This document shows positions 1 through 6,892 of a stretch of DNA of 6,892 nt, in pieces. The notes under the pieces were generated by a model. It had not been told where the DNA came from, searched no databases, and was given only the letters and a program-made list of their open reading frames with translations. The DNA comes from a virus (taxonomy: Duplodnaviria > Heunggongvirae > Uroviricota > Caudoviricetes): positions 1 through 6,892 of the IMG/VR virus record IMGVR_UViG_2695420617_000001. One strand, 5' to 3'. Positions within the stretch are counted from its first letter, which is position 1, and each line of letters begins with the position of its first letter. Made by a program: the position numbers and the translations under genes.

Positions 1-1461
1 ATTAGTAAGTGTCTTCGCCAGGAAGTCGAAAGAATCCTCGCGAGGCAATAACTTCAGGTCGTACTCACTCATTTGCTGATCAGAAAGCGGGGTATCGTAA
101 GTAGCAATGCCGTAGCGTGCATATTCATAATACGGGTCACCTTCATCAGGGCGCGGCAGAATTGCTTTGTTACCTTCAGGTATTGCGCCAGGGGCCGCCG
201 GACGCATTTGCAGGGCATATCGATATTCACCTACAGAGACTTCTGGTTCAGGCGAAGAGCTACCGGTATCCTCCGCTGGTTCAGGTTCGACGTTTTCCGG
301 TTTATGTTCTTCTGGTTGGACCAGGTATTCCGATACATTACCCGCTTTATAGGCTTTAAACAGCTTGCCGATCGCATCTGCCATGTCCACACCCTGTATG
401 GATTTAGCCTTGATCATGTACACGCTGCCATCCGAATCGGTTAACTGGATATACCCTTCGCCGTCCTCAATGAATTGCTTCATTGATGCACCATTACTGA
501 GCGTCACTTCCCCGTTCATATGCATACGATTTTTGATACTGGCAAGGCGATCCGTCATCGCGCGAGAGTGTCCACCAGTCGTCCCCGCAGGAGCAATGGT
601 ATCGCGCCCACCAGTGCGATTGAGCTGATCAATCTCCGTCTGCAAACGCTCATTCTCTTCATAAAGAGAATCCGCTTCCGATGCAACAGCGTTAATTTTC
701 TGCTCCAGATCTACCTTCTGCCCTTCTACCGCTGCCACCTGATCCACGAGGTCGCTCATGGCATCCTCTTTCTGGTCACTATCAGCCTGTAGTTGGGTTA
801 TTTCATCAACAAGGGCTTTTTTCTTCTTCTGCGCACGCTGAAATTTTGCCGAGTTTTTCTCTGCAAGGTTGGCAAGTTTCATGGTGACCTGCGCCAGCGT
901 CATATCACGTCCACTCATCGGAGCAACGGTGTGAGTAACGTCTTTTTTATTCAGTAAGAACTGGAAAGCAACCAGCGTATCGCTATTGGTGATCCGGTTT
1001 TCCGCTGTCGGGCTATGAAACAGAATGCTGATAGTCTGACCATCACTGAGCGGAATAATGGCTGGCAGGACCGGCAGCCCGTTAACGTTACGTGCCCGGC
1101 CAATTTCAGCACCGCCGATCGCGCGCGCGCCGCTCTGGGCCACATCCCCCGTTTTATCACTCCCCGCAGAGATTCCGGTACCATTCAGCTTCTGGTTCAA
1201 TGCCCGGACAAATGCCTGCATGGTCCGGTGTAACTGCAAACGAGTAGAACTAATCGCCTCCAGTAAATCCGTAGCACACCAGTGGATCGGCGTGTCATAG
1301 AAGAACGTAGCCTCGATTTCCTCCAGGGTGTTGGATTCCGTCATCAGATAGCGGTCCTCACCGGCCATTAATGCGCGATATTCATCATCAGTCACTGGCG
1401 GGGGAAGCACGTCAAGCCCAGGCTTGATCGTCACCCCTTTATTGATATTGAACTGTTCCAT
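1..1461 (-). CDS. Large structural/antirestriction-type protein, DarA-like (P1 dar operon); partial, C-terminal part lies beyond the window start
   Basis: Hand translation of the minus strand gives one uninterrupted frame from ATG (complement of 1459-1461) to position 1, about 487 codons, beginning MEQFNINKGVTIKPGLDVLPPPVTDDEYRALMAGEDRY. An AGGAA Shine-Dalgarno sits 7 nt upstream. It is missing from the ORF track only because no stop occurs inside the window. The many short plus-strand ORFs at 73-1300 are antisense shadows. It shares the motif TL..V....A.KNSAKFQ followed by a coiled-coil with the upstream 203-aa ORF. The DarA name rests on recalled P1 gene order and the Hdf paralogy, not on a search. 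Confidence 0.6.
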   Translation of the reverse strand, partial: MEQFNINKGVTIKPGLDVLPPPVTDDEYRALMAGEDRYLMTESNTLEEIEATFFYDTPIHWCATDLLEAISSTRLQLHRTMQAFVRALNQKLNGTGISAGSDKTGDVAQSGARAIGGAEIGRARNVNGLPVLPAIIPLSDGQTISILFHSPTAENRITNSDTLVAFQFLLNKKDVTHTVAPMSGRDMTLAQVTMKLANLAEKNSAKFQRAQKKKKALVDEITQLQADSDQKEDAMSDLVDQVAAVEGQKVDLEQKINAVASEADSLYEENERLQTEIDQLNRTGGRDTIAPAGTTGGHSRAMTDRLASIKNRMHMNGEVTLSNGASMKQFIEDGEGYIQLTDSDGSVYMIKAKSIQGVDMADAIGKLFKAYKAGNVSEYLVQPEEHKPENVEPEPAEDTGSSSPEPEVSVGEYRYALQMRPAAPGAIPEGNKAILPRPDEGDPYYEYARYGIATYDTPLSDQQMSEYDLKLLPREDSFDFLAKTLTN

Positions 1462-1462
1462 G

Positions 1463-2065
1463 TTAATTTCCTGCTTTCAGTTGCTTAAGACGGCGTTTGA
1501 GTTCGCCATTTCGGGCCTTTTCGTTATTGAGTCGGCCGGTATCCTTATCCAGCTTCGCCCGCAAATCAGTGATCTGCTGTTGATGGAAAGACACCGAGTT
1601 CTGCGCTGATTTATAAGCGGCAACCACCTGAGCATTCCGCTGTTTTGCCTCTTGCAGGCGCTGAAAGTTGGATTTTACTGCCGGTTTCTTGTCTACCGGA
1701 TTGGCAACACGTTTCGCTTTGGCGATCAGTGATTTCTGGAATTTTGCGGAGTTTTTGCGGGCCGCTTGCCCCATGACGGTACCAAGCGTCTTGATATCCG
1801 GCGACTGAGCGTTAGGAATAGCTTTTCCATTCAGCCTCACAGACGATATATCGCCAGTATCGTTTACCTGTATGGCAAGAATTTGTCCGTCGTTAAGAAC
1901 CAGCTTTGCGGTTTTAACTTTAACGCCATCTTTCGTTGTTGCGCGGTTGCTGGAGTCAACCTCAATTACCGTAACACCGGTTTTATTGATCGCCGCGATA
2001 AGGGATTTCAGCCCCTTTTCATTAACCTGGTCAAAATCGACCGTTGCATACTTATTTTTCGTCAT
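1463..2065 (-). CDS. Hdf-like protein (homolog of DarA fragment), paralogous to the downstream large ORF
   Basis: Track ORF 1463..2074 (-). I prefer the second ATG (2063-2065), which has AGGA 8 nt upstream; the first ATG at 2072-2074 has no SD. Stop TAA at 1463-1465 is 1 nt from the next gene's ATG (TAAcATG). Lysine-rich C-terminal coiled-coil. Shares KNSAKFQ and flanking residues with the large ORF at 1-1461. Confidence 0.6.
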   Translation of the reverse strand: MTKNKYATVDFDQVNEKGLKSLIAAINKTGVTVIEVDSSNRATTKDGVKVKTAKLVLNDGQILAIQVNDTGDISSVRLNGKAIPNAQSPDIKTLGTVMGQAARKNSAKFQKSLIAKAKRVANPVDKKPAVKSNFQRLQEAKQRNAQVVAAYKSAQNSVSFHQQQITDLRAKLDKDTGRLNNEKARNGELKRRLKQLKAGN

Positions 2066-2495
2066 CTGACACATCCTGTGCGAGATTTATTACGTAACTT
2101 CTGCGGATTTGCTGAGTAACAGGGAAAATCCGATACAACGGGTTAATGAACGAGTCGCCATGCGTAACCATGACGTTGAAATGCCACAGCCGTTCTCCTT
2201 TACCCATATATTCAGTGGGTATGTACAACCATTCACTGTTTTCGCCCTGTTCAGCCGACGTCAAACAACGTTGTTCGCCTTCAATCACTGTCGTTGGCTT
2301 CTGAACATCGCGGATCCAATATCTGACCGTTGCGCCGCGCAAAAACGGGAATTTAGACCGGTATTTGAACGGCACCCGGATGAAACCCGGTTTAATTTCC
2401 ACATCACCAAGTTCTAAATGCGTGATGTCCTTGCGTTTTAGCAAATAGCGATCGGCTAAGGCTAACGCAAGAGCGCATACACCCCAGCCAATCAT
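2052..2495 (-). CDS. Putative antiholin/lysis regulator (LydB-like), N-terminal signal-anchor
   Basis: 147-aa ORF with hydrophobic N-terminus MIGWGVCALALALA. Its ATG overlaps the stop of the upstream holin-like gene in an ATGA arrangement (2492-2495), indicating translational coupling. Assignment is by position after a holin and recalled P1 lydA-lydB order; no search done. Confidence 0.45.
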   Translation of the reverse strand: MIGWGVCALALALADRYLLKRKDITHLELGDVEIKPGFIRVPFKYRSKFPFLRGATVRYWIRDVQKPTTVIEGEQRCLTSAEQGENSEWLYIPTEYMGKGERLWHFNVMVTHGDSFINPLYRIFPVTQQIRRSYVINLAQDVSDDEK

Positions 2496-2821
2496 TTCCC
2501 ACCTCCCTTTTTCACCAAACTTGTAAGAACATTCAGAATGCTATCGATATTCACTCGTTTCATCCCTGAAATCACCTCATGACCGTTATTGCTGGCTATC
2601 GTTACCATTAAGTACGTAATTGATAACTCCCAGCCCTCGTGTTGCCCCAATAGGTACGCCACCGCGCCAGCTGTCACTGCAACAAAGATCTCCGTAACCA
2701 ATCCCAACAAATTGCCAGACTGGCGACCGTCTCGGACATCCATCAGGAACGTGCCTATCCCACCAATTACTGAAAGCAGGAGCGCAATAGCAACTGGAGC
2801 TAATTCCTGTGTGTCAAGCAC
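2492..2821 (-). CDS. Holin-like membrane protein (LydA-like)
   Basis: 109-aa ORF with GTG start (complement of 2819-2821) and a strong AGGAGG SD 6 nt upstream. Two to three predicted transmembrane segments (LAPVAIALLLSVIGGIGTFL, LLGLVTEIFVAVTAGAVAYLL) and a short charged C-terminal tail (KKGGGK), as is typical of holins. Confidence 0.6.
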   Translation of the reverse strand: MLDTQELAPVAIALLLSVIGGIGTFLMDVRDGRQSGNLLGLVTEIFVAVTAGAVAYLLGQHEGWELSITYLMVTIASNNGHEVISGMKRVNIDSILNVLTSLVKKGGGK

Positions 2822-2895
2822 AAGTTCCCTCCTACGTTGTCAGGAGGTAATGGTATGCAAAGTAACTTCTCAACCGGTTATGTTGCATAAGAGAC

Positions 2896-3159
2896 TTACC
2901 TATTCAACCGACTTTTGGAACCTTCAATAATAAGCCTGCTATTGGCGCTGAAAATAAGAACCATGCAGCTCTGAAGGCTTTCATTCATGTCCTTATATTC
3001 CGCGAGATACATGCCAATAAAGCCAGCAAGTACGGCGGAAATACATTCGGCCAGCAATTTCTTGCATGAGGACTCGTAACGGTTTTCACATAGCCCACTC
3101 AAATACGAATACACCCCACCAAGAAGGGATAACATCACGATATGTACATAAAATGTCAT
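2896..3159 (-). CDS. Small hypothetical membrane protein (87 aa), first gene of the minus-strand operon
   Basis: ORF with ATG at 3157-3159 and a weak AGGT SD. Two hydrophobic stretches (VHIVMLSLLGGVYSYLSGL, LLAECISAVLAGFIGMYLAEY). Same strand as the lysis/dar genes. Function unknown. Confidence 0.4.
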   Translation of the reverse strand: MTFYVHIVMLSLLGGVYSYLSGLCENRYESSCKKLLAECISAVLAGFIGMYLAEYKDMNESLQSCMVLIFSANSRLIIEGSKSRLNR

Positions 3160-3286
3160 TTTTTACCTATACAACAGTAAGTTGAACAACATTTGAGAAC
3201 GGTATGCACTTTGTGATTTCCACACACACTGGTTTTGTTAATTAAAACCTGTAGCTTGCAATAAATAACGATAGTGGGCAGAAAAT

Positions 3287-3472
3287 ATGCTAATAGGCTA
3301 TGTACGCATATAGACAAATGAACAAAACACAGCTATGCAGTGAAAAGCACTTGAAAGCGCAGGATGTGAGCTAATTTTTGCGAATAAGGCGAGCAGCAAA
3401 AAGGCTGGGCACCCTAGTTTAAAAAAGGTTCTGCGTATGCTTTCCAGAGGTGATACCCTAGTCTCGGACTAG
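3287..3472 (+). pseudogene. Decayed 5' remnant of a Cin/Gin-type serine invertase gene (two in-frame stops, 3' part deleted)
   Basis: Plus-strand translation from ATG 3287: MLIGYVRI*TNEQNTAMQ*KALESAGCELIFANKASSKKAGHPSLKKVLRMLSRGDTLV, then unrelated sequence. This aligns over about 59 codons with the intact invertase in this window (MQIGYIRVSTNDQNTDLQRNALNCAGCELIFEDKISGTKSARPGLKKLLRTLSEGDTLV), with TAG at codon 9 and TGA at codon 19. Homology ends at 3463, exactly at the left arm of a palindrome. Confidence 0.75.
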
Positions 3473-3474
3473 GG
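3456..3474. repeat. Perfect palindrome CCCTAGTC-tcg-GACTAGGG at the invertase-remnant breakpoint
   Basis: Arms 3456-3463 and 3467-3474 are exact reverse complements with a 3-nt spacer. The left arm is the last recognisable invertase codons (ccc tag tc = ..T L V). No flanking T-run on either strand, so it is not a typical intrinsic terminator. Confidence 0.7.
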
Positions 3475-3594
3475 ACAACATTTCGAGGACAGTTTTCATT
3501 AGCGGTCAGCAGGCGCTAGATACATCGAATTGATGTGCCGCGCGATAAATGTACCTATTCTATCAAGATAAATTACACCGACGCGGCATTAGAA

Positions 3595-4167
3595 TTACAG
3601 CTCAGATTGAGTTTGGCGCTTCTCTACAGGATGATAACGATAAATCGTCGATACACCGATATCGTAAATAATTGCCAACTGTTTCCTGCTGTAGCCATTT
3701 TCGATCAACCTCGCTATTTGCTCATGTTGTTCTTTTGTCAACTTCGGGCGACGTCCGCCAATGCGTCCCTGTTCGCGTGCAGCTGCCAGTCCGGCCAGTG
3801 TTCTCTCAACAATTAATTCACGTTCCATTTCTGCTAAAGCACCCATGACATGAAAAAAGAAACGCCCCATGGGTGTTGATGTGTCAATACTGTCTGTCAG
3901 ACTACGGAAATTAACACCTTTTTCCCGCAACTCCTCTATAAGCGTGATAAGGTGTTTCATACTTCTGCCAAGCCTATCCAGCTTCCAGACAACCAGCGTA
4001 TCTCCTTCTGATAACGTTCTGAGCAGCTTTTTCAAGCCTGGTCTGGCTGACTTTGTTCCGCTTATTTTATCTTCAAAAATCAGTTCACATCCTGCGCAGT
4101 TCAGTGCATTTCTTTGTAAATCTGTGTTTTGGTCATTTGTTGACACACGAATGTAGCCAATTTGCAT
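3595..4167 (-). CDS. Serine DNA invertase (site-specific recombinase, Pin/Min/Cin/Gin/Hin family)
   Basis: 190 aa from ATG (complement of 4165-4167), with GAGG SD about 9 nt upstream; the track's TTG at 4176 is probably not the start. Hallmark N-terminus MQIGYIRVSTNDQ with the catalytic serine context, then DTLVVWKLDRLGRS, MGRFFFHVMGALAEMERELIVERT, GRIGGRRPKL and a C-terminal helix-turn-helix (GYSRKQLAIIYDIGVSTIYR). Closest by memory to the Pin/Min subfamily. Confidence 0.93.
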   Translation of the reverse strand: MQIGYIRVSTNDQNTDLQRNALNCAGCELIFEDKISGTKSARPGLKKLLRTLSEGDTLVVWKLDRLGRSMKHLITLIEELREKGVNFRSLTDSIDTSTPMGRFFFHVMGALAEMERELIVERTLAGLAAAREQGRIGGRRPKLTKEQHEQIARLIENGYSRKQLAIIYDIGVSTIYRYHPVEKRQTQSEL

Positions 4168-4221
4168 GAAAAACAACCTCTTTGTTTAGTTAAAAATACA
4201 TCGTTGGTATAGGTAGGGATT

Positions 4222-4247
4222 AAGACTAAAACGTTGGTTTGGGGGAA
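4222..4247 (+). other. Invertase crossover site 1 (26 bp: 12-bp half-sites flanking a 2-bp core), boundary site next to the invertase gene
   Basis: AAGACTAAAACG-TT-GGTTTGGGGGAA. The inner AAAACG/xx/GGTTT pattern matches hix/gix/cix-type sites (for example hixL TTCTTGAAAACC-AA-GGTTTTTGATAA). It lies about 55 bp upstream of the invertase start. Confidence 0.7.
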
Positions 4248-4706
4248 GGCTCAGCATTGCCTGTTGGCGTGCCTGTTCCGTGGCCCTCAGCCACTCCGCC
4301 AACGGGGTGGCTGAAATGCAATGGTGCAGCATTTTCTTCTGAAAAGTACCCAAATCTGGCAAAGGCTTACCCTACTAATAAATTGCCGGATCTACGGGGC
4401 GAATTTATTCGCGGCTGGGATGACGGGCGGGGGATTGACTCTGGCCGTAATTTATTATCTGCACAGAATGATGCAATTCAGAATATTGTTGGTTCTTTCG
4501 GGCGTACTCAGCTTTTTAGAGATGTACTTAGTTCAGGGCCATTTAGTCAACATGGTCAAGTATTATCTACAGGCCTAAAGGAAACGGAAATTATTGAGGG
4601 TTATGGCTCTTATAACTGGACATTCGACGCCTCTCGCTCAGTTCGTACAGCATCTGAAACCCGTCCCCGTAATATTGCATTTAATTACATCGTAAGGGCG
4701 GCATAA
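4236..4706 (+). CDS. Tail fibre C-terminal cassette A (start-codon-less gene segment, silent in this configuration)
   Basis: Open frame from the right half of site 1 to TAA 4704-4706: GLGEGSALPVGVPVPWPSATPPTGWLKCNGAAFSSEKYPNLAKAYPTNKLPDLRGEFIRGWDDGRG, a unique core, then ETRPRNIAFNYIVRAA. The collar-like LPDLRGEFIRGWDDGRG motif is typical of phage tail fibres. No ATG or RBS; the track's M is a TTG. Confidence 0.8.
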   Translation, partial: GLGEGSALPVGVPVPWPSATPPTGWLKCNGAAFSSEKYPNLAKAYPTNKLPDLRGEFIRGWDDGRGIDSGRNLLSAQNDAIQNIVGSFGRTQLFRDVLSSGPFSQHGQVLSTGLKETEIIEGYGSYNWTFDASRSVRTASETRPRNIAFNYIVRAA

Positions 4707-4725
4707 AAACGTTGGTTTAGGGGAA
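4700..4725 (+). other. Invertase crossover site 2
   Basis: GGCATAAAAACG-TT-GGTTTAGGGGAA, same orientation as site 1. The left half-site contains the TAA stop of cassette A. Confidence 0.75.
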
Positions 4726-5175
4726 GGCTCGGCGCTGCCCGTTGGCGTGCCTGTTCCGTGGCCCTCCGCCACACCACCAACGGGGTGGCTGAAATGTAAC
4801 GGAGCAGCATTTTCTTCTGAAAAGTACCCAAATCTGGCAAAGGTTTACCCAACGTTAAAATTACCTGATTTACGCGGTGAGTTTATCCGTGGTTGGGATG
4901 ATGGGCGAGGTGTGGATGCGGGAAGGGTCATCTTAAGCATACAGGGGTGGTTAACAGGAAGTCATTATCATAATATTCGGTCATGGGACGCGTGGGATAA
5001 CACGGTATTGGTGCCAAATGACAGAGGGGGGGATAGTCTGTTGTCGACAGATAACGCCGTCCAAGAAGGAGCGATTAATGGTAAATTTACCAGTCAATAC
5101 AGAACGGAGTTATCTGGGGGGAATGAAACCCGCCCACGTAACATTGCCTTCAATTATATTGTGAGAGCAGCATAA
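4714..5175 (+). CDS. Tail fibre C-terminal cassette B (start-codon-less), translationally coupled to tfa
   Basis: The frame is open from site 2 (GLGEGSALPVGVPVPWPSATPPTGWLKCNG...); the track begins at an internal GTG at 4747. Unique core WLTGSHYHNIRSWDAWDNTVLVPNDRGGDSLLSTDNAVQEG. Ends ETRPRNIAFNYIVRAA with TAA overlapping the tfa ATG (TAATG at 5173-5177). Confidence 0.8.
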   Translation, partial: GLGEGSALPVGVPVPWPSATPPTGWLKCNGAAFSSEKYPNLAKVYPTLKLPDLRGEFIRGWDDGRGVDAGRVILSIQGWLTGSHYHNIRSWDAWDNTVLVPNDRGGDSLLSTDNAVQEGAINGKFTSQYRTELSGGNETRPRNIAFNYIVRAA

Positions 5176-5786
5176 TGGATAATGCGATATTAAATAGCGA
5201 ACTTATAGCCATACAGGCAGGAAACATTATCGTTTATAACTATGATGGTGGTAATCGGGAATATATTTCTGCATCAACTGAATATCTTGCTGTTGGCGTT
5301 GGTATTCCGGCAAATTCTTGTTTGGATGCTCCAGGCTCACATAAAGCAGGTTATGCGATTCTCCGTTCAGAGGATTTAAGTTCATGGGAGTATGTGCCAG
5401 ATCATCGTGGCGAAACTGTCTATAGCATTGACACTGGGAATCCCGAAGAAATCACGGTGTTGGGTGACTATCCGGAAAATACAACCACTATCGCCCCGCT
5501 AACACCATACGACAAATGGGATGGAGAGAAATGGGTGGTTGATACTGAGGCTCAACATAGTGCAGCTGTAGAGGCAGCAGAAACAAAACGTCAGTCATTG
5601 ATTGATACTGCGATGGATTCCATTAGTCTGATTCAGTTGAAATTACGGGCTGGACGGAAGTTGACGCAGGCAGAAACCACGCAGCTTAACTCCGTGCTAG
5701 ATTATATAGACGAGCTGAACGCGATGGATTTAACCACGGCACCAGATCTCAACTGGCCTGAAAAACAACTTTCTACAGCCAGTTGA
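5175..5786 (+). CDS. tfa: Tail fibre assembly protein (Tfa; lambda Tfa / Mu U family chaperone)
   Basis: 203 aa. Recalled lambda Tfa motifs match: IPANS..D.AP, (E/P)DHRG(K/E)TVY, Y(Q/D)KW(N/D)G..WV.DTEA and C-terminal T(S/T)APD(I/L)(E/N)WP. TAATG overlap with cassette B. Confidence 0.9.
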   Translation: MDNAILNSELIAIQAGNIIVYNYDGGNREYISASTEYLAVGVGIPANSCLDAPGSHKAGYAILRSEDLSSWEYVPDHRGETVYSIDTGNPEEITVLGDYPENTTTIAPLTPYDKWDGEKWVVDTEAQHSAAVEAAETKRQSLIDTAMDSISLIQLKLRAGRKLTQAETTQLNSVLDYIDELNAMDLTTAPDLNWPEKQLSTAS

Positions 5787-5791
5787 TATAA

Positions 5792-6298
5792 TTAATCCGC
5801 CCTCACAATATAATTAAATGCAATATTACGAGGGCGGGTTTCTGTACCTACATTTCCACTAATTTCACCATAACGTTTAACACTACGAGAGCTAATAGCT
5901 CGTAGTGAGGAAGGCACCTTATGACCGGGTTCGTCCGTTTTAACTATTCCCCCGTCACCGTATGTAGCTAGTATTCCTGGATTTACGCCTTCCCGTGCAC
6001 TTCCTGCGGCGAGTCCGTCCCCTGTCCATAATTCCATATAGTGTGCATGGTCCAAAATTGTGTGTGGCTGCCAATTAAGCAAAGCGCGGCCAGCATCCAC
6101 CCCGCGCCCATCATCCCAGCCGCGAATAAATTCTCCCCGTAAATCCGGTAATTTATTGGTGGGGTAGGCTTTTGCCAGTTTGGGATACATTTCAGAAGAA
6201 AATGCTGCACCATTGCATTTCAGCCAGCCCGTTGGTGGTGTTTCTAAGGGCCACGGAACGGGCACGCCAACGGGCAATGCTGAGCCTTCCCCCAAACC
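5792..6298 (-). CDS. Tail fibre C-terminal cassette C (start-codon-less, inverted orientation)
   Basis: Minus-strand frame from site 3 to stop (complement of 5792-5794): GEGSALPVGVPVPWPLETPPTGWLKCNGAAFSSEMYPKLAKAYPTNKLPDLRGEFIRGWDDGRG, a unique core, then ETRPRNIAFNYIVRAD. Its stop is 5 bp from the tfa stop (convergent). Confidence 0.8.
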   Translation of the reverse strand, partial: GLGEGSALPVGVPVPWPLETPPTGWLKCNGAAFSSEMYPKLAKAYPTNKLPDLRGEFIRGWDDGRGVDAGRALLNWQPHTILDHAHYMELWTGDGLAAGSAREGVNPGILATYGDGGIVKTDEPGHKVPSSLRAISSRSVKRYGEISGNVGTETRPRNIAFNYIVRAD

Positions 6299-6312
6299 AA
6301 CGTTTTTATGCC
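6287..6312 (-). other. Invertase crossover site 3 (inverted relative to sites 1 and 2)
   Basis: Plus strand TTCCCCCAAACC-AA-CGTTTTTATGCC, which is the reverse complement of GGCATAAAAACG-TT-GGTTTGGGGGAA. It contains the stop codon of cassette D. Confidence 0.75.
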
Positions 6313-6785
6313 GCCCTTACGATGTAATTAAATGCGATATTTCGTGGACGGGTTTCACTCCCGCCAGTATTACCAATACTCCCTCGAGAATGAAGTGTCG
6401 GTGATGGAATCAAATTCCCTCCTGTATTTGAGGCATCAAGCCCCCGTCCTTGTGTGTATGTTTTTTTGAAAATTGTCGCCAGCTCCCATTCATCTTTTGT
6501 GTCGTAACCATCATTGGCTACAACAATATGTCGGTGCTTTTCCAGCATTCCTGTCTGAATGCTCAATAAAGCACGTCCTGTATCAATGCCGCGTCCATCA
6601 TCCCAGCCACGAATAAACTCACCGCGTAAATCAGGTAATTTTAACGTTGGGTAAGCCTTTGCCAGATTTGGGTACTTTTCAGAAGAAAATGCTGCACCAT
6701 TGCATTTCAGCCAGCCTGTTGGCGGAGTGGCTGAAGGCCACGGAACAGGGACACCAACAGGTAATGCAGAGCCTTCTCCCAAACC
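6306..6785 (-). CDS. Tail fibre C-terminal cassette D (start-codon-less, inverted orientation)
   Basis: Minus-strand frame from site 4 to stop (complement of 6306-6308). Same conserved N-module (..AKAYPTLKLPDLRGEFIRGWDDGRG), unique core, then ETRPRNIAFNYIVRAA. Confidence 0.8.
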   Translation of the reverse strand, partial: GLGEGSALPVGVPVPWPSATPPTGWLKCNGAAFSSEKYPNLAKAYPTLKLPDLRGEFIRGWDDGRGIDTGRALLSIQTGMLEKHRHIVVANDGYDTKDEWELATIFKKTYTQGRGLDASNTGGNLIPSPTLHSRGSIGNTGGSETRPRNIAFNYIVRAA

Positions 6786-6799
6786 AACGTTTTTATGCC
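6774..6799 (-). other. Invertase crossover site 4 (inverted relative to sites 1 and 2)
   Basis: Plus strand TTCTCCCAAACC-AA-CGTTTTTATGCC. It contains the stop codon of the partial cassette E. Confidence 0.75.
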
Positions 6800-6803
6800 G
6801 CCC

Positions 6804-6892
6804 TTACGATATAATTAAACGCAATGTTACGAGGACGAATGGTTACATAATTAACCCCATCACCTCGTGAAGGCCCTGCAAATGAAAAACGG
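6804..6892 (-). CDS. Tail fibre C-terminal cassette E, 3' end only (continues beyond the window end)
   Basis: Minus-strand translation of 6892..6804 gives ..RFSFAGPSRGDGVNYVTIRPRNIAFNYIVRAA then stop (complement of 6804-6806). It has the shared C-terminal motif but a different preceding sequence, so it is a fifth distinct cassette. Confidence 0.65.

Follow-up and report, generated by a model that had tools for sequence, protein, structure and literature searches.

Two adjacent ORFs, one short and one long, are read from the minus strand at the left end of this viral DNA, next to lysis genes. The locus raises the question whether they form a P1-type hdf-darA antirestriction module, in which the short gene would be a duplicated fragment of the long one. 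The window (the whole stretch of DNA analysed, 6,892 nucleotides) is colinear with phage P1 over positions 1-3463, and DNA identity to P1 is about 98% in the dar and lyd genes. Positions 1-2821 almost certainly hold the promoter-proximal genes of a late operon, lydA-lydB-hdf-darA, belonging to a P1-like (Punavirus) phage-plasmid, and no feature of the sequence speaks against this. The operon system is already known, and the finding is in this sense an ordinary one.

Organization of the lyd/dar locus

All the features of the locus are given by window positions and lie on the minus strand. Their order is lydC, LPdar, lydA, lydB, hdf, darA, and matches the P1 annotation gene for gene; the resemblance to the P1 lyd-dar late operon pointed out in the initial annotation is a true one. 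Gene order, lengths, overlaps and late promoter are those of the P1 dar operon (lydA-lydB-hdf-darA-ddrA-ddrB, NC_005856 27542-31230). Amino acid identity to the P1 counterparts is 98% for Hdf, 97% for DarA, 98% for LydB and 100% for LydA, but only 67% for LydC. The protein searches against P1 Hdf and DarA that had been recommended confirm that the names first given to the two ORFs are correct. Successive stop and start codons overlap or abut throughout lydA-lydB-hdf-darA, and hdf is, as in P1, flanked by lydB and darA and belongs to the operon that LPdar drives. The window holds this operon only through darA codon 487, and the positions of ddrA and ddrB fall past its left edge.

The lydC gene (2896..3159) encodes an accessory holin with a Pfam Phage_holin_3_3 domain (E 1.2e-9). 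The role of LydC in P1 has been described (PMC9025707), and the gene has a transcription unit of its own, upstream of the dar operon. The late promoter LPdar (2850..2868) features the -22 box AAGTTACTT and the -10 sequence TACCAT. It is annotated in P1 at NC_005856 31212-31230, and the interval 2780-2878 spanning it in the window is base-for-base identical to P1. A scan of positions 1-3600 for sigma-70 promoters yielded one site, inside lydC, versus 5.3 expected in shuffled sequences, and is uninformative; P1 late promoters are of another type. Equally uninformative is the terminator scan (5 sites, 3.2 expected). No match was found in the whole window at Rfam gathering thresholds. Downstream of LPdar, lydA (2492..2821) encodes a holin (Pfam Phage_holin_3_3, PF16083; PHROG 1527 holin, E 4.3e-49), and is followed by lydB (2052..2495), encoding the LydA antagonist, or antiholin (Pfam LydB PF16084, E 4.6e-103; PHROG 1898). 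The two genes overlap by 4 nt (ATGA), and the 3' end of lydB overlaps the start of hdf. A LydA-type class II holin is here followed by LydB, and the holin/antiholin-like pair initially placed upstream on the same strand is real.

The maximal ORF of hdf (1463..2074) encodes 203 amino acids. The real start is probably the ATG at 2065, which would give a protein of 200 residues: this second ATG has the sequence AGGA 8 nt upstream, hdf is annotated as a 603-nt gene in phage P7 and in most plasmid records, and the N-termini of the Hdf proteins of phages D6 and JK004 align to it. Hdf differs from P1 Hdf by 5 substitutions, matches PHROG 1620 "Hdf-like antirestriction" (E 2.8e-79), and aligns at full length to PDB chain 9ukm_H (E 8e-121). 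A single DarA_N domain, the region paralogous to DarA, is found at aa 13-109 (1748..2038; Pfam PF18788, E 1.5e-21, 76.9 bits versus a cut-off of 27). The C-terminal alpha-helix domain (aa 135-203, 1466..1672) aligns in hhalign to DarA residues ~215-281. NCBIfam release 20 contains no model matching Hdf, LydA or LydB.

The two ORFs are adjacent as reported, since darA starts at 1461, one base past the stop of hdf. The gene is open from this ATG to the left edge of the window (1..1461), which comprises codons 1-487 of 639; the C-terminal 152 codons fall past the edge. Despite the truncation, DarA scores 851.3 bits against the NCBIfam equivalog NF052326 anti_RE_DarA (cut-off 350), and 1046 bits against PDB chain 9ukm_I. 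Both Hdf and DarA match chains in 9ukm/9vz0, the cryo-EM entries for the P1 head. The visible part of the protein includes the N-terminal propeptide region, DarA_N (aa 66-204, 850..1266; Pfam PF18788, E 8.8e-43, 145.5 bits versus a cut-off of 27), a helical, coiled-coil-like domain (~aa 201-283, 613..861), which hhalign aligns with the C-terminal helix domain of Hdf, and DarA_C (aa 412-472, 46..228; Pfam PF18789, E 8.3e-17). The profile searches, also recommended at the outset, agree with the naming through the DarA_N domains of both ORFs, the DarA equivalog and the Hdf-like PHROG. DarA differs from the P1 protein at 13 of the 487 visible residues. Eleven of the substitutions fall at residues 239-412, and one (V10M) is the single difference within residues 1-69.

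Plus-strand ORFs within 1-2074 (e.g. 73-444 and 1766-2119) have no counterpart in any annotated relative; they run antisense to the long genes of the minus strand and were discarded as artefacts.

Predicted role of Hdf and DarA

Function was transferred from P1 experiments because of the 97-98% protein identity. In published work on P1, Hdf and DarA are packaged into the head and protect against type I restriction (PMC12810830, PMC9024508). In the mechanism drawn from these two sources and from PMC5512222, Hdf and DarA would be produced in late infection and incorporated pairwise into the procapsid, and 55 DarA-Hdf pairs per head would line the inner capsid surface, at each penton-hexon junction. 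The N-terminal ~70 residues of DarA would be removed by the prohead protease (Pro). In the P1 head structure, the DarA_N region is the hexon-binding domain (DarA residues 70-382 were modelled), the alpha-helix domain of DarA is anchored to the inner capsid surface, and Hdf residues 135-203, also modelled, bind the same surface beside it (PMC12810830). The pairs would favour normal-sized heads and serve as the platform required for the other Dar proteins (DdrA, DdrB, DarB, Ulx) to be packaged, so that Hdf and DarA, by analogy with P1, would not be simply antirestriction factors, but also head-size determinants and packaging platforms. The darB and ulx genes are located elsewhere in P1 genomes. 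The N-terminal domains of Hdf and DarA would be in contact with the DNA inside the head. When infection begins, the Dar proteins are expected to exit the head with this DNA and to defend it in cis against type I restriction; for DarA, Hdf and DdrA the link would be to the EcoA and StySA families, and for DarB, Ulx and DdrB to the EcoB and EcoK families.

It is possible, though on balance doubtful, that Hdf and DarA are primarily capsid-assembly proteins, acting as auxiliary scaffold and in head-size control, and that antirestriction is only an indirect outcome of the recruitment into the head of the true effectors, DdrA, DdrB, DarB and Ulx. Deletion of either gene in P1 lowers normal heads from ~80% to ~15%, and all other Dar proteins are gone from the virions; the DarA-Hdf pair attaches to the capsid at penton-hexon junctions, and the N-terminus of DarA is cleaved beside the site where the major capsid protein is cut (PMC12810830). 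The same pairs, however, touch the DNA and are missing once the heads have emptied, as would fit their being ejected together with it (PMC12810830), and DarA_N domains have been found in phage "polyvalent" proteins that are carried into the host cell, a hint of an early role after injection (PMC5512222). The capsid-assembly view refines the accepted picture, and does not contradict it.

Keeping to the reading of Hdf and DarA as packaged antirestriction proteins, we infer that both genes would be functional in this element, because the frames are intact, selection is purifying and the promoter is unchanged. That they are decaying remnants which have lost function in a defective P1-like plasmid is very unlikely. 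Many P1-like plasmids are defective as phages, and deletions and IS-mediated rearrangements are found in many of them (PMC6906374); moreover, a dead remnant of cin is present inside the window, and the end of darA lies outside it. However, all five lyd/dar frames that the window contains are intact, dN/dS relative to P1 is 0.16 for hdf and 0.31 for darA, LPdar is identical to that of P1, and the full operon is present in close relatives.

Relationship between Hdf and DarA

The name Hdf is, we presume, a short form of "homolog of DarA fragment". The paralogy of the short and the long ORF, already proposed from the sequence, was upheld by three independent approaches as more than a chance similarity. 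BLASTP aligned Hdf and DarA at 31% identity over 90 aa (E 7e-4), and the same result was obtained for the Hdf/DarA pair of P1 itself. DarA_N was detected in both proteins, and hhalign aligned profiles of Hdf and DarA homologs with a probability of 94.8% (E 5.4e-8), matching Hdf 41-198 to DarA 121-281. The helical region lies within the aligned span, in accordance with the coiled-coil said to follow the shared motif. Both paralogs retain D62, Q64, N82 and F112 without variation in three phage lineages. These comparisons show Hdf to be an ancient paralog of an internal segment of DarA, the segment made of the DarA_N domain and of the helical domain that follows.

The heptapeptide KNSAKFQ is found exact in Hdf at residues 107-113 (nt 1736-1756) and in DarA at residues 202-208 (nt 838-858), and a shared exact word of that length occurred in 1 of 5000 shuffles. 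The longer motif initially described, TL(G/A).V....A.KNSAKFQ, held for the short ORF, but three more residues are present in the long ORF (TLAQVTMKLANLAEKNSAKFQ), and the motif is common to the two only if a 3-residue indel is admitted. As the strict motif fits Hdf only, the alignments were relied on instead. In the P1/P7 lineage the KNSAKFQ stretches of hdf and darA are identical at 19 of 21 DNA positions. As an exact shared heptapeptide, KNSAKFQ is specific to this lineage; D6 and JK004 do not keep it in this form. It may be imagined that KNSAKFQ is a lineage-specific functional site (e.g. a common DNA or capsid contact that micro gene conversion between the paralogs keeps alike) and that, together with the substitutions clustered at DarA 239-412, it gives the sublineage with the Min-type region described below a restriction-evasion spectrum or a head-size ratio unlike those of P1, but this is highly improbable; chance together with ordinary drift is the simpler reading.

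A chance or compositional resemblance between coiled-coils, with the large ORF encoding a scaffold or tape-measure-like protein and not Dar, is practically ruled out: the pairwise BLASTP score alone is modest, and DarA aa 194-283 weakly match generic coiled-coil families as well as SMC-type models, but the same globular domain, DarA_N, is above the curated threshold in both proteins, the profile alignment and the residues invariant in three lineages point the same way, and the large ORF is 97% identical to an experimentally characterised DarA.

The invertible region and the P1-like relatives

The right half of the window (3464-6892) appears, from its sequence organization, to be a multiple-inversion region of the p15B Min type. 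It hosts a Din-family serine invertase and more than two crossover sites, which are found in both orientations and flank alternative tail-fibre 3' cassettes. The sequence AAACCAACGTTT occurs in four exact copies, two per orientation, versus 0.09 expected, and each copy lies just 5' of a Collar-domain tail-fibre cassette. The region adjoining the lyd/dar genes is in this respect not P1-like: the invertase, which has Resolvase and HTH_7 domains, differs from cin, being 74% identical to Cin at the amino acid level and encoded in the opposite orientation. The invertase and lyd/dar modules are joined through a dead remnant of the 5' part of cin, which marks a recombination joint between exchangeable modules. 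The proposal that proximity of the invertase ties host-range switching to anti-defence finds no support, the invertase module being a separate transcription unit.

Identity of the window to MF510496.1, presumably the plasmid pMCR_SCKP-LL83, is 97.2%; the invertible segment of that plasmid has been reported to be 99% identical to p15B min (PMC5786510). The likeness of the window to p15B min (X62121) is an indirect one, by way of MF510496.1. The source element belongs to a sublineage featuring a p15B Min-type multi-cassette tail-fibre switch, and not the two-state C-segment of Cin.

P1-like phage-plasmids of this kind are very common in Enterobacteriaceae. Matches to the window were found in 637 PLSDB plasmids and in about half of the complete E. 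coli genomes, where the matches come mostly from the widespread invertase and tail-fibre parts; none of the records in three sequence collections covers the whole window unbroken. The discovery value of the locus is small, as the dar operon has been studied since 1987, the in-situ structures of Hdf and DarA have been solved (2026), and current annotation pipelines already name hdf and darA. The locus is rather a calibration point, in that a weak but real paralogy (31% identity) was recognised, and the system correctly named, from raw sequence.

The same lydA-lydB-hdf-darA-ddrA-ddrB order is found in two distant P1-like phages, D6 and Cronobacter phage JK004. In both, DarA_N is present in the two proteins, DarA_C in DarA, and the same residues are invariant; identity of Hdf is 78% in JK004 and only 33.5% in D6. 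Much closer are the odaE-darA region of P7 and the IncY P1-like phage-plasmids ph681355 (CP083412), pMCR_SCKP-LL83 (MF510496) and pGD27-62, which are 98-99.5% identical to the window in the lyd/dar region. The gene called odaE in P7 is hdf, with its start annotated at the second ATG. In ph681355, 99.5% identical, the operon continues with ddrA, ddrB and hxr, and ddrA and ddrB follow darA also in pGD27-62, D6 and JK004. The plasmids have, like the window, a reversed invertase and a multi-cassette tail-fibre region. The tail-fibre cassettes on the right side of the invertase are ordered and oriented differently from record to record, as expected for an invertible region.

Organization of the lyd-dar operon

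Positions 1-3463 are colinear by megablast with P1 (NC_005856, 28363-31836), and also with P7, SJ46, RCS47, JL22 and many others. ORF calling and the P1 annotation place on the minus strand, from right to left, lydC (accessory holin, 87 aa, 3159-2896), lydA (holin, 109 aa, 2821-2492), lydB (antiholin, 147 aa, 2495-2052), hdf (203 aa, 2074-1463) and darA, open to the left edge, of which 487 of 639 codons are visible (1461-1). The P1 annotation corresponds one-to-one with these genes, and it places the late promoter LPdar at 2868-2850 (minus strand). The region singled out in the initial annotation (1-2074) encloses exactly the last two ORFs, hdf and darA. lydA and lydB share an ATGA, the lydB 3' end overlaps hdf by 14-23 nt, and the darA ATG at 1461 lies a single base past the hdf stop (TAA-C-ATG). 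Overlapping and abutting stops and starts, as seen from lydA to darA, are a hallmark of operons with translational coupling.

Nucleotide identity to P1 across dar and lyd genes is 96-100% per 200-nt bin, and the LPdar stretch is identical base for base. At the amino acid level identity is 98% for Hdf, 97% for DarA, 98% for LydB and 100% for LydA. DarA passes the NCBIfam DarA equivalog model, although truncated by the window edge, and both Hdf and DarA have matching chains in 9ukm/9vz0, the cryo-EM entries of the P1 head. The names hdf and darA, and the proposed resemblance to the P1 lydA-lydB-dar operon, are thus correct, as judged by amino acid identity, gene order and the equivalog model. 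The dN/dS values relative to P1 (hdf 0.16, darA 0.31, lydB 0.16) indicate that these genes are under purifying selection. LydC stands apart, being only 67% identical to its P1 homolog, with 87 rather than 93 residues and indels at both gene ends. Far more diverged than the flanking lydA, the lydC region (2880-3200, minus strand) points to a mosaic boundary directly after LPdar.

The hdf start codon is probably the second ATG, at 2065 (MTKNKY, 200 aa), rather than the one at 2074. An AGGA is found 8 nt upstream of this ATG, which is used in P7, where hdf is annotated as odaE, and in most plasmid annotations; the Hdf N-termini of phages D6 and JK004 start at the same point in the alignment.

The closest relative over this part is the IncY plasmid ph681355 (99.5% identity across 1-4922). 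Its operon runs on past the point corresponding to the window edge, with a darA of 1920 nt followed by ddrA (366 nt), a gene of ddrB size (2988 nt) and one of hxr size, just as in P1, and pGD27-62 continues in the same way. The order lydA-lydB-hdf-darA-ddrA-ddrB, with the same Pfam domains, is found also in D6 (Hdf 33.5% identical) and in Cronobacter phage JK004 (Hdf 78% identical). The hdf-darA module is already known and very common, and both genes are named by the current PGAP annotation. Matches to some part of the window were found in 637 PLSDB plasmids and in 2706 of 5426 complete E. coli genomes, the number of genomes owing mostly to the invertase and tail-fibre parts, which are widespread. 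In the record of phage vB_EcoM-673R5 (ON470615.2, 4848-9160; 98% identical) darA, lydB and the invertase are annotated in fragments (for instance 'Hin1' and 'Hin2', and a 180-nt LydB), which suggests frameshift errors of that record, not biology.

Paralogy of Hdf and DarA

The short gene had been described as a duplicated fragment of the long one, and similarity searches bear this out, as Hdf matches an internal piece of DarA comprising a domain and the helices that follow. BLASTP aligns Hdf 44-115 with DarA 122-210 (31% identity, E 7e-4), and the same alignment is obtained from P1's own proteins. Pfam DarA_N is above its curated cut-off of 27 bits in both (Hdf 76.9, DarA 145.5), the PHROG 'Hdf-like' profile reaches also DarA 166-281, and profile-profile comparison of 4 Hdf with 3 DarA sequences pairs Hdf 41-198 with DarA 121-281 (probability 94.8%, E 5.4e-8). 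Since the pair and its order are kept in the distant D6 and JK004, the duplication predates the radiation of the P1-like group.

The shared motif was written as TL(G/A).V....A.KNSAKFQ. The heptapeptide KNSAKFQ is indeed exact in both proteins (Hdf 107-113, DarA 202-208), and when the short protein was shuffled 5000 times, only one shuffle had a word of that length in common with the long one, but the spacing fits the short ORF only, DarA having three additional residues between TLxxV and AxKNSAKFQ. Apart from this spacing, and from the role attributed to the invertase (see below), the observation was confirmed and its interpretation supported.

When the Hdf and DarA sequences of three lineages are aligned together, G33, D62, Q64, T73, L81, N82, F112, L192 and L199 are invariant. 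A 'conserved aspartate and NX+ motif' has been described for DarA-N by Iyer et al. (PMC5512222); D62 and N82-x-K/R would fit these residues. The exact KNSAKFQ is not common to Hdf and DarA in JK004 or D6. Its codons (1736-1756 in hdf, 838-858 in darA, both on the minus strand) are identical at 19 of 21 positions, amid dissimilar flanks; either coincidence or a short tract of gene conversion could account for this.

Roles expected from P1

Hdf, DarA, DdrA, DdrB, DarB and Ulx are P1 virion proteins (PMC9024508). In cryo-EM the inside of the capsid is lined at the penton-hexon junctions by 55 DarA-Hdf pairs, with the helix domains of both proteins anchored to the capsid and N-terminal domains towards the DNA; the pairs are gone after DNA ejection, and DarA residues 1-69 are unseen, consistent with cleavage by the prohead protease (PMC12810830). 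According to Piya et al. 2017, as relayed in PMC12810830, deletion of hdf or darA leaves virions devoid of every other Dar protein and lowers normal heads from ~80% to ~15%; protection from EcoA and StySA requires DarA, whereas EcoB and EcoK are countered by DarB, Ulx and DdrB. LydA acts as the principal holin and is antagonized by LydB, and a separate early promoter is predicted for lydC (PMC9025707).

With 97-98% identity and an identical promoter, no roles other than those in P1 can reasonably be expected: Hdf and DarA would form head-internal pairs, sustain Dar packaging and contribute to protection from type I restriction. That the two proteins serve chiefly as an assembly platform is a live reading, and would refine, not contradict, this accepted picture.

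The invertase and the tail-fibre inversion region

Synteny is conserved in that an invertase lies beside lydC/lydA in all of these phages (cin in P1, P7 and D6, a resolvase-family gene in JK004). In the window P1 homology stops abruptly at 3463, within a cin 5' remnant (3298-3463, plus strand; 176 nt) that shares ~90% identity with P1 and is interrupted at codon 9 by an in-frame TAG. The remnant still spans the stretch annotated in P1 as inversion enhancer (~3316-3387), and the P1 annotation notes a p15B segment resembling it. This end at 3463 marks a recombination joint where exchangeable modules meet. The gene for the intact serine invertase (3595-4176, minus strand; Resolvase and HTH_7 domains) is distinct from cin: its product shares 74% identity with P1 Cin and 71% with the invertase of JK004. 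The gene lies on the lyd/dar strand, in the orientation opposite to that of P1 cin. The suggestion that this adjacency ties host-range switching to anti-defence is unsupported: given the operon's own late promoter, the dead cin remnant and the different, reversed invertase, there is no sign of a functional unit with the dar operon.

The 4229-6892 region contains 200-280-nt repeats, direct and inverted. Alternative tail-fibre C-terminal cassettes with Collar domains are found at 4239-4706 and 4747-5175 (plus strand) and at 5792-6295 and 6306-6782 (minus strand), together with a Caudo_TAP tail-fibre assembly gene (5175-5786, plus strand) and the end of a fifth cassette (6793-6864, minus strand). 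The sequence AAACCAACGTTT occurs in four exact copies, two in each orientation (4229 and 4707, minus; 6294 and 6781, plus; 0.09 expected by chance), which lie directly 5' of cassettes and are candidate crossover sites. Cassettes differ in order between related records. This multi-cassette switch is already known biology: in P1-like plasmids with a reversed invertase the region has been identified as the Min multiple-inversion region of p15B, and reversed invertases of this kind are equated with p15B Min (PMC6906374, PMC5786510). The best plasmid match, MF510496.1, is apparently the one reported in PMC5786510. The invertible tail-fibre region of the S. Typhi plasmid ph681355 harbours an ISEcp1-blaCTX-M-15 insertion (CP083412.1, 12549-14942), of which the window is free.

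Follow-up and report, generated by a model that had tools for sequence, protein, structure and literature searches.

The best described relatives of the locus presented here are the DNA inversion systems of P1 and of p15B, a plasmid of E. coli 15T-. According to the annotation of its GenBank record, P1 has the 3' end of the invertase gene cin facing the invertible DNA, where it overlaps cixL, whereas in Min-, Gin- and Pin-type modules, including that of Mu, it is the 5' end of the invertase gene which faces the invertible DNA. In p15B, Sandmeier et al. reportedly found in 1991 the truncated 5' region of an invertase gene beside min; it is said to be highly homologous to P1 cin and was termed ψcin. 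Sandmeier, Iida and Arber are said to have interpreted Min, in 1992, as the substitution of a Cin-like system. The homology is also laid down in the GenBank record of P1, where P1 31570..31832 is given as 89% identical (1 gap) to nt 7147..7408 of p15B (X62121), and where an identity of 83% to p15B 6463..6533 is noted for the P1 enhancer.

We compared with this arrangement a window of 6,892 nucleotides, which is the whole stretch of DNA that was analysed. At 3287..3463 of its plus strand lies a truncated and inactivated cin DNA invertase gene of P1 type, of which codons 1-59 are left and for which we also use the name ψcin. As described for p15B, a truncated cin 5' region of about 262 nt homology to P1, 89% identical with 1 gap, is located beside a min gene in antiparallel orientation; the match of the window to P1 has the same extent (about 262-266 nt), the same identity (89%) and the same single gap as annotated for p15B. 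The relic lies between lydC and the 3' end of min, which is the place of p15B ψcin, and the distance of 615 bp between the end of the relic (3463) and the enhancer homologue of the active gene (4078) equals that between p15B ψcin and the min enhancer. Positions 3160-3600 of the window are 99.1% identical to pMCR_SCKP-LL83 (MF510496.1), whose invertible region was reported to be 99% identical to the p15B min region (PMC5786510). Compared via the P1 annotation and MF510496.1, the relic has no demonstrable difference from p15B ψcin; judged by the P1 record and by MF510496.1/PMC5786510, the window is a p15B-type Min region.

Starting from the observed homology, breakpoints, synteny, fixation of lesions and match to the p15B-type arrangement, we regard ψcin as very probably the non-functional 5' stump of the cin gene of a P1-like phage-plasmid, left behind when a Min-type module replaced the resident inversion system.

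Lesions and origin of the cin relic

The first-pass annotation had read positions 3287-3472 as a decayed second invertase gene with a Cin/Gin-type N-terminus, two in-frame stops and the loss of everything after about codon 59, and translation, BLASTP and tblastn confirmed these features. On the plus strand, 3287-3472 translates to MLIGYVRI*TNEQNTAMQ*KALESAGCELIFANKASSKKAGHPSLKKVLRMLSRGDTLVSD*. The first stop (TAG, 3311-3313, +) replaces the codon of the catalytic serine, which is TCA in P1, P7, Mu gin and Min; the second one (TGA, 3341-3343, +) replaces CGA (Arg19). The serine nucleophile of the N-terminal YxRVSTxxQ motif is missing from ψcin, its codon being TAG in 45 of 45 relatives. BLASTP aligned ψcin to P1 Cin with 48 identities in 59 residues (81%, E=8e-34) and to the neighbouring active invertase with 36 in 59 (61%, E=5e-25). 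A functional member of the Din family (Gin/Cin/Hin/Pin/Min) is expected to possess a complete ORF of about 185-195 aa with a full Resolvase domain and a C-terminal HTH. Of this, ψcin comprises only codons 1-59 with two internal stops, and the Pfam search matched only positions 2-68 of the 145 profile positions of Resolvase (PF00239, E=1.2e-8) and gave no HTH_7 in ψcin, whereas the active neighbour has both Resolvase and HTH_7. The cin homology ends after 3463, i.e. with codon 59, and a tblastn search found cin residues past 59, i.e. the 3' part of cin, nowhere in the window. Of the span proposed at first, the start and the stump are real, while the recognisable relic ends at 3463 and the remaining nucleotides 3464-3472 are junction filler. 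The pN/pS ratio of ψcin versus P1 cin is 0.40, compared to 0.09 for the functional P1 and P7 cin genes at similar pS, which indicates relaxed constraint on ψcin. Judged from its sequence, ψcin appears to have no detectable present-day activity. A 53-aa ORF with a TTG start (3156-3317, minus strand) runs antisense through the beginning of ψcin, and its end overlaps the start codon of lydC in the sequence ATGA; a 4-nt indel in the P1 alignment and a 2-nt insertion in relatives suggest that this ORF is probably spurious.

The fixation of the lesions was assessed with 45 window-type sequences (27 of them distinct) which span lydC to min and consist of 6 GenBank/RefSeq records plus IMG/VR and metagenome contigs retrieved by spacer pattern. 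Both stops and the same breakpoint occur in all 45. The window stems from one of many present-day P1-like plasmids of p15B type, of which the sampled members differ from it by 1-2%, and at least 147 PLSDB plasmids have the same arrangement. It had been considered that a sequencing error might conceal a full-length gene. That the second invertase gene is in fact intact, its stops and truncation having arisen in sequencing or assembly, is a general possibility with nothing else in its favour, and its probability is negligible: all 45 assemblies, which are independent of one another and come from isolates, IMG/VR and metagenomes, agree in both stops and in the breakpoint, so that a sequencing error is excluded; the PLSDB plasmids share the arrangement, and the window is devoid of any 3' part of cin.

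The descent of the relic follows from its identity values and its upstream context. Over 177 nt, the identity of ψcin is 88% with P1 cin (156/177), 67% with the active gene and 63% with Mu gin; the values for P1 cin and Mu gin come from the alignment that the first-pass annotation had proposed as a check. The synteny comparison with P1, also suggested there, showed that the lydC-lydA-lydB-hdf side is continuous with P1 at 95% identity over 3463 nt: positions 1-3463 of the window are collinear with P1 darA/hdf-lydB-lydA-lydC-Pcin-cin (95.0% identity). Consequently, the relic occupies the exact place and orientation of cin in P1. The collinearity breaks abruptly at cin codon 59, where the window continues after CCCTAGTC with TCGGAC and P1 continues after CCCTGGTC with GTATGG. 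The last backbone gene before the relic is the holin-like lydC (2896..3159, minus strand, taken from the ORF list), which is collinear with P1 lydC and, as in P1, divergent from ψcin. PGAP names it "phage holin family protein" in records with 99% identity; in near-identical records, lydC is annotated with a length of 240, 264 or 282 nt. Between lydC and ψcin, a relic of the cin promoter and 5'-UTR was located at 3198..3286 (+) by megablast to P1 31570-31836 (89%) and by the promoter annotation of P1. The predicted -10 hexamer of P1cin, TAAAAT, reads TAAAAC in the window and has lost its invariant final T. A promoter scan of 3100-4300 gave no sigma-70-like site, a search allowing up to 3 mismatches found no P1 C1 operator, and no Rfam family matched within 3100-4300.

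Both its greater similarity to cin and the cin upstream context place ψcin in the cin lineage. The proposal that it is the relic of a displaced resident invertase was borne out by the 88% identity to P1 cin, as opposed to 67% to the active gene, and by the P1 synteny upstream. The same data bear on a partial inverted duplication, by which the stump would stem from the 5' end of the active invertase instead of a separate ancestral gene. Although both copies carry the N-terminus of an invertase and have opposite orientations, the stump is far closer to P1 cin than to the active gene, and the P1 homology runs upstream via the promoter and lydC, a context which the active gene does not have; we rejected such a duplication, which these identities and the synteny upstream render extremely unlikely. 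With the cin genes of P1 and P7, ψcin shares homologous codons 1-59, the promoter region, the lydC synteny, a nucleotide identity of 88-91% and an enhancer homologue at the same gene positions (nt 19-90). In contrast to these genes, it is cut after codon 59, has a stop in place of the serine codon, a second stop and no HTH domain, is accompanied neither by cixL nor by the C segment, and has 2 nt exchanged in its left Fis site. Functional cin genes with more than about 90% identity to the relic were not found, which means that either the donor allele is unsampled or the relic is old.

The junction and the imported invertase module

The relic and the active invertase are antiparallel, as had been noted initially: ψcin (+) is convergent with the active gene (3595-4167, minus strand), and the 3' ends of the two are 131 bp apart. 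The only stretch of this junction which is unaccounted for is a filler of 12 nt, TCGGACTAGGGA, at 3464..3475. It contains GACTAGGG, an inverted copy of positions 3455-3462 (CCCTAGTC), such that a palindrome CCCTAGTC-TCG-GACTAGGG with an 8-bp stem and a 3-nt loop is formed at 3455-3473, exactly where the cin homology ends. Its right arm is polymorphic: GACTAGGG is found in 29 of the 45 sequences and GGCTAGGG in 16, position 3468 being A in the former and G in the latter. The perfect palindrome is consequently not a conserved element and probably not functional; the filler looks like snap-back filler at a deletion junction. No IS was found at the junction of the window, merely these 12 palindromic nucleotides.

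The spacer between the filler and the 3' end of the active invertase (3476..3594) is in its entirety common to a second plasmid lineage, L003 (NZ_CP086483.1), the alignment score being 45 versus a maximum of 25 for shuffled sequences. Two other assignments were tried. For 3464-3530 as decayed cin 3' sequence, no similarity above shuffled controls was obtained. For 3464-3491 as a continuation of cin codons 60-69, 11 of 28 positions are identical by eye, and a 12-nt filler followed by L003-shared sequence fits better. L003 has the same ψcin-spacer-min layout at 3188-3483, but its relic reaches about cin codon 102 before the same spacer follows, and it carries a different lesion, a 2-bp frameshift. 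The Min protein of L003 is identical to that of the window. L003 is without lydC and has unrelated DNA upstream of its ψcin. The simplest reading of the two junctions is that the window lineage arose by a secondary deletion of roughly 140 bp in a longer, L003-like relic, the deletion being sealed with snap-back filler. Alternatively, the same module may have been inserted independently into two backbones, since the ψcin and the upstream DNA of each lineage resemble the cin of its own backbone.

Directly 3' of the invertase gene, a hairpin of about 60 bp, TGCCGCGCG...CGACGCGGCA, extends over 3524-3590 (folding z = -3.2), and a terminator-like site was detected at 3589-3575 on the minus strand. 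Unrelated chromosomal prophages have the hairpin, too, at approximately 81% identity and likewise downstream of an invertase gene, by ppiD (L004) and by lom (L005). Being common to prophage modules, it belongs to the imported module, which thus starts no later than about 3524. The element at 3524-3590 probably serves as terminator of the invertase gene and marks where the module ends. The sequence from 3528 on matches chromosomal prophage invertase/tail-fibre modules at about 87% identity and in the same arrangement.

The active Min-type invertase (3595..4167, minus strand) is an intact protein of 190 aa with Resolvase catalytic and HTH_7 domains according to Pfam; it is an exact match to UniProt Q05517 (Q05517_ECOLX) and WP_001165547.1. 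A pattern search located a crossover (mix) site next to its 5' end at 4229..4247 (+) and further mix sites at 4707-4725 (+), 6287-6305 (-) and 6774-6792 (-); these are 4 matches versus 0.04 expected by chance. The module further comprises a tail-fibre assembly gene and an array of Sv-type tail-fibre C-terminal cassettes, which form inverted and direct repeat families. As the orientations of the cassettes differ between near-identical plasmids, the resident Min system does invert. Invertase/tail-fibre modules of chromosomal prophages have the same layout, and the invertase, the 3' hairpin and the cassette array resemble them with 87-91% identity. The active neighbour accordingly belongs to the Min/Pin-type modules (p15B Min, e14 Pin, prophage modules), with which it has in common the 3' hairpin, the 5' end pointing toward the crossover site and the multiple Sv-type cassettes; ψcin itself, with 61% amino acid and 67% nucleotide identity, stands outside this lineage. 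The antiparallel layout is sufficiently explained by the difference in polarity alone, as the incoming gene faces the invertible DNA with its 5' end and cin does so with its 3' end.

The active gene is itself variable. Among the 45 relatives, its 3' two-thirds (3595-4100) contain 14 variable columns per 100 nt within flanks that are approximately 99% identical, indicating that divergent invertase alleles were exchanged by recombination. In some plasmids the gene is broken, by a frameshift in L013 and by an IS26 insertion in NZ_CP124473.1.

The enhancer homologue in ψcin

The homologue of the P1 cin recombinational enhancer (P1 31678-31749; cin nt 19-90) is located at 3305..3376 and is identical to P1 at 62 of 72 positions, all differences but one being confined to the left 44 nt. 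Two 15-mers are of interest here, which we take to be putative Fis sites on the basis of their 48-bp spacing and of the Fis consensus reportedly given by Hübner and Arber in 1989; a crude Fis-site score did not discriminate among sites, and spacing and consensus were used instead. The left 15-mer, TATAGACAAATGAAC (3309..3323), is present in 44 of the 45 sequences. Its counterpart (centre nt 30) is TATCAACAAATGAAC in P1 and P7, TATCAACAAATGACC in Mu and TGTCAACAAATGACC in Min. The right one, GCGCAGGATGTGAGC (3357..3371), lies 48 bp from the left one and is found in 45 of 45; it is identical to that of P1 and P7, the corresponding sequences (centre nt 78) being GTGCAGGATGTGAAC in Mu and GCGCAGGATGTGAAC in Min. 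The left site has thus suffered a 2-nt exchange, CA to AG, of nucleotides which P1, P7, Mu and Min have all conserved, and this is the same change that creates the TAG of the first stop. In the experiments of Sandmeier et al. from 1991, the enhancer of p15B ψcin was reportedly inactive and could be activated by substituting two nucleotides; by our own reasoning, the CA to AG exchange plausibly represents these two nucleotides.

The enhancer homologue of the active gene occupies 4078..4149 on the minus strand (gene nt 19-90), and its Fis-site-like 15-mers, TGTCAACAAATGACC and GCGCAGGATGTGAAC, are intact and 48 bp apart. By spacing, p15B 6463..6533 of the P1 enhancer annotation maps to these positions, 4078-4149. 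The suggestion that the remnant retains a cis-acting enhancer found no support, given the 2-nt lesion in its left Fis-like site and the complete enhancer which the active gene has of its own. A working enhancer in ψcin would be unlikely as well as unnecessary because of the left-site lesion, the intact Min enhancer and an identity to P1 that is no higher in the enhancer (62/72, 86%) than in the rest of the relic (76/87, 87%). We infer the inactivity of the ψcin enhancer from the lesion and from the result reported for the 1991 experiment.

A broader version of the idea is that the stump was kept for a function in cis, as an auxiliary Fis-dependent enhancer of Min, as a Fis or regulatory element for lydC, or for transcription antisense to min. 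Several observations would fit it. Neither the right 15-mer nor the 28 nt surrounding it differ from P1 or L003, the 48-bp spacing of the sites has been kept in the window lineage, and over nt 2-100 the consensus is shared without change by 140 of 148 PLSDB records. Moreover, nt 1-114 of ψcin contain only 3 singleton variable columns per 114 nt, compared to 18 per 250 nt (7.2 per 100 nt) in flanking non-coding DNA (n=45). This deficit looked significant at n=6 and at n=26, but at n=45 the one-sided binomial p is about 0.07 for a segment that was chosen post hoc, so that it is not significant. Against the idea, the left site is altered at positions conserved in every functional enhancer compared, Min has its own complete enhancer, and the divergence between ψcin and P1 is not lower in the enhancer than elsewhere. 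L003 has kept both Fis-like sites, but a 2-bp deletion between them reduces their spacing to 46 bp, and non-integral changes of helical phasing are reported to abolish the activity of the Hin enhancer (Johnson et al., 1987). The invariant T of the predicted P1cin -10 hexamer is gone, and the scans detected neither a sigma-70-like site nor a C1 operator. In the 1991 experiment, the enhancer of p15B ψcin was reportedly inactive when assayed. Taken together, retention for a function in cis is very unlikely. It is slightly less improbable, though still unlikely, that the stump is not entirely inert and that its first 114 nt or so are under weak constraint, be it as a residual Fis-binding element or as a homology arm.

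Recurrent cin relics and the exchange of tail-fibre modules

Further 5' relics of cin were found in P1-like plasmids that have fixed tail-fibre genes and no invertase gene nearby. In L011, the relic spans about 19 codons (3591-3642); in L009 and L010, it spans about 72 codons (3590 to approximately 3800). A truncated cin has been described for pSvP1 and pTZ20_1P (Venturini et al. 2019, PMC6906374). Like the relic of the window, these are partial 5' cin fragments which remained after the tail-fibre region was rearranged; in the published cases this was mediated by IS elements, whereas the junction of the window is without an IS. The relics of about 19, 59, 72 and 102 codons found across P1-like plasmids indicate that the turnover of tail-fibre modules repeatedly has its left boundary at the 5' end of cin.

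For the window we infer the following order of events. The ancestral P1-like phage-plasmid would have carried cin followed by a P1-type invertible C segment. Both would then have been replaced by a Pin/Min-type module consisting of 3' hairpin, invertase, crossover sites and a multi-cassette tail-fibre array, with the incoming invertase antiparallel to the stump and its 5' end toward the invertible DNA. The decay of the stump would have come afterwards, turning the catalytic serine codon into TAG and Arg19 into TGA and adding an excess of non-synonymous changes.

If the first part of the stump did serve as a homology arm, which is the unlikely possibility mentioned above, it would match the cin genes in other P1-like plasmids, and with this arm on one side and the conserved tail-fibre gene on the other, the entire Min host-range module might move between backbones by homologous recombination. 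This would explain why two very different backbones, those of the window and of L003, each possess a ψcin like their own cin in combination with the same spacer and an identical Min protein.

In window-type plasmids, PGAP leaves the relic without annotation; a pseudogene is marked only in the L003 lineage with its longer stump. This is why surveys of P1-like plasmids can take ψcin for a second recombinase or overlook it, and herein lies the value of the present description for annotation. In phage vB_EcoM-813R1 (L002, 4436-5007), the annotation divides the Min-type invertase into two CDS, "Hin1" and "Hin2", and lacks the ψcin relic.

The relic is real but ordinary. Both it and its evolutionary reading have reportedly been known as p15B ψcin since 1991, and the point of module replacement was reportedly made for p15B and P1 in 1991-92, so that no new biology is implied; the recurrence of cin 5' relics of several lengths is the modest addition of the present survey. 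What the locus offers is a clean, datable footprint of the exchange of a phage host-range switch, in which one invertase/tail-fibre module very probably took the place of another while the backbone was conserved.

Follow-up and report, generated by a model that had tools for sequence, protein, structure and literature searches.

The window, the whole 6,892-nucleotide stretch of DNA that was analysed, is on the basis of its sequence a p15B-type Min multiple-inversion region of a P1-like phage-plasmid, and its features are collected in Table 1. Positions 1-3463 were 95-98% identical to P1, P7, and their relatives and comprised the backbone genes darA, hdf, lydB, lydA, and lydC followed by the start of cin. 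Every megablast match ended at 3463, and the alignments to P1 cin, to P7 cin, and to the cin fragment of a sister plasmid lineage were broken at the identical point, directly after GTC. The cin fragment of the window (psi-cin) contains two in-frame stop codons, TAG at codon 9 and TGA at codon 19. In comparison to P1, the P1cin promoter (3217-3260) has kept its -35 hexamer, has a spacer shortened by 1 nt, and carries TAAAAC in place of TAAAAT as its -10 hexamer; a promoter scan of positions 3100-4300 returned no sigma-70-like site. Because the promoter is damaged and that scan was negative, psi-cin is probably silent. It is read on the plus strand and faces an intact min-type gene on the minus strand, whose invertase is annotated as recombinase WP_001165547.1 in the identical stretch of plasmid NZ_CP026725. 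A resumption of cin homology past psi-cin, as a diverged middle or 3' end of that gene, was rejected on the basis of local alignments of positions 3464-3533 with cin and min on both strands, which gave scores at the level of shuffled sequences.

Table 1. Features of the window around the psi-cin junction and the min gene, with the basis of each assignment or a remark
Feature	Positions	Strand	Basis or remark
Decayed cin promoter and leader	3173-3286	+	87% identity to P1 upstream of cin
psi-cin pseudogene, first 59 codons of a P1-type cin	3287-3463	+	Alignment to P1/P7 cin
Palindrome	3456-3474	.	Left arm is psi-cin codons 57-59, loop is the junction, right arm lies in the cassette relic
Junction bases TCG	3464-3466	.	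Mismatched to both cin and the cassette; no parent assignable
Relic of the 3' end of a tail-fibre C-terminal cassette	~3467-3530	- (coding)	Without the last ~6-9 codons
min 3' flank	3528-3594	-	Common to pin-like invertase genes of P2-like chromosomal prophages
Intact Min/Pin-type serine DNA invertase gene, 190 aa	3595-4167	-	ORF listing
First mix crossover site	4222-4247	+	Site scan
Further mix sites	4700-4725, 6287-6312, 6774-6799		

The first-pass annotation, made from the letters of the window, had proposed that related genomes be searched for the junction at the end of psi-cin. The same junction was found in 160 complete E. coli records, in 148 PLSDB plasmids (from E. coli, Klebsiella, Salmonella, and Shigella), in 21 IMG/VR contigs, and in 24 metagenome contigs. 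The carriers are all at least 97.5% identical, and conservation among them can therefore do little to rule out a weak function. The closest known counterpart is the multiple-inversion region of plasmid p15B (GenBank X62121). According to the P1 GenBank record, P1 31570-31832 is 89% identical to p15B 7147-7408, and the homology ends at the same point of cin. A psi-cin fragment beside min on p15B was reportedly described in 1991 by Sandmeier, Iida, Hubner, Hiestand-Nauer, and Arber in Nucleic Acids Res 19:5831, a paper that PMC5786510 and PMC6906374 refer to. Common to the window and p15B are the P1-like backbone, a cin gene reduced to its 5' part next to an intact Pin-like gene, and multiple crossover sites accompanied by tail-fibre cassettes; we found no essential difference between the two, and the window seems to represent a present-day plasmid of that type. 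P1-like plasmids of such type are reported to have 98-99% identity to p15B min (PMC5786510, PMC6906374). The cin-cixL-C region of phage P1 (NC_005856) is homologous to the window over the 5' 177 nt of cin and the sequence upstream, with 87-89% identity, but differs in having a full-length cin whose 3' end overlaps cixL, in having no palindrome at codons 57-59, and in having no convergent second invertase gene.

Positions 3456-3474 read CCCTAGTC-TCG-GACTAGGG and form the perfect palindrome that the first-pass annotation had described, with 8-bp arms, no mismatch, and a 3-nt loop, 3467-3474 being the exact reverse complement of 3456-3463. The accompanying statement that the palindrome sits where invertase homology is lost also held, the match to P1 and P7 cin ending at 3463. 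As single-stranded DNA the element has a predicted folding energy of -7.1 kcal/mol (z = -4.2). RNA folding, which had been suggested as a check on both strands, placed the stem at the minimum-energy core of the predicted fold for the plus and the minus strand alike, with z values over 56 nt of -3.2 and -2.5, respectively. The left arm had been taken for the last authentic codons of the invertase. It is the final invertase-derived stretch, but one of its bases is unlike all the intact homologues examined: position 3460 is A in the window and G in P1, P7, the sister psi-cin, and ~95 intact invertase genes. The arm thus differs from the CCCTGGTC of cin by one transition to CCCTAGTC, and at this site P1, P7, the sister plasmid, and the ~95 genes read CCCTGGTC or similar. 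None of the ~95 intact genes has an inverted repeat at the matching site, the best having 3-4 of 8 positions paired, which is the chance level; the palindrome is not an ordinary part of such genes, and the right arm is missing from them, as had been anticipated.

The sequence that follows the palindrome had been called unrelated. This was correct in that it does not match the rest of cin, but it is not anonymous DNA, being a relic of the 3' end of a tail-fibre C-terminal cassette. Alignment of the relic with the reverse complement of a cassette from a related locus (L002, cassette ending at 6551) gave a local score of 57 as compared with 16.7 +/- 2.6 for shuffled sequences (z = 15), and the equivalent stretch of the sister locus L003 reached z = 25 against the cassette. 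In the ungapped comparison with the cassette over positions 3467-3500, 26 bases were identical, 7 differed by a transition, and 1 by a transversion. The right arm corresponds base for base to AATTAAAG of the cassette, which does not agree with the proposal that the arm is simply a freshly added inverted copy followed by unrelated DNA. The cassette AATTAAAG encodes the conserved F-N-Y of the C-terminus in all cassettes, and all functional cassettes and the sister lineage have AATTAA(A/G) at the right-arm site.

The sister lineage is represented by P1-like plasmid pEc-050-T0_3 (NZ_CP086513, locus L003) and by the loci L012 and L094. It shares with the window the Min protein, which is identical, the min 3' flank, the cassette relic, and the orientation of psi-cin. 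It differs in that its psi-cin, given in RefSeq as a frameshifted partial recombinase, reaches ~nt 300, ~125 bases farther than that of the window, where it meets a complete cassette end, and in that it has no palindrome. At positions 3688-3991 of L003, psi-cin is fused at an ATG microhomology to the complete inverted cassette end, including the stop codon. The window type lacks L003 3863-3991 (~129 nt), all that it retains is a subset of the L003 content, and the right-hand sequence is common to both junction types from window position 3476 rightwards. On this comparison the L003 fusion is probably the ancestral state of the junction. Because L003 keeps psi-cin to ~nt 300 together with the complete cassette end, the simplest reading of the window junction would be a later deletion of ~130 bases within the older psi-cin/cassette fusion. 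It would follow that the palindrome was not the cause of the invertase truncation. The first-pass annotation had proposed that the palindrome event created the truncation; the L003 psi-cin, already cut at ~nt 300, speaks against this, the window junction apparently being the later of the two.

The identity of the Min protein in the two lineages was accompanied by only ~80-85% identity in the flanking relics (3595-3700 versus 3476-3594, each compared with L003). Since the protein is identical despite this divergence, a recent exchange of the min module between the lineages, or a strong constraint on it, is suggested.

Ancestral states for both arms were taken from P1, P7, L003, and 11 cassettes. 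On this basis AATTAAAG of the cassette became GACTAGGG in the right arm by 4 transitions and 0 transversions, the other 4 bases being identical, and the next base past the arm, 3475, is a fifth transition relative to the cassette. Paired with one another, the ancestral arms have three Watson-Crick pairs, two G-T oppositions, and three C-A oppositions. The five transitions within the arms (four on the right and the G to A change at 3460 on the left) each turn a mismatch into a Watson-Crick pair, and the reconstructed ancestral juxtaposition has a predicted folding energy of 0 kcal/mol versus -7.1 kcal/mol at present. Positions 3461-3466 compared with the cassette show five transversions; of these bases, GTC fits cin and TCG fits neither parent.

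We consider it rather probable that the palindrome is a non-functional scar left by template switching between the two gene relics, and switching is the best explanation of the exact complementarity of the arms. The five transitions, each of which mends a mismatch, are what such an origin leads one to expect, and this part of the first-pass annotation, which had raised template switching or a snap-back, was supported. The anatomy of the site, the two types of junction, the cassette origin of the right flank, the transition-only relation, and the polymorphism at 3468 are direct observations; the order of events and the switch itself we infer from comparison of the sequences, as follows. An ancestral P1-type cin would have been cut at ~nt 300 and joined at an ATG microhomology to an inverted cassette 3' end that lay downstream of the incoming min invertase gene, a state that L003 would preserve. 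In the window lineage, a second event would have removed ~130 bases, namely psi-cin from nt 178 to ~300 and the last cassette codons. At that step or shortly afterwards, synthesis would have switched template, a nascent strand ending in ...CCCTAGTC copying 8 nt from itself or from the opposite strand and so producing GACTAGGG. The nascent end would then have annealed again downstream, at the site in the cassette relic that offered the best partial match, AATTAAAG, and synthesis would have continued from there. The outcome would be a perfect 8-bp inverted repeat that overwrote the old cassette bases in register, and later drift would account for the change of 3468 from A to G that is common among relatives. 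A one-step switch would thus account at once for the deletion, for the overwriting in register, and for changes that are all transitions.

In E. coli, template switching at quasi-palindromes is an established way in which inverted repeats become perfect (PMC7202029), and template-switch mutations are known to create hairpins (PMC8794818, PMC5941160), the last of these papers dealing with perfect inverted repeats in Proteobacteria. The window resembles these mutations in that clustered changes have made a repeat perfect and are predictable from the other arm. It is unlike them in that the event took place with or after a deletion of ~130 bases between pseudogene relics, and in that its mechanism is reached by comparison. 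As to the landing site, AATTAA(A/G)(G/A) ranked first for a nascent GACTAGGG within ~260 nt in two ancestor proxies, by a scoring that was devised after the fact and with a small margin. Three observations stand against a template switch. The loop reads TCG, where a simple snap-back would leave the GTA of cin. A wholesale rewriting of the right arm makes the zero transversions a coincidence of approximately p = 0.004, unless the partial match guided the landing. Lastly, a single switch is expected to place all changes on one arm, and one of the five corrections, 3460 G to A, is on the opposite (left) arm; it must predate the switch or be a separate event. Among the 21 viral, 24 metagenomic, and 148 plasmid instances, none had the same junction with an unconverted right arm, and in pattern scans of IMG/VR, metagenomes, and species-representative genomes together with PLSDB every instance was either the perfect form or the variant with G at 3468.

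A further pair of changes, 3416 G to A and 3418 G to T, was present only in the window and its closest relative, plasmid NZ_CP026725; all other sampled relatives keep the G-G form (CCCTGGG). The pair converts positions 3411-3418 from ACCCTGGG to ACCCTAGT, which is an exact copy of the left-arm sequence at 3455-3462, lies 44 nt upstream of it, and is the complement of the right arm. By its sequence it looks like a second templated mutation. It is possible, and we offer it tentatively, that the palindrome is an active hotspot of templated mutation in a widespread phage-plasmid family and not only a fossil. According to such a scheme, one switch would have given both the ~130-base deletion and the hairpin, and the arms would keep rewriting nearby quasi-repeats such as the one at 3416/3418. 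If this were true, the family would offer a natural series, orderable by phylogeny, for studying template switching in plasmid evolution.

The palindrome could instead be unlinked to the formation of the junction, an illegitimate deletion having been followed by independent substitutions that happened to reach 8/8 complementarity. Perfect 8-bp hairpins are indeed common: with loops of up to 10 nt, the window has 4 as compared with 1.2 expected, and the matching 97-kb plasmid has 81 as compared with 17.7 in shuffles. The palindrome was, moreover, singled out in hindsight, in a reading that looked for odd features, and transitions dominate the divergence of these relics (7 against 1 transversion over 3467-3500). 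It is the position of the hairpin that is unusual and not the hairpin per se. The probability of a hairpin centred within ~5 nt of a given breakpoint was ~0.01 at the observed density and 0.001-0.004 at the chance density, and a loop that spans the breakpoint has the corresponding expectation of ~0.001-0.01. The differences from the cassette are also concentrated, with 5 in the 9 positions 3467-3475 versus 3 in the next 25 nt, and five mismatch-mending transitions within 16 nt with no other arm change would be very improbable at a divergence of ~12-25%. Coincidence is therefore disfavoured by these comparisons, and we regard it as unlikely. We read the palindrome as an unremarkable scar of mutation in a locus that was already known, and its complementarity probably did not arise by chance.

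Another route to a perfect stem that we weighed is stepwise compensatory change, selected because the stem-loop has a function. The candidates were an RNA hairpin, which might stabilise the 3' ends of min transcripts that read through or might stop antisense transcription starting at the old cin promoter, and a DNA hairpin or cruciform to which a protein binds. In favour of such selection, both arms have changed in ways that each restore a pair, and the hairpin forms the core of the predicted RNA folds. The site itself showed none of the expected signatures. Scans for a terminator over positions 3100-4300 gave four terminator-like sites, all of them elsewhere than 3456-3474. The palindrome is followed by ACAACATT on the plus strand and by TATCACCT on the minus strand, with no run of T or U, and the absence of an adjacent T-tract that the first-pass annotation had remarked upon was thus confirmed. 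Rfam covariance models gave no match at E <= 1 over 3000-4300. A terminator, a promoter, and a known RNA family at the site were accordingly rejected on the basis of the scans of 3100-4300 and 3000-4300, and the RNA hairpin that had been mentioned as an alternative found no support. The other alternative that had been mentioned, a protein-binding site, fared no better: the CCCTAGTC/GACTAGGG half-site occurs at a single place in the 97,124-bp plasmid and is missing in the sister lineage, whose min gene is the same. The same lineage shows that the identical Min invertase occurs without the hairpin. The hairpin lies between pseudogene relics, >100 nt past the terminator-like hairpin that follows min, and the -10 hexamer of the cin promoter, whose antisense transcripts it might have blocked, is damaged.

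Variation at position 3468 also bears on a selected stem. This position is polymorphic (A or G) among relatives, G being present in 11 of the 21 IMG/VR loci, in 4 of the 24 metagenome loci, and in up to 47 of the 148 plasmids; three plasmids sampled from the last set all had G. The cassettes and L003 have A, which is for that reason taken as ancestral, and two sites that co-segregate with 3468 gave conflicting outgroup states. The frequent derived G weakens the predicted DNA stem from -7.1 to -5.7 kcal/mol, which argues against selection for the stem, while leaving a G-U pair in plus-strand RNA, which is compatible with it. Taken with the observations above, compensatory evolution appears very unlikely, and a functional reading of any kind has a low probability.

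Another alternative is that the right arm pre-existed in the donor as TCGGACTAGGGA to the left of CAACATT, with a hairpin between distant inverted repeats bringing the two ends together and so setting the end of the deletion. Deletion endpoints are said to have been associated with quasi-palindromes by Glickman and Ripley in 1984, and the ancestral arms do match at the level of purines and pyrimidines. The functional cassettes and the sister lineage, however, all read AATTAA(A/G), encoding the conserved F-N-Y, so that GACTAGGG is the derived form; the ancestral pairing has a predicted energy of 0 kcal/mol; and a search for a template of the 12-nt TCGGACTAGGGA elsewhere in the plasmid found no second copy in 97 kb. 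These results make a pre-existing donor arm highly improbable. Scarcely credible is a hybrid site from Cin or Min recombination at a quasi crossover site in cin, with the palindrome as its symmetry, since, although the crossover sites of this family are imperfect palindromes, Cin can use quasi-sites, and the best junction 26-mer (3452-3477) is in the top 1.1% of window 26-mers by a half-site matrix, that 26-mer scored -3.6 bits versus 24-25 bits for the four real mix sites, has no AAACC-NN-GGTTT core, and has its arms 3 nt apart in place of the 2-bp core cut by these enzymes, and the sister junction lies at an ATG microhomology in the stop-codon region of the cassette and not at a site core.

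No new system or mechanism is revealed by the window, and its importance beyond annotation is small. The junction explains why pipelines call a fragmentary recombinase beside a real invertase in hundreds of P1-like plasmids, many of them with resistance genes. The stretch between the two invertase genes is to be read as gene relics and not as regulatory DNA, and the palindrome offers a tidy natural example of a repeat most likely made by template switching.

Several features of the min side were noted in addition. A weak terminator-like hairpin with a 6-bp stem and the tail AATTTATCTT lies just past the min stop codon on the minus strand (3589-3575), and min transcripts would more plausibly end there than at the palindrome. 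At L017, a P2-like prophage from IMG/VR, a second invertase copy was found at 2093-2464, immediately downstream of the pin-like gene and on the same strand; its 5' end is missing, and it begins near the codons for STPMGRFFF. On account of this second 5'-less copy, invertase gene relics seem to recur in the min/pin 3' flank. The window has four mix sites and four tail-fibre cassettes, and positions 4222-6892 comprise two plus-strand cassettes, a tail-fibre assembly gene, and two minus-strand cassettes; L002 has six sites in another arrangement, with six cassettes on one strand at 6084-8430, though its flank is 100% identical to that of the window. Because the order of the cassettes differs despite this identity, the comparison of the two sequences indicates ongoing Min-mediated multiple inversion.

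Follow-up and report, generated by a model that had tools for sequence, protein, structure and literature searches.

Inversion systems of tail-fibre genes

The Min system of plasmid p15B from Escherichia coli 15T- was reportedly described by Sandmeier, Iida, Arber and co-workers in 1990-1992 (GenBank X62121) and is said to have been tested functionally in 1992. It resides on a P1-like IncY replicon between lydC/psi-cin and S, where cin and the C segment have been replaced and a truncated cin lies beside an oppositely oriented invertase, and it consists of six sites within about 3.5-3.6 kb, with one double-ended segment that includes tfa and a number of single cassettes. In the Cin/C-segment system of P1 and the Gin/G-segment system of Mu, a Din invertase whose gene contains an enhancer likewise joins the constant 5' part of S to alternative 3' parts, but the sites number two and each of the two long Sv cassettes is accompanied by a U chaperone of its own. 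The Pin system of e14 (pinE, stfE/tfaE, stfP/tfaP) has collar-type cassettes and Tfa-type chaperones, and differs from Min in having two sites, a single invertible segment and a tfa for each alternative fibre. P2-like E. coli prophages (L005 and L008 among the loci compared here, and Phi2 of EC958) are chromosomal, with a baseplate of P2 type and H as the fibre gene, and possess two sites only, cassette B with tfa being opposed to one lone cassette. The shufflon of R64 also permutes the C-terminal cassettes of one gene by multi-site inversion; it differs in its enzyme, the tyrosine recombinase Rci with its sfx sites, and in the gene acted on, pilV, which encodes the adhesin of a conjugative pilus.

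This article concerns a stretch of phage DNA of 6,892 nucleotides (the window), the source of which is a P1-like IncY phage-plasmid; its flanking genes darA-hdf-lydB-lydA-lydC are those of P1 and share 95-99% identity with them. At a probability of roughly 93%, the region to their right is the Min multiple-inversion system of a P1-like (IncY) plasmid prophage, as first described on p15B, with a repertoire of seven cassettes in this case. The system is already known, as the Min of p15B (1990-92), and is common in databases. Facts on p15B used in the comparison were drawn from the notes of the P1 GenBank record, the BAMBI site table and Zhou et al. (2018; PMC5786510).

Invertase, crossover sites and cassettes of the window

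Table 1. Components of the inversion region and their positions in the window
Feature	Positions	Strand	Description
psi-cin, dead cin fragment	3287-3487	+	first ~200 nt of P1 cin, by alignment to P1 cin
Din-family Min-type serine DNA invertase	3595-4167	-	190 aa, intact ORF; adjoins array
Recombinational enhancer homologue (putative)	4078-4149	-	5' part of invertase gene
Site 1 (invertase-proximal)	4222-4247	+	minus-strand reading TTCCCCCAAACC AA CGTTTTAGTCTT; 26/26 to p15B mixMl''L'
Cassette A	4236-4706	+	156 codons read from within site 1; predicted silent tail-fibre 3' cassette; Collar PF07484 E=3e-15
Site 2	4700-4725	+	minus-strand reading TTCCCCTAAACC AA CGTTTTTATGCC; 26/26 to p15B mixMr''N'
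Cassette B	4714-5175	+	predicted silent here; Collar E=5e-15
tfa, tail-fibre assembly chaperone	5175-5786	+	Caudo_TAP PF02413 E=3e-30; complete gene with own ATG inside array
Cassette C	5792-6298	-	168 codons; converges on tfa; Collar E=7e-15
Site 3	6287-6312	-	TTCCCCCAAACC AA CGTTTTTATGCC; both halves are published mix half-sites
Cassette D	6306-6785	-	159 codons; Collar E=2e-15
Site 4	6774-6799	-	TTCTCCCAAACC AA CGTTTTTATGCC
Cassette E, 3' end	6793-6892	-	cut by window edge; cluster G, 143 codons in relatives

The invertase contains a Resolvase domain (PF00239, E=2e-51) and a C-terminal HTH_7 domain (PF02796, E=3e-15), begins with MQIGYIRVS, in which the nucleophilic serine (Ser9) is present, and matches the Gin structures 4m6f (E=4e-92) and 3uj3 with E about 1e-92 over residues 1-185. 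Its closest named homologue is PinE of e14 (82.8% amino-acid identity), with Gin at 74.3% and Cin at 74.2%. The exact sequence is that of the long-standing UniRef entry Q05517_ECOLX, which is probably the p15B Min entry, and it occurs on at least 1000 contigs; the gene is 100% identical in nucleotide sequence in seven relatives. Plasmid pJIE250-3 (MN510445), which is 98.5% identical to Min according to PMC6906374, serves in the literature as a proxy for Min. The putative enhancer matches the annotated P1 cin enhancer at 58 of 72 positions and occupies the same place in its gene; this place corresponds to p15B nt 6463-6533, for which a note of the P1 GenBank record gives 83% identity with the cin enhancer region.

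Two features were absent from an earlier, sequence-only reading of the window, namely the complete tfa inside the array and the dead cin fragment to the left of the invertase. The latter is preceded by a conserved cin promoter region (~3190-3286), and its translation (MLIGYVRI*TNEQNTAMQ*...) is stopped at codons 9, 19 and 62. In P1, cin is on the other strand, whereas in the window it is a dead remnant and a Pin-like invertase is found instead. Homology to P1 stops at window position 3463 (P1 nt ~31836), and that of p15B stops at P1 31832 according to the P1 GenBank record note; for p15B X62121, that record gives the same breakpoint in psi-cin and the same distance between psi-cin and enhancer.

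When up to two mismatches were allowed, the 20-nt core TTCCCCCAAACCAACGTTTT occurred four times in the window against 0.01 expected, and none of 200 shuffles reached four copies. The window has more than two 26-bp sites, in both orientations, and the four proposed in the sequence-only reading, two per orientation, are confirmed. All four can be written as TTCYCCYAAACC AA CGTTTT..., with a cassette-side half that fits dix and an outer half that departs from dix exactly as the published mix sites do. Site 2 is also identical at 26/26 positions to p15B mixO''P' and mixP''Q', and the sites other than 1 and 2 are built largely from the half-sites known from p15B. Site 4 is excepted, as its cassette-side half is the pix half-site of e14 and, being one base off, matches none of the six p15B sites, while the ...TATGTG half-site of p15B (of the cassette ending RAT) is missing from the cassette set of the window. 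A single-segment design of the Mu G, P1 C or e14 P kind was rejected for a window with four sites, five cassettes, one tfa and a dead cin, as was a shufflon of the R64 Rci type, the recombinase being a serine invertase and the sites being of the dix/mix type. The p15B Min design, which had been favoured over Mu G or P1 C from the outset, is borne out by the mix-identical sites 1 and 2, the p15B layout, psi-cin and the enhancer spacing.

Each of the four complete cassettes (A-D) matches Pfam Collar (PF07484) at E about 1e-15. They agree in approximately 77 N-terminal residues and in the final 15 (ETRPRNIAFNYIVRA) and vary in between; their shared 5' parts were found independently by a repeat finder as direct and inverted repeats of 205-283 nt at 84-89% identity. 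The only cassette starts in the list of open reading frames are TTG or GTG codons inside or just after a site; no cassette has its own ATG, no purine-rich Shine-Dalgarno sequence was found ahead of these codons, and cassette A lacks any in-frame methionine codon. That the cassettes are independent genes was rejected, since they lack an ATG and a Shine-Dalgarno sequence and share a reading frame with S alone. Cassette A has its stop codon inside the outer half of site 2. With cassette E cut at the edge, the earlier claim of at least five tail-fibre C-terminal cassettes is sustained, that of their lacking an ATG or ribosome-binding site is correct in substance, and the invertase of the Pin/Min/Cin family next to the array is intact as stated.

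The cassettes recur widely. The protein of cassette A is 100% identical in five other loci (L011, L014, L016, L019 and L020) and cassette C, which forms the far end of the double-ended B-tfa-C segment, is 100% identical in L011. The exact protein of cassette D occurs in 61 collection blocks, at variable positions in the array, and the portion of cassette E in the window is identical at 98/98 positions in L001 and L007, whereas L011 matches it at 100% in two pieces with ISEcp1 between them. Cassette B has an additional weak match to a short-tail-fibre receptor-binding domain and is joined to the constant S gene in L004, L006 and L011. The possibility, raised in the sequence-only reading, that the cassettes are misassembled fragments of one gene does not hold, as identical proteins recur in many independent complete plasmids.

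Natural isomers and the predicted expression site

The closest relative, the Salmonella Typhi plasmid CP083412.1 (L011), is 99.5-100% identical to the window and one inversion apart from it. The inversion ends at site 2, and its breakpoint is confined to a 55-nt interval that begins at the site core and is identical in both. After cassette E, CP083412.1 carries two further cassettes, giving seven cassettes and seven sites, so that the repertoire is larger than five, as had been suspected. This seven-cassette set occurs in six permutations among independent assemblies, all of them within the inversion-only state space and 1-5 inversions from the window; the proteins of six cassettes are identical in every copy, and that of G agrees at 138/143 residues in some. 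The array in the lineage of the window, about 3.97 kb long, combines the double-ended segment B-tfa-C with five single cassettes, which allows 6! x 2 = 1440 arrangements by inversion alone and seven alternative fibres. Applied to six sites, the inversion-only model gives 240 isomers, which is reportedly the number published for p15B.

Plasmid pMCR_SCKP-LL83, which has cassettes A, C, D and G, is 95.4% identical to the window across 80%; according to Zhou et al. (2018; PMC5786510), its equivalent region shares 99% identity with the min region of p15B. In a census of P1-like plasmids with an identical invertase gene, arrays ranged from 2 to 9 sites, and L013 holds one cassette twice. The B-tfa module is common to P1-like plasmids and chromosomal P2-like prophages; the latter have an identical Tfa, similar sites, a cassette B that is 96.7% identical in nucleotide sequence and an invertase that is 95.8% identical in amino-acid sequence. 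Given the range of 2-9 sites with the same invertase gene and the sharing of B-tfa with P2-like prophages, it may be that cassettes are acquired and lost through processes other than inversion.

The S gene and the S site lie outside the window, and the expression site is placed by comparison with relatives. All syntenic P1-like relatives have S, R, gene 16 and baseplate genes after the array, and S terminates in a site with the outer half GGTAATCAAGAA, which is that of mixQ''R'; in at least 12 of these relatives S (516-974 aa, Phage_fiber_2 plus Collar) is fused in frame across the ...AA GGTAATCAAGAA site. This position of S supports the earlier placement of the expression site on the minus strand beyond 6892, where two more cassettes and the constant S gene are predicted from the relatives. 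For the isomer represented by the window, the prediction is that S is joined to cassette F in the expressed fibre and that cassettes A-E are silent.

Several origins of these arrangements other than inversion by an active Min system can be considered. The array might be a fossil in which Min-like sequences persist and switching or functional fibres have been lost, through an S gene broken beyond the window or a defective prophage. P1-like plasmids with impaired switches have been described (Venturini et al., 2019; PMC6906374), the S gene of CP083412.1 is broken up into three ORFs and one cassette of that plasmid is interrupted by ISEcp1-blaCTX-M-15, and L001 has several frameshifted cassettes. 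Such decay is nonetheless very improbable for the window, where the ORFs of the invertase and of the four complete cassettes are all intact; many plasmids share the invertase gene with 100% conservation, and six permutations of one cassette set imply recent inversion activity. Those permutations could also be attributed to RecA-dependent homologous recombination between the inverted repeats rather than to site-specific inversion, a view favoured by the length of the repeats (205-283 nt, 84-89% identical) and by the location of the sole mapped breakpoint within a stretch of 55 nt that is identical in both partners. This interval, however, starts exactly at the site core, every cassette is intact in all permutations with no mosaic junctions, and the sites equal experimentally defined mix sites and are adjoined by an intact cognate invertase. 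As PacBio sequencing has in addition shown invertase-type switching at like sites in prophages of E. coli EC958 (PMC4134206), homologous recombination is considered very improbable.

Arrays of this type are heterogeneous within cultures and break assemblies (PMC4134206), and the exact arrangement of the window, at 99% identity or more, is absent from the ecoli_genomes, phages and plasmids collections; it could accordingly be an assembly artefact, either a chimeric consensus of mixed isomers or a misjoin induced by repeats. Against this, the arrangement obeys the inversion-only orientation rule and is one legal inversion from a complete plasmid, and the repeats are resolvable because they are only 84-89% identical, which leaves an artefact as the least credible of these origins, at a very low probability.

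Under the Min reading, the invertase would bind the 26-bp mix sites and cut at the central AA/TT dinucleotide, assisted by the enhancer in the 5' part of its own gene and by host Fis, as in Gin, Hin and Cin. DNA between any two oppositely oriented sites would be inverted. Each site stands at the 5' end of a promoterless, start-less cassette for the tail-fibre C-terminus, in which a tail-collar domain is followed by a variable middle part for receptor binding and by 15 conserved residues at the end, and in each internal site the outer half contains the stop codon of the cassette before it. On the minus strand beyond 6892 would lie the constant 5' part of S, with its own terminal site, and whichever cassette inversion places beside it would be read in frame (...LNYLGLGEGSALPVG...) and would thus set the host range. 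Switching of this kind probably takes place in the isolate from which the window derives.

A single chaperone gene and the significance of the array

The exact Tfa protein is present in 4053 blocks of the collection. The ATG of tfa overlaps the stop codon of cassette B, which is the only cassette with tfa behind it, and tfa follows this cassette in 20 of the 20 loci examined. In the isomer of the window, tfa is antisense to the S operon. A scan for P1 late promoters found only LPdar, at 2850-2868, and none inside the array able to drive tfa, and a scan for sigma-70 promoters gave 3 hits against 6.9 expected, fewer than chance would give; a search of the literature on Tfa specificity found nothing directly relevant. 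A single tfa for the whole array is puzzling, above all for the chaperone supply of the fibre expressed in this isomer. We suggest, tentatively and with more doubt than conviction, that the Min array may be a cassette library of open-ended size, not limited to six fixed sites, and that the single Tfa may serve all cassettes through the invariant C-terminal motif ETRPRNIAFNYIVRA, or that the others may fold without Tfa. If this were true, either alternative would depart from the situation in Mu, P1 and e14, where as a rule each fibre tip has its own chaperone.

The discovery value of the locus is small: the host-range switch is a textbook one, and the family of E. coli and Salmonella phage-plasmids to which it belongs is very common. 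The census of arrays with 2-9 sites, together with six permutations of one seven-cassette set that are all reachable by inversion only, is a modest new descriptive result. For annotation, the 'phage tail protein' genes called by PGAP from TTG or GTG starts are 3' cassettes, predicted to be silent, and not genes, and for assembly, the heterogeneity of such arrays within a culture yields alternative contigs. P1-like plasmids carry blaCTX-M-15 and mcr-1, and the host range over which they transduce would depend on the cassette that is expressed.

An invertase beside four crossover sites

The 20-nt core TTCCCCCAAACCAACGTTTT occurs four times in the window when up to two mismatches are allowed, as against 0.01 expected from shuffled sequence, which bears out the crossover-site and cassette array that the sequence-only reading had described. 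Each site consists of a constant cassette-adjacent half, TTCYCCYAAACC, a central AA and an outer half set by the content upstream. Beside the invertase the outer half is CGTTTTAGTCTT; cassette-to-cassette sites have CGTTTTTATGCC, which takes in the stop codon of the cassette before, and relatives have GGTAATCAAGAA, the outer half of mixQ''R', at the end of their constant tail-fibre gene (S). For p15B (GenBank X62121), Table 3 of PMC3241671 gives six mix sites; none has the cassette-side half seen at site 4, TTCTCCCAAACC, which is the pix half-site of e14.

Features of the window, with positions and strand or reading direction
Feature	Position	Strand or direction	Remarks
darA, partial	1-1462	-	P1-like identity
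hdf	1463-2074	-	P1-like identity
lydB	2052-2495	-	P1-like identity
lydA	2492-2821	-	P1-like identity
LPdar, P1 late promoter (AAGTTACTTTGCATACCAT)	2850-2868	-	exact conservation, upstream of lydA
lydC	2896-3159	-	P1-like identity
psi-cin, dead cin remnant	3287-3487	+	initial ~200 nt of cin; codons 9, 19 and 62 are stops
Serine invertase, 190 aa, intact	3595-4167	-	Resolvase and HTH_7 domains, catalytic serine
Site 1	4222-4247	cassette reads rightwards	26/26 identical to p15B mixMl''L'
Cassette A	4236-4706	+	Phage Tail Collar domain
Site 2	4700-4725	cassette reads rightwards	26/26 identical to p15B mixMr''N'
Cassette B	4714-5175	+	Phage Tail Collar domain
tfa, complete tail-fibre assembly gene	5175-5786	+	Caudo_TAP, E=3e-30; ATG overlaps cassette B stop
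Cassette C	5792-6298	-	Phage Tail Collar domain
Site 3	6287-6312	cassette reads leftwards	combination of two published half-sites
Cassette D	6306-6785	-	Phage Tail Collar domain
Site 4	6774-6799	cassette reads leftwards	cassette-side half is the e14 pix half-site
Cassette E, last 100 nt only	6793-6892	-	cut by window edge

All complete cassettes match the Phage Tail Collar domain (E about 1e-15) and have ~77 N-terminal and 15 C-terminal residues (ETRPRNIAFNYIVRA) in common, with 60-75 variable residues in between. As had been claimed, the cassettes have no ATG start or Shine-Dalgarno sequence, and the adjacent invertase is intact, with both domains and the catalytic serine present; the TTG or GTG 'starts' of the ORF list fall within or directly after a crossover site. 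The tfa gene had escaped the sequence-only reading.

Correspondence with the Min system of p15B

By sequence comparison, the array is identified as the already-known Min multiple-inversion system, carried in a common P1-like plasmid family. Four lines of evidence agree on the p15B Min-type reading originally proposed: mix-site identity, collinearity with X62121 in the homology notes of the P1 record, the Pin-like invertase and the match to plasmid pMCR_SCKP-LL83. The P1 GenBank record places S/R/16 homology at p15B nt 1-1712, a cin-enhancer match at 6463-6533, the 5' part of cin at 7147-7408, then lydC (7483-7638) and lydA (7728-8294), a gene order collinear with that of the window. P1 homology ends at P1 nt 31832 in p15B and at nt ~31836 in the window. 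When positions are counted from there, the window equivalent of p15B 6463-6533 is 4073-4143, precisely the stretch of the invertase gene with homology to the cin enhancer. According to Zhou et al. (2018; PMC5786510), the corresponding 5 kb of pMCR_SCKP-LL83 match the p15B min region at 99% identity and 92% coverage; this plasmid carries nine sites, has A, C, D and G among its cassettes, and is 95.4% identical to the window over 80% of the query.

The invertase most resembles PinE of e14 (82.8% amino acid identity), followed by Gin (74.3%) and Cin (74.2%), and its protein is exactly UniRef Q05517_ECOLX, an accession that may be the one of p15B Min, found on at least 1000 contigs. A Pin-like enzyme in a P1-like flank fits the account in which Min is a Pin-like substitution into a P1-like genome, reportedly put forward by Sandmeier in 1992. 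The left 3.2 kb of the window consists of minus-strand genes with 95-99% identity to phage P1 and P1-like phages, and no late promoter other than LPdar was matched in the window. The top matches of the right half are non-mobilizable plasmids of 95-100 kb from E. coli, Salmonella and Klebsiella, IncY wherever a type is stated, and represent P1-type phage-plasmids. In three relatives, tnpB insertions of the IS200/IS605 family adjoin ddrA (L006, 17215-18363; L007, 380-1588; L009, 2818-3966).

The p15B array has six sites in ~3.5-3.6 kb, whereas the lineage of the window, taking the Salmonella Typhi IncY plasmid ph681355 (CP083412.1; L011) as template, would have seven sites and seven cassettes in about 3.97 kb, an excess of roughly one cassette. 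As judged from these sequences, the window would differ from the prototype only in repertoire, namely seven versus six cassettes and one pix-type half-site.

Continuation past the window edge and shuffling among relatives

Plasmid ph681355 matches window 129-4922 at 99.5% identity and, in the opposite relative orientation, window 4709-6820 at 99.95%, with the junction at site 2. The upstream flank of window site 2 (the end of cassette A) is the same as the flank upstream of the L011 site that heads cassette F, and its downstream flank (cassette B) is the same as the one following the L011 S|B junction. The exchange is thereby placed within the 55 nt that run from the site core to the first position at which B and F differ. 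A single inversion between oppositely oriented sites thus interconverts the two arrangements. The prediction past 6892, reading leftwards, is the rest of E (cluster G, 143 codons), then I, then F, the last of these fused to S. Cassettes I and F would be headed by TTCCCCYAAACC AA CGTTTTTATGCC-type sites, and F would be joined via ...AA GGTAATYAAGAA to an S gene on the minus strand that bears Phage_fiber_2 repeats and has R, gene 16 and bplA behind it. In all syntenic relatives, S (516-974 aa, Phage_fiber_2 and Collar) comes after the array, and R, gene 16 and genes of the baseplate come next; the frame is open across the S junction site (...LNYLGLGEGSALPVG...), and at cassette-to-cassette sites the preceding stop lies in another frame. 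The relatives support both the expression site anticipated on the minus strand beyond the edge, where they carry these genes, and a repertoire exceeding five cassettes, seven on the L011 template.

Cassette E is intact in the window; the L011 copy (E/G) is split by an ISEcp1-blaCTX-M-15-wbuC unit (~11110-14158; window equivalent 6815-6820) with a TAAAC target duplication, 22-28 nt from the cassette stop, and the S gene of L011 is split into three ORFs. L016 also carries blaCTX-M, ISEcp1 and IS1, located beside S.

When 22 loci were split at their sites and the cassettes clustered, six arrays proved to hold one common set of seven, {A, B, C, D, F, G, I}: L011, L014, L016, L019, L020 and the window, the last counted with its predicted arrangement past 6892. 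Six of the seven encode an identical protein in every copy (G, 138/143 in some), and the six arrays display six different signed permutations. All contain one double-ended segment (B-tfa-C) toward which the flanking single cassettes point, a rule that follows from the half-site anatomy. Breadth-first simulation, using inversions between oppositely oriented sites only, gives 6! x 2 = 1440 states for seven sites and 240 for six, the isomer number of p15B; the predicted window arrangement lies one inversion from L011 and 3-5 from L014, L016, L019 and L020.

Homologous recombination between the 205-283-nt inverted repeats could in principle have produced the single mapped breakpoint, but it leaves unexplained the clean, rule-obeying permutations beside an intact cognate invertase. 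Misassembly of the window is unlikely, since its arrangement is a legal isomer. In individual plasmids the array is possibly a fossil, as the broken S and insertion in one cassette of L011 and the frameshifted cassettes of L001 would suggest; everything within the window, however, is intact. The sequence-only reading was right in both observation and interpretation. Independent long-read evidence of switching at very similar 26-bp sites is available from E. coli EC958 prophages (PMC4134206).

Inversion would not account for all of the variation. Arrays of P1-like plasmids L001, L003, L004, L006, L007, L009, L010 and L023 range from 2 to 9 sites, and the seven invertase genes compared, those of L001 to L010 in this list, are 99.7-100% identical to that of the window, pointing to cassette gain and loss by non-inversion events. 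The array of L013 (CP026725.1, 8197-11557) carries G twice and lacks A, a state unreachable by inversion alone that suggests duplication or gene conversion between cassettes.

Control elements, tfa and distribution of the module

Only 54 nt separate the invertase ATG, with its good RBS (AAAGAGG), from site 1 (4168-4247, minus strand), so the invertase promoter must overlap site 1 or sit in invertible DNA, an arrangement that would allow autoregulation of the invertase. Autoregulation has been reported for gin. The promoter scan called none here. To the left of the invertase, psi-cin, absent from the sequence-only reading, is preceded by the conserved P1 cin promoter region (together 3190-3487, plus strand), and the retained cin promoters face the array, antisense to the active invertase. 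psi-cin keeps 62/72 of the cin enhancer at 3305-3376, and a candidate enhancer at 4078-4149 within the invertase gene is identical to the P1 cin enhancer at 58/72 bases, so that there are two enhancer-like sequences at the locus. From the point where P1 homology gives out to the stop codon of the invertase lie some 130 nt of unassigned origin (3464-3594), and a weak terminator-like hairpin (3575-3589, minus strand) lies directly past that stop.

Each array, in the window and in L001-L023, has a single tfa chaperone gene, always after cassette B; in the isomer of the window, as in 3/6 natural isomers, it runs antisense to the S operon. No P1 late promoter was found inside the array, and a sigma-70 scan of the window was uninformative as to a tfa promoter. 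It is possible that one Tfa serves all tips through the invariant C-terminal motif, that non-B tips fold without Tfa, or that tfa is transcribed from the invertase side, where the cin promoters retained with psi-cin would be one candidate source. The same one-tfa asymmetry is seen in two-site, P2-like chromosomal prophages (L005, L008, 9051-11759), which have an identical Tfa protein, a B cassette 96.7% identical to that of the window, an invertase with 95.8% amino acid identity and one lone inverted cassette (H). This likeness indicates a switching module common to P1-like plasmids and P2-like prophages.

Follow-up and report, generated by a model that had tools for sequence, protein, structure and literature searches.

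A serine-invertase shufflon whose crossover sites enclose the stop codons of silent tail-fibre tip cassettes

Introduction

How can a set of alternative tail-fibre ends be reshuffled when the stop codon of one cassette lies inside the very site at which the DNA would be exchanged? The question is raised by a stretch of 6,892 nucleotides from a tailed virus (Caudoviricetes; IMG/VR record IMGVR_UViG_2695420617_000001, positions 1 to 6,892), called here the window. A preliminary description, made from the sequence alone, had recognized four 26-bp crossover sites next to an invertase gene and had proposed that cassettes are stacked tail-to-head between them. The region is a shufflon run by a serine invertase and shuffling silent tail-fibre tip cassettes. 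The window itself almost certainly comes from a P1/p15B-like phage-plasmid and represents the part of its Min-type multiple DNA-inversion region that adjoins the invertase. The stacked-cassette description is correct but rediscovers the long-known Min system of the p15B type, and our results leave the understanding of its mechanism unchanged.

Such a switch would set the receptor-binding tip shown by a P1-like phage-plasmid and hence the bacteria open to its infection. Elements of this kind are common, plasmid records matching the window numbering 637, and they also carry resistance genes, e.g. blaCTX-M-15 and mcr-1.

Results

The fixed flank of the array carries homologues of darA, hdf/odaE, lydB, lydA and lydC, as annotated in related records, the darA, hdf and lyd genes being 95% identical to those of P1. 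Between lydC and the array lies an intact serine DNA invertase gene of the min type (3595..4167, minus strand, 190 aa), whose product displays the Pfam domains Resolvase (2e-51) and HTH_7 (3e-15) and whose 5′ end points toward the cassettes. Residues 1-185 match the PDB ‘DNA-invertase’ chains 4m6f and 3uj3 (4e-92), and the protein is an exact match to the UniRef entry Q05517_ECOLX ‘DNA-invertase’. Between lydC and this gene lie the remains of a second invertase gene, a decayed 5′ portion (3286..3480, plus strand) that shares high identity with the 5′ end of P1 cin but is interrupted by in-frame stops (six reported). In the surrounding alignment, window positions 3198-3459 are 89.4% identical to P1 31570-31832 with one gap; for p15B nt 7147-7408 the P1 record states the same value.

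A Fis-dependent recombinational enhancer is predicted within the intact gene (4078..4149, minus strand, nt 19-90 of the gene) by homology assignment only: 58 of its 72 positions are identical to the annotated enhancer of P1 cin, at the same position in the gene. The alignment of window 4143-4073 with P1 31684-31754 is gapless (83.1%), and again the P1 record reports this value for p15B, here nt 6463-6533.

The region has the outline of an R64-type shufflon, with numerous sites and a constant gene that takes different C-terminal cassettes. Such a shufflon would employ a tyrosine recombinase (Rci/Rin type); other devices, e.g. a diversity-generating retroelement, could also be envisaged. However, the sole recombinase belongs to the serine resolvase/invertase family (Pfam, ORFs in 3595-6785), no reverse transcriptase or tyrosine recombinase ORF is apparent among the window ORFs (Pfam scan: 3595-6785), and the sites described below have the 12-2-12 architecture of the Din family. 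We therefore give this explanation practically no credit.

All four crossover sites of the serine invertase system consist of 12 bp, a TT core and another 12 bp, with two sites on each strand. Site 1 (4222-4247, plus strand) adjoins the invertase and reads AAGACTAAAACG TT GGTTTGGGGGAA. The three others share their left half: site 2 (4700-4725, plus strand) is GGCATAAAAACG TT GGTTTAGGGGAA, site 3 (6287-6312, minus strand) GGCATAAAAACG TT GGTTTGGGGGAA and site 4 (6774-6799, minus strand) GGCATAAAAACG TT GGTTTGGGAGAA. The 26-mer GGCATAAAAACGTTGGTTTGGGGGAA is found with no mismatch at 6287-6312 (minus) and with one each at 4700-4725 (plus) and 6774-6799 (minus), while 200 shuffles of the sequence gave zero matches. 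The inner 12-mer AAACGTTGGTTT is exact in 4/4 sites, site 1 included, for a chance expectation of 0.04 matches. The two halves show only weak dyad symmetry, at 5-6 of 12 positions (5 in the internal sites). On these sequence grounds, the four repeats are real, non-random recombination sites of a Min-type switch.

In sites 2, 3 and 4, the TAA of the upstream cassette occupies positions 5-7 of the left half, at 4704-4706 (cassette A), 6308-6306 (cassette D) and 6795-6793 (cassette E), respectively. The right halves had been described as uniform; what is shared is their coding pattern, GGT TTR GGR GAA followed by GGC, which opens the downstream cassette frame with G-L-G-E-G, whereas the sequences differ slightly, GGTTTAGGGGAA in site 2 and GGTTTGGGAGAA in site 4. 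From the stop to the next GGT there are 7 nt (AAACG plus the TT core), and successive cassettes are consequently offset by +1. They therefore do not form one frame.

Site 1 had been singled out as the invertase-proximal boundary site with a divergent outer left half, and both points stand. The outer six bases of its left half differ from those of the other sites while the inner AAAACG is common to them. We compared the window with nine related plasmid loci (72 site instances altogether) and, besides, with the chromosomal prophage locus L011. The left half of site 1 is unchanged in 10/10 copies (window and nine loci), and the cassette to its right varies among loci (V00, V01, V05, V09, V11). 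Because the TAA of site 1 (positions 6-8) shares the downstream frame, a cassette parked at this site is closed.

Five cassettes, designated by their type, are found in the window. Cassette A (V00; 4236..4706, plus strand) extends from the GGT of site 1 to the TAA in site 2 and encodes a Collar domain (Pfam, 3e-15); the same type is present in L002, L003, L004, L005, L007 and L010, at other positions and orientations. Cassette B (V01; 4714..5175, plus strand; Collar 5e-15, weak match to S_tail_recep_bd) resembles in the PDB a short tail fibre (9cuy, 1.6e-17) and T4 gp37 (2xgf, 4e-14). It is the only cassette directly followed by an assembly gene, and V01 is fused to the constant part in L010. 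This tail fibre assembly (chaperone) gene (5175..5786, plus strand; Caudo_TAP 3e-30) has its ATG overlapping the stop of cassette B (TAATG, 5173-5177), and its product is an exact match to UniRef TFAB_ECOLX, ‘Tail fiber assembly protein homolog’. Like the invertase entry Q05517_ECOLX, TFAB_ECOLX presumably has p15B as its source. Cassette C (V02; 5792..6298, minus strand; Collar 7e-15), the terminal cassette with the end ..VRAD*, converges on the assembly gene and ends 5 nt from its stop, with no crossover site at the cassette 3′ end. Cassette D (V03; 6306..6785, minus strand; Collar 2e-15) is of a type joined in frame to the constant part in L004. Of cassette E, only the 3′ end is included (6793..6892, minus strand): its translation ..FSFAGPSRGDGVNYVTIRPRNIAFNYIVRAA* matches V07, and over window 6815-6892 it shows 100% identity with the V07 3′ end of L010. 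Since this fifth cassette is cut at the window end, the array goes on past 6892.

Tail-to-head stacking is seen in the window at three junctions only, A to B, E to D and D to C; B meets the assembly gene instead, and C is without a 3′ site. Across the 72 instances, the arrangement is general, every internal site having TAA or TGA at left positions 5-7 closing the upstream cassette, with a frameshifted copy in L005 as the sole exception.

Silent cassettes are routinely mis-annotated as separate ‘phage tail protein’ genes. Taken literally, the PGAP annotation would make the cassettes independent small genes with TTG or GTG starts and the repeats translation-coupling or regulatory elements. Mechanical ORF calling does yield such starts, and public records annotate these coding sequences. 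But the putative starts are the Leu codon of GLGEG or an internal Val codon, a same-frame stop stands immediately upstream, and an AGGAGG-like ribosome-binding motif was not seen in the preceding ..AAAACGTTGG (sequence read by eye). Moreover, in other isomers the same sequences form the in-frame C-terminus of tail-fibre genes of 493-1,007 aa, and a Collar tip deprived of a fibre shaft would have no evident attachment to the virion. We consider independent genes extremely improbable.

The in-frame partner of the tip cassettes is provided by the related loci. In L002, L004-L008 and L010, an expression site, TTCTT[AG]ATTACC TT GGTTT.., lies inside a constant tail-fibre gene (493-1,007 aa) whose constant part carries Phage_fiber_2 repeats, and the fusion junction reads ..VL(D/N)YL directly followed by GLGEG... 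Seven types are joined in frame at this site across plasmids: V01, V02, V03, V07, V08, V10 and V13. The proposal that exchange at the core would splice a new C-terminal module in frame is borne out by these fusions, but only at the expression site, which with the constant part is located beyond the window end. All in-window cassettes would therefore be silent, judging expression from the relatives. As 4/4 in-window left halves carry a stop, exchange among them only reorders silent cassettes.

The TT core is present in 72/72 instances, with the right half GGTTT[AG]GG[AG]GAA and the inner left half AAAACG or ATTACC throughout. Full relatives contain 5-13 sites per locus, seven in the case of the nearest relative, the S. 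Typhi plasmid ph681355. At least 14 cassette types are distributed over the ten loci, L006 carries duplicated cassettes, and the same cassettes are found on plasmids and in chromosomal prophages. Their position and orientation vary across the nine plasmid loci. V02 stands last in the window, L004 and L010, and V04 in L001, L002, L003, L005, L007 and L008; these copies share the end ..VRAD*, while the terminal V04 of L006 ends ..VRAA. The conserved 5′ region (~220 nt) is mosaic and unlinked to cassette type.

Natural isomers of near-identical plasmids, ph681355 and L004, indicate where exchange takes place. A block of 2,109 bp, window 4712-6820, recurs in inverted orientation in ph681355 with 100.000% identity; its first position, 4712, is also the first base of the site 2 core. 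One inversion, between the site separating V00 from V05 and the expression site, turns the ph681355 order into that of the window (V00 / V01-tfa-V02 / V03 / V07..). Likewise, the 99.8% identity with L004 extends up to 6787, where the core of site 4 ends; past this base L004 has the left half of the expression site instead. These isomers provide indirect evidence that inversions occur between the sites. The best natural junction bounds the crossover to 4712-4766, the left limit being the core and the right one lying 41 nt beyond the site; the latter is loose because the 5′ ends of both cassettes are identical in that stretch, which leaves formal room for homologous recombination inside it. Left position 12 and right position 6 occur in all four allele combinations, placing exchange within TTGGTTT; the core is included in this interval as in the former.

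The 55-bp width of the best junction interval is one of the points in favour of another reading, according to which the 26-mers are mere joints of tandem paralogous tail-fibre genes reshuffled by RecA-type homologous recombination. Exchange would then take place in long conserved boxes, one of about 220 nt on the 5′ side and one of about 50 nt on the 3′ side, and indeed the sites are flanked by conserved boxes of 205-283 nt with 84-89% identity. Relative to cassette type the 5′ boxes form a mosaic, and the terminal cassette depends on the lineage yet keeps ..VRAD*. This mosaic region and the difference of terminal cassette (V02 vs V04) make it clear that homologous exchange works on the array as well. 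As the sole explanation it is nevertheless very unlikely. An intact Gin-like invertase adjoins the array, and 72/72 instances keep the TT core and the inner half-sites unchanged although flanking codons differ. The sites fit those of P1 cix and the family consensus; homology breaks exactly at the boundary of left half and core at two independent junctions; the allele combinations confine exchange to TTGGTTT; and the array contains oppositely oriented blocks, as expected from inversions. In addition, the three-repeat P2-like prophage locus of E2348/69, fitting L011, flips in clonal cultures.

Discussion

By homology with Hin, Gin and Cin, we suppose that a dimer of the Gin/Cin-like serine invertase would bind each site and act on its two 12-bp halves around TT. 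Two inverted sites would pair with an enhancer bound by Fis, located in the 5′ portion of the invertase gene. Cleavage of both duplexes at the core, with a 2-nt stagger, would be followed by a 180-degree turn of one pair of subunits and by rejoining of the ends. The asymmetric TT core would permit religation for inverted pairs only, so that the many sites of the same orientation would not delete the array.

Each module extends from core to core. It opens with the right half-site GGT TTR GGR GAA (G-L-G-E) and continues with a tail-fibre tip of ~143-178 aa containing the Collar domain; the final Ala codon and the stop (G GCA TAA AAACG) come from the left half of the site that follows, in which the module ends. 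The stop inside the site is thereby part of the upstream module. Only the cassette directly behind the expression site would be translated, with termination within the next site. The cassette behind that site begins 7 nt further along in the +1 frame, lacks a start codon and would stay silent. Successive inversions would permute the order and orientation of cassettes and, in this way, change the receptor-binding tip and probably the host range. Each assembly records one arbitrary isomer of the array, and the expressed gene is readable only from the cassette at the expression site.

Could the core-to-core module also serve as a standard joint, through which tip cassettes are gained, duplicated and swapped between replicons? 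The 5 to 13 sites per locus, the at least 14 types, the duplicates of L006 and the cassettes common to plasmids and prophages lead us to raise this idea, which we regard as rather doubtful; alternatively, the array could have grown solely through ordinary homologous recombination in the conserved boxes. A standard joint would amount to an open, integron-like library across P1-like and P2-like elements.

The closest known system is the Min multiple DNA-inversion system of plasmid p15B from E. coli 15T- (Sandmeier, Iida, Arber and colleagues, 1990-1992; GenBank X62121), in which a serine invertase reportedly works on several sites to produce variable tail fibres. The fixed flank of the window is collinear with X62121, window and p15B coordinates adding up to 10606 at four landmarks, and at these landmarks the identities to P1 equal those that the P1 record reports for p15B. 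Both share one layout: lydA, lydC, the decayed invertase fragment, the intact invertase and crossover sites, then alternative 3′ tail-fibre parts and one assembly gene. In the window, as in Min, more than two sites occur in both orientations (four, the fifth cassette being cut at the window end). The preliminary description had overlooked both the expression site and the identity with the Min system of p15B. The number of sites is a difference: p15B reportedly has six sites in 3.5 kb, giving 240 isomers, compared with seven in ph681355 and 5-13 in the relatives.

The Cin/C-segment of P1 and the Gin/G-segment of Mu employ invertases of the same family. Set against published sites, as the preliminary description had proposed, those of the window have the TT core and GGTTTA.. 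right half of P1 cixL and cixR within the same 26-bp plan, the crossover points being annotated in the P1 record; the EC958 Phi2 sites and the published Din-family consensus are similar too. In P1 the enhancer occupies the 5′ part of the invertase gene, as predicted here, and cixL likewise overlaps a stop codon, that of cin. In P1 and Mu, as in the loci related to the window, a constant Sc part is joined to variable parts at a site within the tail-fibre gene. On the other hand, P1 and Mu each possess two sites and a single invertible segment, and both of their alternative tips come with a separate assembly gene, whereas the window system has many sites in both orientations, stacked cassettes and a single assembly gene. 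Its invertase gene is also oriented opposite to P1 cin, with the decayed cin-like fragment at the original position.

A smaller relative is L011, in the P2-like prophage of E2348/69. Its three sites are a boundary site, an expression site, TTCTTGATTACC TT GGTTTGGGGGAA, and a single internal site whose left half has TGA at positions 5-7. Site sequences, cassette family and assembly gene are as in the window, but L011 is chromosomal, belongs to a P2-like prophage and has three cassettes only. Four coexisting isomers of a three-repeat locus have been documented by sequencing and PCR in a P2-like prophage of EPEC E2348/69 (Goldberg et al. 2014, PMC4272514), and from the matching description L011 is probably this locus.

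Finally, the R64 shufflon (Rci) and the Rin shufflon of Bifidobacterium phages follow a similar logic, with a constant 5′ part, 3′ cassettes, short sites and multiple inversions. They rely on tyrosine recombinases and other sites (11-bp rix; sfx), in contrast to the serine invertase and 26-bp sites of the window. While the region functions like a shufflon, its recombinase of the serine resolvase/invertase family places it outside the R64 type.

Crossover sites and cassette junctions

The four 26-bp crossover sites of the window all parse as 12 + 2 + 12, with a TT core and the right half GGTTT[AG]GG[AG]GAA. Sites 2, 3 and 4 (4700-4725 on the plus strand, 6287-6312 and 6774-6799 on the minus strand) each differ from GGCATAAAAACGTTGGTTTGGGGGAA at no more than one position, and this 26-mer gave 0 matches in 200 shuffles. 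Site 1 (4222-4247, plus strand), the boundary site adjoining the invertase gene, matches exactly the inner 12-mer AAACGTTGGTTT, which is exact at all four sites against a chance expectation of 0.04 matches. Its left half, AAGACTAAAACG, differs from the other sites in its outer bases and keeps the inner AAAACG, as the preliminary description had stated.

At sites 2, 3 and 4, left-half positions 5-7 are TAA, which terminates the upstream ORF (4704-4706 for cassette A, 6308-6306 for cassette D and 6795-6793 for cassette E, which is cut by the window end), while the right half and the next three bases encode G-L-G-E-G in frame with the downstream ORF. Coordinates and frames thus confirm that the left half holds the stop of one cassette and that the right half opens the next. 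Other parts of the preliminary description need to be nuanced. The same right half-site in sites 2-4 holds as a general form, with a one-base difference in sites 2 and 4. The intergenic space is indeed missing in that the stop lies inside the site, but 7 nt separate it from the next GGT, so that neighbouring cassettes are offset by +1. The proposed stacking is interrupted, since an assembly gene, not a site, follows cassette B and no site is found 3′ of cassette C.

Gene content of the window

The serine invertase ORF (3595-4167, minus strand) combines Resolvase and HTH_7 domains and aligns at 4e-92 with 'DNA-invertase' chains of known structure; in its 5′ portion the gene is identical at 58/72 positions to the annotated P1 cin enhancer. 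All cassettes have the Collar domain of phage tails; cassette B is in addition similar to the tips of T4 gp12 and gp37. The tail-fibre assembly gene (5175-5786) encodes a Caudo_TAP protein. A retroelement reading was rejected, no reverse transcriptase ORF being apparent among the window ORFs, of which those in 3595-6785 were scanned against Pfam.

The left part of the window corresponds to the darA-hdf-lydB-lydA-lydC block of P1-like phages and is ~95% identical to P1. The window is matched by 637 plasmid records, mostly non-mobilizable E. coli plasmids. No record with its exact arrangement was found; coverage reached 90% at best among plasmids and 86% in the search of E. coli genomes, which fits a region that is shuffled.

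Related loci and the expression site

Nine related plasmid loci (L001-L008 and L010) were mapped, and the whole layout is visible in seven of them; L001 is truncated by IS26 and in L003 the expression site lies past the stretch examined. In these seven loci, the invertase is followed by the boundary site, one to five cassettes, V01 joined to the assembly gene, a terminal cassette that converges on the latter, another one to eleven cassettes and finally the expression site. The latter, TTCTT[AG]ATTACC TT GGTTT[AG]GGGGAA, falls within a long tail-fibre gene that has Phage_fiber_2 repeats in its constant part, and the site junction reads ..SIQSVL(D/N)YL|GLGEG... The core TT occupies codon positions 2-3 at the expression site and the phase is identical in every cassette; therefore, exchange at the core always gives an in-frame fusion. 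Seven cassette types are found fused at the expression site in different plasmids. These natural fusions support the in-frame splice at the core that had been proposed, but they place it outside the window.

The expression site is absent from the window, and all five cassettes present there are, as judged from related loci, silent. In public annotation such silent cassettes appear as 'phage tail protein' genes that start at TTG or GTG. They could also be viewed as independent small genes; this was rejected, the same sequences being fused in frame to the tail-fibre gene elsewhere. Over the window and the nine loci together, 72/72 sites have the TT core, and in internal left halves TAA or TGA ends the upstream cassette in all but one frameshifted copy in L005. 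In the boundary site the TAA is in the downstream frame, making it a closed parking position. The earlier sequence reading was thus correct and its logic right, with the precision that the in-frame splice takes place at a site outside the window, which holds only silent cassettes.

The expression-site left half TTCTT[AG]ATTACC also shows TAA or TGA at positions 5-7, out of the frame of the constant part (e.g. L002 17146-17171 and L004 11113-11138). T-R-A at these positions may be a half-site feature which cassettes use as a stop. The tail-fibre gene itself varies from 493 to 1,007 aa between plasmids (L002 16726-18207; L004 10645-13542; L006 16101-19124). Matched Phage_fiber_2 repeat stretches number 3 in L002 versus 12 in L004, so that the constant part also expands and contracts.

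In the window and all related loci there is one assembly gene per 4-12 cassettes, always directly after V01. In most isomers it is directed away from the tail-fibre promoter. Either tips other than V01 are independent of the assembly gene, or it is expressed in another way.

Mapping of the exchange

The cleanest comparison is with L010, the S. Typhi plasmid ph681355 (CP083412.1). It is 99.5% identical to window 1-4922 in the same orientation, while the 2,109 bp of window 4712-6820 are matched at 100.000% in reverse. This inverted block opens with the first core base of site 2 (4712), and in L010 the left half of the expression site adjoins it. Leaving an insertion aside, L010 reads boundary, V00, V05, V09, V07, V03, V02-tfa-V01 (tfa, assembly gene), constant part; inverting once from the V00/V05 site to the expression site yields boundary, V00, V01-tfa-V02, V03, V07, which is the window order. 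If the array continues as L010 would predict, V07, V09 and V05 are followed by the constant part, whose gene would be met ~0.9-1.4 kb past position 6892. This pair bounds the crossover to 4712-4766 (55 bp). Similarly, L004 is 99.8% identical to window 4662-6787; the agreement ends with the final core base of site 4, and L004 continues there with the expression-site left half. Moreover, the alleles of left position 12 occur in all four pairings with those of right position 6, which places the exchange within TTGGTTT (7 bp), a figure that recurrent mutation could blur. As for the proposed exchange at the central dinucleotide, the mapped intervals contain the core, but with a resolution of 55 bp and 7 bp; cleavage at TT itself would follow from the known chemistry of the Hin/Gin/Cin family.

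The insertion in L010 (~6641-9690, at the equivalent of window 6815-6820) is an ISEcp1-blaCTX-M-15 unit inside silent cassette V07, 21 nt from a crossover site and flanked by a 5-bp TTTAA duplication. The resistance unit therefore sits within the invertible region. The paper describing ph681355 mentions neither tail fibres nor inversion.

Homologous recombination in the array

The array is shaped by homologous recombination as well. A conserved 5′ box of ~220 nt (in the window 4248-4450, 4726-4922, 6087-6286 and 6565-6773) shows 84-89% identity between copies and is mosaic with respect to cassette type. Variants such as GGCTCAGCAT, GGCTCGGCGC and GGCTCTGCAC show no tie to cassette type when plasmids are compared, a pattern suggestive of gene conversion between cassettes. 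The window, L004 and L010 have V02 as their terminal cassette, and L001, L002, L003, L005, L007 and L008 have V04; all nine copies keep the final ..VRAD* and its flank (window 5792-5842), which points to a swap by homologous exchange in a conserved 3′ box rather than by site-specific recombination. The L006 terminal cassette is V04 too, but this copy ends ..VRAA.

L006 (NZ_CP196102.1, 9705-16624) has thirteen sites, with V07, V08 and V11 each in two copies, reflecting either true duplication in the array or mis-assembly of mixed isomers. In L005 (NZ_JCBKJQ010000002.1, 10195-13661), several cassettes are frameshifted and annotated as pseudogenes, which could be due to sequencing error or to decay of silent copies.

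Relation to known systems

The p15B min region (X62121) was compared through the cross-references to it in the richly annotated P1 GenBank record. When aligned to the window, four P1 segments show 89% identity and one gap, 83% and 84% without gaps, and 99-100%; identities and gap counts equal those that the P1 record gives for p15B. At 4/4 landmarks, window and p15B coordinates add up to 10606. The invertase and assembly-protein sequences are exact to UniRef Q05517_ECOLX and TFAB_ECOLX, respectively, which we take to be p15B entries. Between lydC and the intact invertase gene, itself in opposite orientation to cin of P1, there is a decayed remnant (3286-3480, plus strand) of the 5′ end of a second invertase gene, which is cin-like and contains in-frame stops. 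It is presumably the 'psi-min' of p15B and, we assume, pin-like (chromosomal e14 pin). A megablast search with this fragment against E. coli genomes found it at 428 places, 422 on plasmids and six on chromosomes. Together, the collinear landmarks, the invertase and assembly identities and the decayed fragment identify the window as belonging to a p15B-type Min region, of which it is the min-proximal part. The system is thus an already known Min-type multiple-inversion switch; in the secondary literature, Min of p15B is a serine-invertase shufflon making variable tail fibres.

Aligning the window sites with P1 cixL (CAATCCTAAACC TT GGTTTAAGAGAA) and cixR (TTATCCAATACC TT GGTTTAAGAGAA) shows the TT core and most of the right half in common. 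P1 cixL overlaps the stop codon of cin, recalling the stops inside the window sites; unlike in P1, the window invertase gene turns its 5′ end toward the array. A published consensus closely matches the window sites, as do the EC958 Phi2 sites. Shufflons of the R64 and Rin types operate along similar lines but use tyrosine recombinases, which sets the window region, with its serine invertase, outside those families; a tyrosine-recombinase shufflon was accordingly rejected. In a P2-like prophage of E2348/69 the system has three sites, the internal one containing TGA. This is probably the three-repeat locus for which four coexisting isomers were found by sequencing and PCR (PMC4272514). In a recent study, isoforms of a similar gin-dependent shufflon have been locked and tied to receptor use.

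Follow-up and report, generated by a model that had tools for sequence, protein, structure and literature searches.

The window analyzed here, the whole 6,892-nt stretch of viral DNA, is, as judged from its sequence, a part of a P1-like phage-plasmid that carries the Min-type multiple DNA-inversion system of p15B, and its cassettes A-D are the swappable tips of the tail fiber. The best explanation for the mosaic structure of these cassettes, to which we assign a probability of roughly 85%, is that a Min invertible region is combined with split-collar flanks that are constrained by their fold, and that homology between these flanks gives rise to the mosaics.

The backbone genes darA-hdf-lydB-lydA-lydC are 95-99% identical to those of P1-like elements, and a cin remnant is found at the left boundary of the region; in the published view, Min took the place of a Cin-like system. 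The Min/Pin-type serine DNA invertase gene (3595..4167, minus strand; 190 aa) encodes a protein with the hallmark of the Din family, a small serine recombinase of ~190 aa in which a resolvase catalytic domain is followed by a C-terminal HTH. It is recognized by Pfam Resolvase (E 2e-51) and HTH_7 (E 3e-15) and by PHROG 125 'DNA invertase' (E 1e-98), with sub-threshold matches only from NCBIfam, and is identical to P1 Cin at 138 of 190 aligned positions. The gene shows 0 nt differences from that of pMCR_SCKP-LL83, the inversion region of which is reported to be 99% identical to p15B min (PMC5786510). It is because of the P1-like backbone and this shared invertase gene that we identify the system as Min, the link to p15B running through pMCR_SCKP-LL83. 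The p15B sequence has the accession X62121, and the Min multiple DNA-inversion system on this plasmid was reportedly described by Iida in 1990 and by Sandmeier, Iida and Arber in 1990-1992. In its 5' portion the invertase gene contains a stretch (4078..4149, minus strand) that shares 58 of 72 nt with the enhancer annotated at the corresponding place in P1 cin; this is a putative recombinational enhancer that, by homology to P1 cin, would be Fis-dependent. In a promoter and terminator scan of 3450-6892, promoter-like matches were rarer than in shuffled sequence (3 versus 6.1), and the promoter-like match CTGGCA-16-TAAAAT that is made by the 'TLK' block of cassettes B and D was rejected as being at chance level.

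The window contains exactly four crossover sites, two per strand, where 0 are expected by chance. All four are 26 bp long, conform to xxxxxxAAAACG-TT-GGTTTrGGrGAA and include inverted orientations, and a crossover site begins every cassette. The site of cassette A (4222..4247, plus strand; AAGACTAAAACG TT GGTTTGGGGGAA) marks the outer limit of the invertible region, and the flank upstream of it contains stop codons and is therefore not the constant part of the gene. The site of cassette B (4700..4725, plus strand) overlaps the stop codon of A, that of cassette C is located at 6287..6312 (minus strand), and that of cassette D (6774..6799, minus strand) overlaps the stop codon of cassette E. The window thus goes beyond two sites, with four of them, and provides the tail-fiber gene with four complete alternative 3' cassettes and the 3' end of a fifth.

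When the window is overlaid on the S. Typhi plasmid ph681355, positions 1-4922 are colinear with the plasmid (99.45% identity) and positions 4709-6820 are inverted (99.95%), the two sequences diverging at B's site and identity returning at the TT of 4712-4713. The window is an inversion isomer of ph681355 with its junction exactly at the central TT, and because the colinear and inverted alignments switch at this dinucleotide, inversion does occur at the crossover sites. In ph681355 cassettes A, C and D are co-oriented and cassette B, which is inverted, is fused to the constant tail-fiber part (..SVLNYLGLGEGS); complete relatives have 2-9 cassettes, one of which is linked to the constant part via TACCTTGG. 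An ISEcp1-blaCTX-M-15 unit is present in ph681355 at the position equivalent to window 6820/6821, an insertion that is absent from the window. In this system the serine invertase recombines the 26-bp sites at the central TT, which joins one cassette to the constant gene part, located past the right edge of the window. Each cassette is an alternative 3' end of the tail-fiber gene, with no start of its own.

Cassette A (4230-4706, plus strand; core family F2) comprises an N-terminal collar part (~4230-4466), a core (~4467-4655) that begins NDAIQNIVG, and a C-terminal strand (4656-4706). Cassette B (4708-5175, plus strand; F1) carries the 'PTLKLPDL' block shared with D, and its stop codon overlaps the start (ATAATG) of tfa (5175..5786, plus strand), the tail-fiber assembly chaperone gene identified by Pfam Caudo_TAP (E 3e-30) and PHROG 105. 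In those records that annotate a tfa it comes after the F1 cassette, and the spacing between F1 and the next cassette is constant across the other mapped loci. No specific NCBIfam family was found for the cassettes or tfa. Cassette D (6306-6791, minus strand; F0) has a core and C-terminus with 0 differences from the F0 cassettes of two related loci, L001 and L007, and an N-terminal part with 38 and 29 differences from them, respectively. Cassette E (6793-6892, minus strand; F8) is represented by its 3' end only, being cut by the window edge.

Cassette C (5792-6304, minus strand) has an F3 core and a foreign C-terminal tail (5792-5842, ending in IVRAD and a stop), which is of the type found on the tfa-adjacent F6 cassette of other plasmids. 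F6 cassettes have exactly the same last 48 nt and downstream flank, and all other F3 cassettes examined have a different ending (9 differences) with a crossover site after it. Cassette C is an F3/F6 hybrid with its junction outside any crossover site, the product of a deletion or a replacement. The hybrid tail is identical in the window and in ph681355, whose lineage has cassettes F2, F13, F9, F8, F0, F3 and F1 and lacks F6, F7 and F10. A search for secondary crossover-like sites inside the cassettes found none, which rules them out as a source of chimeras.

Cassettes A-D can be aligned without gaps over 79 codons, after which they part into cores of ~63, 60, 75 and 66 aa. The original prediction had described each cassette as a near-identical first ~130 nt, a collar-like segment, a unique core of 60-85 aa and a conserved C-terminus. 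The last of these is borne out, as all cassettes end in ETRPRNIAFNYIVRA(A/D), and the cores fall within the predicted size range at 60-75 aa, but they are not wholly unique, with those of B, C and D sharing a potentially metal-binding HxH start (HYH, HAH and HRH) that is absent in A. The description of the first segment as near-identical goes too far, as the first 138 nt are 85.5-94.2% identical. In the collar segment, A and B do differ at most synonymous positions (~13 of 15 synonymous sites in the LPDLRGEFIRGWDDGRG stretch); over cassette nt 139-201 (YPT..GRG) they are 74.6% identical, with pS 0.90 and pN 0.057. We considered whether this pS reflects selection against homology and rejected the idea, since with ~15 sites it is indistinguishable from saturation. 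The same segment pairs A with C (88.9%) and B with D (93.7%) as had been claimed, with zero non-synonymous changes in both pairs, and the proposed old divergence under protein-level constraint agrees with an omega of ~0-0.15 in the N-terminal part and with the assignment of the segment to the Pfam Collar domain.

The boundary between the first and second segments is less simple than had been proposed. Nine quartet-informative sites, all within nt 148-231, group A with C and B with D, five (nt 33, 66, 69, 205 and 207) group A with D and B with C, and one groups A with B and C with D. Identity drops significantly from the first segment to the second in the pairs A/B (Fisher p=0.0035) and A/D (p=0.0005), no significant step is seen in A/C, B/C or C/D, and B and D are more alike in the second segment than in the first. 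Because the step is seen in some cassette pairs only, the boundary is not a fixed one; it is a pair-specific recombination breakpoint. Judged by the window alone, the mosaic is of marginal significance (max-chi2 permutation p=0.066); it becomes decisive only when related loci are added.

The molecular basis for the conservation of the two flanks may lie in their fold. Pfam Collar (PF07484) matches aa 13-60 of all four cassettes with 55-57 bits (cut-off, 24), and phmmer aligns cassette aa 8-74 to T4 gp37 chain positions 27-93 (PDB 2XGF) and the cassette C-terminus to positions 220-242 of the same structure, and also to the gp12 C-terminus. The HAH of cassette C is aligned with HSH of gp37. The collar domain of gp37, D10, is made up of residues 811-881 plus 1010-1026, with D11 inserted in it (PMC6957217). 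We therefore suggest that the N-terminal 75-80 and the last 15-20 residues of each cassette probably form one split collar domain, and that the variable core would be a receptor-binding domain inserted in this collar, as D11 is in D10; a receptor function of the cores is thus likely. An AlphaFold2 model based on a 4-sequence alignment of the window cassettes was unusable (pLDDT 34.5), so that the split-domain claim rests on alignment to solved structures and on the literature. All 27 core families retain the same flanks, in which diversity is near zero at first and second codon positions versus 0.3-0.7 at the third. Because both flanks would build one collar domain, they would be fixed in protein while their synonymous sites drift.

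The exchange between cassettes that had been predicted is supported by a comparison set of 130 cassettes and 27 core families from more than 80 related loci, many of which are draft viral contigs, with misphased SNPs in the 200-nt repeats possible for some. Haplotype blocks of the N-terminal 200 nt are shuffled among the 27 families, with an Rm of at least 19 in 195 nt, a PHI-type permutation p<0.001 and four-gamete incompatibility at 457 of 861 site pairs (53%). In 91 same-core pairs whose cores are no more than 1% diverged, pooling gives a divergence of 5.15% for the N flank, 17-fold that of the core (0.30%), and of 1.9% for the C flank. The last N-flank differences in these pairs are scattered over nt 42-234, and identical cores may have N flanks differing at up to 38 sites. 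Between the window and L001, the invertase genes of which show 0/573 differences, the cores have 0-3 differences and the N flanks 16-38 (Fisher p 7e-4 to 2e-11). Cassettes of one locus with different cores have an N-flank identity of 0.897, and cassettes of different lineages with the same core one of 0.845-0.883. These observations support cassette-to-cassette exchange of flanks.

Strong purifying selection on the N flank and C-terminus would by itself lead to a conserved/variable/conserved protein pattern, and the cassettes could in principle have diverged once, with uneven constraint or mutation rate along their length and no exchange. Such a history cannot, however, leave conserved flanks with 17 times the divergence of the cores in close pairs, nor can it produce the four-gamete incompatibilities; it is already refuted by these data, and we give it practically no credence. 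It is also very improbable that the mosaic results from misassembly or mispolishing of the ~200-nt repeats in an actively inverting population. These repeats are 85-94% identical and present in 4-9 copies per element, and drafts are frequent among the comparison contigs, but the window matches the independently assembled and complete ph681355 at 2111 of 2112 nt across B-tfa-C-D, all N blocks included. Many independent assemblies, complete plasmids among them, contain the same blocks, and both records have the same hybrid tail on C.

A more serious alternative, which we rate at somewhat below even odds, is that the mosaics come mainly from the import of cores from other phages via the conserved flanks, exchange within the element being minor. 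The same core families occur in elements with invertases that are only 84% identical, and in those elements all cassettes (F8, F9, F10 and F12) have a lineage-specific N block; N-flank identity tracks lineage about as much as it tracks the core, and the cassette complement varies by plasmid from 2 to 9. Against this, a single N block (F6-type) is carried by four cassettes of one plasmid, L086, and plasmids that are near-identical (invertase 0/573 differences) differ in the N block attached to a given core, both of which point to within-element events. Core import and within-element exchange are not mutually exclusive.

The pairing of A with C and B with D joins cassettes of opposite orientation in the window, and the original prediction had attached weight to this; however, as the orientations differ in ph681355, it is an accident of the sampled isomer and has no lasting meaning. 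Reciprocal crossovers between inverted cassettes, giving inversions independent of the invertase, are an unlikely main source of this pairing. Inverted cassettes do share perfect identity runs (65 nt for A/D, 42 and 40 nt for B/D, 37 nt for A/C), which are longer than the ~25-30 bp generally regarded as necessary for RecA-dependent recombination in E. coli, and the N-block types of F1 and F3 are opposite in the window and ph681355 relative to L001. The sole inversion difference that can be examined, that between the window and ph681355, nevertheless has its junction at the crossover TT, and a reciprocity test on N-block distance matrices of complete plasmids turned up several one-to-many patterns and not one clean reciprocal swap. 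The apparent swap of B and C with the F1 and F3 of L001 proved to be two shared block types, with no clean exchange. Invertase-independent inversion, for which inverted homology had been proposed as substrate, is plausible on account of the 37-65 nt runs; the inversion actually seen took place at the crossover dinucleotide. Block sharing looks mostly non-reciprocal and conversion-like, and neither recombination intermediates nor reciprocal products were observed among the sequences compared.

We favor flank homology as the source of the mosaics: because every cassette, here and in related phages, has the same two flanks, these would serve as homology for invertase-independent general recombination and gene conversion. 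Blocks of the N flank, and more rarely of the C flank, would move repeatedly between cassettes and leave pair-specific mosaics, in which A is like D early and, in the collar motif, A is like C and B like D. The same recombination could generate hybrid cassettes such as C and alter the cassette number. Both a RecA-type pathway and the ratio of conversion to crossover are what we infer here. That flank exchange is a promoted second layer of diversification rather than passive background recombination, for instance one stimulated by off-site action of the invertase or by a phage function such as P1 Ref, a RecA-dependent nuclease, seems quite improbable. One form of that view has flank turnover outpacing that of the cores by an order of magnitude, with new core/flank/chaperone combinations and copy-number variants arising at a selected rate; another has synonymous flank divergence tuned to set the exchange rate.

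The cassettes most likely determine the host range of P1-like phage-plasmids, elements that E. coli, Salmonella and Klebsiella commonly harbor and that are also carriers of resistance (blaCTX-M-15, mcr-1); 232 PLSDB records match the cassette region. Cassette sets differ between near-identical plasmids because the cores behave as portable modules between two recombining handles, and a practical rule for engineering or predicting tail-fiber specificity is to swap at the collar flanks. For annotation, 'phage tail protein' ORFs in such regions should be read as gene fragments, and an assembly captures one isomer only.

The Min-type system and the principle of tail-fiber mosaicism are both already known, and the established picture is unchanged. 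Like p15B Min, the locus has a P1-like IncY backbone, a Pin/Min-type serine invertase adjoining the invertible region and more than two crossover sites inside a tail-fiber gene with several 3' cassettes; it differs in the complement and order of its cassettes and in the F3/F6 hybrid C. The P1 Cin/C-segment, Mu Gin/G-segment and e14 Pin/P-region systems have an invertase of the same family, likewise switch the 3' end of a tail-fiber gene by inversion at 26-bp sites, and carry an enhancer within the 5' portion of the invertase gene (putative here). Those systems, however, have two sites and two ends with a chaperone gene for each, whereas the present locus has one tfa, at least four sites (counted in the window) and, in full elements, 7-9 cassettes; in comparison with P1 cin, the invertase gene is also on the opposite strand. 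In R64-type shufflons, too, a single adhesin gene has its alternative C-terminal segments shuffled by multiple inversions, but their enzyme, Rci, is a tyrosine recombinase that acts on asymmetric sfx sites, and it is the pilus adhesin pilV that is switched. As the enzyme here is a serine resolvase/invertase by Pfam, we rejected membership of the shufflons.

At the level of the protein, the closest parallel is the collar and receptor-binding architecture of the T4 gp37 tip (PDB 2XGF) and gp12: the two halves of gp37 D10 align with the N flank and with the C-terminal strand NIAFNYIVR, and the variable core stands where D11 is inserted, although the cores here are 60-75 aa long rather than ~128, are very diverse and, in A, lack HxH. 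Recombination at conserved motifs is said to swap adhesin specificity in T-even tail-fiber genes (Tetart et al. in 1998), and horizontal mosaicism has reportedly been described for the tail-fiber genes of P2, Mu, P1 and lambda (Haggard-Ljungquist et al. in 1992; Sandmeier in 1994). In those mosaics, as here, conserved segments around hypervariable receptor-binding parts are the recombination handles. In contrast to them, the partners here are cassettes of one invertible locus, and exchange therefore also homogenizes the flanks within each element and alters the number of cassettes.

The left 3.4 kb of the window is the darA-hdf-lydB-lydA-lydC block of P1-like phage-plasmids, with 95-99% identity to P1, P7, SJ46, RCS47 and hundreds of IncY/p0111 plasmids. 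P1 homology stops at 3463, the end of a cin remnant (3287-3463, plus strand; MLIGYVRI*TNEQNTAMQ*KALESAGCELIF...) that comprises the 5' part of a P1-type invertase gene with two in-frame stops and contains a vestige of the cin enhancer (3305-3376; 62/72 nt identical to P1). The remnant marks the left boundary where a Pin/Min-type module took the place of a Cin-type module. There follow a serine invertase of 190 aa (3595-4167, minus strand; Pfam Resolvase and HTH_7, PHROG 'DNA invertase'), the complete tail-fibre cassettes A (4230-4706) and B (4708-5175) and the tail-fibre assembly gene tfa (5175-5786), all three on the plus strand, and, on the minus strand, the complete cassettes C (5792-6304) and D (6306-6791) and the 3' end of a fifth, E (6793-6892). 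Every cassette starts at a copy of the crossover site AAAACG-TT-GGTTTrGGrGAAGG, of which the window has exactly four, two on each strand, where chance would give none; the internal sites each overlap the stop codon of the preceding cassette, and no cassette has a credible start of its own.

The window's best match is ph681355 (CP083412.1; PMC9837566), a phage-plasmid of S. Typhi. Positions 1-4922 are colinear with it, with 27 mismatches, 22 of which lie where window B faces a different cassette, and positions 4709-6820 align to its reverse complement with a single mismatch. One alignment gives way to the other precisely at the central TT of the crossover site that separates A and B, the very TT that in ph681355 links B with the constant tail-fibre part (...SVLNYLGLGEGS...). 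The two sequences are therefore separate inversion isomers of nearly the same element, and use of the crossover sites follows the pattern of the Hin/Gin/Cin/Pin/Min family. The order in ph681355 is A, F13, F9, E (F8) carrying ISEcp1-blaCTX-M-15, D, C, inverted tfa with B, and the constant part (F numbers denote core families; A, B, C and D have F2, F1, F3 and F0 cores). The original prediction had paired cassettes of opposite orientation, but A, C and D share one orientation in ph681355, so that this pairing depends on the isomer sampled and is not a property of the cassettes. The ISEcp1-blaCTX-M-15-wbuC unit (ph681355 7231-10190) interrupts E 30 nt ahead of its stop codon; at 6820/6821 of the window the cassette sequence runs on intact, and the window's source thus lacked the insertion at that point. 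The backbones differ by about 0.07%, and cassette A differs from its counterpart at 4241 and 4271 only, both no more than 42 nt from the crossover site; one falls in its right half-site (G/A, cassette nt 12). The two changes could represent a short conversion patch.

Pfam finds one Collar domain, at aa 13-60, in every cassette, so the two N-terminal segments that had been distinguished from the sequence belong to a single domain. In the T4 gp37 tip (2XGF), chain positions 27-93 are matched by cassette aa 8-74 and positions 220-242 by the cassette C-terminus (gp37 ends ...NIAFNYIVRLA); the short-tail-fibre chain 9CUY and gp12 give the same two-part match. In gp37, the receptor-binding domain D11 is inserted into D10, the collar fold common to gp12, which comprises residues 811-881 and 1010-1026 (PMC6957217). 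Taking residue 1026 as the last of the 242-residue chain, the alignments would cover 811-877 and 1004-1026, the two halves of D10. The conserved N flank and the C-terminal strand would then form one split domain, with the variable core as its inserted, receptor-facing part; this three-dimensional claim rests on homology, because structure prediction for the cassettes reached a pLDDT of only 34.5. Both flanks are kept in all 27 core families from related loci, and in the N flank codon positions 1 and 2 are almost invariant, with a third-position diversity of 0.3-0.7. At the core start, a few residues after the conserved Q79, an HxH motif occurs in B (4963-4971, HYH), C (6035-6043, HAH), D (6531-6539, HRH) and many further families and is absent from A and the 'GDAIRNI' families, which indicates a few structural classes of core rather than unrelated sequences. 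The motif of C aligns with that of T4 gp37, which binds metal ions.

A codon alignment of A-D from the crossover site (NVGLGEG...) has no gaps over 79 codons. The predicted segments are real, but 'near-identical' is too strong for the first, as nt 1-138 (counted from the site) show pairwise identities of 85.5-94.2%, with A/D the closest pair. In the second, nt 139-201 (YPTxKLPDLRGEFIRGWDDGRG), the proposed divergence of A from B at most synonymous positions is real and reaches saturation: identity is 74.6%, with 13.2/14.7 synonymous sites changed (pS 0.90, pN 0.057). The pairings of A with C (88.9%) and B with D (93.7%) in this segment likewise hold, with zero amino-acid changes in either pair. 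Nine informative sites, all within nt 148-231, support AC|BD, five (nt 33, 66, 69, 205 and 207) support AD|BC and one supports AB|CD; in the last 51 nt A once more groups with D, at 5 differences compared with 12 between A and B. The step in identity between the segments is significant for A/B (p=0.0035) and A/D (p=0.0005) only, and is reversed in B/D, which are more alike in the second segment. With the window's own cassettes alone, a breakpoint test was marginal (max-chi2 permutation p=0.066). The 'PTLKLPDL' block of B and D also gives rise to a promoter-like match, CTGGCA-16-TAAAAT (4834-4861, plus; 6638-6665, minus), which is probably due to chance, as such matches are fewer across the whole region than in shuffled sequence.

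The segmental pattern becomes clear among related loci. From 80 viral-contig loci found via the invertase and nine complete plasmid regions we collected 130 distinct cassettes in the 27 core families. Their first 213 nt consist of few haplotype blocks in many combinations, common to several core families; the 'TLK' block linking B and D is found on F3, F6, F9 and F10 cassettes too, and is missing from other F0 and some F1 cassettes. In p15B-type elements, 457/861 site pairs fail the four-gamete test, a minimum of 19 recombination events is required in 195 nt, and site incompatibility grows with distance (permutation p<0.001). The strongest result comes from 91 same-core cassette pairs with a core divergence of no more than 1%: the pooled figures are 0.30% in the core, 5.15% in the 'conserved' N flank and 1.9% in the C-terminal 54 nt, the reverse of the usual expectation, and the N flank thus turns over about 17 times faster than the core. 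Against the F0 cassette of pMCR_SCKP-LL83, window D has no differences in core and C-terminus and 38 in the N flank; in the same plasmid comparison the core and N-flank differences are 0 and 29 for C, 3 and 27 for B, and 1 and 16 for A. The 3'-most N-flank differences in same-core pairs are scattered from nt 42 to nt 234, so an exchange can stop at any point of the shared sequence and is not tied to a site. When the ph681355 cassettes are painted with pMCR_SCKP-LL83 cassettes as donors, each N flank resolves into two to four donor segments. N-flank identity is 0.897 between different cores of one locus and 0.845-0.883 between same cores in different element lineages, and in a lineage whose invertase is 84% identical, every core has that lineage's own N block. 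This is concerted evolution at work in the flanks.

No crossover-like motif was found inside the cassettes, one N block occurs on four cassettes of plasmid L086 (NZ_CP063505.1), and no clean reciprocal swap of N blocks was found, which together favour homologous recombination, mostly conversion-like, that would operate both within one element and with cassettes of other phages. Inverted window cassettes share perfect identity runs of 65 nt (A/D), 42 nt (B/D) and 37 nt (A/C), and runs of this length are enough for RecA-type recombination. Invertase-independent inversions, as originally suggested, are possible; the single inversion open to inspection, between the window and ph681355, is site-specific.

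Cassette C is a hybrid: its core is F3, whereas the closing 48 nt (…IVRAD*) and the flank downstream show no difference from the F6 cassette that adjoins tfa in six other plasmids. All other F3 cassettes examined have a different end (9 differences) followed by a crossover site. As ph681355 has no F6 cassette, the simplest history is a deletion or replacement for which one breakpoint lies where the conserved C-terminal segment begins, a rearrangement not dependent on the crossover sites. That the mosaic is an assembly artefact is unlikely, since two independent records agree at 2111/2112 nt over B-tfa-C-D, the hybrid tail of C included. Cassette number among complete plasmids ranges from 2 to 9, and some carry the same cassette twice, sometimes inverted: F3 in L086 (14222, plus; 16840, minus), F5 and F2 in L005, and F0 in L017. 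One tfa gene accompanies the 2-9 cassettes and comes after F1 (cassette B) in every record annotating it; it can face the opposite way when another cassette joins the constant part, as in pGD27-62, which expresses F6 and has a convergent tfa. With the C-terminus in common, a single Tfa might serve every cassette.

Tail-fibre genes have long been recognized as mosaics built by recombination at conserved motifs (Sandmeier; Haggard-Ljungquist; Tetart and Krisch), and the Min-type multiple inversion system of plasmid p15B was reportedly described in 1990-92. Both the kind of system and the principle of flank recombination are thus already known; the contribution here is the quantitative picture of flank turnover and the specific hybrid cassette. 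The window's invertase gene has 0/573 nt differences from that of pMCR_SCKP-LL83, whose inversion region is reported to be 99% identical to min of p15B (PMC5786510), and the system is a Min-type multiple inversion system as described for p15B. It resembles the R64 shufflon in its way of working, but its invertase is a serine enzyme, which places it outside the R64 shufflon family.

Follow-up and report, generated by a model that had tools for sequence, protein, structure and literature searches.

Multiple DNA inversion at a tail-fibre locus was reportedly described by Sandmeier, Iida and Arber in 1990-1992 as the Min system of p15B (E. coli 15T-); p15B has six cassettes, for which the 1990 and 1991 work of Sandmeier is said to give 240 isomers, and inversion in p15B hybrids is said, in Sandmeier's 1992 work, to switch host range. 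The R64 shufflon (Rci) similarly uses a cluster of invertible segments to put alternative C-termini on one constant gene, but with a tyrosine recombinase, with the pilus adhesin PilV as its target and with no chaperone gene. In phages P1 (C segment, Cin) and Mu (G segment, Gin), a serine invertase lies beside an invertible segment through which the fibre gene exchanges its 3' end, and there are two sites, two alternative convergent ends and PF02413-type chaperone genes, U and U', one per orientation (PMC13172314). Simple units of the e14 Pin/P-segment type in enterobacterial prophages also have two sites; in them a collar cassette with tfaE faces, in convergent arrangement, a non-collar fibre end with a short tfa, and each of the two structural classes of fibre end has a chaperone of its own class.

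The window, by which we mean the whole stretch of 6,892 nucleotides analysed (Table 1), is, as judged from its sequence and that of its relatives, the Min-type (p15B-like) multiple-inversion tail-fibre region of a P1-like phage-plasmid, an architecture already known. The sequence-only reading of this DNA had described a G-segment-like unit with one tfa, which stands, but had not recognised the published p15B Min system. The genes around the array are P1-like (by Pfam, a DarA_N-domain protein (hdf-like), lydB, lydA, a holin and the invertase), and the 258 plasmid matches are mostly to ~95-kb E. coli phage-plasmids. An invertase of the serine Hin/Gin/Cin/Pin/Min family adjoins the invertible DNA, as in Min, and next to it lies a pseudo-invertase fragment (3287-3463), found also in Min-type relatives, which we take to be the equivalent of the psi-min reportedly described in the abstract of Sandmeier's 1991 paper. 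The invertase is 100% identical to that of pMCR_SCKP-LL83 and of other P1-like plasmids, and the pMCR_SCKP-LL83 array, reported to be 99% identical to p15B min (PMC5786510), matches window interval 3500-6892 at 95% identity across 80% of that interval. In common with p15B, the locus has a P1-like backbone, a Min/Pin-type serine invertase flanked by a pseudo-invertase fragment, numerous 26-bp sites, each at the 5' edge of one alternative 3' cassette of a single fibre gene, one double segment and a Tfa 100% identical to UniProt TFAB_ECOLX. It differs only in isomer and cassette repertoire: at least five cassettes in the window element, with a T2/T6 chimera, not T6, in the convergent slot. P1-like resistance plasmids now commonly carry this p15B-type system.

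Table 1. Features of the window, in nucleotides from its first letter.
Feature	Positions	Strand	Remarks
P1-type late promoter	2850..2868	-	Lpa box AAGTTACTT and -10; upstream of lydA; sole late promoter in the window
Truncated pseudo-invertase 5' fragment, psi-min-like	3287..3463	+	tblastn, 61% identity to invertase N-terminus; 59 aa; in-frame stop
Serine DNA invertase (Min/Pin/Cin/Gin/Hin family)	3595..4167	-	PF00239 (E=2e-51) and PF02796; transcribed away from the array
Crossover site 1	4222..4247	+	Core TT 4234-4235; border of invertase flank and cassette A
Cassette A, type T7	4236..4706	+	156 codons; PF07484; collar domain and variable tip without HxH motif; no start codon
Crossover site 2	4700..4725	+	Core TT 4712-4713; overlaps cassette A stop codon
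Cassette B, type T3	4714..5175	+	153 codons; PF07484; stop overlaps tfa start (TAATG)
tfa, tail-fibre assembly chaperone gene	5175..5786	+	203 aa; PF02413 (E=3e-30) over residues 78-197; 100% identical to TFAB_ECOLX
Cassette C	5792..6298	-	168 codons; PF07484; convergent on tfa; chimera of T2 variable region and T6-type 3' tail (..IVRAD)
Crossover site 3	6287..6312	-	Core 6299-6300; inverted relative to site 2
Cassette D, type T1	6306..6785	-	159 codons; PF07484
Crossover site 4	6774..6799	-	Core 6786-6787
Cassette E, fifth, T4-like, 3' end only	6793..6892	-	..YVTIRPRNIAFNYIVRAA; runs off the window

The four 26-bp crossover sites of the window conform to GCATAAAAACG-TT-GGTTTrGGrGAAGG and lie one at the 5' edge of each cassette, two in each orientation, so that sites exceed two and mark cassette 5' boundaries as in Min. 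The invertase is expected to recombine any two inversely oriented sites, and each inversion would fuse a different promoterless 3' cassette to fibre gene S, whose constant part would end ...SIQSVLNYL|GLGEGS. Sites 2 and 3 are indeed inverted relative to each other and bracket cassette B, tfa and the convergent cassette C, as had been proposed; the end proposed for this unit, 6286, immediately precedes the inner half-site of site 3 (6287-6298) and differs only trivially from the core. Both sites sit in 268-nt inverted arms that are 86% complementary, far beyond chance. The identity (100%) of S. Typhi plasmid ph681355 to the window starts precisely at 4712 and runs to 6820, and to the left of 4712 the plasmid has the constant fibre part in place of cassette A; since this breakpoint falls exactly at its core, site 2 is a real crossover point. 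Natural isomers among related plasmids have the same cassette types with only order and orientation changed, and different cassettes fused to Sc. As in Min, inversions do join alternative cassettes to the constant 5' part, on the evidence of these comparisons.

Complete relatives have 5-11 cassettes and, in a strict search, 5-9 matches to the site pattern. Ordinary segments would hold one cassette each, and exactly one, a double segment, would hold two convergent cassettes with tfa between them. A model of polar single segments plus one double segment yields m! x 2 isomers, or 240 for five segments, the number given for p15B. With tfa between convergent B and C in the one double segment, inversion would never separate B, tfa and C.

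PF07484 was detected in each of cassettes A-D (E~1e-15), with an N-terminal collar motif and a returning C-terminal strand as in collar-domain tips of the T4 gp12/gp37 type. Each cassette would be a complete fibre tip: its ~66 conserved residues would join with the last 13-16 to make up the collar domain, and the stretch of 60-90 variable residues that separates them would be the receptor-binding tip. In phmmer searches against the PDB, the full cassette aligned to the 9cuy short tail fibre (E=1.6e-17), its N-terminal part and C-terminal motif aligned to the T4 gp37 tip 2xgf (C-end NIAFNYIVRLA), and the cassettes also matched T4 gp12 (GNETRPWNISLNYIIK), whereas no sequence match of the window cassettes to P1 or Mu fibre ends was detectable. 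The cassettes share with these three proteins the collar domain, the C-terminal strand motif (NIAFNYIVR / NISLNYIIK) and the HxH motifs, present in the inserted region of B, C and D. The T4 proteins differ in being products of fixed genes, with long needles and no DNA inversion. An AlphaFold2 monomer of cassette B, from an alignment of the four window cassettes only, was unusable (pLDDT 34, pTM 0.15).

The window, which is cut on the right, contains a single tfa, as first noted, and its relatives agree: in 22 of 23 related loci with three or more cassettes, a lone long tfa is present and a short one is absent. Plasmid NZ_CP063505.1, complete at 94 kb, encodes an identical Tfa and has 11 cassettes, including one fused to the constant part, and a single tfa in its whole genome by annotation as by HMM match. 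Behind the fibre ends of the window locus there is thus no assembly gene for each, in contrast to Mu G or P1 C; the layout was rightly said to depart from that of U and U', with many sites and ends, one tfa, which is antisense for one end of the double segment, and cassette C ending 5 bp from it (tfa stop at 5784-5786, C stop at 5792-5794). Among inversion loci, a collar cassette is convergent on tfa in 26, and 84 have the e14-type layout.

The Tfa has the conserved C-terminal domain of the Tfa/Caudo_TAP family (PF02413), and compared with a short tfa' its C-terminal half is far better conserved than its N-terminal half; phmmer of the window Tfa against the PDB returned no match, Mu Tfa 5YVQ included. 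The gene lies directly behind a fibre gene, as is usual in the family, with a 1-nt stop/start overlap at all 89 usable cassette-tfa junctions. In Min-type arrays its constant upstream neighbour is B (T3).

We consider it probable that the locus is a Min double segment B-tfa-C with collar-type tips, a single generic Tfa and tfa expression by read-through. The proposal that one chaperone serves every cassette variant is supported, as regards a shared scaffold, by comparison with the simple inversion units, in which counterparts of the variable regions of A (96% identical, in locus L037), C (95%, L033) and D (95%, L092 and others) are each directly followed by their own coupled TfaE-type gene. 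These units share with the window the TAATG coupling, the invertase family and a chaperone 76-82% identical to its Tfa. The T5, T11 and T13 tips likewise have close counterparts in simple units, each with a coupled tfa, and in two-tfa units the second, short tfa adjoins a fibre end that is not of collar type. When Tfa N-domains are clustered by single linkage at 90%, the members of one cluster are coupled to 10 tip types unrelated to one another, and Tfa pairs 85-95% identical in the N-domain go with tips whose median identity is 27%. The single Tfa would accordingly be a chaperone generic for the collar-type tip class. The T5 cassette of pF719-4 comes with a Tfa of its own, and the N-domains of this protein and of the window Tfa are only 30% identical; there may be some specificity between Tfa N-domain and tip. 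Chaperones dedicated to single tips, a reading drawn from that 30% identity, were discarded on a census of 89 pairs in which near-identical N-domains occur on unrelated tips.

The 95-96% identical counterparts of A, C and D with their own TfaE-type genes disfavour an idea raised earlier, that the other cassettes are Tfa-independent. In its full form this would make Tfa the dedicated partner of B, the remaining cassettes folding with no Tfa and hence carrying none. B and tfa are indeed always adjacent and translationally coupled; C is never co-transcribed with tfa, yet is intact and in some assemblies expressed; and T4 gp12, which is not known to need a Tfa-family protein, shares the collar fold and C-terminal motif. 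Moreover, T3 is always tied to the window-type Tfa in the main lineage, so covariation within Min arrays reads the same for a B-specific as for a generic chaperone. Against B as the sole client, besides those counterparts, T5 has its own coupled Tfa in pF719-4, a second array lineage has the same Tfa cluster (cluster 4) behind a T3 or a T10-like cassette, and window C is a T2 tip brought into the convergent slot by recombination, so that no special, chaperone-free kind of tip has this slot to itself. We judge a B-only chaperone unlikely.

A little less likely still is a peptide dedicated to Tfa binding at the cassette ends. The last 14-16 residues had been put forward as a common docking module, and A, B, C and D do all end in ETRPRNIAFNYIVRA, but partial cassette E has TIRPRNIAFNYIVRAA, and the core common to all five is RPRNIAFNYIVRA. 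Between paralogues this core shows no nonsynonymous and 3-11 synonymous codon changes, so it is the protein that is conserved and not the DNA, with selection at the protein level on both cassette ends. Such invariance would suit a docking peptide, as would the fact that Tfa N-domain identity follows the conserved frame (Spearman 0.64) better than the variable region (0.23) and the binding of the Tfa of Mu and Pam3, via the N-domain, to C-terminal/distal regions of their fibres (PMC9608196). However, the motif matches the C-terminal portion of the phage collar domain and is found at the ends of T4 gp12 and of T4 gp37, which is folded by gp57A and gp38 with no PF02413 Tfa (PMC9608196), and is hence a fold element rather than a Tfa-specific tag. 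The gp37 chain doubles back from head to collar (PMC12609058), and completion of the collar by the returning chain accounts for the conservation. In 9cuy the motif lies mid-protein (residues ~290-303 of 554), with no free C-terminus, and it stays constant while Tfa N-domains fall to 30-60% identity. The docking module is therefore unsupported as it was stated, whereas service of all variants by one chaperone through the shared scaffold holds up. That the array is instead a decaying relic, with pseudogenes for silent cassettes and a tfa merely left over, is hardly credible. Relatives L003, L008, L009 and L011 do have frameshifted cassette copies, and insertion elements break some arrays, as ISEcp1-blaCTX-M-15 does in ph681355. 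Nevertheless, 65 of 78 cassettes are intact in the first 12 sources, dN/dS against distant counterparts is 0.07-0.32 for A, C and D, purifying selection on both conserved cassette ends is strong, and natural isomers show inversion to be active. The dN/dS range leaves out two comparisons of C, with L002 and L004, in which a different 168-codon cassette had been paired with it.

A late-promoter motif built from the sequences ahead of R, lydA and lyz has a single perfect match in the window, and in 12 of 13 related loci it matches only upstream of R and/or lydA, always in the direction of Sc (L013 has no match). No such box was found inside or facing the array in any locus scanned. Sigma-70-like scans of the window array, the invertase flank and the divergent unit of L012 gave matches at or below chance, although scans as simple as these could miss a real promoter; one weak match lies inside B (4834-4861, + strand). 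Terminator-like matches were no more frequent than chance, and by eye no conserved promoter-like element was noticed in an alignment of four divergent cassette-tfa junction sequences. A promoter in the pseudo-invertase fragment reading into the array was also considered and is unsupported, the sigma-70-like scan there being at or below chance. In P1vir, U and U' are both reported up-regulated by RNA-seq, in data whose strandedness is not stated.

With read-through, the one late promoter ahead of R-S would drive tfa. Its translation would be coupled to that of B in isomers with B fused to S; with silent cassettes in between, tfa would rely on its own weak ribosome-binding site, which we see by eye. 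In the remaining half of the isomers, and in every one with C fused to S, it would lie antisense to the late promoter. Since the only late promoters point one way, tfa is antisense whenever C is expressed and, overall, in about half of the isomers, an orientation problem that the sequence-only reading had missed. U is essential for plaque formation by P1 (PMC10695390). If Tfa is as essential as U and is supplied by read-through only, about half of the isomers and all those expressing C would lack the chaperone. The sole tfa inside invertible DNA could be a hidden second switch, whereby antisense isomers are fibre-defective, as a cost or gating of host-range switching, or else the tips obtain Tfa by an undescribed route (an orientation-independent promoter or host prophage TfaE) or fold without it; we offer this tentatively.

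Cassette C is intact in 26 of 27 loci, and it is the expressed cassette in L008, L016 and L028, an observation that speaks against an essential Tfa supplied by read-through only.

Supply of Tfa independently of orientation or in trans, from an unrecognised promoter in B or the invertase flank or from TfaE-like genes of a resident prophage, would make all isomers productive. Assemblies show antisense and sense isomers in similar numbers (7 vs 8), stability of the B-tfa-C layout, and of the minimal single-tfa unit of S. Typhi plasmid LT905089 (L012), extends over two Tfa lineages only 57% identical, one weak sigma-70-like match lies on the + strand inside B, and enterobacterial chromosomes commonly carry TfaE-like genes (75-80% identical). 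Weighed against these are the lack of an Lpa box in or facing the array in any scanned locus, the chance-level or lower sigma-70-like matches in the window and L012, the four junctions with no position-conserved promoter-like element noticed by eye, and the fact that resident prophage genes are normally repressed. Such a supply is possible, but we think it the less probable course, and generic Tfa expressed by read-through remains the reading we prefer.

The orientation of the single tfa offers a cheap test both of the Tfa requirement and of whether these arrays waste half of their configurations. If it is true that one Tfa can fold all collar-type tips, exchange of the ~60-90-residue insert alone, with no new chaperone per tip, could be enough to retarget P1-like vectors and other phages. 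Neither point alters the classification of the locus as a p15B Min system, reportedly described in 1990-1992. The natural T2/T6 chimera in the window indicates that such swaps happen at exactly the collar/variable borders.

Because the window is cut at its right end, we used relatives to count tfa (tail-fibre assembly) genes. A Tfa at least 99% identical occurs in 83 plasmid records, and among the whole-plasmid records listed a near-identical Tfa is present once per record. We also gathered 126 further loci by Tfa alignment from viral contigs and species-representative genomes; in 22 of the 23 loci that carry three or more collar cassettes (the alternative fibre tips), there was one long tfa and no short tfa. 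The complete 94-kb plasmid NZ_CP063505.1 has 11 cassettes, one of them fused to the constant 5' part of the fibre gene, and a Tfa identical to that of the window; no second tfa was found in it, either in its annotation (one tfa) or by a six-frame HMM search for long and short Tfa (one ORF). That only one tfa accompanies the whole array, as proposed in the sequence-only reading, is thus borne out by 22 of 23 multi-cassette loci and by one whole plasmid, and further tfa genes in the flanks were present in no close relative examined. The sole census exception, L024 (IMGVR_UViG_2541047915_000010), has two copies of the double segment, B-tfa-C, inverted relative to each other, and so two tfa genes, in the order c159> TFA< c153< c153> TFA> c159<. 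The proposed geometry also stands: inverted sites 2 and 3, in arms of 268 nt with 86% complementarity, flank cassette B, tfa and the convergent cassette C, the stops of tfa (5784-5786) and C (5792-5794) are 5 bp apart, and 6286, where the unit had been said to end, is the base preceding the inner half-site of site 3. The window cassettes have 143-168 codons and are promoterless.

Positions and strands of features in the window
Feature	Position	Strand	Remark
DarA_N-domain protein (hdf-like)	1463-2074	-	P1-type gene
lydB	2052-2495	-	P1-type gene
lydA	2492-2821	-	P1-type gene
P1 late-promoter box	2850-2868	-	match to derived box
Second holin	2896-3159	-	P1-type gene set
Pseudo-invertase 5' fragment	3287-3463	+	59 aa, in-frame stop; 61% identity to adjoining invertase
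Serine invertase	3595-4167	-	PF00239 + PF02796
Site 1 core	4234-4235	+
Cassette A	4236-4706	+	PF07484 (Phage Tail Collar domain)
Site 2 core	4712-4713	+
Cassette B	4714-5175	+	PF07484
tfa	5175-5786	+	PF02413; sole tail-fibre assembly gene in window
Cassette C	5792-6298	-	PF07484
Site 3 core	6299-6300	-
Cassette D	6306-6785	-	PF07484
Site 4 core	6786-6787	-
Cassette E (fifth)	6793-6892	-	3' end only

For the interval 3500-6892 there are 258 matching plasmid records, the majority from non-mobilizable E. coli plasmids of ~95 kb and some from Salmonella or Klebsiella; the whole window matches many complete E. coli genomes, and the matching elements are P1-like phage-plasmids. The top plasmid match, pMCR_SCKP-LL83, shares both invertase and Tfa with the window at 100% identity. 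The window Tfa is an exact match to UniProt TFAB_ECOLX ('Tail fiber assembly protein homolog'), which we take to be the p15B protein. The pseudo-invertase fragment, retained in every Min-type relative and in P1-like plasmids with simple, one-cassette units, is probably psi-min of p15B, as reported in the Sandmeier 1991 abstract. The locus is the Min (multiple-inversion) system and no new kind of element; its architecture is already known and is found in hundreds of sequenced plasmids.

The 26-bp site at the start of every cassette reads GCATAAAAACG-TT-GGTTTrGGrGAAGG. That they are used is seen in the S. Typhi plasmid ph681355: starting exactly at the site 2 core, it matches window 4712-6820 at 100% identity, and left of 4712 it has the constant part of the fibre gene (...SIQSVLNYL, half-site TTCTTAATTACC) where the window has cassette A. 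Ten arrays draw on the same 13 cassette types, in varying order and orientation, and the type fused to the constant part also varies. An ordinary segment is polar: its 5' end carries a right half-site, and its 3' end the left half belonging to the next site, stop codon included. B-tfa-C is the sole segment with right half-sites at both ends, and the constant and invertase flanks bring one left half-site each. The number of configurations is then m! x 2 with m segments, or 240 with five, reportedly the figure published for p15B. The model predicts that with B expressed tfa would always be sense and adjacent, with C expressed never sense, and with any other cassette expressed sense in half of the configurations. 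Of 15 assembled isomers (arrays L001-L030; small numbers), 5 had B joined to the constant part, above the ~6-10% expected from random shuffling, an excess that might stem from the isomer carried by the infecting particle or from preferred sites. Several 'plasmid' records or contigs of ~2 kb hold nothing but B-tfa-C or match only that segment (CP088785.1, 2058 bp; NZ_CP142924.1, 2021 bp; NZ_CP148556.1, 1868 bp; NZ_CP148330.1, 1878 bp; L093, 1695 bp); since inverted repeats flank it, they are most likely assembly artefacts rather than real replicons.

Cassettes A, B, C and D terminate in ETRPRNIAFNYIVRA and E carries TIRPRNIAFNYIVRAA, so that the identical ending ascribed to all cassettes holds for A-D and shrinks to RPRNIAFNYIVRA as the core common to all five. 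Its suggested role as a common Tfa-docking module we abandon. The full length of cassette B aligns to the solved 'short tail fiber' 9cuy (E=1.6e-17); its first ~65 and again its last ~20 residues align to the T4 gp37 tip 2xgf (C-end ...NIAFNYIVRLA), and there is an alignment to T4 gp12 (...GNETRPWNISLNYIIK) as well. The gp37 tip comprises collar, needle and head, with the chain turning back at the head to rejoin the collar (PMC12609058), and hence the first ~66 and last 13-16 cassette residues are alike parts of the collar domain; between them, the variable stretch of each cassette is the receptor-binding insert. Since gp37 is folded by gp57A and gp38 with no PF02413 protein (PMC9608196), and the motif lies inside the 9cuy protein instead of at a free C-terminus, it is an element of the fold and no Tfa-specific tag. 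Both cassette ends are conserved as protein, not DNA: between paralogue pairs the RPRNIAFNYIVRA core has 0 nonsynonymous versus 3-11 synonymous codon changes, and the N-terminal 66 codons 1-6 versus 16-25. In all cassettes but B and C, the two final codons and the stop double as part of the next crossover site. The variable regions of B, C and D contain HxH motifs (HYH, HAH and HRH, respectively) similar to the di-histidines that bind metal in T4 gp37; cassette A has no HxH and is like the 9cuy type (DAIQNIVGSF).

In cassette C, a recombinant, a T2 tip is joined to a T6-type tail within the ETRPRN codons. In other arrays T2 is a single-segment cassette ending ..VAFNYIVRAA; from the ETRPRN codons on, C is identical to the T6-type tail (..IVRAD) and tfa end. 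The convergent slot is therefore not reserved for a special tip, and the conserved C-terminal codons serve as a homologous-recombination handle for tip swaps.

The commonest context of the Tfa family is a simple unit of invertase, one collar cassette, tfa, and a convergent short tfa' with a non-collar fibre end (84 loci, versus 26 with a collar cassette convergent on tfa). The variable regions of A, C and D recur in such units (L037, L033, L092 and others) at 96%, 95% and 95% identity (dN/dS 0.07, 0.32 and 0.08, respectively), each with a TfaE-type gene translationally coupled behind it; the N-domains of these proteins are 76-80% identical to that of the window Tfa. When Tfa were clustered on their first 100 residues at 90%, one cluster of 49 pairs was coupled to 10 unrelated variable-region types, and Tfa pairs 85-95% identical in the N-domain had a median tip identity of 27%. 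A second array lineage, with Tfa 83% identical, has T3, the type of B, upstream of tfa in eight loci and a T10-like cassette there in one. Min cassettes lacking a tfa are thus Tfa clients elsewhere, and Tfa of the window's type is not tied to any one tip; one Tfa probably serves all tips, the comparison favouring the one-chaperone option raised in the sequence-only reading. A counter-example is pF719-4, where a T5 cassette with a variable region 97% identical to T5 of Min arrays has a Tfa only 30% identical in the N-domain. Together with the constant pairing of T3 and window-type Tfa, never separated in the main Min lineage, it leaves room for some Tfa-tip specificity.

Cassette stop and tfa start overlap by one base at 89 of 89 usable junctions. 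Cassette B contains homopolymeric G runs (G7 at 5026-5032, G6 at 5116-5121), and its copies in L008, L009 and L011 are frameshifted and terminate at those positions, which may be sequencing error or slippage; such a frameshift would break the translational coupling of tfa to B.

A P1 late-promoter box, AAGTTACTT-N4-TAnnnT, was derived here from the upstream regions of R, lydA and lyz; it marks Lpa-dependent operons with high specificity. In 12 of 13 P1-like loci (~15-20 kb each) it lies only upstream of R and/or lydA, always oriented toward the constant fibre part; L013 had no match, and in none of the 13 was a box inside or facing an array. Sigma-70-like and terminator-like matches were at or below chance in the array, the invertase flank and the divergent single-tfa unit. 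These scans leave read-through from the R-S late promoter as the only supported source of tfa mRNA, which works only with tfa sense. Assemblies that show the constant part divide into 8 with tfa sense and 7 with it antisense, and in L008, L016 and L028 the convergent cassette is the expressed one. The same orientation problem arises in a minimal two-cassette invertible unit on an S. Typhi plasmid (L012, LT905089.1, 6474-10612), a two-state switch with two collar ends and one tfa, 6 bp from the convergent fibre gene, encoding a Tfa only 57% identical to the window's. An essential score is reported for U, the chaperone of P1 (PMC10695390). For the array this leaves unproductive isomers (about half of them), an undetected route of Tfa supply, or a relaxed Tfa requirement; of the whole locus, only this orientation dependence might merit an experiment in a specialist's eyes. 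In ph681355, ISEcp1-blaCTX-M-15 sits within the cassette array (L001 11296-13689, CP083412.1), making a host-range locus the landing site of a resistance transposon.
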